A stretch of 64,000 nucleotides of DNA from Phyllobates terribilis. Its lineage: Eukaryota. Within the stretch, counting starts at the first letter, position 1; each line of letters begins with the position of its first letter. This document shows, piece by piece, positions 1 through 64,000 of the stretch. The notes beneath the pieces were generated by a model that had not been told where the DNA came from, did no database searches, and saw nothing but the letters and a program-made list of their open reading frames with translations. The position numbers were made by a program, and so were the translations under genes. The DNA is taken from positions 90,830,001 to 90,894,000 of the forward strand of contig NW_027362765.1 in assembly GCF_046119375.1 (NCBI RefSeq), read 5' to 3'.

Positions 1-628
1 CAAAATCAGATCAGGACTGGACACTCTCTGACCCTCACAGATCTCATTCTCAGATCCGTGACTTTCATGGATGTGTGAATGGATCTATAAAACTCTACAA
101 GTCCTTGTGCTGTCCAATAAACAAATCTGGCAGCACACGGACATTTCACACAAATGTGAGAATGCAGCCTAAGGGATTTTACAGAAAACATTATCACTCC
201 AAGTTACATAGTGCAGATACAGAATAATATTTACATCCAGGCATTTACCGCTGACGTCTCATCTGATCAGAGTCGGTTTCTGCTGCTTCTTCTCCATCTG
301 GTCAGACCTTCATGTCCACATCTTCCAGCAACGACTCATCTAGCCACGATGATCTCCAGCCTAGAAAATAACAAGGTCACATATATTGTACAGTGGGTAC
401 GGAAAGTATTCAGACCCCTTTAAATTTTTCACTCTTTGTTTCATTGCAGCCATTTGGTAAATTGTAAAAAGTTCATTTTTTTCTCATTAAAGTACACTCT
501 GCACCCCATCTTGACTCGAAAAAACAGAAATGTAGAATTTTTTGCAAATTTATTAAAAAAGAAAAACTGAAATATCACTTGGTCATAAGTATTCAGACCC
601 TTTGCTCAGTGCTTTGAGTAGAAGCACT

Positions 629-2506
<1,878 letters not shown>

Positions 2507-2554
2507 AGGGCTGCAGTGATAGTTGACTTTGTGGAACTTTTTCCCAAGCAAAGT

Positions 2555-4719
2555 GAAACCCCCATCATTGCCCTCTCCCAGCACCCCCATCACTGCTCTC
2601 TCCCAGAACCACCATCATTGCTCTCTCCCAGCACGCCCATCATTGCTCTCTCCCAGCACCTCCATCATTGCTCTCTCCCAGCACCCCCATCATTGCTCTC
2701 TCCCAGCACCAGGGCTGTGGAATCGGAGTTGTGGAATCGGTGTCCATTTTGGTGGAGTCAGAGTCGGAGTCGGTATAAAATGGATCGACTCCAACTCCTA
2801 AAATATATAAAAAATTTCGTACAGTACAGTAATTCAATGCAGTTTGTGGGGAATATTTTTTCATAACAATTTGGAAAAGTTATGAAATGTCCTATAAATG
2901 TCTGTCCTATTCCTGATCTAAAGGTCTAGACTTGTAGCTGAGATGAATCTGTGCTACAGTAAATTTATCACTTAAACATGAGCCATGTATGAGGGAGTGG
3001 AAGTCGTGGAGTCGGTGTCATGGAAATTGAGGAGTCAGAGTCAAAGGTTTGGCTTACCGACTCCACAGCCCTGCCCAGCACCCCCATCATTGCTCTCCCA
3101 GCACCCCCCATCATTGTTCTGTCCCAGCACCTCCATCATTGCTCTCTCCCAGCACCTCCATCACTGCTCTCTCCCAGCACCCCCGTCATTGCTCTCCCCT
3201 TCCCCATCATCCCCATCATTGATCTCCCCAGCCCCATTATTGCTCTTCCCAGCCCAATCATTCCTCTCCCCTGTCCCATCAGCCCAATCACTGCTCTCCC
3301 CAGCCCCATCATTGCTCTATCCAGCCCCACCATCCCCATCATTGCTCTCCCCAGCCCCATTATTACTCTTCCCAGCCCCATCATTCCTCTGTCCAGTCCC
3401 CAGCCCCATCATTGCTCTCCCCAACCCCTTTATTGCTCTTACCAAGCCCCATCATTCCTCTCCCCAGCCCCATTATTGCTCTTCCCAACCCCATCATTCC
3501 CCTCCCCAGCCCCATGCGCCCCATTATTGCTCTCCCCAGCCTCACCACCCCATCATTGCTCTCCCCAGCCCCATCAGCCCCATCATTCCTCTCCCCAGCC
3601 CCGTTATTGCTCTCTCTAGCCCCATTATTGCTCTCCCCAGCCCCATCAGCCCCATTATTGCTCTCCCCAGCCCCACCATCCCATCATTCCTATCCCTAGC
3701 CCGATCATTCCTCTCCGCAGCCCCATTATTGCTCCCCCCAGCCCCATCATTCCTCTCCCCAGCCACATCAGCCCTATTATTGCTCTCCCCCGCCCCATCA
3801 TTGCTCTTCCTGGCCCCATCAGCCCTCTTCCCGGCCCATTCAGCCCCACCATTCCTCTCCCTGGCTACATCAGCCCCATTATTGCTCTCCCCGGCCCCAT
3901 CATTGCTTTACCCAGGCCCACCACCCCATCTTCCTTCTCCAAAGCACGCTCAGCCCCATTATTGCTCTCCTCAGCCCCATCATTACCCTCCCCTGCCCCA
4001 TCAACCCCATCATTCCTCTCCCCAGCCCCATCAGCCCCATTATTGCTTTCCCCAGCCCCATTATTGCTCTCCCCAGCCCCACCATCCCATCATTGCTCTC
4101 CCAGCCCCATAATTGTTCTCCCCAGCCCCACCATTGTTCTCCCCAGCCCCACCATTACATCATTCCTCTCCCCAGCCCCCTCAGCCCCATTATTGCTCTC
4201 CCCAGCTCCATCATTCCATTCTCCAGCCACATTATTGCTCTCCCCAGCCCCATCAACCCCATCATTCCTCTCCCCAGGCCCATCAGCCCCATTATTGCTT
4301 TCTCCAGCCCTATTATTGCTCTCCCCAGTCCCACCAGCCCCATTATTGCTCTCCCCAGCCCCATTATTGCTCTTCCAAGCCCCACCATCCCATCATTGCT
4401 CTTCCCCACCTCCCCTCCCCAGCATTTCAGTAAAAAAAGCAAAAAAAAACAACTTACCTCTCAGCTCGCTTTCCTGCAGCATCCTCCTGGTTGCCGGCAG
4501 CTTTCTTCCTGACCCAGGCGTGCGCTGCATGATGACATCATCAAGCTGCACGCGCCTGGGTCAGGGAGGAAGCAGAGGACGGATCCCTCCAGCTCTGCTG
4601 CGATTCTCCTCCTGTCAGCAGTGGAGCTGCAGGGATCGCTCCCTGACCGCCATATGAAGGGAGCAGCTGCACTGGGGGGCCCCGGCGCACCTGCACCGGC
4701 GGCGGTATGTCCGCCGTTG
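2555..4719 (-). mobile_element. Non-autonomous DNA-transposon-like element carrying a large ~21-bp minisatellite (CCCCATCATTGCTCTCCCCAG variants)
   Basis: Array ~2555-4410; unique arm ending GGCGGTATGTCCGCCGTTG at 4719; arm is homologous in inverse orientation to 54431-55027; other end not seen. Confidence 0.7.
2710..3073. mobile_element. hAT-type MITE (364 bp) inserted into the minisatellite
   Basis: TIRs CAGGGCTGTGGA(A/G)TCGG; 8-bp TSD CCCAGCAC at 2702-2709 and 3074-3081. Confidence 0.92.
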
Positions 4720-4832
4720 GACTGCTATGAGGCTCCCACAGCTCACGGGCCCCATAGCAGTCACGTGGCCTGCCGCCATTGGCGGTACGCCACTGCTCCT
4801 CCTGGATTTACCCCTCAGTTTCAGTAAGCCAT

Positions 4833-5143
4833 TAGTGATGAGCGAGTATGTTTTGTTAACCCTTTTGCCGAGTTTACTTGGGCGAGCACCAAGTATTTAC
4901 AGCGTGCTCGGTGATATATTTGAATCACTCCCGTGTGCATGATTTGCGACAGTTTGACAGCTTTAATACATGTGAGGAATGTCTGCTTCTTACACATTCC
5001 TCACATGTATTAAACCTGTCAAACAATCGCAAATCATGCACACGGGAGTGATTCAAACATATCACCGAGCAGGCTGTAAATACTCGGTGCTCGCCCGAGT
5101 ATACTCGGCGAAAGGGTTAACAAACCATACTCGCTCATCACTA
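4833..5143. mobile_element. Palindromic hAT MITE (311 bp)
   Basis: TAGTGATGAGCGAG termini; whole element folds back on itself; 8-bp TSD TAAGCCAT at 4825-4832 and 5144-5151. Confidence 0.93.
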
Positions 5144-6581
5144 TAAGCCATATTTTGTTAATGGACTTGGTTCATATTGCTCTGCTTTCCCTGAGTGCTG
5201 CTTTGAACTTGCCGTGTCTCCCTTTAACTGCTATCTTGGTCCTGTTGTCACCAGTATACCAAGTCCTCGCTTCCCACTTTCCTTCCTGCCTGGTGCACCA
5301 AGGCTTGGGTCTGTTTGCTCACCTGGACTTGAGGCTTTGTGGACTCCACCAGGTGAGCCTACGAACTATACAATAAAGCCTACATTGATGATTTTATGCA
5401 TGTATCATTAACTTTTACACAATAGTTAATTAAAATACGTTTTAAAAAGTCTCCTTCCACTCTCTGGACGCTTGCTCTTTCGATGCCCACCATGTAGCTT
5501 TGTTCCCAAAGGAACACATGGAAGATATCTGCTTACTGATGTAAGGATATTGCCTCAGTCTTTAAGGAAGGAAAGAAAGACAGACTCTAAAAGTTGCCAG
5601 GGCACTTGCAAGTTTTTCTGTGGTTTCCTCCTAAAGTCATATCAAAACCAAACCTCTGCCAATTCCAAGCACTGGCAAAGTCATGGTGTCTGGAGAAGGT
5701 TCAGCATAACTCGGGAATGAAGACAGAGTCATATCCTTATAGCTATTTAGGTAATATTCTGTAAATCATCGGCCAACAAGAGTTGGAAGGGAACATTAGT
5801 TCCTACCAACAGTGCAAACAAGAGAGTCTGGAATACATTAAAATCCTATTACAAGCCTAGCTCTCTTCCCGAAATTTAAATAATGACTAAGCCATTTATC
5901 AGCTCTTGAGCATAAAAGTTCTATATATCGTAAACCCCGGATGCACGCTCCTCCCAGTCTGGAAAGCTTGTCAGCTCTATTTTGCTGTGGATGATGCCAT
6001 TCTGTTTTTCAAACATTAGCCGGAGTTGAATGGTGCCTCCACTAAAGGCAAACTCCTCTACAGAAACCTATAGAAGGGACCTCTGTGTATCCGAGCCAAT
6101 AAATACAATAAGTACTGTGTCTACCATGGCGGAGAGAAGTCGGTATTGATGCACACTGCAGTTTTGTTCTTCAGGCGCTTTCAAATGTCAAGCAATTATT
6201 AACAGATTTATAACGCCCTACATCAGGGCCGGGCAACATGATACATTTCAGAAGTCTCCAAAGTGGACACTGGTTCCAGAATAAGACCACACATATCTCA
6301 AGCTTCATAACACACTGAGGGAGTAGCATCACAAGTATTTACAGAGACCAGAAAACTAACTGAAAAGTCAAATTCTGGAACATTGGCAAACAAGGTTATT
6401 ACTTTGGTCAATGACAGACACCTTGATGGAACATGATGGATCCCATTGGAAGTCAAAGAAGCTCATTGGGTGCCGTTGGCATCCTTTGTGTGATAGATTC
6501 CATGTTACATCATACTTACAGTTATGAATATAAGCCACGATGCAGATGTGTGCAGTGTTGCAATAAAAGTGGCCATACGCA

Positions 6582-7020
6582 TTAGTAGACAAGTGAACAA
6601 TCACTGATCAAACAGTGAATGACCATTATGCCCATGGATTCATTGATACCAGGCAAAGGACAAACAATCTTTCTGGGAATTTTATGGTAACCTTATATCT
6701 TGAAAAGATCTTTTGTCTTAAGTAGACAAGTGAACAATCATTGATCAAGTGATCGTCAGGTGAATGATTGTTATGCCCATTGATTCATTTATACCAGACA
6801 AAGGATGCACAGTCTTTTTGAGAACTTTATGGTAACATTGTATCTTGGAAATATCTTTCATGAGCTAACTTTCCAGAAAATGACAGGTGAACAATGTAGA
6901 ATTGAATGATCGGCTTGAGAATGATCATTATGTTGATGCAGCGTTATTGACCATGACAGTCATTCAAACCAGTTATACCCATTCAATGATACCAGGCATC
7001 CAAAGAATGATCGATTTGGT
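6582..7020. repeat. Degenerate ~140-150-bp tandem repeat, about 3 copies
   Basis: AGTAGACAAGTGAACAATCA at ~6583 and ~6721; decayed third copy from ~6880. Confidence 0.7.
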
Positions 7021-7781
7021 TCTAATCATCTATTTAGATCAACTGTAGACTAACATATGGACACTTTAGGATAGCAGTTAAGGAGAGTAAAGAGGTGTTC
7101 CCATCTGAGACATATCTCATGAGACTGTGTGCCAAAAATGTCCAATAGCTGTGTGACCTAACTGTCCCTTGTTAAGCATTGCCAGTAATGGAGAGGTGAC
7201 ATTGCATGCGCCACTCAGACTATTTATTTCAATGGGACTATAAAAGTTGCAGAGGGTCCTGCATCTGATATGTCATAAAGCCCAAGATGTCACAACGTCT
7301 TTAAGAGAAATTCCAGTGATCTATCATAAATGAAAAAGGCTTCTAAACTGTAATATCTGATCAGCAAATACCATATTTTTCAGACTATAAGATGCACTTC
7401 CCCCCCCCAAATTTGGGAGGAAAATGGGTGTTGTGTCTTATAGTACAAATGCAGGCTTACTGGGGGGTGGTGGAGCAGGGTCCCTTCCTCAGAAAGTCAG
7501 AGGCGGCAGAAGTGTGATGATGCTACGGACCCAGTGTCGGCGGTGAGCAGAGCGGAGTGCATCATTGCTTTCCCGGCAGCCATTTTCCTGAAGCCGTGGG
7601 CCGCTGGAGACGGTGCGTGCTCAGATTGATATCTCGGCTGGCCCACGGCTTCAGAAAAGTGGCCACCGGGAAAGCAATGATGCACTCTGCTCTGATCACC
7701 GCCAACACCAGGCTCGCAGCATCGCCACACTTCTCCTGAGGAAGGGACCCTGTCCCACGCAACGCACTCTGCTCTGCCTTT

Positions 7782-8230
7782 GAGATATTTGATGACAGGT
7801 ATTAAGTCTCCTCTCAGTCTTCTCTTTGCAAGCTAAACATTCTCAGATCCTTTAACTGTTCCTCATAGGACATTGTTTGCAGAGCGGTCACCGTTCTGGT
7901 TGCTCTTCTCTGAACTTGCTTCAGTTTCTTCATGTCTTTTTTAAGATGTGCTGCCCGGAACTGGACACAGTATTCAAGATGATGTTTGACCAAAGAGGAG
8001 TAGATGGGGATAATTACTTCACATGATCTAGATTGTATGCTTCTGTTAATCTGTTAATGCAACCCAGAATTGTGTTTTGCTTTTTTGCTGCTGCATCACG
8101 CTGTTGACTCATGTTCAGCCAGTGATCTATTAGTATACCCAAGTCTTTTTCACACATGCTGTTGCTTAGCCCTATTCCTCCCATTCTGTTTATGCTTTTT
8201 TCATTTTTCTTGCTCAGATGTAGGACTTTT
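7782..8230 (-). pseudogene. CR1 LINE reverse-transcriptase C-terminal fragment
   Basis: Resembles the CR1 RT end at 24700-25420 (LEYCVQFW and RRLRGD-type segments in decayed form). Confidence 0.75.
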
Positions 8231-8261
8231 CCTAAATTCGGACTTTAAGATGGATCCCCAT

Positions 8262-8572
8262 GAGTGATGAGCGAGCGTGCTCTTTTAACCCTTTCACAGA
8301 GCAAGCTCGGGTGCTTACCGAGTATCTTCAGCATGCTAGTATATTATGTTTCAGTCCTTGCGTCTGCATGATTTACAGCTGTTAGACAGCCTAAACATGT
8401 GCAGGGATTGCTTGTTTGTTGGAGAATCCTCACATGTGTTTAGGCAGTCTTACAGCTGTAAATCATGCAGACGCAGGGACTGGAACATAATATACGAGCA
8501 CACCGAAGATACTCGGTAAGCACCCGAGCATGCTCGGTGAAAGGGTTAAATGAGCACGACCACTCATTACTA
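8262..8572. mobile_element. Palindromic hAT MITE (311 bp), related to 4833-5143
   Basis: (T/G)AGTGATGAGCGAG-like termini; 8-bp TSD ATCCCCAT at 8254-8261 and 8573-8580. Confidence 0.9.
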
Positions 8573-10700
8573 ATCCCCATCTTATAAAAATCTCTTTTTT
8601 TCCTATTTTCCACGGGGTGCGTCTTGTGGTCCAGTGCGTCTTATAGTTCGTAAAATACGGTAGATCAGAATTTTTTTTAGGATAAGTAAGAGGTTGTAAA
8701 GTGGAAAATATTCTAGTAGTTTATTTTGTCAGTTTACTTTTTTATTTTTATAAAATTTATTATTGGTAAATCAATTGATATATATATAACATTTATTTAT
8801 TATATAGTACATTTTTATCCACCCAATTCAATCAGTGCTAAATTATTAGACTATAACTACTGTATATAAAAAGTCTAATTATTCTCTATGTATTATACTG
8901 TACCAGTGGCCTCATTGATTTCAGTGGACATCATGCATTGATTTTTTCCCCTCTGCTGGCATACGGTTCTCCTGCAGATTACATCTGGGACACAGTGGCA
9001 ACAACCGCCACTTAATCCAAGCCAATAAACTTTGCCTTATTATCACATGAAATAAGACATTAAAGTCTTGTTAATTTACTTGATTGAATAAAGAAATGTG
9101 GTTGCATTAATTTTTTATTAATATTTGCTGTTTTAGAAAATCCCCAAAACAGCTCGTAGCAGACTAGATTCAATCATGGTCATTTAGTGCTTAGTATTGC
9201 TGAATTGCAGCCAGAATCATAACTATAAAAGATGCAGAGATTGTAGCTGGCCCTAGAGACTGGATGATTCTAAAAAATAAAGCAAAAAAATAACACAATC
9301 AATAAGTATTTAAATAATAAGTAAAGGCGAAAACATTATTAATACAAAATAAAGACATATAAAAAAGCATAAAACTCAAATACTTTTAATGATGAAAGAT
9401 AGCTAGGGGTCTTTATGCTACATCTCTGTTTGCGATTTGGTGAATCTGTGTTCCAAATCCACCAAGGACGAGATTTCAGTGGAATAAGCTGACCATCTAG
9501 TGGGTACACGTGTTTCCCCCAAGAAATAATGTCTGGAAGAAGAATAAGGAAGATTGAGTTGAAACCCTCTTCCTTTCTTCCAGAGGTATCAGGCAGCTGC
9601 TTACTCCTCCCTCCCCATTGTAAATATGAGGTTTGTGGAGCTATCTGAAGAGTGTGTTTCTGCTACTAGGAACAGGGACTGATGCTAGTGGTATCAATCT
9701 CTGTAAAGCGTTGCGGAAAATGTCACCACCATATGAGCTTCGGGAAATAAGAAGCTAAACATAGTGTGAATATACCCAGGACATTTGGGAGTATAATATT
9801 TTTTTCCAGGGCTGGGTTCCTTGAATTCCACTCCAAAAAAGAATGGATATTGAACAATGTTACTCTTCATGTCCTACAACATCAAATAGCTAAGACATTT
9901 ACAAGTTCTAGATGCGCCATATTAGCACATACGTATGGGACTAATATCCTTTTTGGAGACTTCTCTTATTTTTTTCAATCTAACTGAGAACATTGGAACA
10001 AGAAGTAAAAATGTAGTGATAAGCTAAAAAATGGACAAAAAAGCAGCCACCAGTATTGTCACCACCACGCCACCACCAAATTGGGCGTCTAAAGTTATAT
10101 TGGTGGCCCAAGAAGAACCATTTTGAAAGATCTTCTTTCTTAAGATTTTCAGAATGGAATGAAGCAACTCCAGCAACATTATTAGAAGAAATAGTGCTGT
10201 AATTATAGTGACGTAGTCAAAATTTGGCTTTATTCTTCATGAGTGAGAACTTTACTTCAGTCTTGGCTCAGGATGGAGCACAGGTATTAGATTTCTCTTG
10301 TGCTCAATGTCTCCTTTTCTTCCAAAGTTTAGGAAGGAACTATTTTTCCTTATGGAGACCACCAGCTGACCAAGGCCTCTACCTGGCCAGGCAATGCTCT
10401 CTAGGTAAAAAAGTATGCGAATTATCTGTCTTACATCTAAACTATAGCTGATTTGTAAGCCCCTTGCTGAGTAATGCAGTTATAAGTTACCAAATAGAGC
10501 GGGGATAGGGTAGTGAGTCAGTAGAAGAAGTGAGAGGTGTAGGGAAACCCCATCAAGAAAAATCTGAGATAGAAAGTTTCCACTTTTGGCCAAAGAGACC
10601 CTTTAATAAGATGCCAGAATATTTTTTCACCCATCCTTTATAGTTAATTGGCACCATGGACCACTTCCTATTTTATTTTTAATGATGTCCATTTCTCCAG

Positions 10701-10765
10701 TCTATGGTCACATCACAGCACTGCCCAAACCAAACATCTGTCCAGTACACCGTGTTTGGAACAAG
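10701..10765 (+). other. Candidate 65-nt internal exon of an unidentified gene
   Basis: Pyrimidine tract + CAG acceptor (ATTTCTCCAG) and AAG|GTGAGT donor; all three frames open; no protein recognised. Confidence 0.25.
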
Positions 10766-11499
10766 GTGAGTCTCTGCCTAGTCTGCAATGAAAGCACGGA
10801 CTGCACACTGACCGCTCGTTACGCCCCCATCTCGTCATGTTTACCTTTCGAAAGAAGAATTAATAGGAGCCAGTGACATTCTTCAGCAGCCTATCATTAC
10901 TACTCTTTAATAAAGCATTACAAAGTTATTACCATGCATATCATTACTTCCCAACGCTCGGCCCCTAATTACAGAGTTAGGGACAGAGCTCAATAACGTG
11001 TCTGTTGTACCGAGGTTTTGACTGCAGAGAGACCAACGTATGGAAAAAAAGGAAAACCTCCATTTAAGCCTCAGAGGTAATGAAGTCAAATTATCACAGG
11101 CGACAGTCTCTAGAGCTGCAATTTAGCAATGTGGTCTGTCTTTCAAGAGCGAAGGGTGAATTTAAGTTGTTTTCATTGCAAATAATAATAATTGGAAAAA
11201 AAAGCTGATATATTGAGGCTTATTTTATACCAGGCAATTTCCATATTGACAGATTTTAGGAGAAGGAGAATAATGTATATTTCAGAGTTTATTTCAAAAG
11301 ACATATATATTTTTTTAGAATGATAGTTTCCCAGCTGCATTCTAATTAGTGGACATTTAACAGACTGCAAAGTTAATATTGTACATCTATCAGAGGGGTG
11401 GGTGAGGTATATGAAACACCTGTTAACAGACCTGAGCATTTGTCATTGTGTTTAGGTTTTTTACTACATTAGGATGTCAGATGCTTTTTCTGGACTCTA

Positions 11500-12720
11500 C
11501 CTGAACCAGCACCCTGAAATGTGAATCTGTGCGCTGAAATGGGAACTTGCACGCTGAAATGTGAACCTGCATCATAAAATGTTAACTTGCACTTTGAAAC
11601 ATAAGTTTGGACCCTACGACCTGAATATGTAACCTGAAAACGGGACCTTTACCCTAAAATTTGAATCTGCTCTCTGGAACCTAAACTTGCACCCTGGAAC
11701 CTGAACCAGCATCCTTTAACCTGAACATGTACTGTGAAACCTAAACTTGCACTCTGAAATTTGAGCCTTCACCATGAAATGTGGATCTGTACTCTGAAAC
11801 GTGAAACTGCACCTTGAAGTGTGAACCTGCACCATGAAACCTGAACCTGCATCATGAAACATGAACCTGTATCCTGAAATGTGAATCTGTACTTTGAAAC
11901 CTGCACCATGACACTTGAACCTGCATCATGAAATATGAACCTTTACCCTGAAACTTAAACCTGAACCCTGAAACCTAAACCTGTACCCAGAAGCCTAAAC
12001 CTGCACTTTGAACAGGAACCTGCACCCTGAAACCAAAACCTGCGCCCTGAAATGTGAACCTTCACCATGAAACCTGAACCTGTTCCCTGTTCCCTGAACC
12101 TGTTCCATGAAACCTAAACCTGAATCCCAAAACCTGAATCTTGACCCTGAAATGTGAACTCTCAACTTAAAACATGACCCTGGACCCTGAAACTTGAACC
12201 AGTACACTAAAGTCTGAATCTGCACTCTGAAACTTGAATCAGTACCCTGAAATGTGAACATGCACTCTGAAACCATACCCTGCACCCTGAAATATGAACC
12301 TGTACCTTGAAACGCAAACCTGCACCCTGACACTTGAACCTGTACCCGGAAACGTAAACTGGCACCATGAAATCAAAACCTGTACCCTGAAATCTGAACC
12401 TGCACCATGAAACGTGAACCTGCACCCTGGAACATGAACCTGTACCCTGAAACATAAACCGGCACCCTGAAGCCAGAATCTGTATGCTGACACCTAAACC
12501 TGCACCTGAAACCTGAACCTGCACCCTAAAGCCTGAACCTGTATCCTGAAACGTGAACTTATACCATGACACCTGAACCTGTATTCTGAAATGTGAACCT
12601 GTACTTTGAAAGATGACCCTGAACCCTAAAACCTGAACCTGCATCCTGAAATGTGAATCTATGCCCCGAAATGTGAACCTGTACTCTGATACCTGAACCT
12701 ATACTAGAACTGACCTGTAC
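11500..12720. repeat. Minisatellite, ~19-bp unit (CTGAAATGTGAACCTGCAC variants)
   Basis: Dozens of degenerate tandem units. Confidence 0.92.
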
Positions 12721-13473
12721 CTTAAAAGCTAATCCTCTACACTGAAAAATTAACCTGTCCACGTATGAATGTGTGCAAGTGCCTGATTGGGTGAACAAAG
12801 GTAGAAGATAGAAGAAGAGAAAACAAGACAGGGCTTGGGGGATCTCATTTACATATGGTGCATGGTCATTTTTTGCCCTGTTAATAGAATTTCTAGTAAC
12901 TTCAAGTTTTTTTTTTGCTTTTTCAAACTTTACACTTTTAACATGCTTGTGTAATTGTCTTTTTTTGTGCATTTTGTATTATTTTTATGGATATATTTCA
13001 CCCATGACAATATACATTTATCTGTATCAATCTGTTCTAACTGTAACAAGCTCGTTCTTCAATTAAAACGAGAAAACTCTTTGGTGTCAAGCCAGAAATG
13101 AATCTCTTGTTGCAAATCCTTGTGGAAGTGACGGGTTAAGCCAAAAGTGATTAATTTTGAGTTAGCCAAACTTGTTTTGAGGAGCCGGGGTGTGAATGCT
13201 GTTCTTTTTTCACCTTCTTACAACACATGCGGGCTGAACACTGGACAGGCTTGTTCAGCTCAGGTCTCATTTCCAAGCCCCTCGAGTTTAATATGCTTCT
13301 AAATGAAGTGTTACAAATTTGTGTTTTATCTGTGGCGAGAATTAACTCCAACTGTTTAGTTTCCCTGTTGAAGGAACATGTCTCCTAGTGACAGCTAGGG
13401 CTTTGCCCGCTGGGAGTACAAGTGCTCCCTACTAGTTTCATACTAAAATACACTATTTATTTCCAGTCATCAA

Positions 13474-14130
13474 TAGAGATGAGCGGATCAGGCAAAATTT
13501 GTGTGATCCGCTCATCTCTCTTTTTCACAGGAAATTCGATTCACAGAGAACTTATTGTTCTGGAATTGACGATCCCTTGTTTTGCTCCGGGGTGTCTCCA
13601 GACCACAAAGAATAACAAAAGCAAGACATAAAAGATGAGAAGAATACTTACCTTACCGCTTACCTCTCGCACCCCTCCGGTCCTCATCGTCCCCCATCCG
13701 GTCCTGGTCACATCTTCTTATTACTGTCGAGAGCACTGAAACCTTGGGCCTCTTTAAGCTCGGATTATTGGTTCTGATGAGGCCCAAAATGTTTCTGCAC
13801 AAGCAAGAGAAAGGACTCAACATCATGATGTCACAACGTGCGCCATTACCGTGCATAGAAACGTCCAGCATAAAGAGGCCCATGGATTCAGCGTGATAAG
13901 AAGATGCAATGAGGACTGGAGGTGAGGAGCGCATGGGCCGCAGAGGTGAGTGGTAAGGTGAGTATAAGAATTTTTTTAACCTTTTGAAGGCCCTATATAT
14001 ATATCAGCAAAACGGCGACTACTGGATTCCATTCTGCTGAATATGCACGGAAGCAAATTACAAAAAAATGTTTGTTATATTCGAGTAGAATTCAATTCCA
14101 TTCAATATACAGTATATTCACTCATCTCTA
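13474..14130. mobile_element. hAT MITE (657 bp)
   Basis: TAGAGATGAG termini; decayed 8-bp TSD GTCATCAA / GTCATCTT. Confidence 0.8.
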
Positions 14131-14339
14131 GTCATCTTGGCATCAGGATCTGAAGATCTGGAGTGATTTAGCTGGTTTTATTGGTTGTTCCTCTGGATCA
14201 TTCTGTCCTGTAATCCATATTTACAATCATGATTGGACACATTATTTCAATATTGGTCACTGGAGAAGGACATTATGGTCAGAAGAATAGAAAGAGCAAG
14301 GTGAAGAAGAAGACCAGCAATCCGATCCGTCCCAAGCAG

Positions 14340-14641
14340 GACAGAGAATAGTGCGCCGCCACGAGCCGGCGATTTCTCTGTGCAAGTGTGGGATTTCACC
14401 CAGCTATTTGGATGACTCAGGAGGCATCATCTATGTAAATCAAAGCAGGAGGATGGCGAGCTGCAGCCGGGGGAAGGATAAAGAGGCTCAAAGCATCGCC
14501 CATCGGACGGGACCGAGAAGATTAGCATACAGCACGGGAGACATTAGAAAAGGTTATATAAGGATTTAGGGAATGCAGCGCAGGCGCTGAATAAGGTGAT
14601 ATTTTTAGCTGCTATGTGCCAAAACTGGTGACAGGTTCCCT
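14340..14641. mobile_element. Partial Kolobok/T2-type MITE (right end only)
   Basis: TGACAGGTTCCCT|TTAA terminus typical of TTAA-target amphibian MITEs; left end not found. Confidence 0.5.
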
Positions 14642-15528
14642 TTAAGGGATTTATTACTATTTGATAGAAATAAAACCACTCAAGATTCCTACATGAATTC
14701 AGATCCAAGCAGCCTAAACTCAAGACTCCAGATCCCACCCCTTTCAAACTCCCAAAACAGATCCATACATTTAATTGAGATCCCACACCAGGCTAATAAA
14801 ATAAATTTAGATTCTATACCAGATTCTTAAAATAATCAGACCTCAAACCAACACCTAAAATTAATTGGACAGCAGACCATACTCATCTAAATTATTGAGA
14901 TCAGATCCCTAATAATAGTGACCTAAAATTATTCAGAACCCAGATCAAAAAATAAGAAGGATATACTTACAGTAATTATCTAGGGTACCATTTCCTTTTG
15001 GAAATATGGCAGTGACCAAATTCATGACCTTATGTAATGGATCCTGAAGGTAGTGCCACAGGAGAATTACCATTATAGATACATTTGAGGAAACACTGTC
15101 CCTTTATCTATGAAAAAGGGTCTACGTTGGTGCCCCTGGTCCATAATTTGACTGCGTTTTATCTAGAATGTGTAACATCAATAATAAAGATTTCAGCTGC
15201 TTCATATGATATTTTTATGTTAAAAAATCTAAACTGAATTAAAATAAATTAAAAAAAACATTAGAAATTATTCAGGAATCTCAAAAAGTGACACTCTTTG
15301 TAAGTGCTATTTGTGAATCCTCTACTCAGGATGTGCTGTCTACATATAAAGCATTGTGGGTGTACTTTGTTTCAAAAATTGCCTTAATACAATTTCATAA
15401 ATTCTTTAATTTTTATTTTTACATTGATTCTCCAAAAGTTTAATCTCTCATTTTGTGAATCTCAAACCTGAAAAAAACTATTTAACTTTGCCATGTAATA
15501 TACCAGATTTGAGCTTAACTGAGTAGTA

Positions 15529-15702
15529 CAACCCCTGGCAAAAATTATGGAATCACCAGGCTCAGAGGATGTTCATTCAGTTGTTTAATGTTGTTGAAAA
15601 AAAGCAGATCACAGATATCTGATCTGTTTTTTTTCAACAACATTAAACAACTGAATGAACATCCTCCGAGCCTGATGTTTCCATAATTTTTGCCAGGGGT
15701 TG
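15529..15702. mobile_element. Tc1-derived palindromic MITE (174 bp)
   Basis: TIRs CAACCCCTGGCAAAAATTATGGAA; TA TSD on both sides. Confidence 0.9.
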
Positions 15703-15871
15703 TACATCAATTTGATAACTATTTTTAGTAAAAAATTGTGAAAACTTAAATCCTAAGTTGCGCATTGTAGTGTGGCTCTGTCCGAGATTGTCTAAATAGG
15801 TCTTCCACAGACATGCTTTGCAGTCCCACTATCAGGTCCAATGGTAGCTCTGGCCTTCCCACTTTAACCTC

Positions 15872-16319
15872 TGTATAGGATTGTGGGCTTACACAGGGAC
15901 TCTAGTTTGAGTCTTTGAAGTAGGTGCTGGCTGGTGGTGCTGGCTGGCAGGCATGGTCAGGTAGCTGGGTTAGAACCAGGAGGTATGGATAGAGACAAAA
16001 TAATCAGACAGATGAATGGTCAGTAAATAAGCTGAGGTCTGAAGAATATCCATTAGAATCACAAGAGCTGGGAATAATATGCGTTAACCAGAGCTAGTAT
16101 AAATTGTAACTGGCAGCCAACTGTCAGAGGTTTAAATAGGAAGGCCACCCATGGCCCCATCAGATTAATGAGCTCACTGAAGAAAAACAGGAAAACTGGT
16201 GGGAGGGACACAAGTGCCAACAGAACTAGGGTCCAACAGAAACACGTCAACATTGCCCAGCAGCAATCATGGTGCCATGCTTTCCAGAGGCAGAGGTTGC
16301 AGGAGCCTGTCCAGACACA
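15872..16319 (-). mobile_element. Possible decayed solo LTR
   Basis: TGT...ACA bounds, TTTAAATA box and G-rich short repeats resembling LTR U5 arrays; no TSD found. Confidence 0.3.
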
Positions 16320-17009
16320 GATATTATAGATATGCGGTATGTGGAACATTGATATACCCATAGTGAATATTAAAATAGGGCCCTCTTCTGTAACTGGTTC
16401 ATAAGAACACAGACCACTTATCCAGAGAATAAAGGGTCCAATACACATCTTCCAATCACTATAATTGGCCTTCCTCCTTATTTGTTAATAGTGCAGTTTA
16501 AAGGTTTCCATCGAGAATGTTTTTAGTTTCAAAACATCCATTAGTAAAAAGGGTGCTGCTAACCTTGTGGATTCCCTTGATATACTAGCTGAGGGACATG
16601 ACTTGGGGGCCTGCATGACTCTTGTCCCGGAGTCGTATGTAGTTGAAGAAAGTGCAGGATGAAGGTGTCTGGAGATCCACCATTCTACATCCACTGCTGT
16701 GTTTCTTACAAGCCTAGGCAAATTGCCTCTTCAGAAAGGAAGAGGATAGGAACTCTAGTGCCACCTATTAGTAGAAATAGCGCACCTAGAAGTCACCTAG
16801 AAGTCAATATCGACCCTTTAGAGAGTTTTGCCACATGACTTAGGATAAAAGCTAAAACAGAATCTCAATTTGCAGACATGTGTTTCAGGAAGTTGCCCCT
16901 CTTCAGTGCAAAGCACGAGATCTGATCAAGCTGAAGCTTAACCCTGGCAACACCTCTGTTGTAGTGGACAAAAAAGAGAGTTGGAGGGAGTCTGAAGAGA
17001 GGCTGTATC

Positions 17010-17608
17010 TAGTGATGGGCGAACCTCAACAGTAAACTTCGGGGTCCGTACCGAACACCTACTGTTCGGGCACGGACCCCGAACACGGACTTCCTCAGGA
17101 AGTCCATGTTACCGTTTGAGTTCGGGTGTTTCCCGCGCTGTCATCTGCATGACAGTGCAAGAAACATGGGCTCTGATCGGCAATAACATCGTTACCGCGG
17201 TCGGAACGCTGTGGGATCATGATGTCAGATGTCAGCATGATTCCACAGCTGTGATAGTGACCCGCGGTAAAAAGCTTACTGCGGGGCATAGATGCTGGCT
17301 GATAGGACTACTACCACCATCAGCCGGCGCCTGCTGTTATTGGAAACAGCGAGCATAGGCGCCGCTGGATGGGAGCAGTATTAATAAAAAAGAAAAAAAA
17401 AGAAAACACATTTTACTCACCTACACCTTGTCCTTGATGCCCTTGTCCCCTACAAAAAATAAAAAAAACACCATATACTCACCTTACACCTTTTTCTCAC
17501 ACAGCAGTAGTGCTGTAAGTGAGGTCACATGAGTTCATCAGCTGATGAACTCGTGTGACCTCTCTGCCAGCAGCTCAGACTGTAAACTGACACAGAAGTG
17601 ATTACACT
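17010..17608. mobile_element. Left end of a non-autonomous hAT element, cut off by the Gmr1-like insertion
   Basis: TAGTGATGGGCGAAC terminus, subterminal TTCGG/CCGAA motifs, internal palindrome ~17150-17350. Confidence 0.7.
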
Positions 17609-18072
17609 GGTTGGTAGCTTCGGTGATGTAAAATCGTGAAAGCATGCTCCAGCACGTTTAGTGCTGAGAGGGTTAATAGGGCATGTCAGGGCCGATTTTT
17701 ACGAGCAGTCATGAGAGTTGGGCGGGATTGGCTGCTCACATATCCCCACCCCAGAGCCTGTGTATAAAATGGAGACCGAGTGTCTCATTCAGTGTCTGTG
17801 GCTGGAGGTGTAGAGATCTTCAGCGTGTCTGTGCTTCAGGACACTGACTGGTAACGGGCGAACCCACAGCACTGTGTGGACTGTTTTACTTGTTTTGTTA
17901 CTTCGTGCCAGACAAGGCTGTGTTTTGATACTTTGTGCCGGACAAGGCTATGTTTCATTTACCTGGAGAGTGCGGTTTATGAAGTCCGAATAAACCCAGC
18001 TTGGACATTTTTAAAGAAACTGACTCCTGTGACTACCTTGAAAGCGGCTGAGTGAGTACCAGCCCTCTTACA
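17609..18072 (+). repeat. 5' LTR of the Gmr1-like element (first ~48 bp missing)
   Basis: Aligns to 21591-21959; ends TTACA; retains TATAAAA near 17763. Confidence 0.88.
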
Positions 18073-18179
18073 ATTAGTGCTAGAAGTGTGGGCAAGATTC
18101 CAGGAAAACGTGTACCTGCCACAGAGATCGGTGGATGTCCTGGGTAAAGGCCACCAGCCAGCCAGACAAGTCCGGCATC

Positions 18180-19200
18180 ATGGAGGAGCTACTCAAATAC
18201 CAGCTGCAAAGTCAACAAAAGTAGCACCAGCAGCACTTGCAGAGCCAGCAGAGCCTGCAACAGCAGCACCGGGAGCAACAACAGATACAGCAAGAGACTA
18301 ATAAACTCCTGATGCAGCAGATTCAGCAGCAACAACGGCAAATGGAACTTCTAGCGGGGGTAGTTTGCAGCAAAGGGGCCGCCCGTCCCTCAACCCCAGG
18401 TGATGATTCGCATGTCAGGAAGACGGTAAGAAGAGCATTGCAAAAGATGACTCAGGGTGATGACGTTGAGGCGTTCTTGACAGTCTTTGAGAGGGTGGTG
18501 GAGCGGGAGAGATTGCCTCCAGAGCAGTGGCAAAGGTGCTGGTGCCATATTTAATGGGCAAGCCGCAGAAAGCCTATTATGACTTGGCCCTTCAGGACGC
18601 AAAGGAATACGCCAAATTAAAAACAGAAATTTTGGCGCACTTGGGAGCGACTCTGACTGCCAGGGCGCAACGGGTGCACCGCTGGTCCTATTGCAGTGAC
18701 AAACCTCCCCTCCCAGATGTTCGACCTCCTGCACCTGGTTCAAAAGTGGTTGCAACCTGAATCTTCCTCCCCAGCACAAATGGTGGAAAGGGTCATCATG
18801 GACAGGTTCATCCACTCCCTTCTGAGGTTGGTGCAAGCCTGGGATGCCCAAGGAGATCCCTGTAATGCCGATGACCTGGTGGGGTTGGTGGAATGGTACC
18901 AGGCGGTGGAAAGTTTCTTGGGAAAGCCTGGAGTCATAGCGTATCCATACTGGCGTTCCCAAAAGGGGGTCGCACCTAAAAGAGGGGAACTAGAGCCACA
19001 TCTAGGGGGCGCCCTAGAGCCCAGGAGGGGTCTGAATTGCTGCCAAAGGTCCCGTCACTTAACATAGTATGTTGGAGATGTCACACCCCAGATCACATAG
19101 CCACCCAGTTCCCCATGACAACTGAGCCAATGGACTGCAGCGCAGGACTGCGTTGCTTATATTTTGCATATCCTGCCTGCAGTGCTGTCCCTCAACCAGG
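18180..19200 (+). pseudogene. gag: gag with Gln-rich coiled coil, SCAN-like capsid domain and zinc knuckle
   Basis: LQKMTQGDDVEAFLTVFERV; LLHLVQKWLQPE..SPAQMVERVIMDRFIHSL; CWRCHTPDH; split by stops and frameshifts. Confidence 0.85.
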
Positions 19201-19259
19201 TGAGGGACTGCAGGCATACCTCGTGGCGGTGAATCCGTCATATCCATGGGGACGCTAAG

Positions 19260-21490
19260 GACTACATTTTGGCCTGAGTGGTCATAGACACAAACTGTGG
19301 CACCGAATCCCATGAGGTTGGTGTAGTTAAGGACCTGTTGCACCCTGTGATAATAGGGTGGGACTTTGCTTTGTTTTGGGACTTGTGGGAGAGTGGGAGG
19401 AAGCCGGGTTGTCCGAGCAACAACCAAGTCGCCCCTGAAGAAACCTCATTGCAGGCCGCAGCCGACGAGTTTCCCTTTTGTGTGCTTGTTGGGTATGAGG
19501 ATAAGGCAGCATCCCCGGAGGTCCACATCCCTGAACTGGAGGTGTCCAGGGGAAACTTTGGACCTGCCCAGCTCAGGGACTTAACTCTAAAAGGGGCGTT
19601 TAATAATGTAACTGTTCTTAATGGTGTTGCTCAAGAGCCGGGGGCTGACGCCCAATATCCGCACTATGCCATAAATGGAGAGTTACTATATCGGGTCACC
19701 AAGCTCAGAGGGGAGGTAACTGAGCAATTGCTAATCCCAGGGCCATACAGACGCAGGGTGTTACATATGGCCCATGCACATGTCTTGGGTGGTCATCTGG
19801 GGTAGAAAAAACCCAGGAAAGGATCCTCCAGAGGTTCTAGTGGCCCGGGTGTCACAGAGAGATCATGAGACACTTCAACCCTGGAGATTGGCTACTGGTG
19901 CTGGTGCCTACAGTGGAGAGCAAATTCCTGGCTAAGTGGCAAGAGCACCAAAAGTGATAGTAGTGGAAAAGGTGGGCAATGTCAATTATAAAATTCACCA
20001 ACCAGGGAGGAGAAATCCCTACCAGGTGTACCACGTCAACCTGATCAAGCCATGGCGAGATAGGGAGCCCGTGGTAGCTCGTGTTTGGTGGCGAAGTCTG
20101 AAACCAATGTGGAAGAGGTTAAGGTGGCTGAGTCTCTGTCACGTGCCCAAAAGCAACAGTGCTGAGAGTTTCTGCAGCGGAACATGGACCTGTTCTCCAA
20201 ACTATCAGGTTGTACCCAGATCATAGAGTATGAGGTCCCTACAGAGCCCCATGTCCGGGTAATCCTGAAGCCGTATCGGATTCCCAAAGCCTGCCGAGAG
20301 GTAATCTCGAAAGAAGTGAAGCGGATGCTAAGTCTGGGAGTCAATGAAGAATCCAAGAGTAGCTGGTCCAGTCCCATAGTTTTAGTGCCGAAACCAGATG
20401 GAGAATGGCGGTTTTGCAATGACTATAGGAAACTAAATGAGGTCTCTAAGTTCGATTCGTACCCAATGCCCAGGGTAGGTGAACTAATTGAAAGGTTTGG
20501 GCCGGCCAGGTACATTACCACCCTTGACCTCACAAAAGGATATTGGCAAATTCCGATGGCCCAAGATGCCAAGGAGAAGACAGCCTTTCAACTCCAGATG
20601 GATGCCTCCGGTACACCAAGATGCCGATTGGGTTGCAGGGAGCTTCAGCTATCTTCCAGGAAGCCATGGACTGGATCCTAGATCCCCACAAGGAGTATGC
20701 AGCGGCCTACCTGAATGATATTGTGATCTACAGCCAGGATTGGGGAAGCCATCTGAACAAAGTCCAGGCAATATTCGATGCTGTGCGGAAGGAGGGGTTT
20801 TCCATCAACCCAAAGAAATGTGCCATGGGCATGGAGGAAGCCAAGTATTTGGGCTATGTCGTGGACAAAGCCCCAAATAAATAAAATTGACGCGATCCAG
20901 GGTTGGCCACAACCTCTCCAAAAAAACAGATCAGAGCGTTCCTGGGCATTGTGGGCTACTACCGCCGGTTCATTCCCATTCGTCATGGTAGCCACCCCTT
21001 TGACAGACCTCCTTAAAGGGACAAAGTCGGCTATGGCTAAGTGGTCTCCAGAAGAGGAGACGGCTTTCCAGGAACTAAAGCAGGCTCTATGTAAACAGCC
21101 AGTGCTGGTGGCTCCGAATTTCTCAAAGGAGTTTGTGGTCCAGACCGATGCGTCAGATGTCGGACTGGGTGCTGTCCTATCACAAGAGGAGAATGGGGAG
21201 GAGCACCCCATAATGTATTTAAGCCGGAAGCTGACATCCTGTGACAAAAATTACTCCATAGTGGAGAGGAATCTTTGGCCATTAAGTGGGCTTTGGACAC
21301 CCTAAGGTACTACCTCTTAGGCAGGAAGTTCAAGCTTGTGTCAGACCATGCCTCACTAAGGTGGATGAGCGAGAAGAAGGAGAACAATGCTTGAGTGACC
21401 AGGTGGTTCCAAGGCCTTCAGGATTGAAGTTTCTGTGTAGAGCCTAGGTCCCAGAAACTGCATATGCTGATGCCTTGTCGAGGGTCCACT
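19260..21490 (+). pseudogene. pol: pol in PR-IN-RT-RH order; integrase catalytic core deleted
   Basis: IIGWDF (PR end); AHAHVLGGHLG (IN Zn finger) joined near 19870 to FNPGDWLLV...YHVNLIKPW (IN C-terminus); then RT (SSWSSPIVLVPK, LDLTKGYWQ, AYLNDIV) and RNase H (QTDASDVGLGAVL). Confidence 0.9.
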
Positions 21491-21542
21491 GTTTATTAGC
21501 GGAAGGTGCCAAGCCCCCCGGCTTTGGGCAGAGGGGGGTGTA

Positions 21543-21959
21543 TGTAAGATAGCCGCCGGACAGGCCCTTGACGGGAAATATGTATCACCCAGGTTGGTAG
21601 CTTCGGTGATGTAAAATCGTGAAAGCATGCTCCAGCATGTTTAGTGTTGAGAGGGTTAATAGGGCGTGTCAGGGCCGGTTTTTACGAGCAGTCATAAGAG
21701 TTGGGCGGGATTGGCTGCTCACATAGGACACTGACTGGTAGCGGGCAAACCCGCAGCACTGTATGGACAGTTTTTCTTGTTTTGTTACTTCGTGCCAGAC
21801 AAGGCTGTGTTTTGTTACTTTGTACCGGACAAGGCTATGTTTCATTTACCTGGAGAGTGCGGTTTATGAAGTCTGAATAAACCTACCTTGGACATTTTTA
21901 AAGAAACTGACTCCTGTGACTACCTTGAAAGCGGCTGAGTGAGTACCAACTCCCTTACA
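21543..21959 (+). repeat. 3' LTR of the Gmr1-like element
   Basis: TGTAAG...TTACA; lacks 96 bp present in the 5' LTR. Confidence 0.9.
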
Positions 21960-22042
21960 GCATATACAGTATCTACCTATTATCTATCTATCTGTCTATC
22001 TTTCTATTTATCCATATATCTATCTATCAATCTATATATCCA

Positions 22043-23360
22043 TACTAGCTATTGAGCCCGTTCTACGCCCGGGTGGAGGGCATTTTTATTGGTATATGGT
22101 CTCCCAAGCTGGTATGTGCTGCCCCCATCCTGGTATTTGTGCTCCCCAATCCTATTCCCCCATCCTGTAATGTGCTGCCCTCATCCCAATCTTGGTATGC
22201 ATGTCACACCTCATCCCTACCCTGGTATGCATGGCACCTCTCTCCCCCAATCCTGGTATGCATGGCACCCCTCACCCTCAATCCTGTTATGCATGGCACC
22301 CCTCACCCCCAATCCTGGTATGCATGGCACCCCTCACCACTAATCCTGGTATGCATGGCACCCCTCATCCCCAATCCTGGTATGCATGGCACCCCTCACC
22401 CCCAATCCTGGTATGCATGGTGCCCCTCATCCTGGTATGCATTGCTCCCTTATACCCAATCCTGCTATGCATGGTACCCCATCCCTCATCCCTATCCTGG
22501 TATGTATGTTACCCCTCATCCTGGTATGCATGGTACCCCTCATCCCTATACTGGTATGCATGACACCCCATCCCTCATCCTGGTTTGCATGGTACCCCTC
22601 ATCCCTATCCTGGTATGCATGGCACCCCATCCCTCATCCTGGTATGCATGGTACCCCTCATCCCTATCCTGGTATACATTGTACCCCTCATCCCTATCCT
22701 GGTATACATGGCACTCCTCATCCCTATCCTGGTATGCATGGTCCCCCAGATCCCTATCCTGGTATGCATGGTACCCCTCATCCCTATCCTGGTATGCATG
22801 GCACCCCTCATCCCAAATCTTGGTATGCATGGCACCCCTCATCCCCAATCCTGGTATGCACGGCACCTCTCATCCCCAATCCTGGTATGTATGGCACCCC
22901 TCATCCCCAATCCTGGAATGCATGGCACCCCTCATCCCCAATCCTGGTATGCAGGGCACCCCTCATCCCCAATCCTGGCTTGCATGGCAGCACTCATCCC
23001 CAATCCTGGTATGCATGGCACCCCTCATCCCCAATCCTGATTTGCATGGCACACCTCATCACCAATCCTGGTAGGCATGGCACCCCTCATCCCCGATCCT
23101 GGTATGCATGGCACCCCTCATCCCAATCCTGGTATGCATGGCACCCCATCTCTCATCCTGGTATGCATGGCCTCCTCATCCCAAATTTGATATACATGAC
23201 ACCTCTGATCCCAATCCTGGAATGTATGGCACCTCTCATCCACCAATCCTGGTATGTATGGTACCCAATCCCTCATCCTGGTATGCATGGCTTCCTCATC
23301 CCCAATCCTAGTAGGCATGGTACCCCTCATCCCCAATCCTGGTATACATGGCGCTCCTCA
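22043..23360 (+). mobile_element. Probable Helitron/Helentron-derived non-autonomous element carrying a ~30-bp minisatellite (CCCCTCATCCCCAATCCTGGTATGCATGGCA)
   Basis: Starts TACTAGCTATTGAGCCCG after a (TATC)n tract; central tandem array ~22100-23350; 3' end replaced by a hAT terminus. The array is certain, the superfamily is inferred. Confidence 0.55.
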
Positions 23361-24530
23361 TTAGTGATGAGCGAGCACTAAATTGCTCTGGTACTCATTG
23401 CTCAGGTCGAGCAAATTGGAATAATCAGGTGCTCGACCCGAGCAACGAGCCCAATGTAAGTCTATGAGAAACTCGAGCATTTTTCAGGCGGCTCCCGCCG
23501 GCGGACTGCAGAGGGCCTAAAAATTGCCTAAATCAATGGGAACAGTGCTCAAATGACATGGGAACAGCATGGGGAAGACACCTGGAACCATTTCTGACTC
23601 CCAGGTCACTGCTGTAAACAACGTTGTCAGAGTATTACGCCACTTTTAAGGACTCAGAATAAAACATACAGAAACAAAACCAAAATGGATTTTCCTGGGA
23701 AATATATTAAGGAACATCCATTCCAGGGTAATGACTTGTATATAAGGCAAAATAAATAACCAAAACCAAAAATACTCCTCCACAACTTGGGCTATGTTCA
23801 CACGTAGCGTTTTTGTTGTGTTTTTTTCACTTTTGCATTGCTTTCAACCGTGACAAATGCATTCACTAGGAAATGTCATTTTAACATTTTACAACCTTAT
23901 CTGGCCATGTGGTGTGTGACACATCATCAGACACATGCATACAGTGCTGAAAAGAAATGGGAACAGCATGGGGAAGACCTCTGGAAGCATTTCTGACTCC
24001 CAGGTCACTGCCTAAAAATGTGCCCATCATAAGTGATCCTTGGTGCATGCGAAGATGCCTCCCGCCATCACCTGTCGTTGCAGACTTGCAACAATCACCG
24101 TCCACATCCTTGTCCCAGTGCAGCGTTCAGTTGTCCCTACCCCATTCCTTGGAATGCAAGCGCAAGTATGCAGCCAGCCACCCACCCACAGGCTGCATTA
24201 CTATACTGCCAATTTTTTGACAGCTGCTTGCACTTGAAATGTGGCCTTTTAGGCTTGTGGAGGCAGAAGCTTTTCATAATCTTATGCCGGCGGCGGCCGG
24301 GTGTCCATAGTTACATAGTTACATAGTTACATAGTTTATAAGGCCGAAAAAAGACAAGCGTCCATCCAGTTCAGCCTATTTCTTGTGCACTGCAGCTATT
24401 CCGCAGCGTTGATCCAGCGGAAGGCAAAAAAAAACCATGCGGTATAGGCCAATTTACATCACTGAGGAAAAATTCACTTCCCGACTCCAATCTGGCAGTC
24501 AGATTAAATCCCTGGATTAATTAACTATCA

Positions 24531-27500
24531 CTAAGCATAAGATGTAATTTTATTGTTCTCAAGAAAGGCGTCCAGGCCTCTCTTGAACTCATTAAGTGAG
24601 TTGGGCATCACCACTTCCTCTCCCAGAGAGTTCCAGAGTCTCACGACTCTGACCATAAAGAATCCCCTTCTATGCTGGTGCAGGAACCTCCTTTCCTCCA
24701 GACGCATAGTGTGCCCCCTCGTCTTTGTCACCATCCTTGGTATAAACAGGTCATGGGAGAGATCTCTGTACTGCCCCCTGATGTATTTATACATGTTTAT
24801 GAGGTCTCCCCTAAGCCTTCTCTTTTCCAACGTAAATAGGCCTAATTTTGACAACCTCTCTGGGTATTCTAGTCCCTCCATTCCCTTTATTACCTTCAGT
24901 CGTCCGAGCGGATGAAAAAACACGCTGACAAAAAACGCCTGGATCCCCCACAATTCCGTCCTGGAGATAAAGTCTGGCTCTCGTCCAAGTATGTCCGGCT
25001 CAAGATTCCCTCCTACAAGTTAGGGCCTCGGTTCATCGGCCCACTGGAAGTTATCAAACAAATCAATCCGGTGGCCTATAAATTGAAACTCCCGGCCAAC
25101 TTACGGATCCCTAACTCCTTTCTACCCTCTCTAGCTCCAATATGTCTTTCCTGAGCACCGGAGCCCAGAACTGTGCACAATATTCTAAGTGCGGCCTTAC
25201 CAGCGCTTTATACAGAGGAAGAACAATATTCTCATCATATGCCCCTATTCCTCTTCTAATGCATGCTATGACTCTATTTGCCTTCGCAGCTGCTGCCTGA
25301 CACTGGGCATTCCAATTTAATTTGCTGTTAACCAAGACACTCAGGTCCTTCTCCATGTCAGATTTCCCCAACGGTTTCCCATTTAATATGAATGGGTGAC
25401 TGCTGTTTTTCTTTCCCATGTGCATGACCTTACATTTATCGGCATTGAACCCCATTTGCCATTTTTTGGCCCAACTCCCCAATTTATCTAAATCCTCCTG
25501 TAGCTGTGCCCTATCCTCATCTGTATTAACTACTTTACAAAGTTTAGTATCATCTGCAAATATTGCTATTTTACTATGCAACCCTTCCACTAGATCATTA
25601 ATAAATATATTAAATAATATAGGGCCCAAGACAGACCCTTGAGGTACCCCGCTAGTAACCCTGACACACCCTGAGCTTACTCCATTGATAACCACCCTCT
25701 GCTTTCTATCACTCAGCCAGCTATTTACCCACTTGCACACATTATCCCCCAGACCAAGCATTCTCATTTTATATACCAACCTTTTGTGTGGCACGGTATC
25801 AAACGCTTTGGAGAAGTCAAGGTATACAACATCCACTGACTCTCCCCGGTCCAGCTGTGAGCTCACCTCCTCGTAGAAGGCGATCAGGTTTGCTTGGCAG
25901 GAGCGATCCCTCATGAATCCATGTTGATATGGAGTTAGACAGTTATTATCATTAAGATATTCTACAATAGCATCTCTAAGAAATCCTTCAAACAATTTAC
26001 CCACAACAGACGTTAAGCTTACTGGTCTATAGTTCCCAGGGTCACTTTTAGACCCCTTTTTGAATATTGGTACCACATTTGATTGGTGCCAGTCTAGTGG
26101 GACAGTCCCTGTCCATAAAGAGTGCTTGAATATAAGATACAGCGGTCTGTCTATCACATTACTTAATTCTTTTAGTACCCGGGGGTGTATGCCATCTGGG
26201 CCTGGTGACTTGTCTATTTTGATATTATTTAGGCGTTTCTGAACTTCCTCCTGGGTTAGGTGGGTGATATTTAGCGGAGGGTTTACTTTATCACTCTGCA
26301 TTTCCTCCGATAAATTGTTTTCTTTTGTGAAAACAGTGGAGAAGAAGCTATTGAGTAGGTTTGCTTTACCCTCATCGCCCTCTATGATTTTACCCAGGTT
26401 ATTTTTCAATGGGCCAACTCCATCAGTTTTAATCCTTTTACTGTTTATATAGTTAAAGAACAGTTTGGGATTTGTTTTACTTTCCTTGGCAATTAGTCTC
26501 TCTGTCTCCTCTTTTCCTATTCTTATTTGTTTCTTACAGATTTTGTTTTTTTTCCCTATAAGATATTAGCGCTTCCTCGCTGCCTTCTTGTTTAAGTTTA
26601 CCGAAAGCCCTTTTTTTGTTTTTCATTGCCCTCTTGACTTCCTTATTTAGCCACATTGGCTTCCTCCTATTCCTAGCCCTTTTATTCCCATAAGGTATGT
26701 ACCTTCTACAGTGACTATGTAGGACTGTTTTGAAAATTTCCCATTTTCTACCCGTGCTCCTATTACTGAAGATACTATCCCAGTCTATAAGGTGAAGGGC
26801 ATCTCTTAGCTGATCAAACTTTGCCCTCCTGAAGTTCAGTGTTTTTGTGACTCCCTTGCTGGGCACCTACTGAAGCACATGTGGAATTGTATAATGTTGT
26901 GGTCACTATTTCCCAGGTGCCCCCCGACCTGCACCTCAGTTATTCTGTCTGGCCTGTTAGTTAATATTAAGTCTAAAAGGGCAGTCCCTCTAGTTGGTTC
27001 CTGCACAAGTTGTGACAAATAATTGTCTTTGATAATTGACAGAAACCTGTTTCCTTTCTGAGATCTACAGCTTTCGGTTTCCCAGTCTATATCGGGGTAG
27101 TTGAAGTCCCCCATAATAATCACCTCGTTATTCTTTGCTACTTCGTCTATTTGTCTCATTAATAGACTTTCCGTGGCTTCTGCTATATTTGGTGGTTTAT
27201 AACAGACTCCTATAATAATTTTATTATTGTTTTTTGCCCCATGTATCTCCACCCATAAGGACTCGACCTCCTCATTTCCCTCCCATACATCCTCCCGTAT
27301 TGTAGGCTTTAGACACGTCTTTACATATAGACAGACTCCACCCCCTTTCCGATTTCTTCGATCCCTTCAAAACAGACTGTAACCCTGTAAGTTAACTGCC
27401 CAGTCATAGCTTTCATCTAACCATGTCTCGGTTATTCCCACTATGTCATAGTTACCTGTAGATATTTCTGCTTCCAGTTCATCCATCTTGTTTGTCAGGC

Positions 27501-27600
27501 TTCTGGCATTTGCTAGCACGCAGTTTACACGATTTTGCTTTGTTCCAATCTTCTCCCTGTGGATTGTATTAGAAATTTTCTTACCTCCCTTCCAAGTATC
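24531..27600 (-). pseudogene. CR1 ORF2 (APE endonuclease + reverse transcriptase), frameshifted
   Basis: NARSL..K, GITETW, MGDFNYP, SDHN (APE); SPGPDG, YLDFSKAFD, GVPQGSVLGP, FADD (RT); C-terminal RGDLI..YK. Confidence 0.95.
24893..25120 (+). other. 228-bp inverted copy of Gypsy integrase C-terminus inserted in CR1 ORF2
   Basis: Reverse complement of 29440-29666 with two visible differences; CCTT microhomology at both junctions. Confidence 0.9.
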
Positions 27601-27689
27601 TTGTCTTGGACCTTCTTTGTCACACTTCATATCTTTCATTAGTATGTTCTCTGGTTTCATGTTCGTGTCCGGCGTTTTCCTTCCCATCC

Positions 27690-28031
27690 CCTCTTCCAGT
27701 TTAACGCCCTCCTGATGAGTGTTGCGAGTCTCCTGGCGAATGTGTGTTTCCCGGGTTTGTTGAGGTGTAGTCCGTCTCTGGCAAGGAGTCCGTCATAGAA
27801 AAAATTCACACCGTGGTCCAGGAATCCAAATCCTTGTTGTCTGCACCATCGTTTCAGCCAGTTGTTCACATTAAGGATCCTGTTCCCTCTCCTGACGCCA
27901 TGCCCGTCTACTGGAGGGATAGAAGAAAAAACTACCTGGGCATCCAGTTATTTTACTTTCTTCCCCAATGCTTCAAAGTCCTTGCAGATTGTCGGTAGGT
28001 CCTTCCTTGGCGTGTCATTGGTGCCAACATG
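27690..28031 (-). pseudogene. CR1 ORF1 C-terminal SGNH esterase domain
   Basis: HVGTND, NNWLKRWC and DGLHLN motifs. Confidence 0.88.
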
Positions 28032-29169
28032 TGTAACGGGTCTGGGAGGTGGAACCTCTGAGCAACTATACAAGGGGGCGGTCCTTGTAAGGAAGCGGGT
28101 GGCTCCCAGGGAAGACGGGCAGGTAGTCACGGCAAGTGACAGGGACAGTCTCTGGGTAGAAGGGCAGGTAGTCACGGCAAGTGATAGGGACAGTCTCTGG
28201 GTAGAAGGACAGACAGGTAGCAGGTGGACGCTCCCAGGTGAGCGGGCAAGAGTCCCTGGACGGGCAGGTGGTCACGGCAAGTGACGGCAGAGCCTCCAGG
28301 TAGACTAGCAGACAGGTAGCAGGTGGACGCTCCAAGGTGAGCGGGCAAGAGTCTCTGGATGGGCAGGTGGTCACGGCAAGTGACGGCAGAGCCTCCAGGT
28401 AGACTAGCAGGCAGGTAGCTGGTGAGCACTCCCAGGTGAGCGGGCAAGAGTCCCTGGACAGGCAGGTGGTCACGGCAAGTGACGGCAGAGCCTCCAGGTA
28501 GGCTAGCAGGCAGGTAGCAGGTGAGCGCTCCCAGGTGAGCGGGCAAGAGTCTCTGGACAGGCAGGAGGTCACGGCAAGTGACAGCAGAGCCTACAGGTAG
28601 GCTAGCAGGCAGGTAGCAGGTGAGCGCTCCCAGGTGAGCGGGCAGGCTGGTCCATAGACAGACTGACAGGTGTAGGAAGGCAGACCGTAGGACCGCAGGC
28701 TTGCAAGCAGATAAGCGGATATCAGGCAGGTATCAAGCAGGAATCTGGCAGGTGACTGGCAGGTAACAGGCAGGAATCTGGCAGGTGACTGGCAGGTAAC
28801 AAGCAGGAATCTGGCAGGTGACTGGCAGGTAACAAGCAGGAATCTGGCAGGTGACTGGTAGGTAACTGGTAACAGGACCTGAGGGCTGAAGCAGAGTGAA
28901 GGCTTTGCAACAACATTGCTCGGGCACCTCCATTTTGGAGGAGGTGCCTTATATATGGTGAAGTCCTCCGGCCATTGGCCGGGGACTCCTTAGGACGGCG
29001 CGTGCGGCCCCTTCAAGAGAGGGGGAGCGCGCGCGCGCGCGCCCTAAGCACCGTGGCCGGGAAGCAGCGCGCGCTGCCAGCAGAGCGGGAGGAAGACGCC
29101 GGGCACGGAGCGGAGAGGTGAGGGGAACAGCGTCCCTGTCTAGCAGGAGGCAGGGACGCCGACGCTACA
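28032..29169 (-). repeat. 3' LTR (1138 bp) with internal 45-, 99- and 33-bp tandem arrays
   Basis: Homologous to 33359-34716; TATATAA at 28949-28955 on the minus strand. Confidence 0.95.
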
Positions 29170-29189
29170 GTACCCCCCCCTTTAGGCCC

Positions 29190-32100
29190 CCCCTTTTTTA
29201 GGCCAGAGAGAAATTTATCAAGGATGAGAGGGGCATGGATGTTCTCCCGGGGCTCCCACATTCTCTCCTCAGGACCAAACCCCTTCCAATCTACCAGAAA
29301 AAAGGTTTTTCCTCTTACCCTTTTGGTGGCCAGAAAGTTCTCTACCTCAAACTCGTTCTCAGCGGAAACCGGAGCAGGGGGCGTACCTGTAGACTTGGAA
29401 AAAGAGTGAAGTACCACGGGTTTGAGGAGAGATACATGGAAGGAGTTAGGGATCCGTAAGTTGGCCGGGAGTTTCAATTTATAGGCCACCGGATTGATTT
29501 GTTTGATAACTTCCAGTGGGCCGATGAACCGAGGCCCTAACTTGTAGGAGGGAATCTTGAGCCGGACATACTTGACGAGAGCCAGACTTTATCTCCAGGA
29601 TGGAATTGTGGGGGATCCAGGCGTTTTTTGTCAGCGTGTTTTTTCATCCGCTCGGACGACTGAAGGAGTGCGGATCGGGTACTCTCCCAAATGGAGGAGA
29701 ATTCGCTAACGAGAGATTCCGCAGCCGGATTGTCCACCGAGGTGGAGACGGGAAATGGGATCCGAGGATGCTGACCAAAGACTACAAAAAACGGGGATTT
29801 GGAGGAAGATTCGCTCTCATGATTATTGTAAGAGAACTCAGCCCATGGTAGGAGATCCACCCAGTCCGAATGGTGGGCATTAACGAAGTGCCGGAGGTAA
29901 CTGGTCAGGTACTGATTGATCCACTCCACTTGACCATTGGACTGTGGGTGGTAAGCGGAGGAGAAGTCCAGAGTGACGTCAAGCAACTTACATGTGGCTC
30001 TCCAGAAGCGTGAGGTGAACTGAACCCCACGATCCGACACGATGTGGAGGGGCAGGCCATGGAGACGGAAGATGTGGCGGATAAAGTCTTTAGCCAGTTC
30101 GGGTGCAGACGGGAGACCCGGCAGGGGAATGAAGTGCGCCATCTTGGAAAAGCGATCAGCGACCACCCAAATGACCGTACAACCGGCAGAGACAGGGAGA
30201 TCCGTTATAAAGTCCATAGCTATATGCTGCCACGGGGCAGCAGGTACTGGAAGAGGAAGGAGGCGACCGGCTGGCAGGTGTCTCGGAACTTTGTTGCGGG
30301 CGCAGGACACACAGGTTGAAACAAAGTCTATTACATCCTTGTGCAGGGTAGGCCACCAGTAATGCCGGGTAATGAGCTGGAGGGTCTTTTTCTGACCGGC
30401 GTGGCCAGCTAGTTTAGACGAGTGACCCCAGTGTAGGACCTTCTTCCGATCAGGTACTGTAACGAGCGTCTTACCGGGAGGGAGACGATTTAGATTCACT
30501 GGGGCCACTTGCATTACTCTGGCGGGATCAATGATGTGCTTAGGTTCCTCCTCTAGATCAGATACCAGGAAGGATCGGGAAAAGGCGTCAGCTTTGATGT
30601 TTTTGTCTGCCGGGCGAAAATGAAGAACGAAATCAAAGCGGGCAAAAAATAAGGACCACCGGGCTTTGCGCGGGTTAAGTCTCTGGGCGCTCTGAAGGTA
30701 AGCCAAGTTCTTGTGGTCCGTGTAAATTATTACCGGGTGAAGAGCCCCCTCGAGCAGGTAACGCCACTCCTCCAGTGCCAACTTAATGGCTAACAATTCT
30801 CGGTCTCCAATAGAATAATTGCGCTCAGAAGAGGAGAAGAGTTTGGAGAAGAAGCCGCAGGTTACCATTCTTCCGGAAGGCGACTTTTGGGTAAGTACCG
30901 CTCCGGCTCCAGAGGAGGAGGCGTCAACTTCCAGGAAGAATTGTTTGTTGCTGTCTGGACGATGCAGCACTGGGGCGGAAGAGAAAGCCTGTTTTAAGGA
31001 AAGAAAGGCCTCCTCTGCTTCGGGCGGCCATTCTCTGGGATTAGTACCCTTACGGGTGAGAGCAGAGATTGGGGCAGTCCGGGAAGAGAAGTGCGGAATG
31101 AAGAGGCGGTAGTAGTTGGCGAAACCCAGGAACCGCTGAATAGCTTTCAACCCCTCTGGTCGTGGCCACTTCTGGATGGCAGACAGTTTCTCAGGATCCA
31201 TTCGTAGGCCGGTCTGAGAGATTATATAGCCCAGAAACGGAAGCGAGGTCTGCTCAAAGAGGCACTTCTCATATTTAGCGTAGAGGTGGTTCTGCCTGAG
31301 CAGGACCTGACGAACGTCCCTCCGGTGTGTGAGGAGATCCGGAGAAAAGAGCAAGATGTCGTCCAGGTACACCACTACGCAGGAGTAGAGAAGGTCCCGG
31401 AAGATGTCATTGACCAACTCTTGAAAGATGGCAGGAGCGTTACAGAGACTGAAAGGCATTACGAGGTATTCATAGTGGCCGTCCTGGGTGTTGAATGCCG
31501 TCTTCCATTCATCCCCCTGACGGATAAGGACCAGGTTATACGCCCCACGGAGGTCCAGCTTGGTGAAGATTCTAGCCCCCCTCAGACGGTCAAATAATTC
31601 CGGAATAAGCGGAAGGGGGTATTTATTCTTCACCGTGATCTGGTTAAGGCCTCTATAGTTTATACAGGGACGGAGTGAGCCGTCCTTCTTTTTGACGAAG
31701 AAGAAGCCTGCTCCCGCCGGGGAGGTAGATTTCCGGATGAATCCCCGGGCCAGATTCTCCTCAATATATTCAGACATGGACCGGGTCTCAGCAGCGGACA
31801 AAGGGTAAATGCGCCCACGGGGAGGAGTAGCGCCGGGCATCAGGTCGATTGGGCAGGCGTATGGTCTATGAGCGGGTAATGTCTTTGCCTCCTTTTTATT
31901 AAAGACGTCCGCATAAGACCAATAAGGAACCGGAAGACCAGGTAGGTTGGCTGGAGTAGGAGAAGGACGGACAGGATGGACGGGAACTAAACAAGTCTTA
32001 TGGCAGTCCTGTCCCCAGCGAAGGACTTCTCCGGTCTGCCAATCAAGCACGGGTGCATGTTTCTGAAGCCAAGGTAGGCCTAGTAAAAGGGCGTGAGAGA

Positions 32101-32431
32101 GTCCAGGCAGAACATGAAAGATGATGCTCTCTGAGTGCAGCATTCCCACCTGCAGGGTTATGGATTCGGTGATGAGTTGGATGGGATGTGGTAAGAGGCC
32201 CCCATCCACGGCAGCAACAGATAAGGGTACAGCTAGAGATTTGGTGGGAATGCGGTATTTCTCTACCAGGGACTGAGAAATGAGATTTCCGGCAGCTCCA
32301 GAGTCAAGTTGGGCAAGTTCAAAATAACGGTTCTCCCCGCAGATGATAGAGACCGACAGCAACAGAGATTGAGAGGGTTTACTCTTGTCTAGGACGACCT
32401 CTCTGCGTGATCCTAGACACAGGCGTTTCCC
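29190..32431 (-). CDS. pol: pol polyprotein (PR, RT, RNase H, IN, chromodomain) with one 1-bp frameshift near 29575
   Basis: LDSGA, YLDD, EVDASS, H2C2 Zn finger, HIAMDF...SDRG...QSNGQVE; distal frame FEVENFL...FLVDWKGFGPEERMWEP (chromodomain). Confidence 0.95.
32371..32431 (-). promoter_or_regulatory. -1 programmed ribosomal frameshift signal (G GGA AAC + stem-loop/pseudoknot)
   Basis: Heptamer at 32425-32431; 5-nt spacer; 9-bp stem TGTCTAGGA/TCCTAGACA; the -1 frame is open into pol. Confidence 0.8.
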
Positions 32432-33345
32432 GACCTCTCCGGGCAGGAACGGATCCGGTGCTCCTTACTGCCACAGTAGAAGCAGCTCCCCTCGGCTCGG
32501 CGTAACTCTTGACGGGTTTCGACCTGCATAGGCTCGGGAGAGTGCGCCGGGGGAGTAACGGGAGAAATGACGGATTTCTGGAAGGTAGGGGCTAGACGTG
32601 GAAACTTCCTCTCACGGGTGACCTCTTTGGCGCGCTCCTGGAACCGGATGTCAATCCGGGTGGCAAGGGTTATTAAGTCGTCGAGAGTGGTAGGAATGTC
32701 CCGACCGGCGAGTTCATCTTTAATACGGCCGGACAGACCCTCCCAAAAGACAGACACCAGGGTGTCGTTATCCCAGGCCAGCTCCGAAGCAAGGGTACGG
32801 AACCGTATGGCATATTGGCCCACAGTGAGATTTCCTTGACGGAGGCGTAGCAGAGATGATGCGGATGAGGTCTTCCGTCCTGGTTCGTCGAAGACTTTCC
32901 GGAAGGCCGTGAGAAAGGCTGGCAGGTTGGACACCAGGGGGTCTCCTCTCTCCCATAGAGGATTTAGCCAAGCCAGTGCCTCTCCCGTGAGATGGGACAT
33001 GATAAAGGCTACTCTGGCTCGGTCAGTGGAAAACTGGTGTGTCAACAGTTCGAAGTGCAGAGTGCACTGGTTAATGAAGCCCAGTGCCTGGCTGGGATCT
33101 CCGCCAAAACGAGGAGGAGCGGAGAGGCGGGGACCGGGAAGAGATGCCATGGTGTTGATGGGCTGCGGCGGTGCCGGGGTAGTAAGTGTGCGAGTGGAGG
33201 CCGCTCCCGAAGAGGTAGTCAAAGTGTCCAGGCGGGAGTTAACACTACGCAGGTGACTCAGGATGGACTCCTGTTGGGACCTCTGACGGGAAAGTTCATG
33301 ACATAGGTCCGAGAGCGAGGGAACTTGGGTGCCACCGGATTCCAT
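32413..33345 (-). CDS. gag: gag (Ty3-type capsid + CCHC knuckle), 310 aa, intact
   Basis: PPRFGGDP, FIMSHLTGEALAW, LRQG...YAIRF, CFYCGSKEHRIRSC. Confidence 0.93.
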   Translation of the reverse strand: MESGGTQVPSLSDLCHELSRQRSQQESILSHLRSVNSRLDTLTTSSGAASTRTLTTPAPPQPINTMASLPGPRLSAPPRFGGDPSQALGFINQCTLHFELLTHQFSTDRARVAFIMSHLTGEALAWLNPLWERGDPLVSNLPAFLTAFRKVFDEPGRKTSSASSLLRLRQGNLTVGQYAIRFRTLASELAWDNDTLVSVFWEGLSGRIKDELAGRDIPTTLDDLITLATRIDIRFQERAKEVTRERKFPRLAPTFQKSVISPVTPPAHSPEPMQVETRQELRRAEGSCFYCGSKEHRIRSCPERSGNACV

Positions 33346-33346
33346 G

Positions 33347-33356
33347 GCCCGAGCAA
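33347..33356 (-). promoter_or_regulatory. Self-priming primer-binding site (TTGCTCGGGC)
   Basis: Immediately follows the 5' LTR; no tRNA-type TGG start; perfectly complementary to GCCCGAGCAA located 30 nt downstream of the LTR TATA box. Confidence 0.8.
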
Positions 33357-33358
33357 AC

Positions 33359-34716
33359 TGTAACGGGTCTGGGAGGTGGAACCTCTGAGCAACTATACAA
33401 GGGGGCGGTCCTTGTAAGGAAGCGGGTGGCTCCCAGGGAAGACGGGCCGGTAGTCACGGCAAGTGACAGGGACAGTCTCTGGGTAGAAGGGCAGGTAGTC
33501 ACGGCAAGTGACAGGGACAGTCTCTGGGTAGAAGAGCAGGTAGTCACGGCAAGTGATAGGGACAGTCTCTGGGTAGAAGGACAGACAGGTAGCAGGTGGA
33601 CGCTCCCAGGTGAGCGGGCAAGAGTCTCTGGATGGGCAGGTGGTCACGGCAAGTGACGGCAGAGCCTCCAGGTAGGCTAGCAGGCAGGTAGCAGGAGAGC
33701 GCTCCCAGGTGAGCGAGCAAGAGTCTCTGGACAGGCAGGTGGTCACGGCAAGTGACGGCAGAGCCTCCAGGTAGACTAGCAGACAGGTAACAGGTGGACG
33801 CTCCCAGGTGAGCGGGCAGGAGTCTCTGGATGGGCAGGTGGTCACGGCAAGTGACGGCAGAGGCTCCAGGTAGGCTAGCAGGCAGGTAGCAGGAGAGCGC
33901 TCCCAGGTGAGCGAGCAAGAGTCTCTGGACAGGCAGGTGGTCACGGCAAGTGACGGCAGAGCCTCCAGGTAGGCAAGCAGGCAGGTAGCAGGTGAGCGCT
34001 CCCAGGTGAGTGGGCAAGAGTCTCTGGACAGGCAGGTGGTCACGGCAAGTGACGGCAGAGCCTCCAGGTAGGCTAGCAGGCAGGTAGCAGGTGAGCGCTC
34101 CCAGGTGAGCGGGCAAGAGTCTCTGGACAGGCAGGAGGTCACGGCAAGTGACAGCAGAGCCTCCAGGTAGGCTAGCAGGCAGGTAGCATGTGAGCGCTCC
34201 CAGGTGAGCGGGCAGGCTGGTCCATAGACAGACTGACAGGTGTCCGAAGGCAGACCGTCGGACCGCAGGCTTGCAAGCAGATAAGCGGATATCAGGCAGG
34301 CATCAAGCAGGAATCTGGCAGGTGACTGGCAGGTAACAGGCAGGAATCTGGCAGGTGACTGGCAGGTAACAAGCAGGAATCTGGCAGGTGACTGGCAGGT
34401 AACAAGCAGGAATCTGGCAGGTGACTGGCAGGTAACTGGTAACAGGACCTGAGGGCTGAAGCAGAGTGAAGGCTTTGCAACAACATTGGAGGAGGTGCCT
34501 TATATATGGTGAAGTCCTCCGGCCATTGGCCGGGGACTACTTAGGACGGCGCGCGCGGCCCCTTTAAGAGAGGGGGAGCGCGCGCGTGCCCTAAGCACCG
34601 TGGCCGGGAAACAGCGCGCGCTGCTAGCAGAGCGGGAGGAAGACGCCGGGCACGGAGTGGAGAGGTGAGGGGAACAGCGTCCCTGCCTAGCAGGAGGCAG
34701 GGACGCCGACGCTACA
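33359..34716 (-). repeat. 5' LTR (1358 bp)
   Basis: Homologous to the 3' LTR with extra array units and a 19-bp deletion at the predicted transcription start. Confidence 0.95.
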
Positions 34717-34741
34717 ACATGTATCAGAAGAAATGGGTGGA

Positions 34742-35690
34742 TTCAGTCCCCAGCCGCCACTGTTTCTCCCGATGTCGTCTCCGCCTTCCTGAAGCACGGG
34801 TCCCACAACATTACCCGTGCCCTCCCCAGTGCACTTGCTGGGAAGGACTGCCTAACCACAAACACGTAGACAGGTGAATGTGGCTAGGGACGGTACGGAG
34901 CCAGTCCACAGCTTTTTTTGCTGAGTTTTATTTCACCACAGCCATATTCTTTAGCTTGGTAAAAGGACTTGGGAAACCATATCTACCCAGCTGTCATTTC
35001 TCCCAGGAAGTCCTCTAAAGCTGCTTTCACTTGAAATGTGGCCTTTTAGGCTCGTGGAGGCGGAAGCTTTTCACAACCTCATGCCGGCAGCGACCGGGTA
35101 TCCATACTCGGTCCTCAGCCGCCGCCATTATTTTTGCCCAGTTTCGTCTCTGCCTTCCATAAGCATGGGTCCCACATTACCCGTGCCCTCCCCAGTGCAC
35201 TTACTTGGAAGGACCGCCTAACCACAAACACGTGGACAAGTGAATGTGGCCAGGGACGGTACGGAGCCAGTCCACAGCTTTTTTTGCTGAGTTGTATTTC
35301 ACCACAGCCATATTCTTTAGCTTGGTAAAAGGACTTGGGAAACCATATCTACCCAGCTTTCATTTCTCCCAGGAAGTCCTCTAAAGCTGCTTTCACTTGA
35401 AATGTGGCCTTTTAGGCTTGTGGAGTCGGAAGCTTTTCACAACCTCATGCCAGCGGCGGCCGAGTGTCCATACTCGGTCCCCAGCCGCCATTATTGTTCC
35501 CAGTATCGTCTCCGCCTTCCTCAAGCACAGGTCCCACAACATAACCCGTGCCCTCCCCAGTGCACTTACTGGGAAGGACTGCCTACCCACAAACACGTGG
35601 ACAGGTGAATGTGGCCAGGGACGGTACGGAGCCAGTCCACAACTTTTTTTGATGAGAGTTGTATTTCACTCGGTGAAAGGACTGGCATAG
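34742..35690 (+). repeat. Tandem ~366-bp copies of a hAT transposase fragment, antisense to the element's own transposase
   Basis: Three units starting CACTTGAAATGTGGCC (~24230, split by the CR1; ~35027; ~35393) encoding PFRLVE..AF.NLM...YSV...LTT.TW. Confidence 0.85.
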
Positions 35691-36489
35691 AGGGAAACTG
35701 TATCTACTCTGGGTGTCATTTCTCCGTCACCAGGTTCCACCCATTGTCACACACGACCATGCCTGGCTGTATGTTCAGCCAGTGAGAGCAACAGAACAGG
35801 CTGCTGTGTTACAGGTTTCAACAACTATGCAGCACTGGGCGGTTTGTCAATTAAGCATTAAGCATGTTATCTTCAGCACAACCTGTTGCCGCTTGGCCAA
35901 GGCAGTGCTGCAGTGCTGTCAGCTTGTGACTGATGTGGTCATTTCGGAGATGGAGGAGGAGGTGCAGGAGCTGAACAATGTGATTACATTGAGGTTAAAT
36001 TGGTGACGCTGATTTTTATACTAAAGAAAGATGCTATTGTTTTGTTTTATTTACGTTTTTTTTAAGACAAATGCACTCACCGGGAAATTTCATTTTAACA
36101 TTTTACAACCTTATCTGGCAATGTGGTGTGTGACACATCATCAGACACATCCTGTTTTATTTATGATGGAGGGACTCTGAAAGTCATAAAGACTATATTT
36201 ATAGGGCCATCAGATGGCCCTTACTATTCTTAAAAGGCCAGGAGTCAGCCCTCGCTATTGTTAGAGAGCCAACAGCCGGCTATGCTTTGTTGTTCCCATT
36301 ATTAACAAGTGGGTCTCCTATACTGTTATTGCTTATCCAGTGACTGCAAGGGCTTCCAAAAATTTGGACTCAACCCCATACCCCTTTGAAGAGACATAGA
36401 GGAGGGTCTCAGTAAAAAAAATGTTCCCATTATAAAGGAGCGGGTCTCCTATAGTGGTAATGCCCATGCTGTGACTGCAAGGGCTGCCA

Positions 36490-37260
36490 AAATTTGGGAA
36501 AAACCCCACTAAGAATTTAAAGACACATAGAGCAGGGCCACAGTAACGACAAATTCCCATAAGAAAGGAGAGAGTCTGCTATACAGTTATAGGGTATGCA
36601 GTGAGTCCAACGGCTGACCAATTTTAGGAAAAACCCCACTAAGAATTTAAAGACACATAGAGCAGGGCCACAGTAACGATAAATTCCCATTAGAAAGGAG
36701 AGAGTCTGCTCTACGGTTATAGGGTATGCAGTGAGTCCAACAGCTGACCAATTTTAGGAAAAATCCCATAAGAAATTAAAGACACATAGAACAGGGCCAC
36801 AGAAACGACAAATTCCCATTAGAAAGGAGAGAGTCTGCTATACAGTTATAGGGTATGCAGTGAGTCCAAAGGCTGACCAATTTTAGGAAAAAAAAACCTA
36901 AGAATTTAAAGACACATAGCGCAGGGCCACAGTAATGACAAATTCCCATTAGAAAGGAGAGAGTCTGCTATACAGTTATAGAGTATGCAGTGAGTCCAAA
37001 GGCTGACCAATTTTAGGAAAAAACCCCACTAAGAATTTAAAGACACATAGAGCAGGGCCACATTAATTACAAATTCCCATTAGAAAGGAGAGAGTCTGCT
37101 ATACAGTTATAGGGTATGCAGTGAGACCAAATGCTGACCAATTTTAGGAAAAACCCCACTAAGAATTTAAAGACACACAGAGCAGGGCCACAGTAACGAC
37201 AAATTCCCATTAGAAAGGAGAGAGTCTCCTATAGTGTTGGCCTATGCAGTGAATGCAAGG
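36490..37260. repeat. ~130-bp tandem array (about 6 copies) inside the hAT element
   Basis: Repeated AAGAATTTAAAGACACATAGAGCAGGGCCACAGTAA... Confidence 0.9.
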
Positions 37261-37652
37261 GCTGTCAAAAATTTGGAGGCACTTCAATGCCCCTTGGAAG
37301 AGACGTGGAGGAGGGCCTCATAAAAAATTTTTCCCATTAGAAAGGAGCGGGCCTCCTATACTTGTAATGCCCATGCACTAAGTGTATGGGCTGACAAACA
37401 TTTACCCCTGGGGGGTATACATGAACATACTGTATAAAAAAAATTATTTTTACGGGCATCATAAACACCCTTTAAAAAAATTATGTGGGTGTTGCATAAT
37501 GGACCACGGTCACCCTGGTGATATGGTGGTGGAGGATGAGAAGAAGGAGGAGGACAAGAGCAAATAGCCAAAATCAGGAAGTGTATACCCATGTGTGGGT
37601 GTGAAAAGGTGCATGGTAACACACCTCCCAAGAAAATACACTGGATTTGAGT

Positions 37653-40600
37653 TTATGTTACGCTGCTATCATTCGGTGGTGTTGAGAAGTCTAGTCCAAT
37701 CCAGCCCTTGTTCATTTTTATAAGAGTCAGCCTGTCAGCATTTTCAATTGACAGGCGGATGCGCTTATCAGTTATAATTCCACCAGCGGCACTAAAAAAC
37801 CGCTCTGATAAAACACTGGCGGCAGGGCAGGACAGGACCTCCAAGGCATAGTGAGCCAGTTCATTCCACGTATCCAGCTTGGATACCCAATAATTATAAG
37901 GCACAACGGAATCACAGAGGATGTTGGTACGGTCGGCAAGGTACTCCCTCAGCATCTTCCCAAACTTTGCACTCCTTGTGAGAGTACCCTGCACCTCAGG
38001 GCCTGTGTGATGGGAGGGTCTGAGAAAACTCTCCCAGAACTTTGACAGTGTTCCCCTACCTCTGCTGGATTGAAGTTGTGTCTCTCTCGCCTGTACTCCT
38101 TGGTTGTCCAACGAAGTGTGCCCTCTGCCGCCAGCGTTTTCAGATGGGAATTTTTTTAATAGTTTTGCAACAAGGGCCTTCTGGTACAGCCCCATTTTTT
38201 TAGACCTGTCCGCCTCAGGAATAAGAGATATAAAGTTCTCGTTGTAGCGTGGGTCTTGAAGTGTCACCAACCAGTAATGACTGTCGCCCAAAATTTTGAG
38301 AACGCGAGGGTCATGGGAAAGGCAGCGTAACATAAACTCAGCCATGCGTGCCAGACTACTAACAGGCAAGACTTCTGTGTCCTCACCAAGAGGATGACAG
38401 ACCATGCTCTCCTCCTCCTCTCTGTCCTCTGGCCATCCACGCTGAACAGACGGTATGACAGATGTGCAGGTAGTACCATCTATAGTGCATGAAACTAGCT
38501 CCTGTCCTTCCTCCTCCTCCTCCTCTTCCTCATTTTCACCCAATCTATGTTGGGATGAGATGAGGCTTGGCTGTGTGTAATCTCCCTGTATGGTTCCTTG
38601 CTCCATCTCATCGTGCTCCGCCTGCAATGCATCCTCTTTGATTGTGAGCAGAGAGCATTTCAGAAGACAGAGAAGCGGGATGGTTACGCTAATTATGGCG
38701 TCATCGCTGCTCAACATCTTGGTGGAGTCCTCAAAGTTTTGGAGGATGGTACATATTTCTGACATCCATGTCTAGTCCTGAGGTATTATGTTTGGAGTCT
38801 GAACTGAATACCGACGGCCTTGTTGATGCTGGTACTCAACAACTGCCCTCTTCTGCTCACAAATCCTTCCCAACATCTGAAATTTAGAGTCCCAAAGTGT
38901 GGGGACATCACACACCAGTCGGTGAGACAGAAACTGCAAGCGCTGCTGAAGCACGGCAAGGTCAGCGTAAGCTGTAGCTGACTTTATAAAATGGACACAC
39001 AGGCGGCGTACTTTGACAAGCATATCCGACAGATCCAGGTAGGTTTTGAGAAACTGCTGAAACACGAGGTTAAGCACATGGGCCAGGCATGGTACGTGTG
39101 TGAGCTCGCCTCACCTCAGAGCCGCCACCAGGTTCCGGCCATTATCACACATGACCATGCCTAGCTGTAGGTTCAGCGGTGTCAGCCACAGATCTGCATG
39201 CTCTTTCAGAGCTGTCCACAAATCTTCAGCGTTGTGTGGTTTGTCACCTAAGCATATTAGCTTCAGCACAGCCTTTTGCCACTTGGCCGAGGCAGTGCTG
39301 TAGTGTTTCCAGCTTGCGACTGATGTGGTCATTTCAGAAATGGATGCTGAAGAGGAGGAGGAGATGCAGGAGCTGTAAAATGTGGGGGCAACCCTGATTG
39401 ACCCAGGGCCCCCAATCCTCGGCATAGGGAGGATGTGTTCCGTCCCAAGGTCCGACTAGGTCCCGGCTTCCACTATGTTAACCCACTGCGCTGTCAGCGA
39501 GATGTACCGTCGCTGCCCACAAGCACGTGTCCATGTGTCTGTGGTTAGGTGGACTTTCCCAGTAACTGCATTGTTGAGGGCACGGCTAATGTTGTGGGAC
39601 ACGTGCTTGTGTAATGCGAGGACGGCACACCGGGAGAAATAGTGGCGGATGGGGACCGAGTACCGAGGGACGGCCGCTGCCATCAGGTTGCGGAAAGCTT
39701 TGGTCTCCACGAGCCTAAAAGGCAACATTTCGAGCGCAAGCATTCGCAAAATGTGTGAATTTAGTAGTATGGCCTGTGCGGTGTTAGCTGCGTATTTGCA
39801 CTTGCGTTTCAAGGACTAGGGTAGGGACAACTGAACGCTGCGCTGGGACAAGGACGTGGACGTGCTTGCTTATAGTGCTAGCTGAGAGTGTTCACCAATA
39901 GGTGAACGGCAGGGCGGGAGACATCTTGTCATGCGCCATGGACAGGGGATTGACGTGCACGCACAACAGCGGAACAAGCAGTGGTGTCACCTGCAGACAC
40001 TATTGCTGGACCCTGGGCTTCGGCCCACAAAGTCGGGTGCTTTGTTGCCATGTGCCTGATCATGTTGGTGGTGGTCAGGCTGCTAGTTTTGCTACCCCTG
40101 CTGATGCTGGCCTGGCAGGTGGTGCAAATGGCCTTTTTGGGGTTATTTGCAGAGTCTTTAAAATACAACCAGATTCGGGAAGATCTAATAGTTGTACTGC
40201 CAACTTCCGTCGTGTTGATGTTACGAGGAACGGTTGCCTGCCTTCTGTCTGCGGCCACCACACTGCTTGTTCTTGCCTGTTGTGGTGGTACGCCTCCCTC
40301 CCCCTGTGTGCTGGTGTCCTCGCTCTGCATGTCACCTTACCAGGTTGGGTTAGTGACTTCATCGTCCACCACCTCCATCTTTCACCCTGGTCGTCCTCCT
40401 GACTTTCTGGCAATTGTGTCTCATCATCTTCCACTTCTTGTGACAGTTTCCCACGGTCGCCTTCGTGTGACTGTGGCTGCTCAAATATTTGGGCATCGCT
40501 ACATGCAATCTCCTCTTGCCCCGCTTCAAGTGGACCGGGCGAGAGGCCCGAATCTATAAATGGAAAAGTGAACAGCTCTTCTGAGTGTCCAAGTGTGGGA

Positions 40601-40935
40601 TCAGCTGTCTCCGGGCACTTGGCATGTGGGGAGGAAGGAGGATCAGGGTGAGGAATATGCAGTCCAGACTCACGGCTACTGAGACTTGACCGTGTGGAAG
40701 ATGGGGTGGTGGTGGCTAAGTGACTGGAAGCATTATCTGCTATCCAACCAATGACCTTTTCACACTGCTCTGGTGTTCTGTGGTTCCCTATTAATTGGGA
40801 CAGGAAGGTCGAGCGAGAAGATGTGGGTGTTTGTTGTGACACAATTTCAGCTTGCCCACGGCCTCGGCCTCGTTCTCTGCATGCACCATCAAGATCACGT
40901 ACACTTCACCGTCCCTTGCCACGCGCCTTTCCCAT
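37653..40935 (-). pseudogene. hAT (Ac/ZBED-like) transposase with BED zinc finger, RNase H-like DDE core and C-terminal dimerisation domain; multiple frameshifts
   Basis: IWLYF...AICTTC...MIRHMATKHP (BED); HLTTDTWT; PTLWDS; YW...LSCPAASVLSERFFSAAG. Confidence 0.93.
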
Positions 40936-40989
40936 TTTAAATGGAGGACAATATTTTCCACGTTCACTACAAATGGCTGGATTTGAACC

Positions 40990-41430
40990 GCAGTGATATG
41001 TGTTACGTGTGACGGAAAACCACAGTTTTAAATAGTTGGCCTGTAGGTGACTATTTTTCTCAGCGATCTGGTGTCAATAACTTCACTGACACACTCCAAC
41101 AAAATTTATATGGAGGCCAGAAATGGCTGAATTTGGAGCGAACTTGTATGTGATACGTGTGATGGAAAACCACAGTTTTAAATAGCTGGACTGGAGGTTA
41201 CTATTTTTCACAGCGACCTGGTGTCAATAACTTCACTGACAAACTGCAACAAAATTTTAATGGAAGTCAGAAATGGCTGAATTTAAAGCGAACTTGTATG
41301 TGATACGTGTGATGGAAAACCACAGTTTTAAATAGCTGGCTTGTAGGTTACTATTTTTCCGAGCGACCTGGTGTCAATAACTTCCCTGACACACTGCAAC
41401 AAAATTTAAATGGAGGCCAATATTTTCCAC
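40990..41430. repeat. ~148-bp tandem repeat x3 upstream of the hAT transposase
   Basis: TACGTGTGA(C/T)GGAAAACCACAGTTTTAAATAG at ~41005, ~41153 and ~41301. Confidence 0.85.
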
Positions 41431-41719
41431 GTTCACTACATATTTGTGGATTTTTATCGCTGTAATATGGAAAGAATCTGGCTGTATTCTGCTGTGGCAA
41501 CAAGCGAATGGAGCAGAAAAATGGTGTACTCTGGATTGCTTTTTAACTAAATAATCAGGATTAAGATCAAAAAAATAATTATCCCTGGCCCCTGATACCT
41601 GGGGCTATTTGTAGAAATATCTGTAACAGAAGCAGCAGACAGAACTGGAATGGAGCCTCTTGTGCAGTATTATAGACAGCAGTCTGCCACATACACTGTC
41701 TGCCTGCCTAGCTCTGATA

Positions 41720-48874
<7,155 letters not shown>

Positions 48875-48890
48875 GATTGTATCAATCTAT

Positions 48891-49496
48891 CTAACCTAAC
48901 GCCCATTCCATTGAAGTCCTGATCTTCTGTAACAAAAATAAAATAAAAAAACATCCCTCACTTGTCCGACGCGATGACAATCCAGATTGCCCCACGGCGA
49001 TCTGGGTCACCTCTAGAACAGTCACATCAGCAGTCACTGATGGTATTTTGGACTCTGGCCCCATCTTCACTCTGGAGACAGCTACCGCGAACCACTCCTG
49101 CGGACCATCTTCTTTTAGGAATTGCACATACTCTCTGGGCTGCAAGCTGTGTGAATAGGAGGGAACGGGGCCCCACCTGACGTAGTGAAAGTTCACATAT
49201 AATGTGTGCTTGATGCGTTCCTCCTCTAAGAATTCATCACCGTGCCCCATATTGAAAAATAGCACTATCATCAGTTTGGCCAGATCCTCGCATTCCAGAC
49301 CATCCAACTGGGCCTGCACCCATTCCTTCCTCTTCTTCTTGTCCCAGATCACATCCACGATCCACTGCACCTTGGTGATAGAGGATGCTTGTTTGGGGGC
49401 AGGGGCTACTTTCGGGGTCAGTTGGGAACTCACCGGCGTCTGGGCCCGTAAGGCTTCTAGGCACTTAGCCCTTTCGCGGGCCATGAACCAAGTCAT
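48891..49496 (-). CDS. 201-aa ORF with a divergent cold-shock (OB-fold) domain-like region, in a probable retroelement accessory segment
   Basis: aa ~75-143 [14 protein letters not shown]...LYVNF...[22 protein letters not shown] aligns by eye to the CSD consensus; not database-confirmed. Confidence 0.55.
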
Positions 49497-51506
49497 GGTT
49501 AGGGGCTAAATCTCAGGCTCACGTCCAGCCTCTGACTCCTCCTTAGGGGACTAGGTCACCTTCTCCATCAGGCCGCCTGGCCTCACCTCCTCCATCAGCA
49601 CCATTAACTGACATAACCGTCCTCGCCCGATCTTCTCCTTGGGTGGCTCACTATGCGCCAGGCCTCCTTCGACTACAAAATCTCCCACTCTGCCATTATC
49701 ACTCTTGTCTCAGTGACAGTACCGCACTGTGTTCTCCACGACTTCCAACCAACAAATAGCACTGTCCCTCTCGCCGCTCGGCATCACTTACGTCACTGCT
49801 CTGCCTTTCACTCAGTGGGGTTCTCTTTGATTCACTATCCTGTTTTTCTATCTCCTCCATCCATTTTCCTGAGTCACAATTTACTGGACAGGCCTTTTCA
49901 TTCCACTTAATTTTACTGCAGTGGCCACTCCTCACTGTAGGCTGGCACTTCCAATTCCGACACTCCCTCCAATAGGCGTAACCTCTAGAGGGCTGGACAA
50001 CTCTTTGCACACTTTTGTTCCTTCTGTGTCCATGATGAGTGGGAACTTCTCATTGTTCTGTGCCACTAACTCCCGTTACAAAGTTCATGCTCAGCATCAT
50101 CTTAGAGCAGGTAACGGTCACCATCCTCCATGCAACTCAAGTCTTCTTCTCAGCCCTTTGCTCTTCCAGGTGCAAGACTCAATCTTGCCAACTATGCCAA
50201 GTGTAACGTGGCGCGGGGTGGTAGCCATGGGCAAAGTACTCGTGTTCTACGCCCCGCCACACTACATGAAGATGGGGGTCCTGGCAGGGTATGTGGACTT
50301 AGCATTTGGTGGCGCTACGCCCTTGCAGGCTGCATGTAACCGATGACTTTTTTAGGCCAGGACCAGATGTTTTGCAGTTCAAAGAGGGAGACCACCAGTC
50401 AAAAATAAACTTTTTACTGAACGATAACTTGGCGGGGATAACATACAGTAGTTAGCAGGTACACAACTTGATGAAAATTTCCTTCACAATACATAGCATT
50501 TTCCACACACAGTTTCAATCCCTTCCACTTTTCTCTATCTTCACCATTCCTCACTACTTCACACAACCCAGCTCAGTACTACAGTCCAGCTAGCAAGAGT
50601 CATTTACTCGACCAGTGGTTCCACGTCTTCTTTCCCCTCAAGAGATCTACAGTATGTTGCTAGTATGGCCAGTGCTTAATTTCTCTGTCGCTGATGGAAC
50701 TCTTGCAATGGGGACTCTCTTCTTCTCACGTACTCTGTCCCATCTTGGCCTGTTACGTCTTGGAGTTATAAACTCTTCGCCATACTGGTAAGTGTCCTTT
50801 CCTGGGATCTGTCTCTGATTGGTCACTCTGTCTTTTGGTCACTTCTATCCTTCCTTCTACTGGGATGTCGCTATTTTTTGTCACGGTCTCCTCTCATGTT
50901 AGGGACACCCATGTCATGTGGCACTGCTCAGATCAGACTTTAAGTCTGGTTCCTACACACACTGTACCCAGTCTGATGTTCTGACAGGAAACTGTCTCTG
51001 TGCCTTTAGCCTAGCCCCTCCCACTCTGGGCTAGTCCCAAACTTAACTCTAACTCTCCATACCATCGAGTAACACACCAACATCATTAACGCATATCACA
51101 ATTGACATTACACAATATAACATTACACTTATTCTTCAAGGGGGAACGTGGGCAATATATCAATCTTTTTACATGTATGTATCATATCGCAGCACTCTAT
51201 GTGTGTGGTATAGCTGTTATAGTTATGTGTGTGGTACAGCTGTAATATTTATATGTGCGGTATAGCTGTAATATTTTTGTGTGTGGAATTTCTGTAATAC
51301 TTACATGTATAGTATAGTGAGATGTATGTTACATTTTATAGAGGGGGCAAACTTACTGAAGTTGTAGGTTTTTTAATATGTAAATGGTTTTCTAATACAC
51401 TTTATACTTGCTGCATGTGAGGAAATGCTTAGCTCCAGCATGCAGGTTAGCATAATTTATTTTCTATGGTCATGGTAATGATAAATGGCCCACAGACACC
51501 TTTACG

Positions 51507-51674
51507 CAGGGGCGTAACAACAATGGGTGCAAGTGTTTCAGTAGCACCCCTGCCCTGGAGCTTCATGGCCCCAAAGGTCCCTTTGACCCATATAAAAAGA
51601 TCAATGCTATTAAAGATGGTGATATTCAGGGGCCCTTTTGCATTGGGGCCCACAAGCTTCAAGTTACGCCACTG
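51507..51674. mobile_element. hAT MITE (168 bp)
   Basis: TIRs CAG(G/T)GGCGTAAC; 8-bp TSD CCTTTACG at 51499-506 and 51675-682. Confidence 0.92.
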
Positions 51675-53354
51675 CCTTTACGGTACTGGATACAGAGTGA
51701 CACAAACTTATAAACTAGTTTCTGAGGTAACAAAAGATGCACCTCCATTCATATATGTAAATAAGCTAATCAGCAAAAATAAGACCTATTGGTGATCCAG
51801 GATGAACATTTACTTTAAGATATTTTTTTCAGAACCATATCTTTTATTTGTTCCGTATATCCAAAAGACCGTGGAACTGTCCTTAAATAAATCCGGCAAC
51901 ATTATTTCGACATGTGTGGTGCGATTTGTTTCACCCACTGGTCTACATTTAGTTTATTTGACATTACCAAAAATCTTTTCCATAGATGGTAAAAAATCAT
52001 CTATCAGACTGAGGACCACCTCTAATATCCAAACATTTTCTTCCAGAACATTCGCTTTTCATACACAAAGTCCTCTCGTAAAGCTGGAGCAGAGAGGTAC
52101 TGTTCCAAAACCGCAGGTGAACATCAGAATCTCATCACTCCTTCCGTAAATTAATGATGCCCCACGCTTGCTTTTGCCAATAACTGGCCAAGTGTCTATG
52201 CCGTTGACTCATATTTATTTTGCCTTCTGAAAAATTATCTCACTGAATGAAAGAAAAAAAAATCAATTACTCAATTAATTAGCCGTCCTTGTTTCCACAC
52301 GAGTGTCGTGTAACGCATAAAGACCTTGCACCAGTGAAAACAAATAAACGATTCGAGGAGCAGCCACCGAGCCGTCCTTCGTAATTAAATCCCGTTTGTT
52401 TCTTCTCTCGGCCTCTCCGTGTGCACAATCAGGACCTTGTGAGAGGTAGCATTTATTAAACAGGGAAAGTGCCAGCGAGGCCTGCGCTCCAGGTAACTTA
52501 AGATCTCGGCTAGCAAGTGGATGTTTCAATCATTTACTTTCTCCATGCGAGAGGAAAAGGCTAGTCTGCCAGCTTTCTTAGAAATATTGCTCCTTTCCAT
52601 CTCGCGAATGAATCTGAAGACTTCTTGTCCACCGCCTCAATCAATTATATAGTTATTCAAGATAAAGCAAACAGTTTTCCAAGGGCCTGCGTTCATATTG
52701 GTGGTTAGGTGTGCGGGCAAGGCCGAGGAAATAAGGAAATTGTTGGAAAATCTAACTTTTTTAGACGCATACGAATGGAGATTGCTTGAAAAGTATGCAG
52801 GGAATTAATATCTCTAACCTCAGACCCAGAGCTGTCAAAGCTTCGACTAACATGAAAATGTGATATTTCAAAACTGTCGGGATTGTTTTGAATCAAAGGA
52901 ATTAACTCGTTTGGGACATTTCAAAAGGGCTAGAGATGATGTACATTATCCTTCAGGACCTACTTCATGTGTGTTTGCATGAGAAATATCACTATCTCTG
53001 TCCATTATATGACTTAGATAATGTATTTATCATCAGTTTTCCCCTCTGCGGGCTCTATCTCTAATTTTCAGTTGTCTCTCAGCAAGTAATTGGAGACTAG
53101 CTTCTGTGATTTCTCCAATGCACAGCACACAAAGGCATGAGAGATTCATGCTCTCATCTCTCTACATAGCACACATTCAAAAGTACTAGAGATATAGAAG
53201 ACATCATACAACAGGACTGAGCAGTGTAACTTCAGCTCTAGATGGTTATAAAACACTAGAAATCAGCAGCATGATCTGACTATTGCTGTACCTCACTCTG
53301 TTCCTTCTCTTTCCATAAACTTCAATAGGCAGCTGTAATGTTATCCTTTTTGAA

Positions 53355-54430
53355 TATGGGACTGCTACTCAACACAAAGAAGACAAAGATATTGACTACT
53401 TCCAGGTACAGCCAGGATATATTTGAGATGCAAAAAAAGGAGCATGGACCGCACCTCCAAAAATCATACATTTGATCTAATGCCTCTAGGCAAAAATAAA
53501 TATAACTGAACATGAGGTTCTTAGTTTAACATTCTGATCAGACTGTATGAAGCCCACTGCCACGTCACGGCAAACCTCGTAGTGGGTCCTAACATTTCCT
53601 ACCTAAACGGGAGCGGAGCCGTGCGCCAACCACCGCCACAGCGACAATGCACCAGCAGGGCGGGCGGCCTGGTGCCTCACAGCACCCATGCTGCAAGACC
53701 GAGTCCCTATGACTCCAGGTGCGGTCCATGCTCTTTTTTTTTTTTTTTTTGCATTGCATATTCTTTCCCCTTTCTTGAACCAGCACTCCTCCCATTTGGC
53801 ACATGTGATTTTAATTAGCAGGAGACTGCAAAGAGGGTCTAGCCTATTTTTGCTCTCAGTTGAGAGCTTGAGGAAGGTGAGTCACAATGTTCCTTTCTTG
53901 TGGTGTTGGTGCAGTGTGTTGGCCATTGTTGCTGTGGTTTTGTGCTTGTGGGGCAGCGTGGCCTGGAGTCATGGGGACTCGATCTTGCAGCATGGGTGCT
54001 GTGAGGCACCAGGCCGCCCGCCCTGCTGGTGCATTGTCGCTGTGGTGGTGGTTGGCGCACGGCTTCGCGCCCGTTCAGGTAGGAAGTGTTAGGACCCACT
54101 ACGAGGTTTGCCGTGACATGTCAGTGGGCTTCATACAGTCTGATCAGAATGTTAAACTAAGAACCTCATGTTCAGTTATATATATTTTTGCTGAGAGGCA
54201 TTAGATCAAAAGTATGATTTTTGGAGGTGCGGTCCTTTTTGGAGGTGCGGTCCATGCTCTTTTTTTTATATATTTGTGATGGACGGCGATGAACTGGAAG
54301 TTGTAAAGGACTTCAACCTACTTGAATCAATAGTAACTCATGATGCAGCGACAACACCGAAAGTCAATAGGAGATTAACTGAGGGCAATCAACAATGAAG
54401 TCACTGAACAAGGTCTTCAAATCTAGTCAC
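53355..54430 (+). pseudogene. RTE-clade LINE RT fragment split by an insertion
   Basis: GLLLNTKKTKILTT (53357-53400) continues as VMDGDELEVVKDFNLLESI after 54281. Confidence 0.75.
53431..54267. mobile_element. 837-bp palindromic insertion with 14-bp TSD (possibly Penelope-like/TPRT)
   Basis: TSD ATATATTTG(A/T)GATG at 53417-30 and 54268-81; ~290-bp inverted arms; A-run at the left end, T-run at the right end. Confidence 0.8.
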
Positions 54431-55027
54431 CAGGGGCGGACATACCGCCGGTGCAGCCGGTGCAACTGCACCGGGGCCCACCGGTGCAAGGGGGCCCTTG
54501 CAGGGTAGATAATAATGAGGGCAATCTGGCCAGTTTCTCGAAGCCCCAGGCTCCGGAGGGCCCATGGCCAGATTGCCCTCATCCTGTGTGGCGATCCCTG
54601 CAGCTCTGCTGCCTATAGGAGAAAATGGCAGGGATCCGTCCTCTGCTTCCTGCCCGCCCGCGCTTTCTGTGTGACACAGATGCGCGCTGCTTGATGACAT
54701 CAGCAAGCAGCGTGCGCCTGTGTCAGGGAGAAAGTTGCTAATGAGGACGATGCTGCGGGGGAGCGGGCTGAGAGGTAAGTTGTTTTTTTTATTATTTTAT
54801 CCAATACACTGGGGCAATGATGAGGGAGAGAAATGATGCGGGAGAGCAGTGATGGGGGGAGAGCAATGATGGGGGGCAGTAATGATGAGGATGATGGGGG
54901 GAGAGCAATGATGGGGGTGATGGGGGACAACAATGATGGGGGACAGCAATGATGGGGGGAGAGCAGTGATGGGGGAGAGCAATGATGGGGGAGAGCAATG
55001 ATGGGGGTGATGGGGGAGAGCAATGAC
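54431..55027 (+). mobile_element. Truncated minisatellite-bearing element of the same family as 2555-4719
   Basis: CAGGGGCGGACATACCGCC terminus, homologous arm and GGGGAGAGCAATGAT array. Confidence 0.75.
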
Positions 55028-55472
55028 TCGCCCACGACTACCTCGCTGAGGCATCTTACAATTGAGCCAAAGACCATTAAATAATAATAGTAAGAATAAT
55101 GTTATCCTTCAGTCACCTGGAACATTTTCTTGTTTTGAGCAAGATGGAATGAGCTTATGAGACAGAGTGAACAGAAATGGTTAATTAGTGAAGAAAACGG
55201 CACATTTCTCTGATAAAATTCATTAAAAGTTTCCTATGATCACTTGCACTTTTGATTTATAAAGATGTTATTGAAATTAAGTGAAGCATAACTTGAAGCA
55301 CATTGGCCCTAATGTAACATTTGTGATTGGGTTGCTCACAAATGTGTTATCATGTAGTAGAACGGTCGTTGTGCTACATTTGTACTTCCTAAGTTAGTCT
55401 ATCCATTAATGCGGACAAAGACATACACAAATGTATACTGTATATATACAGTATATATATATATATATATAT

Positions 55473-55520
<48 letters not shown>

Positions 55521-55524
<4 letters not shown>

Positions 55525-56128
55525 AGACCAAAAGTTTGCACATACCTTCTCATTTAAAGATTTTTCTGTATTTTCTTAACTATGAAAATTGTACATTCAC
55601 ACTGAAGGCATCAAAACTATGAATTAACACATGTGGAATTATGTACTTAACAGGACAATGACCCCAAACACACCTCCAGGCTGTGTAAGGGCTATTTGAC
55701 CAAGAGGGAGAGTGATGGGGTGCTACGCCAGATGACCTGGCCTCCACAGTCACCAGACTTGAACCCAATCGAGATGGTTTGGGGTGAGCTTGACCGCAGA
55801 GTGAAGGCAAAAGGGCCAACAAGTGCTAAGCATCTCTGGGAACTCCTTCAAGATTGTTGGAAGACCATTTCCGGTGACTACCTCTTGAAGCTCATCAAGA
55901 GAATGCCAAGAGTGTGTAAAGCAGTCATCAAAGCAAAAGGTGGCTACTTTGAAGAACCTAGAATATAAGACATATTTTCAGTTGTTTCACACTTTTTTGT
56001 TAAGTATATGATTCCACATGTGTTAATTCATAGTTTTGATGCCTTCAGTGTGAATGTACAATTTTCATAGTCATGAAAATACAGAAAAATCTTTAAATGA
56101 GAAGGTGTGTCCAAACTTTTGGCCTGTA

Positions 56129-56131
<3 letters not shown>
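55521..56131 (+). mobile_element. Internally deleted Tc1 element between (TA)n tracts
   Basis: ~200-bp TIRs (GTACAG(A/G)CCAAAAGTTTG); transposase C-terminus [12 protein letters not shown] at 55696-55968. Confidence 0.92.
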
Positions 56132-57853
<1,722 letters not shown>

Positions 57854-58737
57854 TTATATAGCGCCATAAATTTCCTTGGTTCATTACAAACATCATCATC
57901 ACTTGTCCCCACTGGGGTTTATAATCTAAATCAGTATATCTTTTATATATATATTTTTATTTTTTACATATATTGTAATGTGCATAAGCATAGAATATGA
58001 AACATGGAAAGTGCACGTCTCATTTTTAATTAGATGTAAAAAACCTTCACATTAAATTTCCAGATTAAACATTTGCGGGCTCCGTTCTTTACAGGTTTCA
58101 AAAATGAGTTTGTTCTATTTTTTGGCATCAAGATTTGGACTTTTCCCACCTTGAAAGTTTAATATTGCACACCTGCCAACCTTAATATTCACACATTGAA
58201 ATGACCCAAACCATGAAAAGTGGACGACTGTATTCACGGTGTGCAACATAAAACATAGCGTGTGATCAGGTCTAAAACAGCAAAAGTGTGTCCTGAAAAT
58301 TTTTGTAATGTGGAAGGATAGGAATAATAATGTGCAGAGATTTAATACAAATTGGAAGAATAAAATTAAAATTTTTGATTTAGAAAATTTCCTCATTTTG
58401 TATTTCTCATTTAGAGTTTATGTAGGCGTACGGTATATGTGTAGATGTAATGTCTGATCTGTTAACTCATAACTAACATAAAATGTACTGAAAAACTAGA
58501 AAAAATGCATTTCCACCATTGTTGTTCAGGTTTTGATTCATTTATAAAGTAGTAACTTTATTCTGCAGGTCAAAATAATTACAGCTCTAATAAAGTAATA
58601 TAAATTTCTTTATGTTTTTAGGTTTTAAAAAACAAAAATTTTGGTTTCTGTCACCATTGTTTGGATCCCATAACTTTTTTTATTTGTCCTGTCGATTGAG
58701 TTGAATCAAGGTTTACTTTTTGCGGTGTGAGCTATCA

Positions 58738-59466
58738 TTATTATTATTATTATTTATTTATATAGCGCCATTGATTCCATGGTGCTGTACATGAGGTTAC
58801 ATACCAAATGCAGATATCACTTAAAACAAACTAACAGTGATTGACTGGTACAGAGGGAAGAGGACCCTGCTCTTGCGGGCTTACATTCTATAGGAATGGG
58901 GAAGGAGACAATAGGTTGGGGGGTTGCAGTAGCTCCAGCGTTGTTGAGGTGGCAGCAAGCAAGGTCATGGCAGGCTGTAAGCTTGTTTGAAGAGATGGGT
59001 TTTCAGGTTCCGTCTGAAGGATCCAAGTGTGGCGGATAATCGGACATGTTAAGGCACAGAATTCCATAGGACGGGGGATATTCGGGAGAAATCTTGGAGG
59101 CGATTGTGTGAGAAACGAATAAGTGTGGAGGAGAGAAGGTCTTGGGAGGACCGGAGATTACGTGAGGGAATAAATCTGGAGATTAGTTCAGAGATGTACG
59201 GAGGAGAGAAGTTATGGATGGCTTTGTAAGTCAGTGTTAGTAGTTTGAACTGGAAACGCTGGGCAATTGGGAGTCAGTGAAGGGATTTGCAAAGGGGGGT
59301 AGCAGAGGAGTAGCGAGGCAAGAGATGGACCAGTCGCGCAGCAGAGTTAAGGATGGACTGGAGGGGTGCGAAAGTGGTAGCAGGTAGGCCACAGAGGAGA
59401 ATGTTGCAGTAGTCGAGGCCGGAGATGATGGGGCATGCACAAGCAGTTCAGTAGATTGAGGGTGTG
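58738..59466 (-). pseudogene. L2 (CR1/L2 group) LINE 3' fragment
   Basis: IISGLDYCNILL..LQSILNSAARLV..SLHWLPIAQRFQFKLL on the minus strand; 3' (AAT)n tail. Confidence 0.85.
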
Positions 59467-59472
59467 ACAGGT

Positions 59473-60016
59473 GTGTCAGAGGTGACAGACAGTTGCCCTG
59501 CAATGGTTTGCAGGAGATCTCCACGTTTAGCAATGCAGACAGCTGCCTAGATAGGAGGCTGTGTTTAGGACCCAGCGACTACCTCCCTTTAGTCTTGGTG
59601 TATATATACCTGGTGTGTCTAGGTGGGCATTGCCGGTTATACGCATTTCTACTTGGAACTTGGCTGAAGCAGCATCACGCCCTCGCTGGAGTTTTGAGGC
59701 CGTGTGCCCTGTTGGAGTTCTTCTAAAGCTGAGTTGTTGTTCCCCTGTGTTGTCTTCCCCTTTTGTCTTTAGAATGCTAGCGGAGGTTGACTATTGCTCA
59801 TCTCCTTCCTCCCCCAGCTATAGCCTTACGCCAGGGATAGTAGGGTGAGGCACGTGATCGACGACAGCTGCGGAGGCTGTATAGGGACGTCAGGGGGAGA
59901 CAGGGTGACGCTAGTCCAGATTAGAAGGTCATCTCTTCCCCCTTTCCCTAGTGTCTGGGCTCCCTTTCCCCTCTGTGTTGCACTCACACCTGGCGTGACT
60001 CTCTGTGTTGCACTCA
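59473..60016 (+). mobile_element. LTR remnant interrupted at its 3' end by the next Gypsy element
   Basis: TGTCAG start, TATATATA box, 16-bp duplicated CTCTGTGTTGCACTCA at 59971 and 60001. Confidence 0.5.
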
Positions 60017-61065
60017 TGTGACACCCCAGGGGTCTGGTTGCCATAGTAATAGAGATATTATGTCTGAGAGCAAGTGGGAGGTTTCTCTGGTCAGGATCCC
60101 TAAGCATGCAACACGGTCCGCCCAGACCTGGGAGGGGAGGAATCTGCCCTTATAAACTGGGTCTGGGGCGGGATTAAAGCAGTCAGAGTCAGAGTGGAGC
60201 TGCAGACAGTTCCAGAGACAGGGAAAGCAAGAACAGGAGCCCTGTAGGAGCAGAGGCAGAAGGCCAGGGGCTTTGAGCAGAGGTATAGCTCGCCCTGGCT
60301 GAGTACACTAAAACCGGACACAGGAGTCCGAGGCTGTGGGGACTGATCTACACCCAGCAGCAGAAACCAGCCGGCAGGGGATTCCAGGTCCTCTGGCCAT
60401 AGAAGCCCGGAGGCTCAGTCACAAAGAAGGGACCAGCGCCGCCATCCAGGAGCGGAGGCTAACAGAAGGCCCCAAGTGACCAGCCATACGGGTGAGCACC
60501 ACACGGTATACTCAGGGACGTGGGCTACTTGTAAACGCTGACAGCAAGGTAGCCAGGAAGAGTGCAGATTAACGGGGAGGCCTACAACTCCACCTGGCCA
60601 GGGGAACTCCTGCTTGCTCGCAGACTGACCAGGCCCCTTATACTAGCCAGTACTCCCGGGAGTGTCTACCTTGTACCATCAGTAAAGACCCTGAACTGCA
60701 CCACACGTTTCTGTGATTCCTTGCCGCACCAGCACCATTAGCACTGGGACACTCACACCATCACTCCCATCATTATCCACACTAGCTGCCCTGAGGCAAT
60801 ACTCCTCCCGTGGGGAGTTATCCCATACTCGGCTGCGCAACCAACATCAGCCTCAGCGGTCGGCAGCGCAGCGGCGGTCCCCACTGACCGCAATCCACGG
60901 GTGGCGTAGTCGGACACTTATTACAACATTTAGACTGCCACTGGTTTGACCACCCTGGGCACGGACCGGGTCACCGCCACACGGAGACTACAACCCCCAG
61001 CATTCTACAACAGGCCCGGTTCCGGGTTCCCCTGCACAACACAGGCCCAGGGGGCGCGTCAACTT

Positions 61066-61084
61066 TGGCGTAGTCGGCAGGATT
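61066..61084 (+). promoter_or_regulatory. Primer-binding site complementary to the 3' end of tRNA-Ser
   Basis: TGGCGTAGTCGGCAGGATT is the reverse complement of ...AATCCTGCCGACTACGCCA. Confidence 0.9.
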
Positions 61085-61524
61085 TCGTGCCCGCAACCAC
61101 CGGGTACTGCGTGCCTGAAAAAGAGACTTTTATACTTACCTGTGGTGAAGTTTCCCGCCGTCCGGAGTCGTTTCCCGCCATCCGGAGCCGATTCCCGCCA
61201 TCAGACGCCATCTTGGACCGTTTCCCGCCGTCTTCTGCCTTCTTCCCGCCATCCGCAGCTGCTTCCCGCCTTCGGACGCCATCTTCGGGACGCCGCGCGG
61301 GAAGAAGAGGGGCGTGGACGCCGAAAGCGTGCGAGATCCGAAGCTCCGCCCCACGCTCCGCCCCACGCTCCGACGCTGCGTAAGGTCCTGGAAGGAAGGA
61401 AGAGCGACGCTGACGTCATCATAGCGCGACGCCAGGTCCTCAACCCTGACGATCGACTGAGGAGCCGCGGCCTACGGAAGAAGAGCATCGCAAGGTAGGC
61501 CACGGTCCACTAGGGGAGAGGAGG

Positions 61525-62508
61525 ATGCCGGATACCGAGGGGAGCTCCACTGCCACAGCCACCACCAGCGCAACCGCTGCAGCAGTCATGCCATTCACCA
61601 TGCCCTATATCCCGGGGGCAACCTGGCTACCCCAGTACTCAGGGGAGTCACATACTCTAAATGACTTTAGAGAAAGACTGGATAGCCTCTTCCAGGTGTA
61701 CCCCCTCACAGAAGAACAAAAAGTGAGCATCCTGGTGGCCCAATTAATCGGGGCAGCCCAAAGGGAGGTAAAGTCCTGGCCACCTGGGAGGAAGAGGACT
61801 GTCAGAGAAATACTAGCCCGGCTGAAAGACACATTTGATACCCGCACCTCAGCCGAAATAAAACCAAGATTTTATGGGTGCAAACAACGGGCACATGAGA
61901 GTATAAGAGACTATGCGCTAAACCTACAAGAGGCCCTGAGAGCCATTAAGCAGGCAGACCCTGACAGCGTGGGAAATGAAGATAAGCTGTTGACTGAACA
62001 ATTTATTGAGGGTCTACTGTGCAATGCCCACCGAACCCAGTTGCGGGCAATGGCCTTACAGGACCCTGACCTGGACTTTGCACAGTTCAAGGACAGAGCC
62101 ATCCGGGTGCTCCGAGAACCGGCACCAGGTGGCGCTGTGACCCACAGGCGCCCTGCTATCACTTACCACCAGGAGACAGCGCCCTTGTCTGCAGGGCCTG
62201 TGGGAGCTGATGCGCAGGCTTTAAACAGTGACCCGGCTACAGACCTGCACCATCAGGTCCAAGAGCTGACTAAGAGCGTTGTCGCGCTAACCAGAACTGT
62301 GCAGTCTTTACGGGTCTCTTCTCCAGGAAAGATCCAGCTGGCATCCGGACCGGAGGACATCCCGTGGCGCCGACTGAAGAGGACCCCACCGGCCAGAGGA
62401 AGACCCAGCGACAGATACAACGAAGACGGATGACCCATCTGCCGCCGCTGCAATCAGCCCGGACATGTAGCAAGGTACTGTCATTTAAACGGGCACAACC
62501 TGGGGTAG
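61525..62508 (+). pseudogene. gag: gag (PNMA-like capsid + CCHC) with one premature TGA at 62431-33
   Basis: LPQYSGE..LNDF, F...KQ...ESIRDYA..L, EQFIEGL; CRRCNQPGHVARYC lies just after the TGA. Confidence 0.85.
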
Positions 62509-64000
62509 AGGGCCAACCCCCAGGCATAAGACCATCAGGCCCATCAAACTGGCGTGATAAATACGTAGGGGGACGTCCAATCTTGCCTGTGGTACTGGAT
62601 GGCATTCCTATGAGTGCCCTACTAGACACCGGGTCACAGGTCACCACCATCCCGTACGTGCTCTTCAAGCAGTACTGGAATGACTCGGACATAACCCGCT
62701 ACCCAGATGACGACCTGAGTATCATCGCCAGCAATGGTCAGCCCGTGCCGCAGGTGGGATTCAAAGAGGTGACCATTAAGATCGGTAAAGTCGAACTGGC
62801 AGCACAAGGACTGATAATAGTGGACATAGACTGTCATGAGAGTCACCCTAGAATAACCTTGGGAACTAATGTGATTGAAAATTGTCTTGCAGAGGTGATT
62901 CTCATTTTACAGCAGGTTGCCAAGAACGCCAGTTCCGGCCAGCAGCGTGTGCTCCAAAAAGAGATCCGGGCACTGATGAAGCGGCAACAGGTGGAACTAT
63001 CTGGTGGTGAGATAGGTAGCGTGAGAATGTGTGACCCGTTCCCTATTGCCATGCCCCCAAAAAGTGAGATGATGATTTGGTGCCGGGCAGCTATTGGTCT
63101 AAGAGGTAGAGACTACCAAGCAGTGGTAGAGCCCGTCTACTCAGACAGTAGGCCCACCATTTTGACAGCACGGGGGGTGGTCGATGTACGCCATGGGAGG
63201 GTGCCCGTTCGCATCATAAATATCGGGGAGAGAGAAGTACACCTGCCCCGGTATGCCACGCTAGCCAAATTGTTCACCATAAACCAGAATTCTGTACAGG
63301 CCGTGGAACCCTTGCCTCCATCTCAACCAGAGGAAGGTAACGGCTCTAAGAAACCAATGGAGGACTGGTGTCAGCAACTGCATTTGGGTACTGACTCCAC
63401 TCCCTCACACCAGAAACAGGGAGTCTATCGGGTGGTTCGAGAGTACGAGAGAGTGTTTAGTAAACACCCGCTAGACTTCGGGCGAGTAAAGGGGGTAGAA
63501 CACCACATCCCCACGGGAGACCATCCTCCCATAAAGGAGAGATACCGACCCGTACCCCCGGCACACTACCAACACGCCAAGGGGATGCTTAGAGACATGA
63601 AGGAGGCTGGGGTAATCAGGGACAGCTGTAGCCCCTGGGCAGCTCCACTAGTCTTAGTGAAAAAGAAAGACAACACCATGAGAATGTGTGTAGACTACAG
63701 GAAGGTCAACCGTATCACACACAAAGATGCGTACCCGTTACCAAGGATAGAAGAGTCCTTAGCTGCATTAAAATCTGCTAACTTCTTCTCTACTTTGGAT
63801 CTCACTAGCGGGTACTGGCAGGTTCCTGTAGCAGAGGCGGACCGGGAGAAGACCGCATTCACCACCCCGATGGGTCTCAGCGAATTTAACTGTATGCCGT
63901 TCGGGCTCTGCAACGCACCAGGAACCTTCCAACGGTTGATGGAATGCTGTCTGGGACACCGGAACTTCGAGACGGTCCTGTTATACCTGGACGATGTCAT
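62484..64000 (+). CDS. pol: pol (protease, dUTPase-like segment, RT), 5' part
   Basis: Entered by -1 shift at T TTA AAC; LLDTGSQVT; SPWAAPLVLVKKKD, CVDYR, LDLTSGYWQ, MPFGLCNAP, LYLDDV. Confidence 0.92.

What the first reader, a model, noticed from the sequence alone, without database searches (positions are those of the whole stretch)
48891..49496. Divergent cold-shock-domain-like ORF in a probable retroelement accessory segment
Seen: a non-repetitive, uninterrupted 201-aa ORF abutting a truncated Tc1. Residues ~75-143 (nt ~49068-49274) read [30 protein letters not shown](10)[24 protein letters not shown]. Known: cold-shock domains (CspA, YBX, Lin28) run VKWFNxxKGFGFI-(loop)-VFVHFSAI-(x)-SLxEGQxVEF-(x)-GxKGxxAxNV. 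The spacing and hydrophobic pattern match throughout, with RNP-1 decayed (HGDEFL) and RNP-2 as LYVNF. It lacks Lin28 CCHC knuckles and YBX tails. Inference: the 48875-51150 block is not host-gene-like. It has no splice architecture and has a PPT-like AAGGGGGAA near 51138, so it may be the accessory region of an LTR element that captured an RNA-chaperone domain. A TE-encoded CSD could act on its own RNA or counter small-RNA silencing. I cannot check whether this is already described.
Basis: partly seen in the sequence, partly recalled or inferred. Interest (0 to 1): 0.8.

Follow-up and report, generated by a model that had tools for sequence, protein, structure and literature searches.

The report
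Frog retrotransposons carrying a cold-shock domain
This is a dead fragment of an abundant group of frog retrotransposons that lack their own copying enzymes but keep, under selection, one protein with a cold-shock RNA-binding domain, probably to help their RNA get copied by related elements.

Summary
The ORF is real, on the minus strand, and residues ~74-143 are a cold-shock domain (CSD). A family profile and a predicted fold both match YBX1/YBX2 and Csp structures best. It is not unique DNA and not an accessory gene beside gag-pol. It is a decayed, 3'-truncated copy of a 3.5-5 kb LTR element with a tRNA-Ser primer site. No gag or pol was found between the repeats in 35 of 35 repeat-flanked loci. 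Sister families in this 10.6-Gb genome are very young (LTRs up to 99.8% identical) and keep one ~570-740-codon frame. The CSD is under purifying selection (omega about 0.2-0.3 vs about 0.7-1 in controls). One family shares U5, primer site and leader with an autonomous PNMA-Gag Ty3/gypsy element, its likely helper. Relatives occur in five other frog genera. Pseudophryne appears to carry a separate, YBX-derived capture. CSD capture is known in bird ERVs; nine searches found no report of these frog elements. Function (cis-acting RNA chaperone) is inferred, and expression is untested.

The parts
50202..51173 (-). 5' LTR of the element (family A), ~972 bp, TGTAA...GTTACA
   Evidence: The same sequence lies both upstream and downstream of the CSD ORF in other copies, e.g. 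L036, L048; ends read
50182..50199 (-). Primer-binding site complementary to the tRNA-Ser 3' end, 3 mismatches in this copy, 2 nt after the LTR
   Evidence: exact in L058 and L063; genomic tRNA-Ser(TGA) in L077
49497..50181 (-). Leader and upstream part of the family ORF; broken in this copy by stops at 49551-49553 and 49506-49508
   Evidence: In 49497-49700 the ORF frame has pN/pS 0.36-0.39 and 6-8 stops vs 25-96 in the other frames across copies; stops
48891..49496 (-).
49299..49379 (-). Basic amphipathic helix (aa 40-66, [12 protein letters not shown]) just before the CSD, conserved in families A and B, with a comparable charged run in C
   Evidence: Helix 40-66 in the AlphaFold model, block pLDDT 76-89 over aa 41-70; pN/pS 0.22-0.29; alignment
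49068..49277 (-). Cold-shock domain (aa ~74-143); RNP1 damaged in this copy (GDEFL vs family G[YF]GF[LI]), RNP2 YVN, 3-residue deletion before strand 1
48891..49042 (+). Piece of an unrelated AT-rich, hairpin-rich interspersed repeat; supplies aa ~152-201 and the stop. The element's own C-terminus, 3' UTR, PPT and 3' LTR are missing here
   Evidence: 86-89% identity to L187-L189; family homology ends at ~49039
48580..48874 (+). Tc1-type transposase fragment (DDE_3), unrelated neighbour
   Evidence: Pfam DDE_3 E 2.9e-11; 94% identical to a copy in L038
51138..51146 (+).
   Evidence: the real PPT precedes the 3' LTR in L036, L048, L052, L100

Best explanation
SHOWN: the locus is an old, 3'-truncated, dead copy of a non-autonomous LTR retrotransposon (TG...CA LTRs, tRNA-Ser PBS, PPT, mostly 4-bp TSD in young families, no gag/pol). 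Its single ORF encodes a long low-complexity protein with a basic helix followed by a cold-shock domain. Several such families exist in this genome (A, the window's, old; B and C, young). Their CSDs form one group with proteins from other frogs, and the helix+CSD evolved under purifying selection along the replicating lineages. INFERRED: the elements are copied in trans by autonomous Ser-primed, PNMA-Gag Ty3/gypsy elements (strong for family C; only shared ends for A). INFERRED mechanism: the helix+CSD protein is an RNA chaperone that binds single-stranded RNA, preferentially the transcript that made it (cis preference). It stabilises or unmasks that RNA in the germline and helps it reach the helper's Gag/RT, so elements with a working CSD out-replicate those without. 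The window copy itself makes no functional protein. Odds: identity of element and domain about 0.9; Ty3/gypsy helper about 0.8; cis RNA-chaperone role about 0.45.
For: Fold: five strands, Foldseek top hits YBX2/YBX1 CSD (E 2e-4, TM 0.70, prob 1.0); VIA Z 10.2, rmsd 1.9 A over 69 residues to CspB. Architecture: 35 of 61 CSD loci have a direct repeat pair around the CSD and 0 of 35 have a gag/pol hit inside; ORF products have no blastp hit to four Gag/Pol queries. Youth: family B LTR pairs 90-99.5% identical, TSDs readable; family C LTRs 99.8%, TSD CAAA, and 150 of 150 scored C matches are 97% or more identical with no stop in the CSD region. Selection: 18 B copies, shared-variant omega 0.22 in helix+CSD and 0.33 over the post-PBS ORF vs private 0.75-0.78 and 3' UTR 0.66-1.24. 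Family A omega 0.23 in the CSD vs 0.66-0.99 in the LTR, and 0.28-0.33 in copies picked by leader DNA, not by protein. Helper link: family C matches an autonomous element over 576 bp of U5+PBS+leader at 74%; that element family has PNMA Gag, zf-CCHC, RT, RNase H and integrase. RNP1 aromatics and Gly are kept in most relatives. Purifying selection across many dispersed copies is easiest to explain if the protein benefits the RNA that encodes it (inference). CSDs bind ssRNA with low specificity (PMC7825780, passages); host YB-1 supports HIV RNA metabolism (PMC6040738, abstract).
Against: No expression, translation or binding data. RNP2 His is replaced (Asn in 34 of 43) and the YBX Trp position is Trp in only 1 of 43, so binding may be weak or changed. 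For family A no helper with extended homology was found: L160/L164-type elements share only ends and PBS. Family B loci were partly chosen for long open frames, so their lack of frameshifts is not independent evidence. The leader-picked family A test rests on few copies (167 codon comparisons in 20 new loci, only 6 of which aligned over the CSD). A few of the 35 repeat pairs are probably not LTRs (e.g. L039, L062). A trans-acting protein could also be selected if few master copies dominate.
Confidence: 0.55

Rival explanations
1. Anti-silencing or anti-masking factor acting in trans: the CSD protein competes with host Y-box proteins (FRGY2/YBX2-type mRNA masking) or with piRNA-pathway RNA handling, de-repressing the whole Ser-primed Ty3/gypsy clan including its helpers.
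For: Nearest structures are YBX1/YBX2 CSDs. The domain has been captured repeatedly: bird ERVs and Pseudophryne. TE-encoded suppressors exist, e.g. VANC21 (PMC8616336, passage). Very high copy number and youth of families B and C.
Against: A freely diffusing suppressor is a public good that dead copies could exploit, which weakens selection on each lineage (inference). No expression or small-RNA data. No similarity to a known suppressor was found.
Confidence: 0.2
2. Packaging adaptor or nucleocapsid substitute: the basic helix docks on, or co-assembles with, helper Gag while the CSD holds the element RNA, like an extra nucleocapsid domain.
For: The ORF sits where gag sits, right after the PBS. 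Pseudophryne proteins fuse a Ty3/gypsy Gag tail with CCHC knuckle to a YBX-type CSD (E 8e-9 to the helper-type Gag). The helix is as constrained as the CSD.
Against: The A, B and C proteins have no detectable Gag homology or knuckle, and the AU test rejects a common origin with the Pseudophryne CSD (p 0.013). No interaction was tested.
Confidence: 0.15
3. The CSD ORF is an accessory gene of an autonomous element (Ty3/gypsy or ERV) not yet sampled, and the pol-less copies are deletion derivatives that passively inherit the selection signal.
For: Bird ERVs carry CSDs inside otherwise complete genomes. Only a small share of the candidate sites was scored (150 of 2,638 to 38,711).
Against: 0 of 35 repeat-flanked CSD loci contain gag/pol. 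None of the 12 loci L155-L166, most with pol-bearing elements, has a CSD hit. Shared variants among pol-less B subfamilies themselves show omega 0.22.
Confidence: 0.07
4. The ORF is an accident of GC-rich repeat DNA or a host CSD retrocopy with no role in the element.
For: The window ORF's length is near chance (23 of 500 shuffles), it is chimeric, and it misses the Pfam cut-off.
Against: Codon-position bias and low omega in one frame only; CSD fold; one CSD group across families and species.
Confidence: 0.03

Closest known systems
Cold-shock domain proteins (PF00313): YBX1/YBX2, bacterial CspA/CspB, CSDE1/UNR, Lin28
   Same: Five-stranded barrel, RNP1 [YF]-G-F-[IL] kept in most family members, best structural and profile hits.
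   Different: RNP2 His mostly Asn, YBX Trp mostly lost; no YBX C-terminal extension or tails, no Lin28 knuckles; preceded by a basic helix; intronless inside an LTR element; forms its own group in the tree.
Bird ERVs with captured CSDs (PMC12287698; passages and two rows of Supplementary Table 6 seen)
   Same: LTR retroelements that captured a CSD, repeatedly and convergently (46 ERVs reported).
   Different: Those are retroviral (ERV-A/B, ERV-G) elements found through RT, with host-like CSDs (E ~1e-24 to 1e-26 in the two rows seen). Here the carrier is gag-less and pol-less, linked to Ty3/gypsy, the CSD is far diverged and is the only gene, and selection on it is measured.
Non-autonomous LTR retrotransposons (TRIM, LARD) and transducing elements such as maize Bs1 and Katydid-At1 (PMC8616336, passage; TRIM/LARD definitions recalled)
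   Same: LTRs, PBS, PPT, no pol, dependence on a helper; Bs1 carries captured host gene pieces.
   Different: TRIMs and LARDs are defined as non-coding (recalled). These keep a ~500-700-codon frame under purifying selection across several families and species.
Autonomous Ser-primed Ty3/gypsy elements with PNMA-type Gag in the same genome (L100/L064, L102, L160, L164; also window 60016-64000)
   Same: Same tRNA-Ser PBS, TG...CA ends; family C shares U5+PBS+leader (74% over 576 bp).
   Different: They encode Gag-Pol and showed no CSD hit.
Pseudophryne corroboree multi-copy 'YBX1-like' proteins (XP_063781241 and relatives; P0049/P0050)
   Same: Frog, multi-copy, CSD; two carry a Ty3/gypsy Gag tail with knuckle.
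   Different: Their CSD groups with YBX (98/91) and a shared origin with the main group is rejected (p-AU 0.013). Their genomic context was not seen.

Membership tests
Cold-shock domain (PF00313) | ~70-aa five-stranded antiparallel beta-barrel | tested here: met
   AlphaFold model of aa 62-148 (pLDDT 67.5) has five strands; Foldseek top hits are CSDs, VIA Z 10.2. A first model from a shallower alignment left the domain at pLDDT 35-53.
Cold-shock domain (PF00313) | Pfam gathering score (27 bits) | tested here: inconclusive
   Window copy: no hit. Family: 1 of 13 old paralogs, plus L089 (32.5) and L100 (32), pass.
Cold-shock domain (PF00313) | RNP1 [YF]-G-F-I | tested here: met
   Family: Y/F 29, W 6 of 43; G 36 of 43; F 38 of 43. 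Not met in the window copy (D-E-F-L). Motif from PMC7825780.
Cold-shock domain (PF00313) | RNP2 [YF]-[YF]-H (His) | tested here: not met
   Aromatic kept in 42 of 43, but His in only 2 of 43 (Asn 34).
Cold-shock domain (PF00313) | Binds single-stranded nucleic acid | not testable with these tools
   Needs a binding assay.
Y-box proteins (YBX1/2/3) | Near-invariant CSD with KWFN Trp and VTGPGG.PVQGS extension; groups with YBX | tested here: not met
   Trp in 1 of 43 (the Pseudophryne row), extension absent, separate branch. YBX ancestry of the group is not rejected (p-AU 0.139).
Lin28 | CSD followed by two CCHC knuckles | tested here: not met
   No CX2CX4HX4C in five family ORFs or in the window ORF. 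Lin28 itself was not in the tree.
Non-autonomous LTR retrotransposon | Two LTRs with TG...CA ends, PBS, PPT, TSD | tested here: met
   Families B and C. Family A: LTR pairs, PBS and PPT in L036 and L048; TSD not determined. The window holds only the 5' LTR and PBS.
Non-autonomous LTR retrotransposon | No pol (and here no gag) between the LTRs | tested here: met
   0 of 35 repeat-flanked loci.
TRIM / LARD | No coding capacity (definition recalled) | tested here: not met
   One long ORF under purifying selection.
Ty3/gypsy superfamily | RT phylogeny and PR-RT-RH-IN order | not testable with these tools
   The element has no RT. Assignment is through the likely helper.
Ty3/gypsy superfamily | Cis-sequence homology with an autonomous Ty3/gypsy partner | tested here: inconclusive
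   Met for family C. Families A and B share only ends and PBS with candidates.
Endogenous retrovirus | Retroviral gag/pol/env | tested here: inconclusive
   No Pfam domain other than CSD passes E 0.01 in the long ORFs. No retroviral query was used, so an ERV helper for A or B is not excluded.

The most novel reading that the evidence does not exclude
Neobatrachian frogs harbour a class of protein-coding 'satellite' LTR elements. Long ago they replaced gag-pol with one captured cold-shock RNA-binding protein. That cassette has since moved between LTR/leader sets of different Ty3/gypsy helpers and acts as a self-made RNA chaperone or suppressor of host mRNA masking or silencing, so the passengers reach very high copy number and help inflate frog genomes. 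CSD capture would then be a recurrent retroelement strategy (bird ERVs, Pseudophryne, this group).
Probability: 0.25. Interest if true: 0.8.

Novelty: new variant of a known kind. Interest (0 to 1): 0.6.

Why it matters
Non-autonomous LTR elements are usually non-coding passengers. These dropped gag and pol yet keep one captured RNA-binding gene under selection, in several families, one of them apparently still amplifying. With the reported bird ERV captures and a probable second frog capture, this makes CSD acquisition a convergent retroelement trait whose function can now be tested on an abundant, young family. It bears on the open question of what drives Ty3 expansion in large frog genomes (PMC12822217, passages). 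It also explains spurious 'Y-box-binding protein-like' gene models in frog annotations.

Tried and rejected
Word-indexed protein search with the window ORF: 111 candidates, none at E 0.001. PDB sequence search with the window CSD alone: one chance hit. First AlphaFold job left the CSD unresolved. ESM Atlas with the family C protein: best score 0.76, uninformative. Expression: no RNA holder listed; four unlabelled runs from three studies cover all 30 bins of a family C element, but they may be DNA, so this is not used as evidence. L092's gag-pol ORF next to a CSD copy looked like an autonomous version, but it is a different Ty3/gypsy element (Retrotrans_gag, own LTRs) nested in the CSD element. 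L072 and L074-L076 were PBS sites of elements, not tRNAs; only L077 is a tRNA-Ser. Search for a family A helper by PBS pattern (26 sites, 10 followed over 10 kb, plus two other loci): shared ends only. Donor of the main CSD group not resolved: YBX (p-AU 0.139) and CSDE1 (0.195) both not rejected; Lin28 and CARHSP1 were not sampled; 87-89 columns only. Literature: nine searches found no paper on CSD-coding Ty3/gypsy or amphibian elements. The library lacks most subscription journals, Repbase and Dfam. Earlier scan notes: nothing relevant. No complex prediction was run.

Full report
OBSERVATION. The 201-aa ORF is on the minus strand, 49496 to 48891, next to a Tc1 fragment. Its length means little: 23 of 500 dinucleotide shuffles of the block reach 204 stop-free codons. 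It is not unique. A six-frame search of the 10.6-Gb genome gave 148 matches among 150 scored candidates; about 30 cover only aa 141-201 and the rest cover aa 1-~165, mostly with stops. Bases 48891-49042 are 86-89% identical to an unrelated hairpin-rich repeat in 3 of 3 loci fetched, so aa ~152-201 are read-through. Upstream, the family frame continues but is cut here by stops at 49506 and 49551.

THE DOMAIN. The window copy alone has no Pfam CSD hit and no useful PDB hit. With stops read as X, 12 of 13 paralogs hit PF00313, one above the cut-off. A profile of 21 copies hits YB-1 CSD first (E 7e-5), then CspA. A first AlphaFold model left the domain unresolved. A second, from 44 sequences, gave five strands at pLDDT 67.5. 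Foldseek ranked YBX2 and YBX1 CSDs first (E 2e-4, TM 0.70), and VIA-align gave Z 10.2 to CspB, followed by UNR, CRHSP-24 and Lin28. Among 43 relatives, RNP1 keeps Y/F/W in 35 and G in 36. The window's D-E is damage. RNP2 has Asn for His in 34, and the YBX Trp is kept in 1 (motif definitions from passages of PMC7825780). A basic helix (aa 40-66) precedes the domain.

THE ELEMENT. Window 51173-50202 recurs on both sides of the CSD in other copies and is an LTR (TGTAA...GTTACA). It is followed after 2 nt by a site complementary to tRNA-Ser: 3 mismatches here, exact in L058 and L063, with a genomic tRNA-Ser(TGA) in L077. The 3' part of the element is missing in the window. Family A is old: LTR pairs 74-87% identical, window vs copies 66-83%. 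Weaker hits led to young relatives. Family B elements are 3.1-4.1 kb with LTR pairs 90-99.5% identical, mostly 4-bp TSDs and one frame of up to ~700 codons stop to stop. Family C (L100) is 4.9 kb with LTRs 99.8% identical, TSD CAAA and a 735-codon frame whose CSD scores 32 bits; 150 of 150 scored matches are 97% or more identical and stop-free in that region. First-look candidate counts (2,638 to 38,711) suggest high abundance but are not copy numbers. Of 61 CSD loci, 35 have a direct repeat pair around the CSD (a few pairs are probably other repeats), and none has a gag or pol hit between them. The ORF products match no Gag or Pol query and have no knuckle.

SELECTION. In 18 family B copies, variants shared by two or more copies give omega 0.22 in helix+CSD, 0.24 in the C-terminus, 0.41-0.47 upstream and 0.33 overall. 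Private variants give 0.60-0.94, and the 3' UTR gives 0.66-1.24 over six frames. These loci were partly picked for long frames, so I do not count their lack of frameshifts; the shared-versus-private contrast is the internal control. In family A the CSD frame gives 0.23 against 0.85-1.46 in the other frames and 0.66-0.99 in the LTR, but most of those copies were found by protein search. I therefore took copies found with leader DNA (20 new stretches, plus 9 held; the remaining 11 non-self matches were not used). Fourteen of the 20 hit the family profile and only 6 aligned over the CSD by blastn, yet pN/pS was 0.28 (new) and 0.33 (all) against 0.83-1.94 in the other frames.

HELPER. Family C matches an autonomous element over 576 bp of U5, PBS and leader at 74%. 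That family has PNMA-type Gag with a knuckle, RT, RNase H and integrase, and a copy lies in this window at 60016-64000. For family A, pol-bearing elements such as L160 and L164 share the TGTAA...GTTACA-CT-PBS ends but nothing longer, so its helper is a candidate only. No CSD hit was found inside the pol-bearing elements examined.

RANGE AND ORIGIN. A profile search of 1.84 billion representatives gave 38 hits. Of the 20 looked up, named ones are from Anomaloglossus, Ranitomeya, Bufo, Dendrobates, Engystomops and Pseudophryne, and 12 are unnamed. Their genomic contexts were not seen, so their being element-borne is inferred. In trees, this genome's element CSDs, the neobatrachian proteins and the Logan proteins form one group (97/93 with 63 rows; 94/92 with 31 rows). 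The multi-copy Pseudophryne proteins group with YBX (98/91), and joining them to the main group is rejected (p-AU 0.013). Two of them begin with a Ty3/gypsy Gag tail and knuckle (E 8e-9), which suggests a second capture. The donor of the main group is open: YBX p 0.139, CSDE1 p 0.195, Lin28 and CARHSP1 not sampled, under 90 columns, no root.

HOW IT MOST LIKELY WORKS. Shown: a pol-less LTR element, a CSD fold, and amino-acid constraint along replicating lineages. Inferred: copying by Ty3/gypsy helpers. Inferred, about 0.45: the protein binds the RNA that made it and protects or chaperones it toward the helper's machinery, which explains why selection acts on a gene in a passenger. Host YB-1 aids HIV RNA metabolism (abstract of PMC6040738). 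Rivals are a trans-acting anti-silencing or anti-masking factor (0.2), a Gag adaptor (0.15) and an unsampled autonomous carrier (0.07). Expression is untested. The changed RNP2 leaves RNA binding itself unproven.

WHAT IS KNOWN. Bird ERVs captured CSDs several times (46 ERVs; passages and two supplementary rows of PMC12287698), so the general event is not new. Non-autonomous LTR elements carrying host gene pieces are known (Bs1, Katydid-At1; passage of PMC8616336). Recent Ty3 activity tracks frog genome size (passages of PMC12822217). Passages of bioRxiv 2021.11.26.470093 had nothing relevant. Other papers were seen only as search listings. Nine searches found no description of CSD-coding non-autonomous elements or of these frog families; Repbase, Dfam, subscription journals and bioRxiv supplements could not be checked. 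TRIM/LARD definitions and oocyte masking by FRGY2 are partly recalled.

VERDICT. The locus is a dead, chimeric fragment, but it exposes a real and apparently undescribed variant of LTR retroelement: gag-less, pol-less, with one selected CSD protein, old and young families, and relatives across frogs. Novelty: new variant of a known kind. Interest 0.6.

Noticed in passing
window 60016-64000 (+): Autonomous-type Ty3/gypsy element: LTR, exact tRNA-Ser PBS at 61066, PNMA-type gag 61450-62430, pol from 62274; same family as the likely helper of CSD family C.
   Followed up: partly
proteins P0020, P0040-P0050 (Pseudophryne corroboree): Multi-copy 'YBX1-like' proteins on several chromosomes; two fuse a Ty3/gypsy Gag tail with CCHC knuckle to a YBX-type CSD. 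Probable independent capture; contexts not seen.
   Followed up: partly
L103-L108 (G000:C1:734.44 Mb): Cluster of intronless CSDE1/UNR-like cold-shock domains, apparently a partly duplicated retrocopy (CSDE1 identity recalled from sequence).
   Followed up: no
L052:5880-5960 (-): Several AAGATGGCG-like motifs right after the PBS in family B, resembling YY1 sites (motif recalled).
   Followed up: no
L078, L079, L085, L100: The long CSD frame stays open upstream through the PBS and U5 into the LTR (omega 0.65 in that part for family B); the true start codon is unknown.
   Followed up: partly
L100, L064, L092, L156: Frequent nesting: a family C element inside the gag of its likely helper, a CSD element abutting that helper's 3' LTR, and another Ty3/gypsy element inside a family B copy.
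   Followed up: partly
L081; G000:C3:186266755-186278442; G000:C11:577079250-577158781: Tandem or clustered CSD elements, in L081 sharing a middle LTR.
   Followed up: no
proteins P0004, P0012: Frog gene models in which this CSD is joined to astacin/CUB or trypsin domains, probably annotation chimeras of an inserted element.
   Followed up: no
window 29540-33453 (-): Long ORFs (346 and 975 codons) that look like another gag-pol element; not classified.
   Followed up: no
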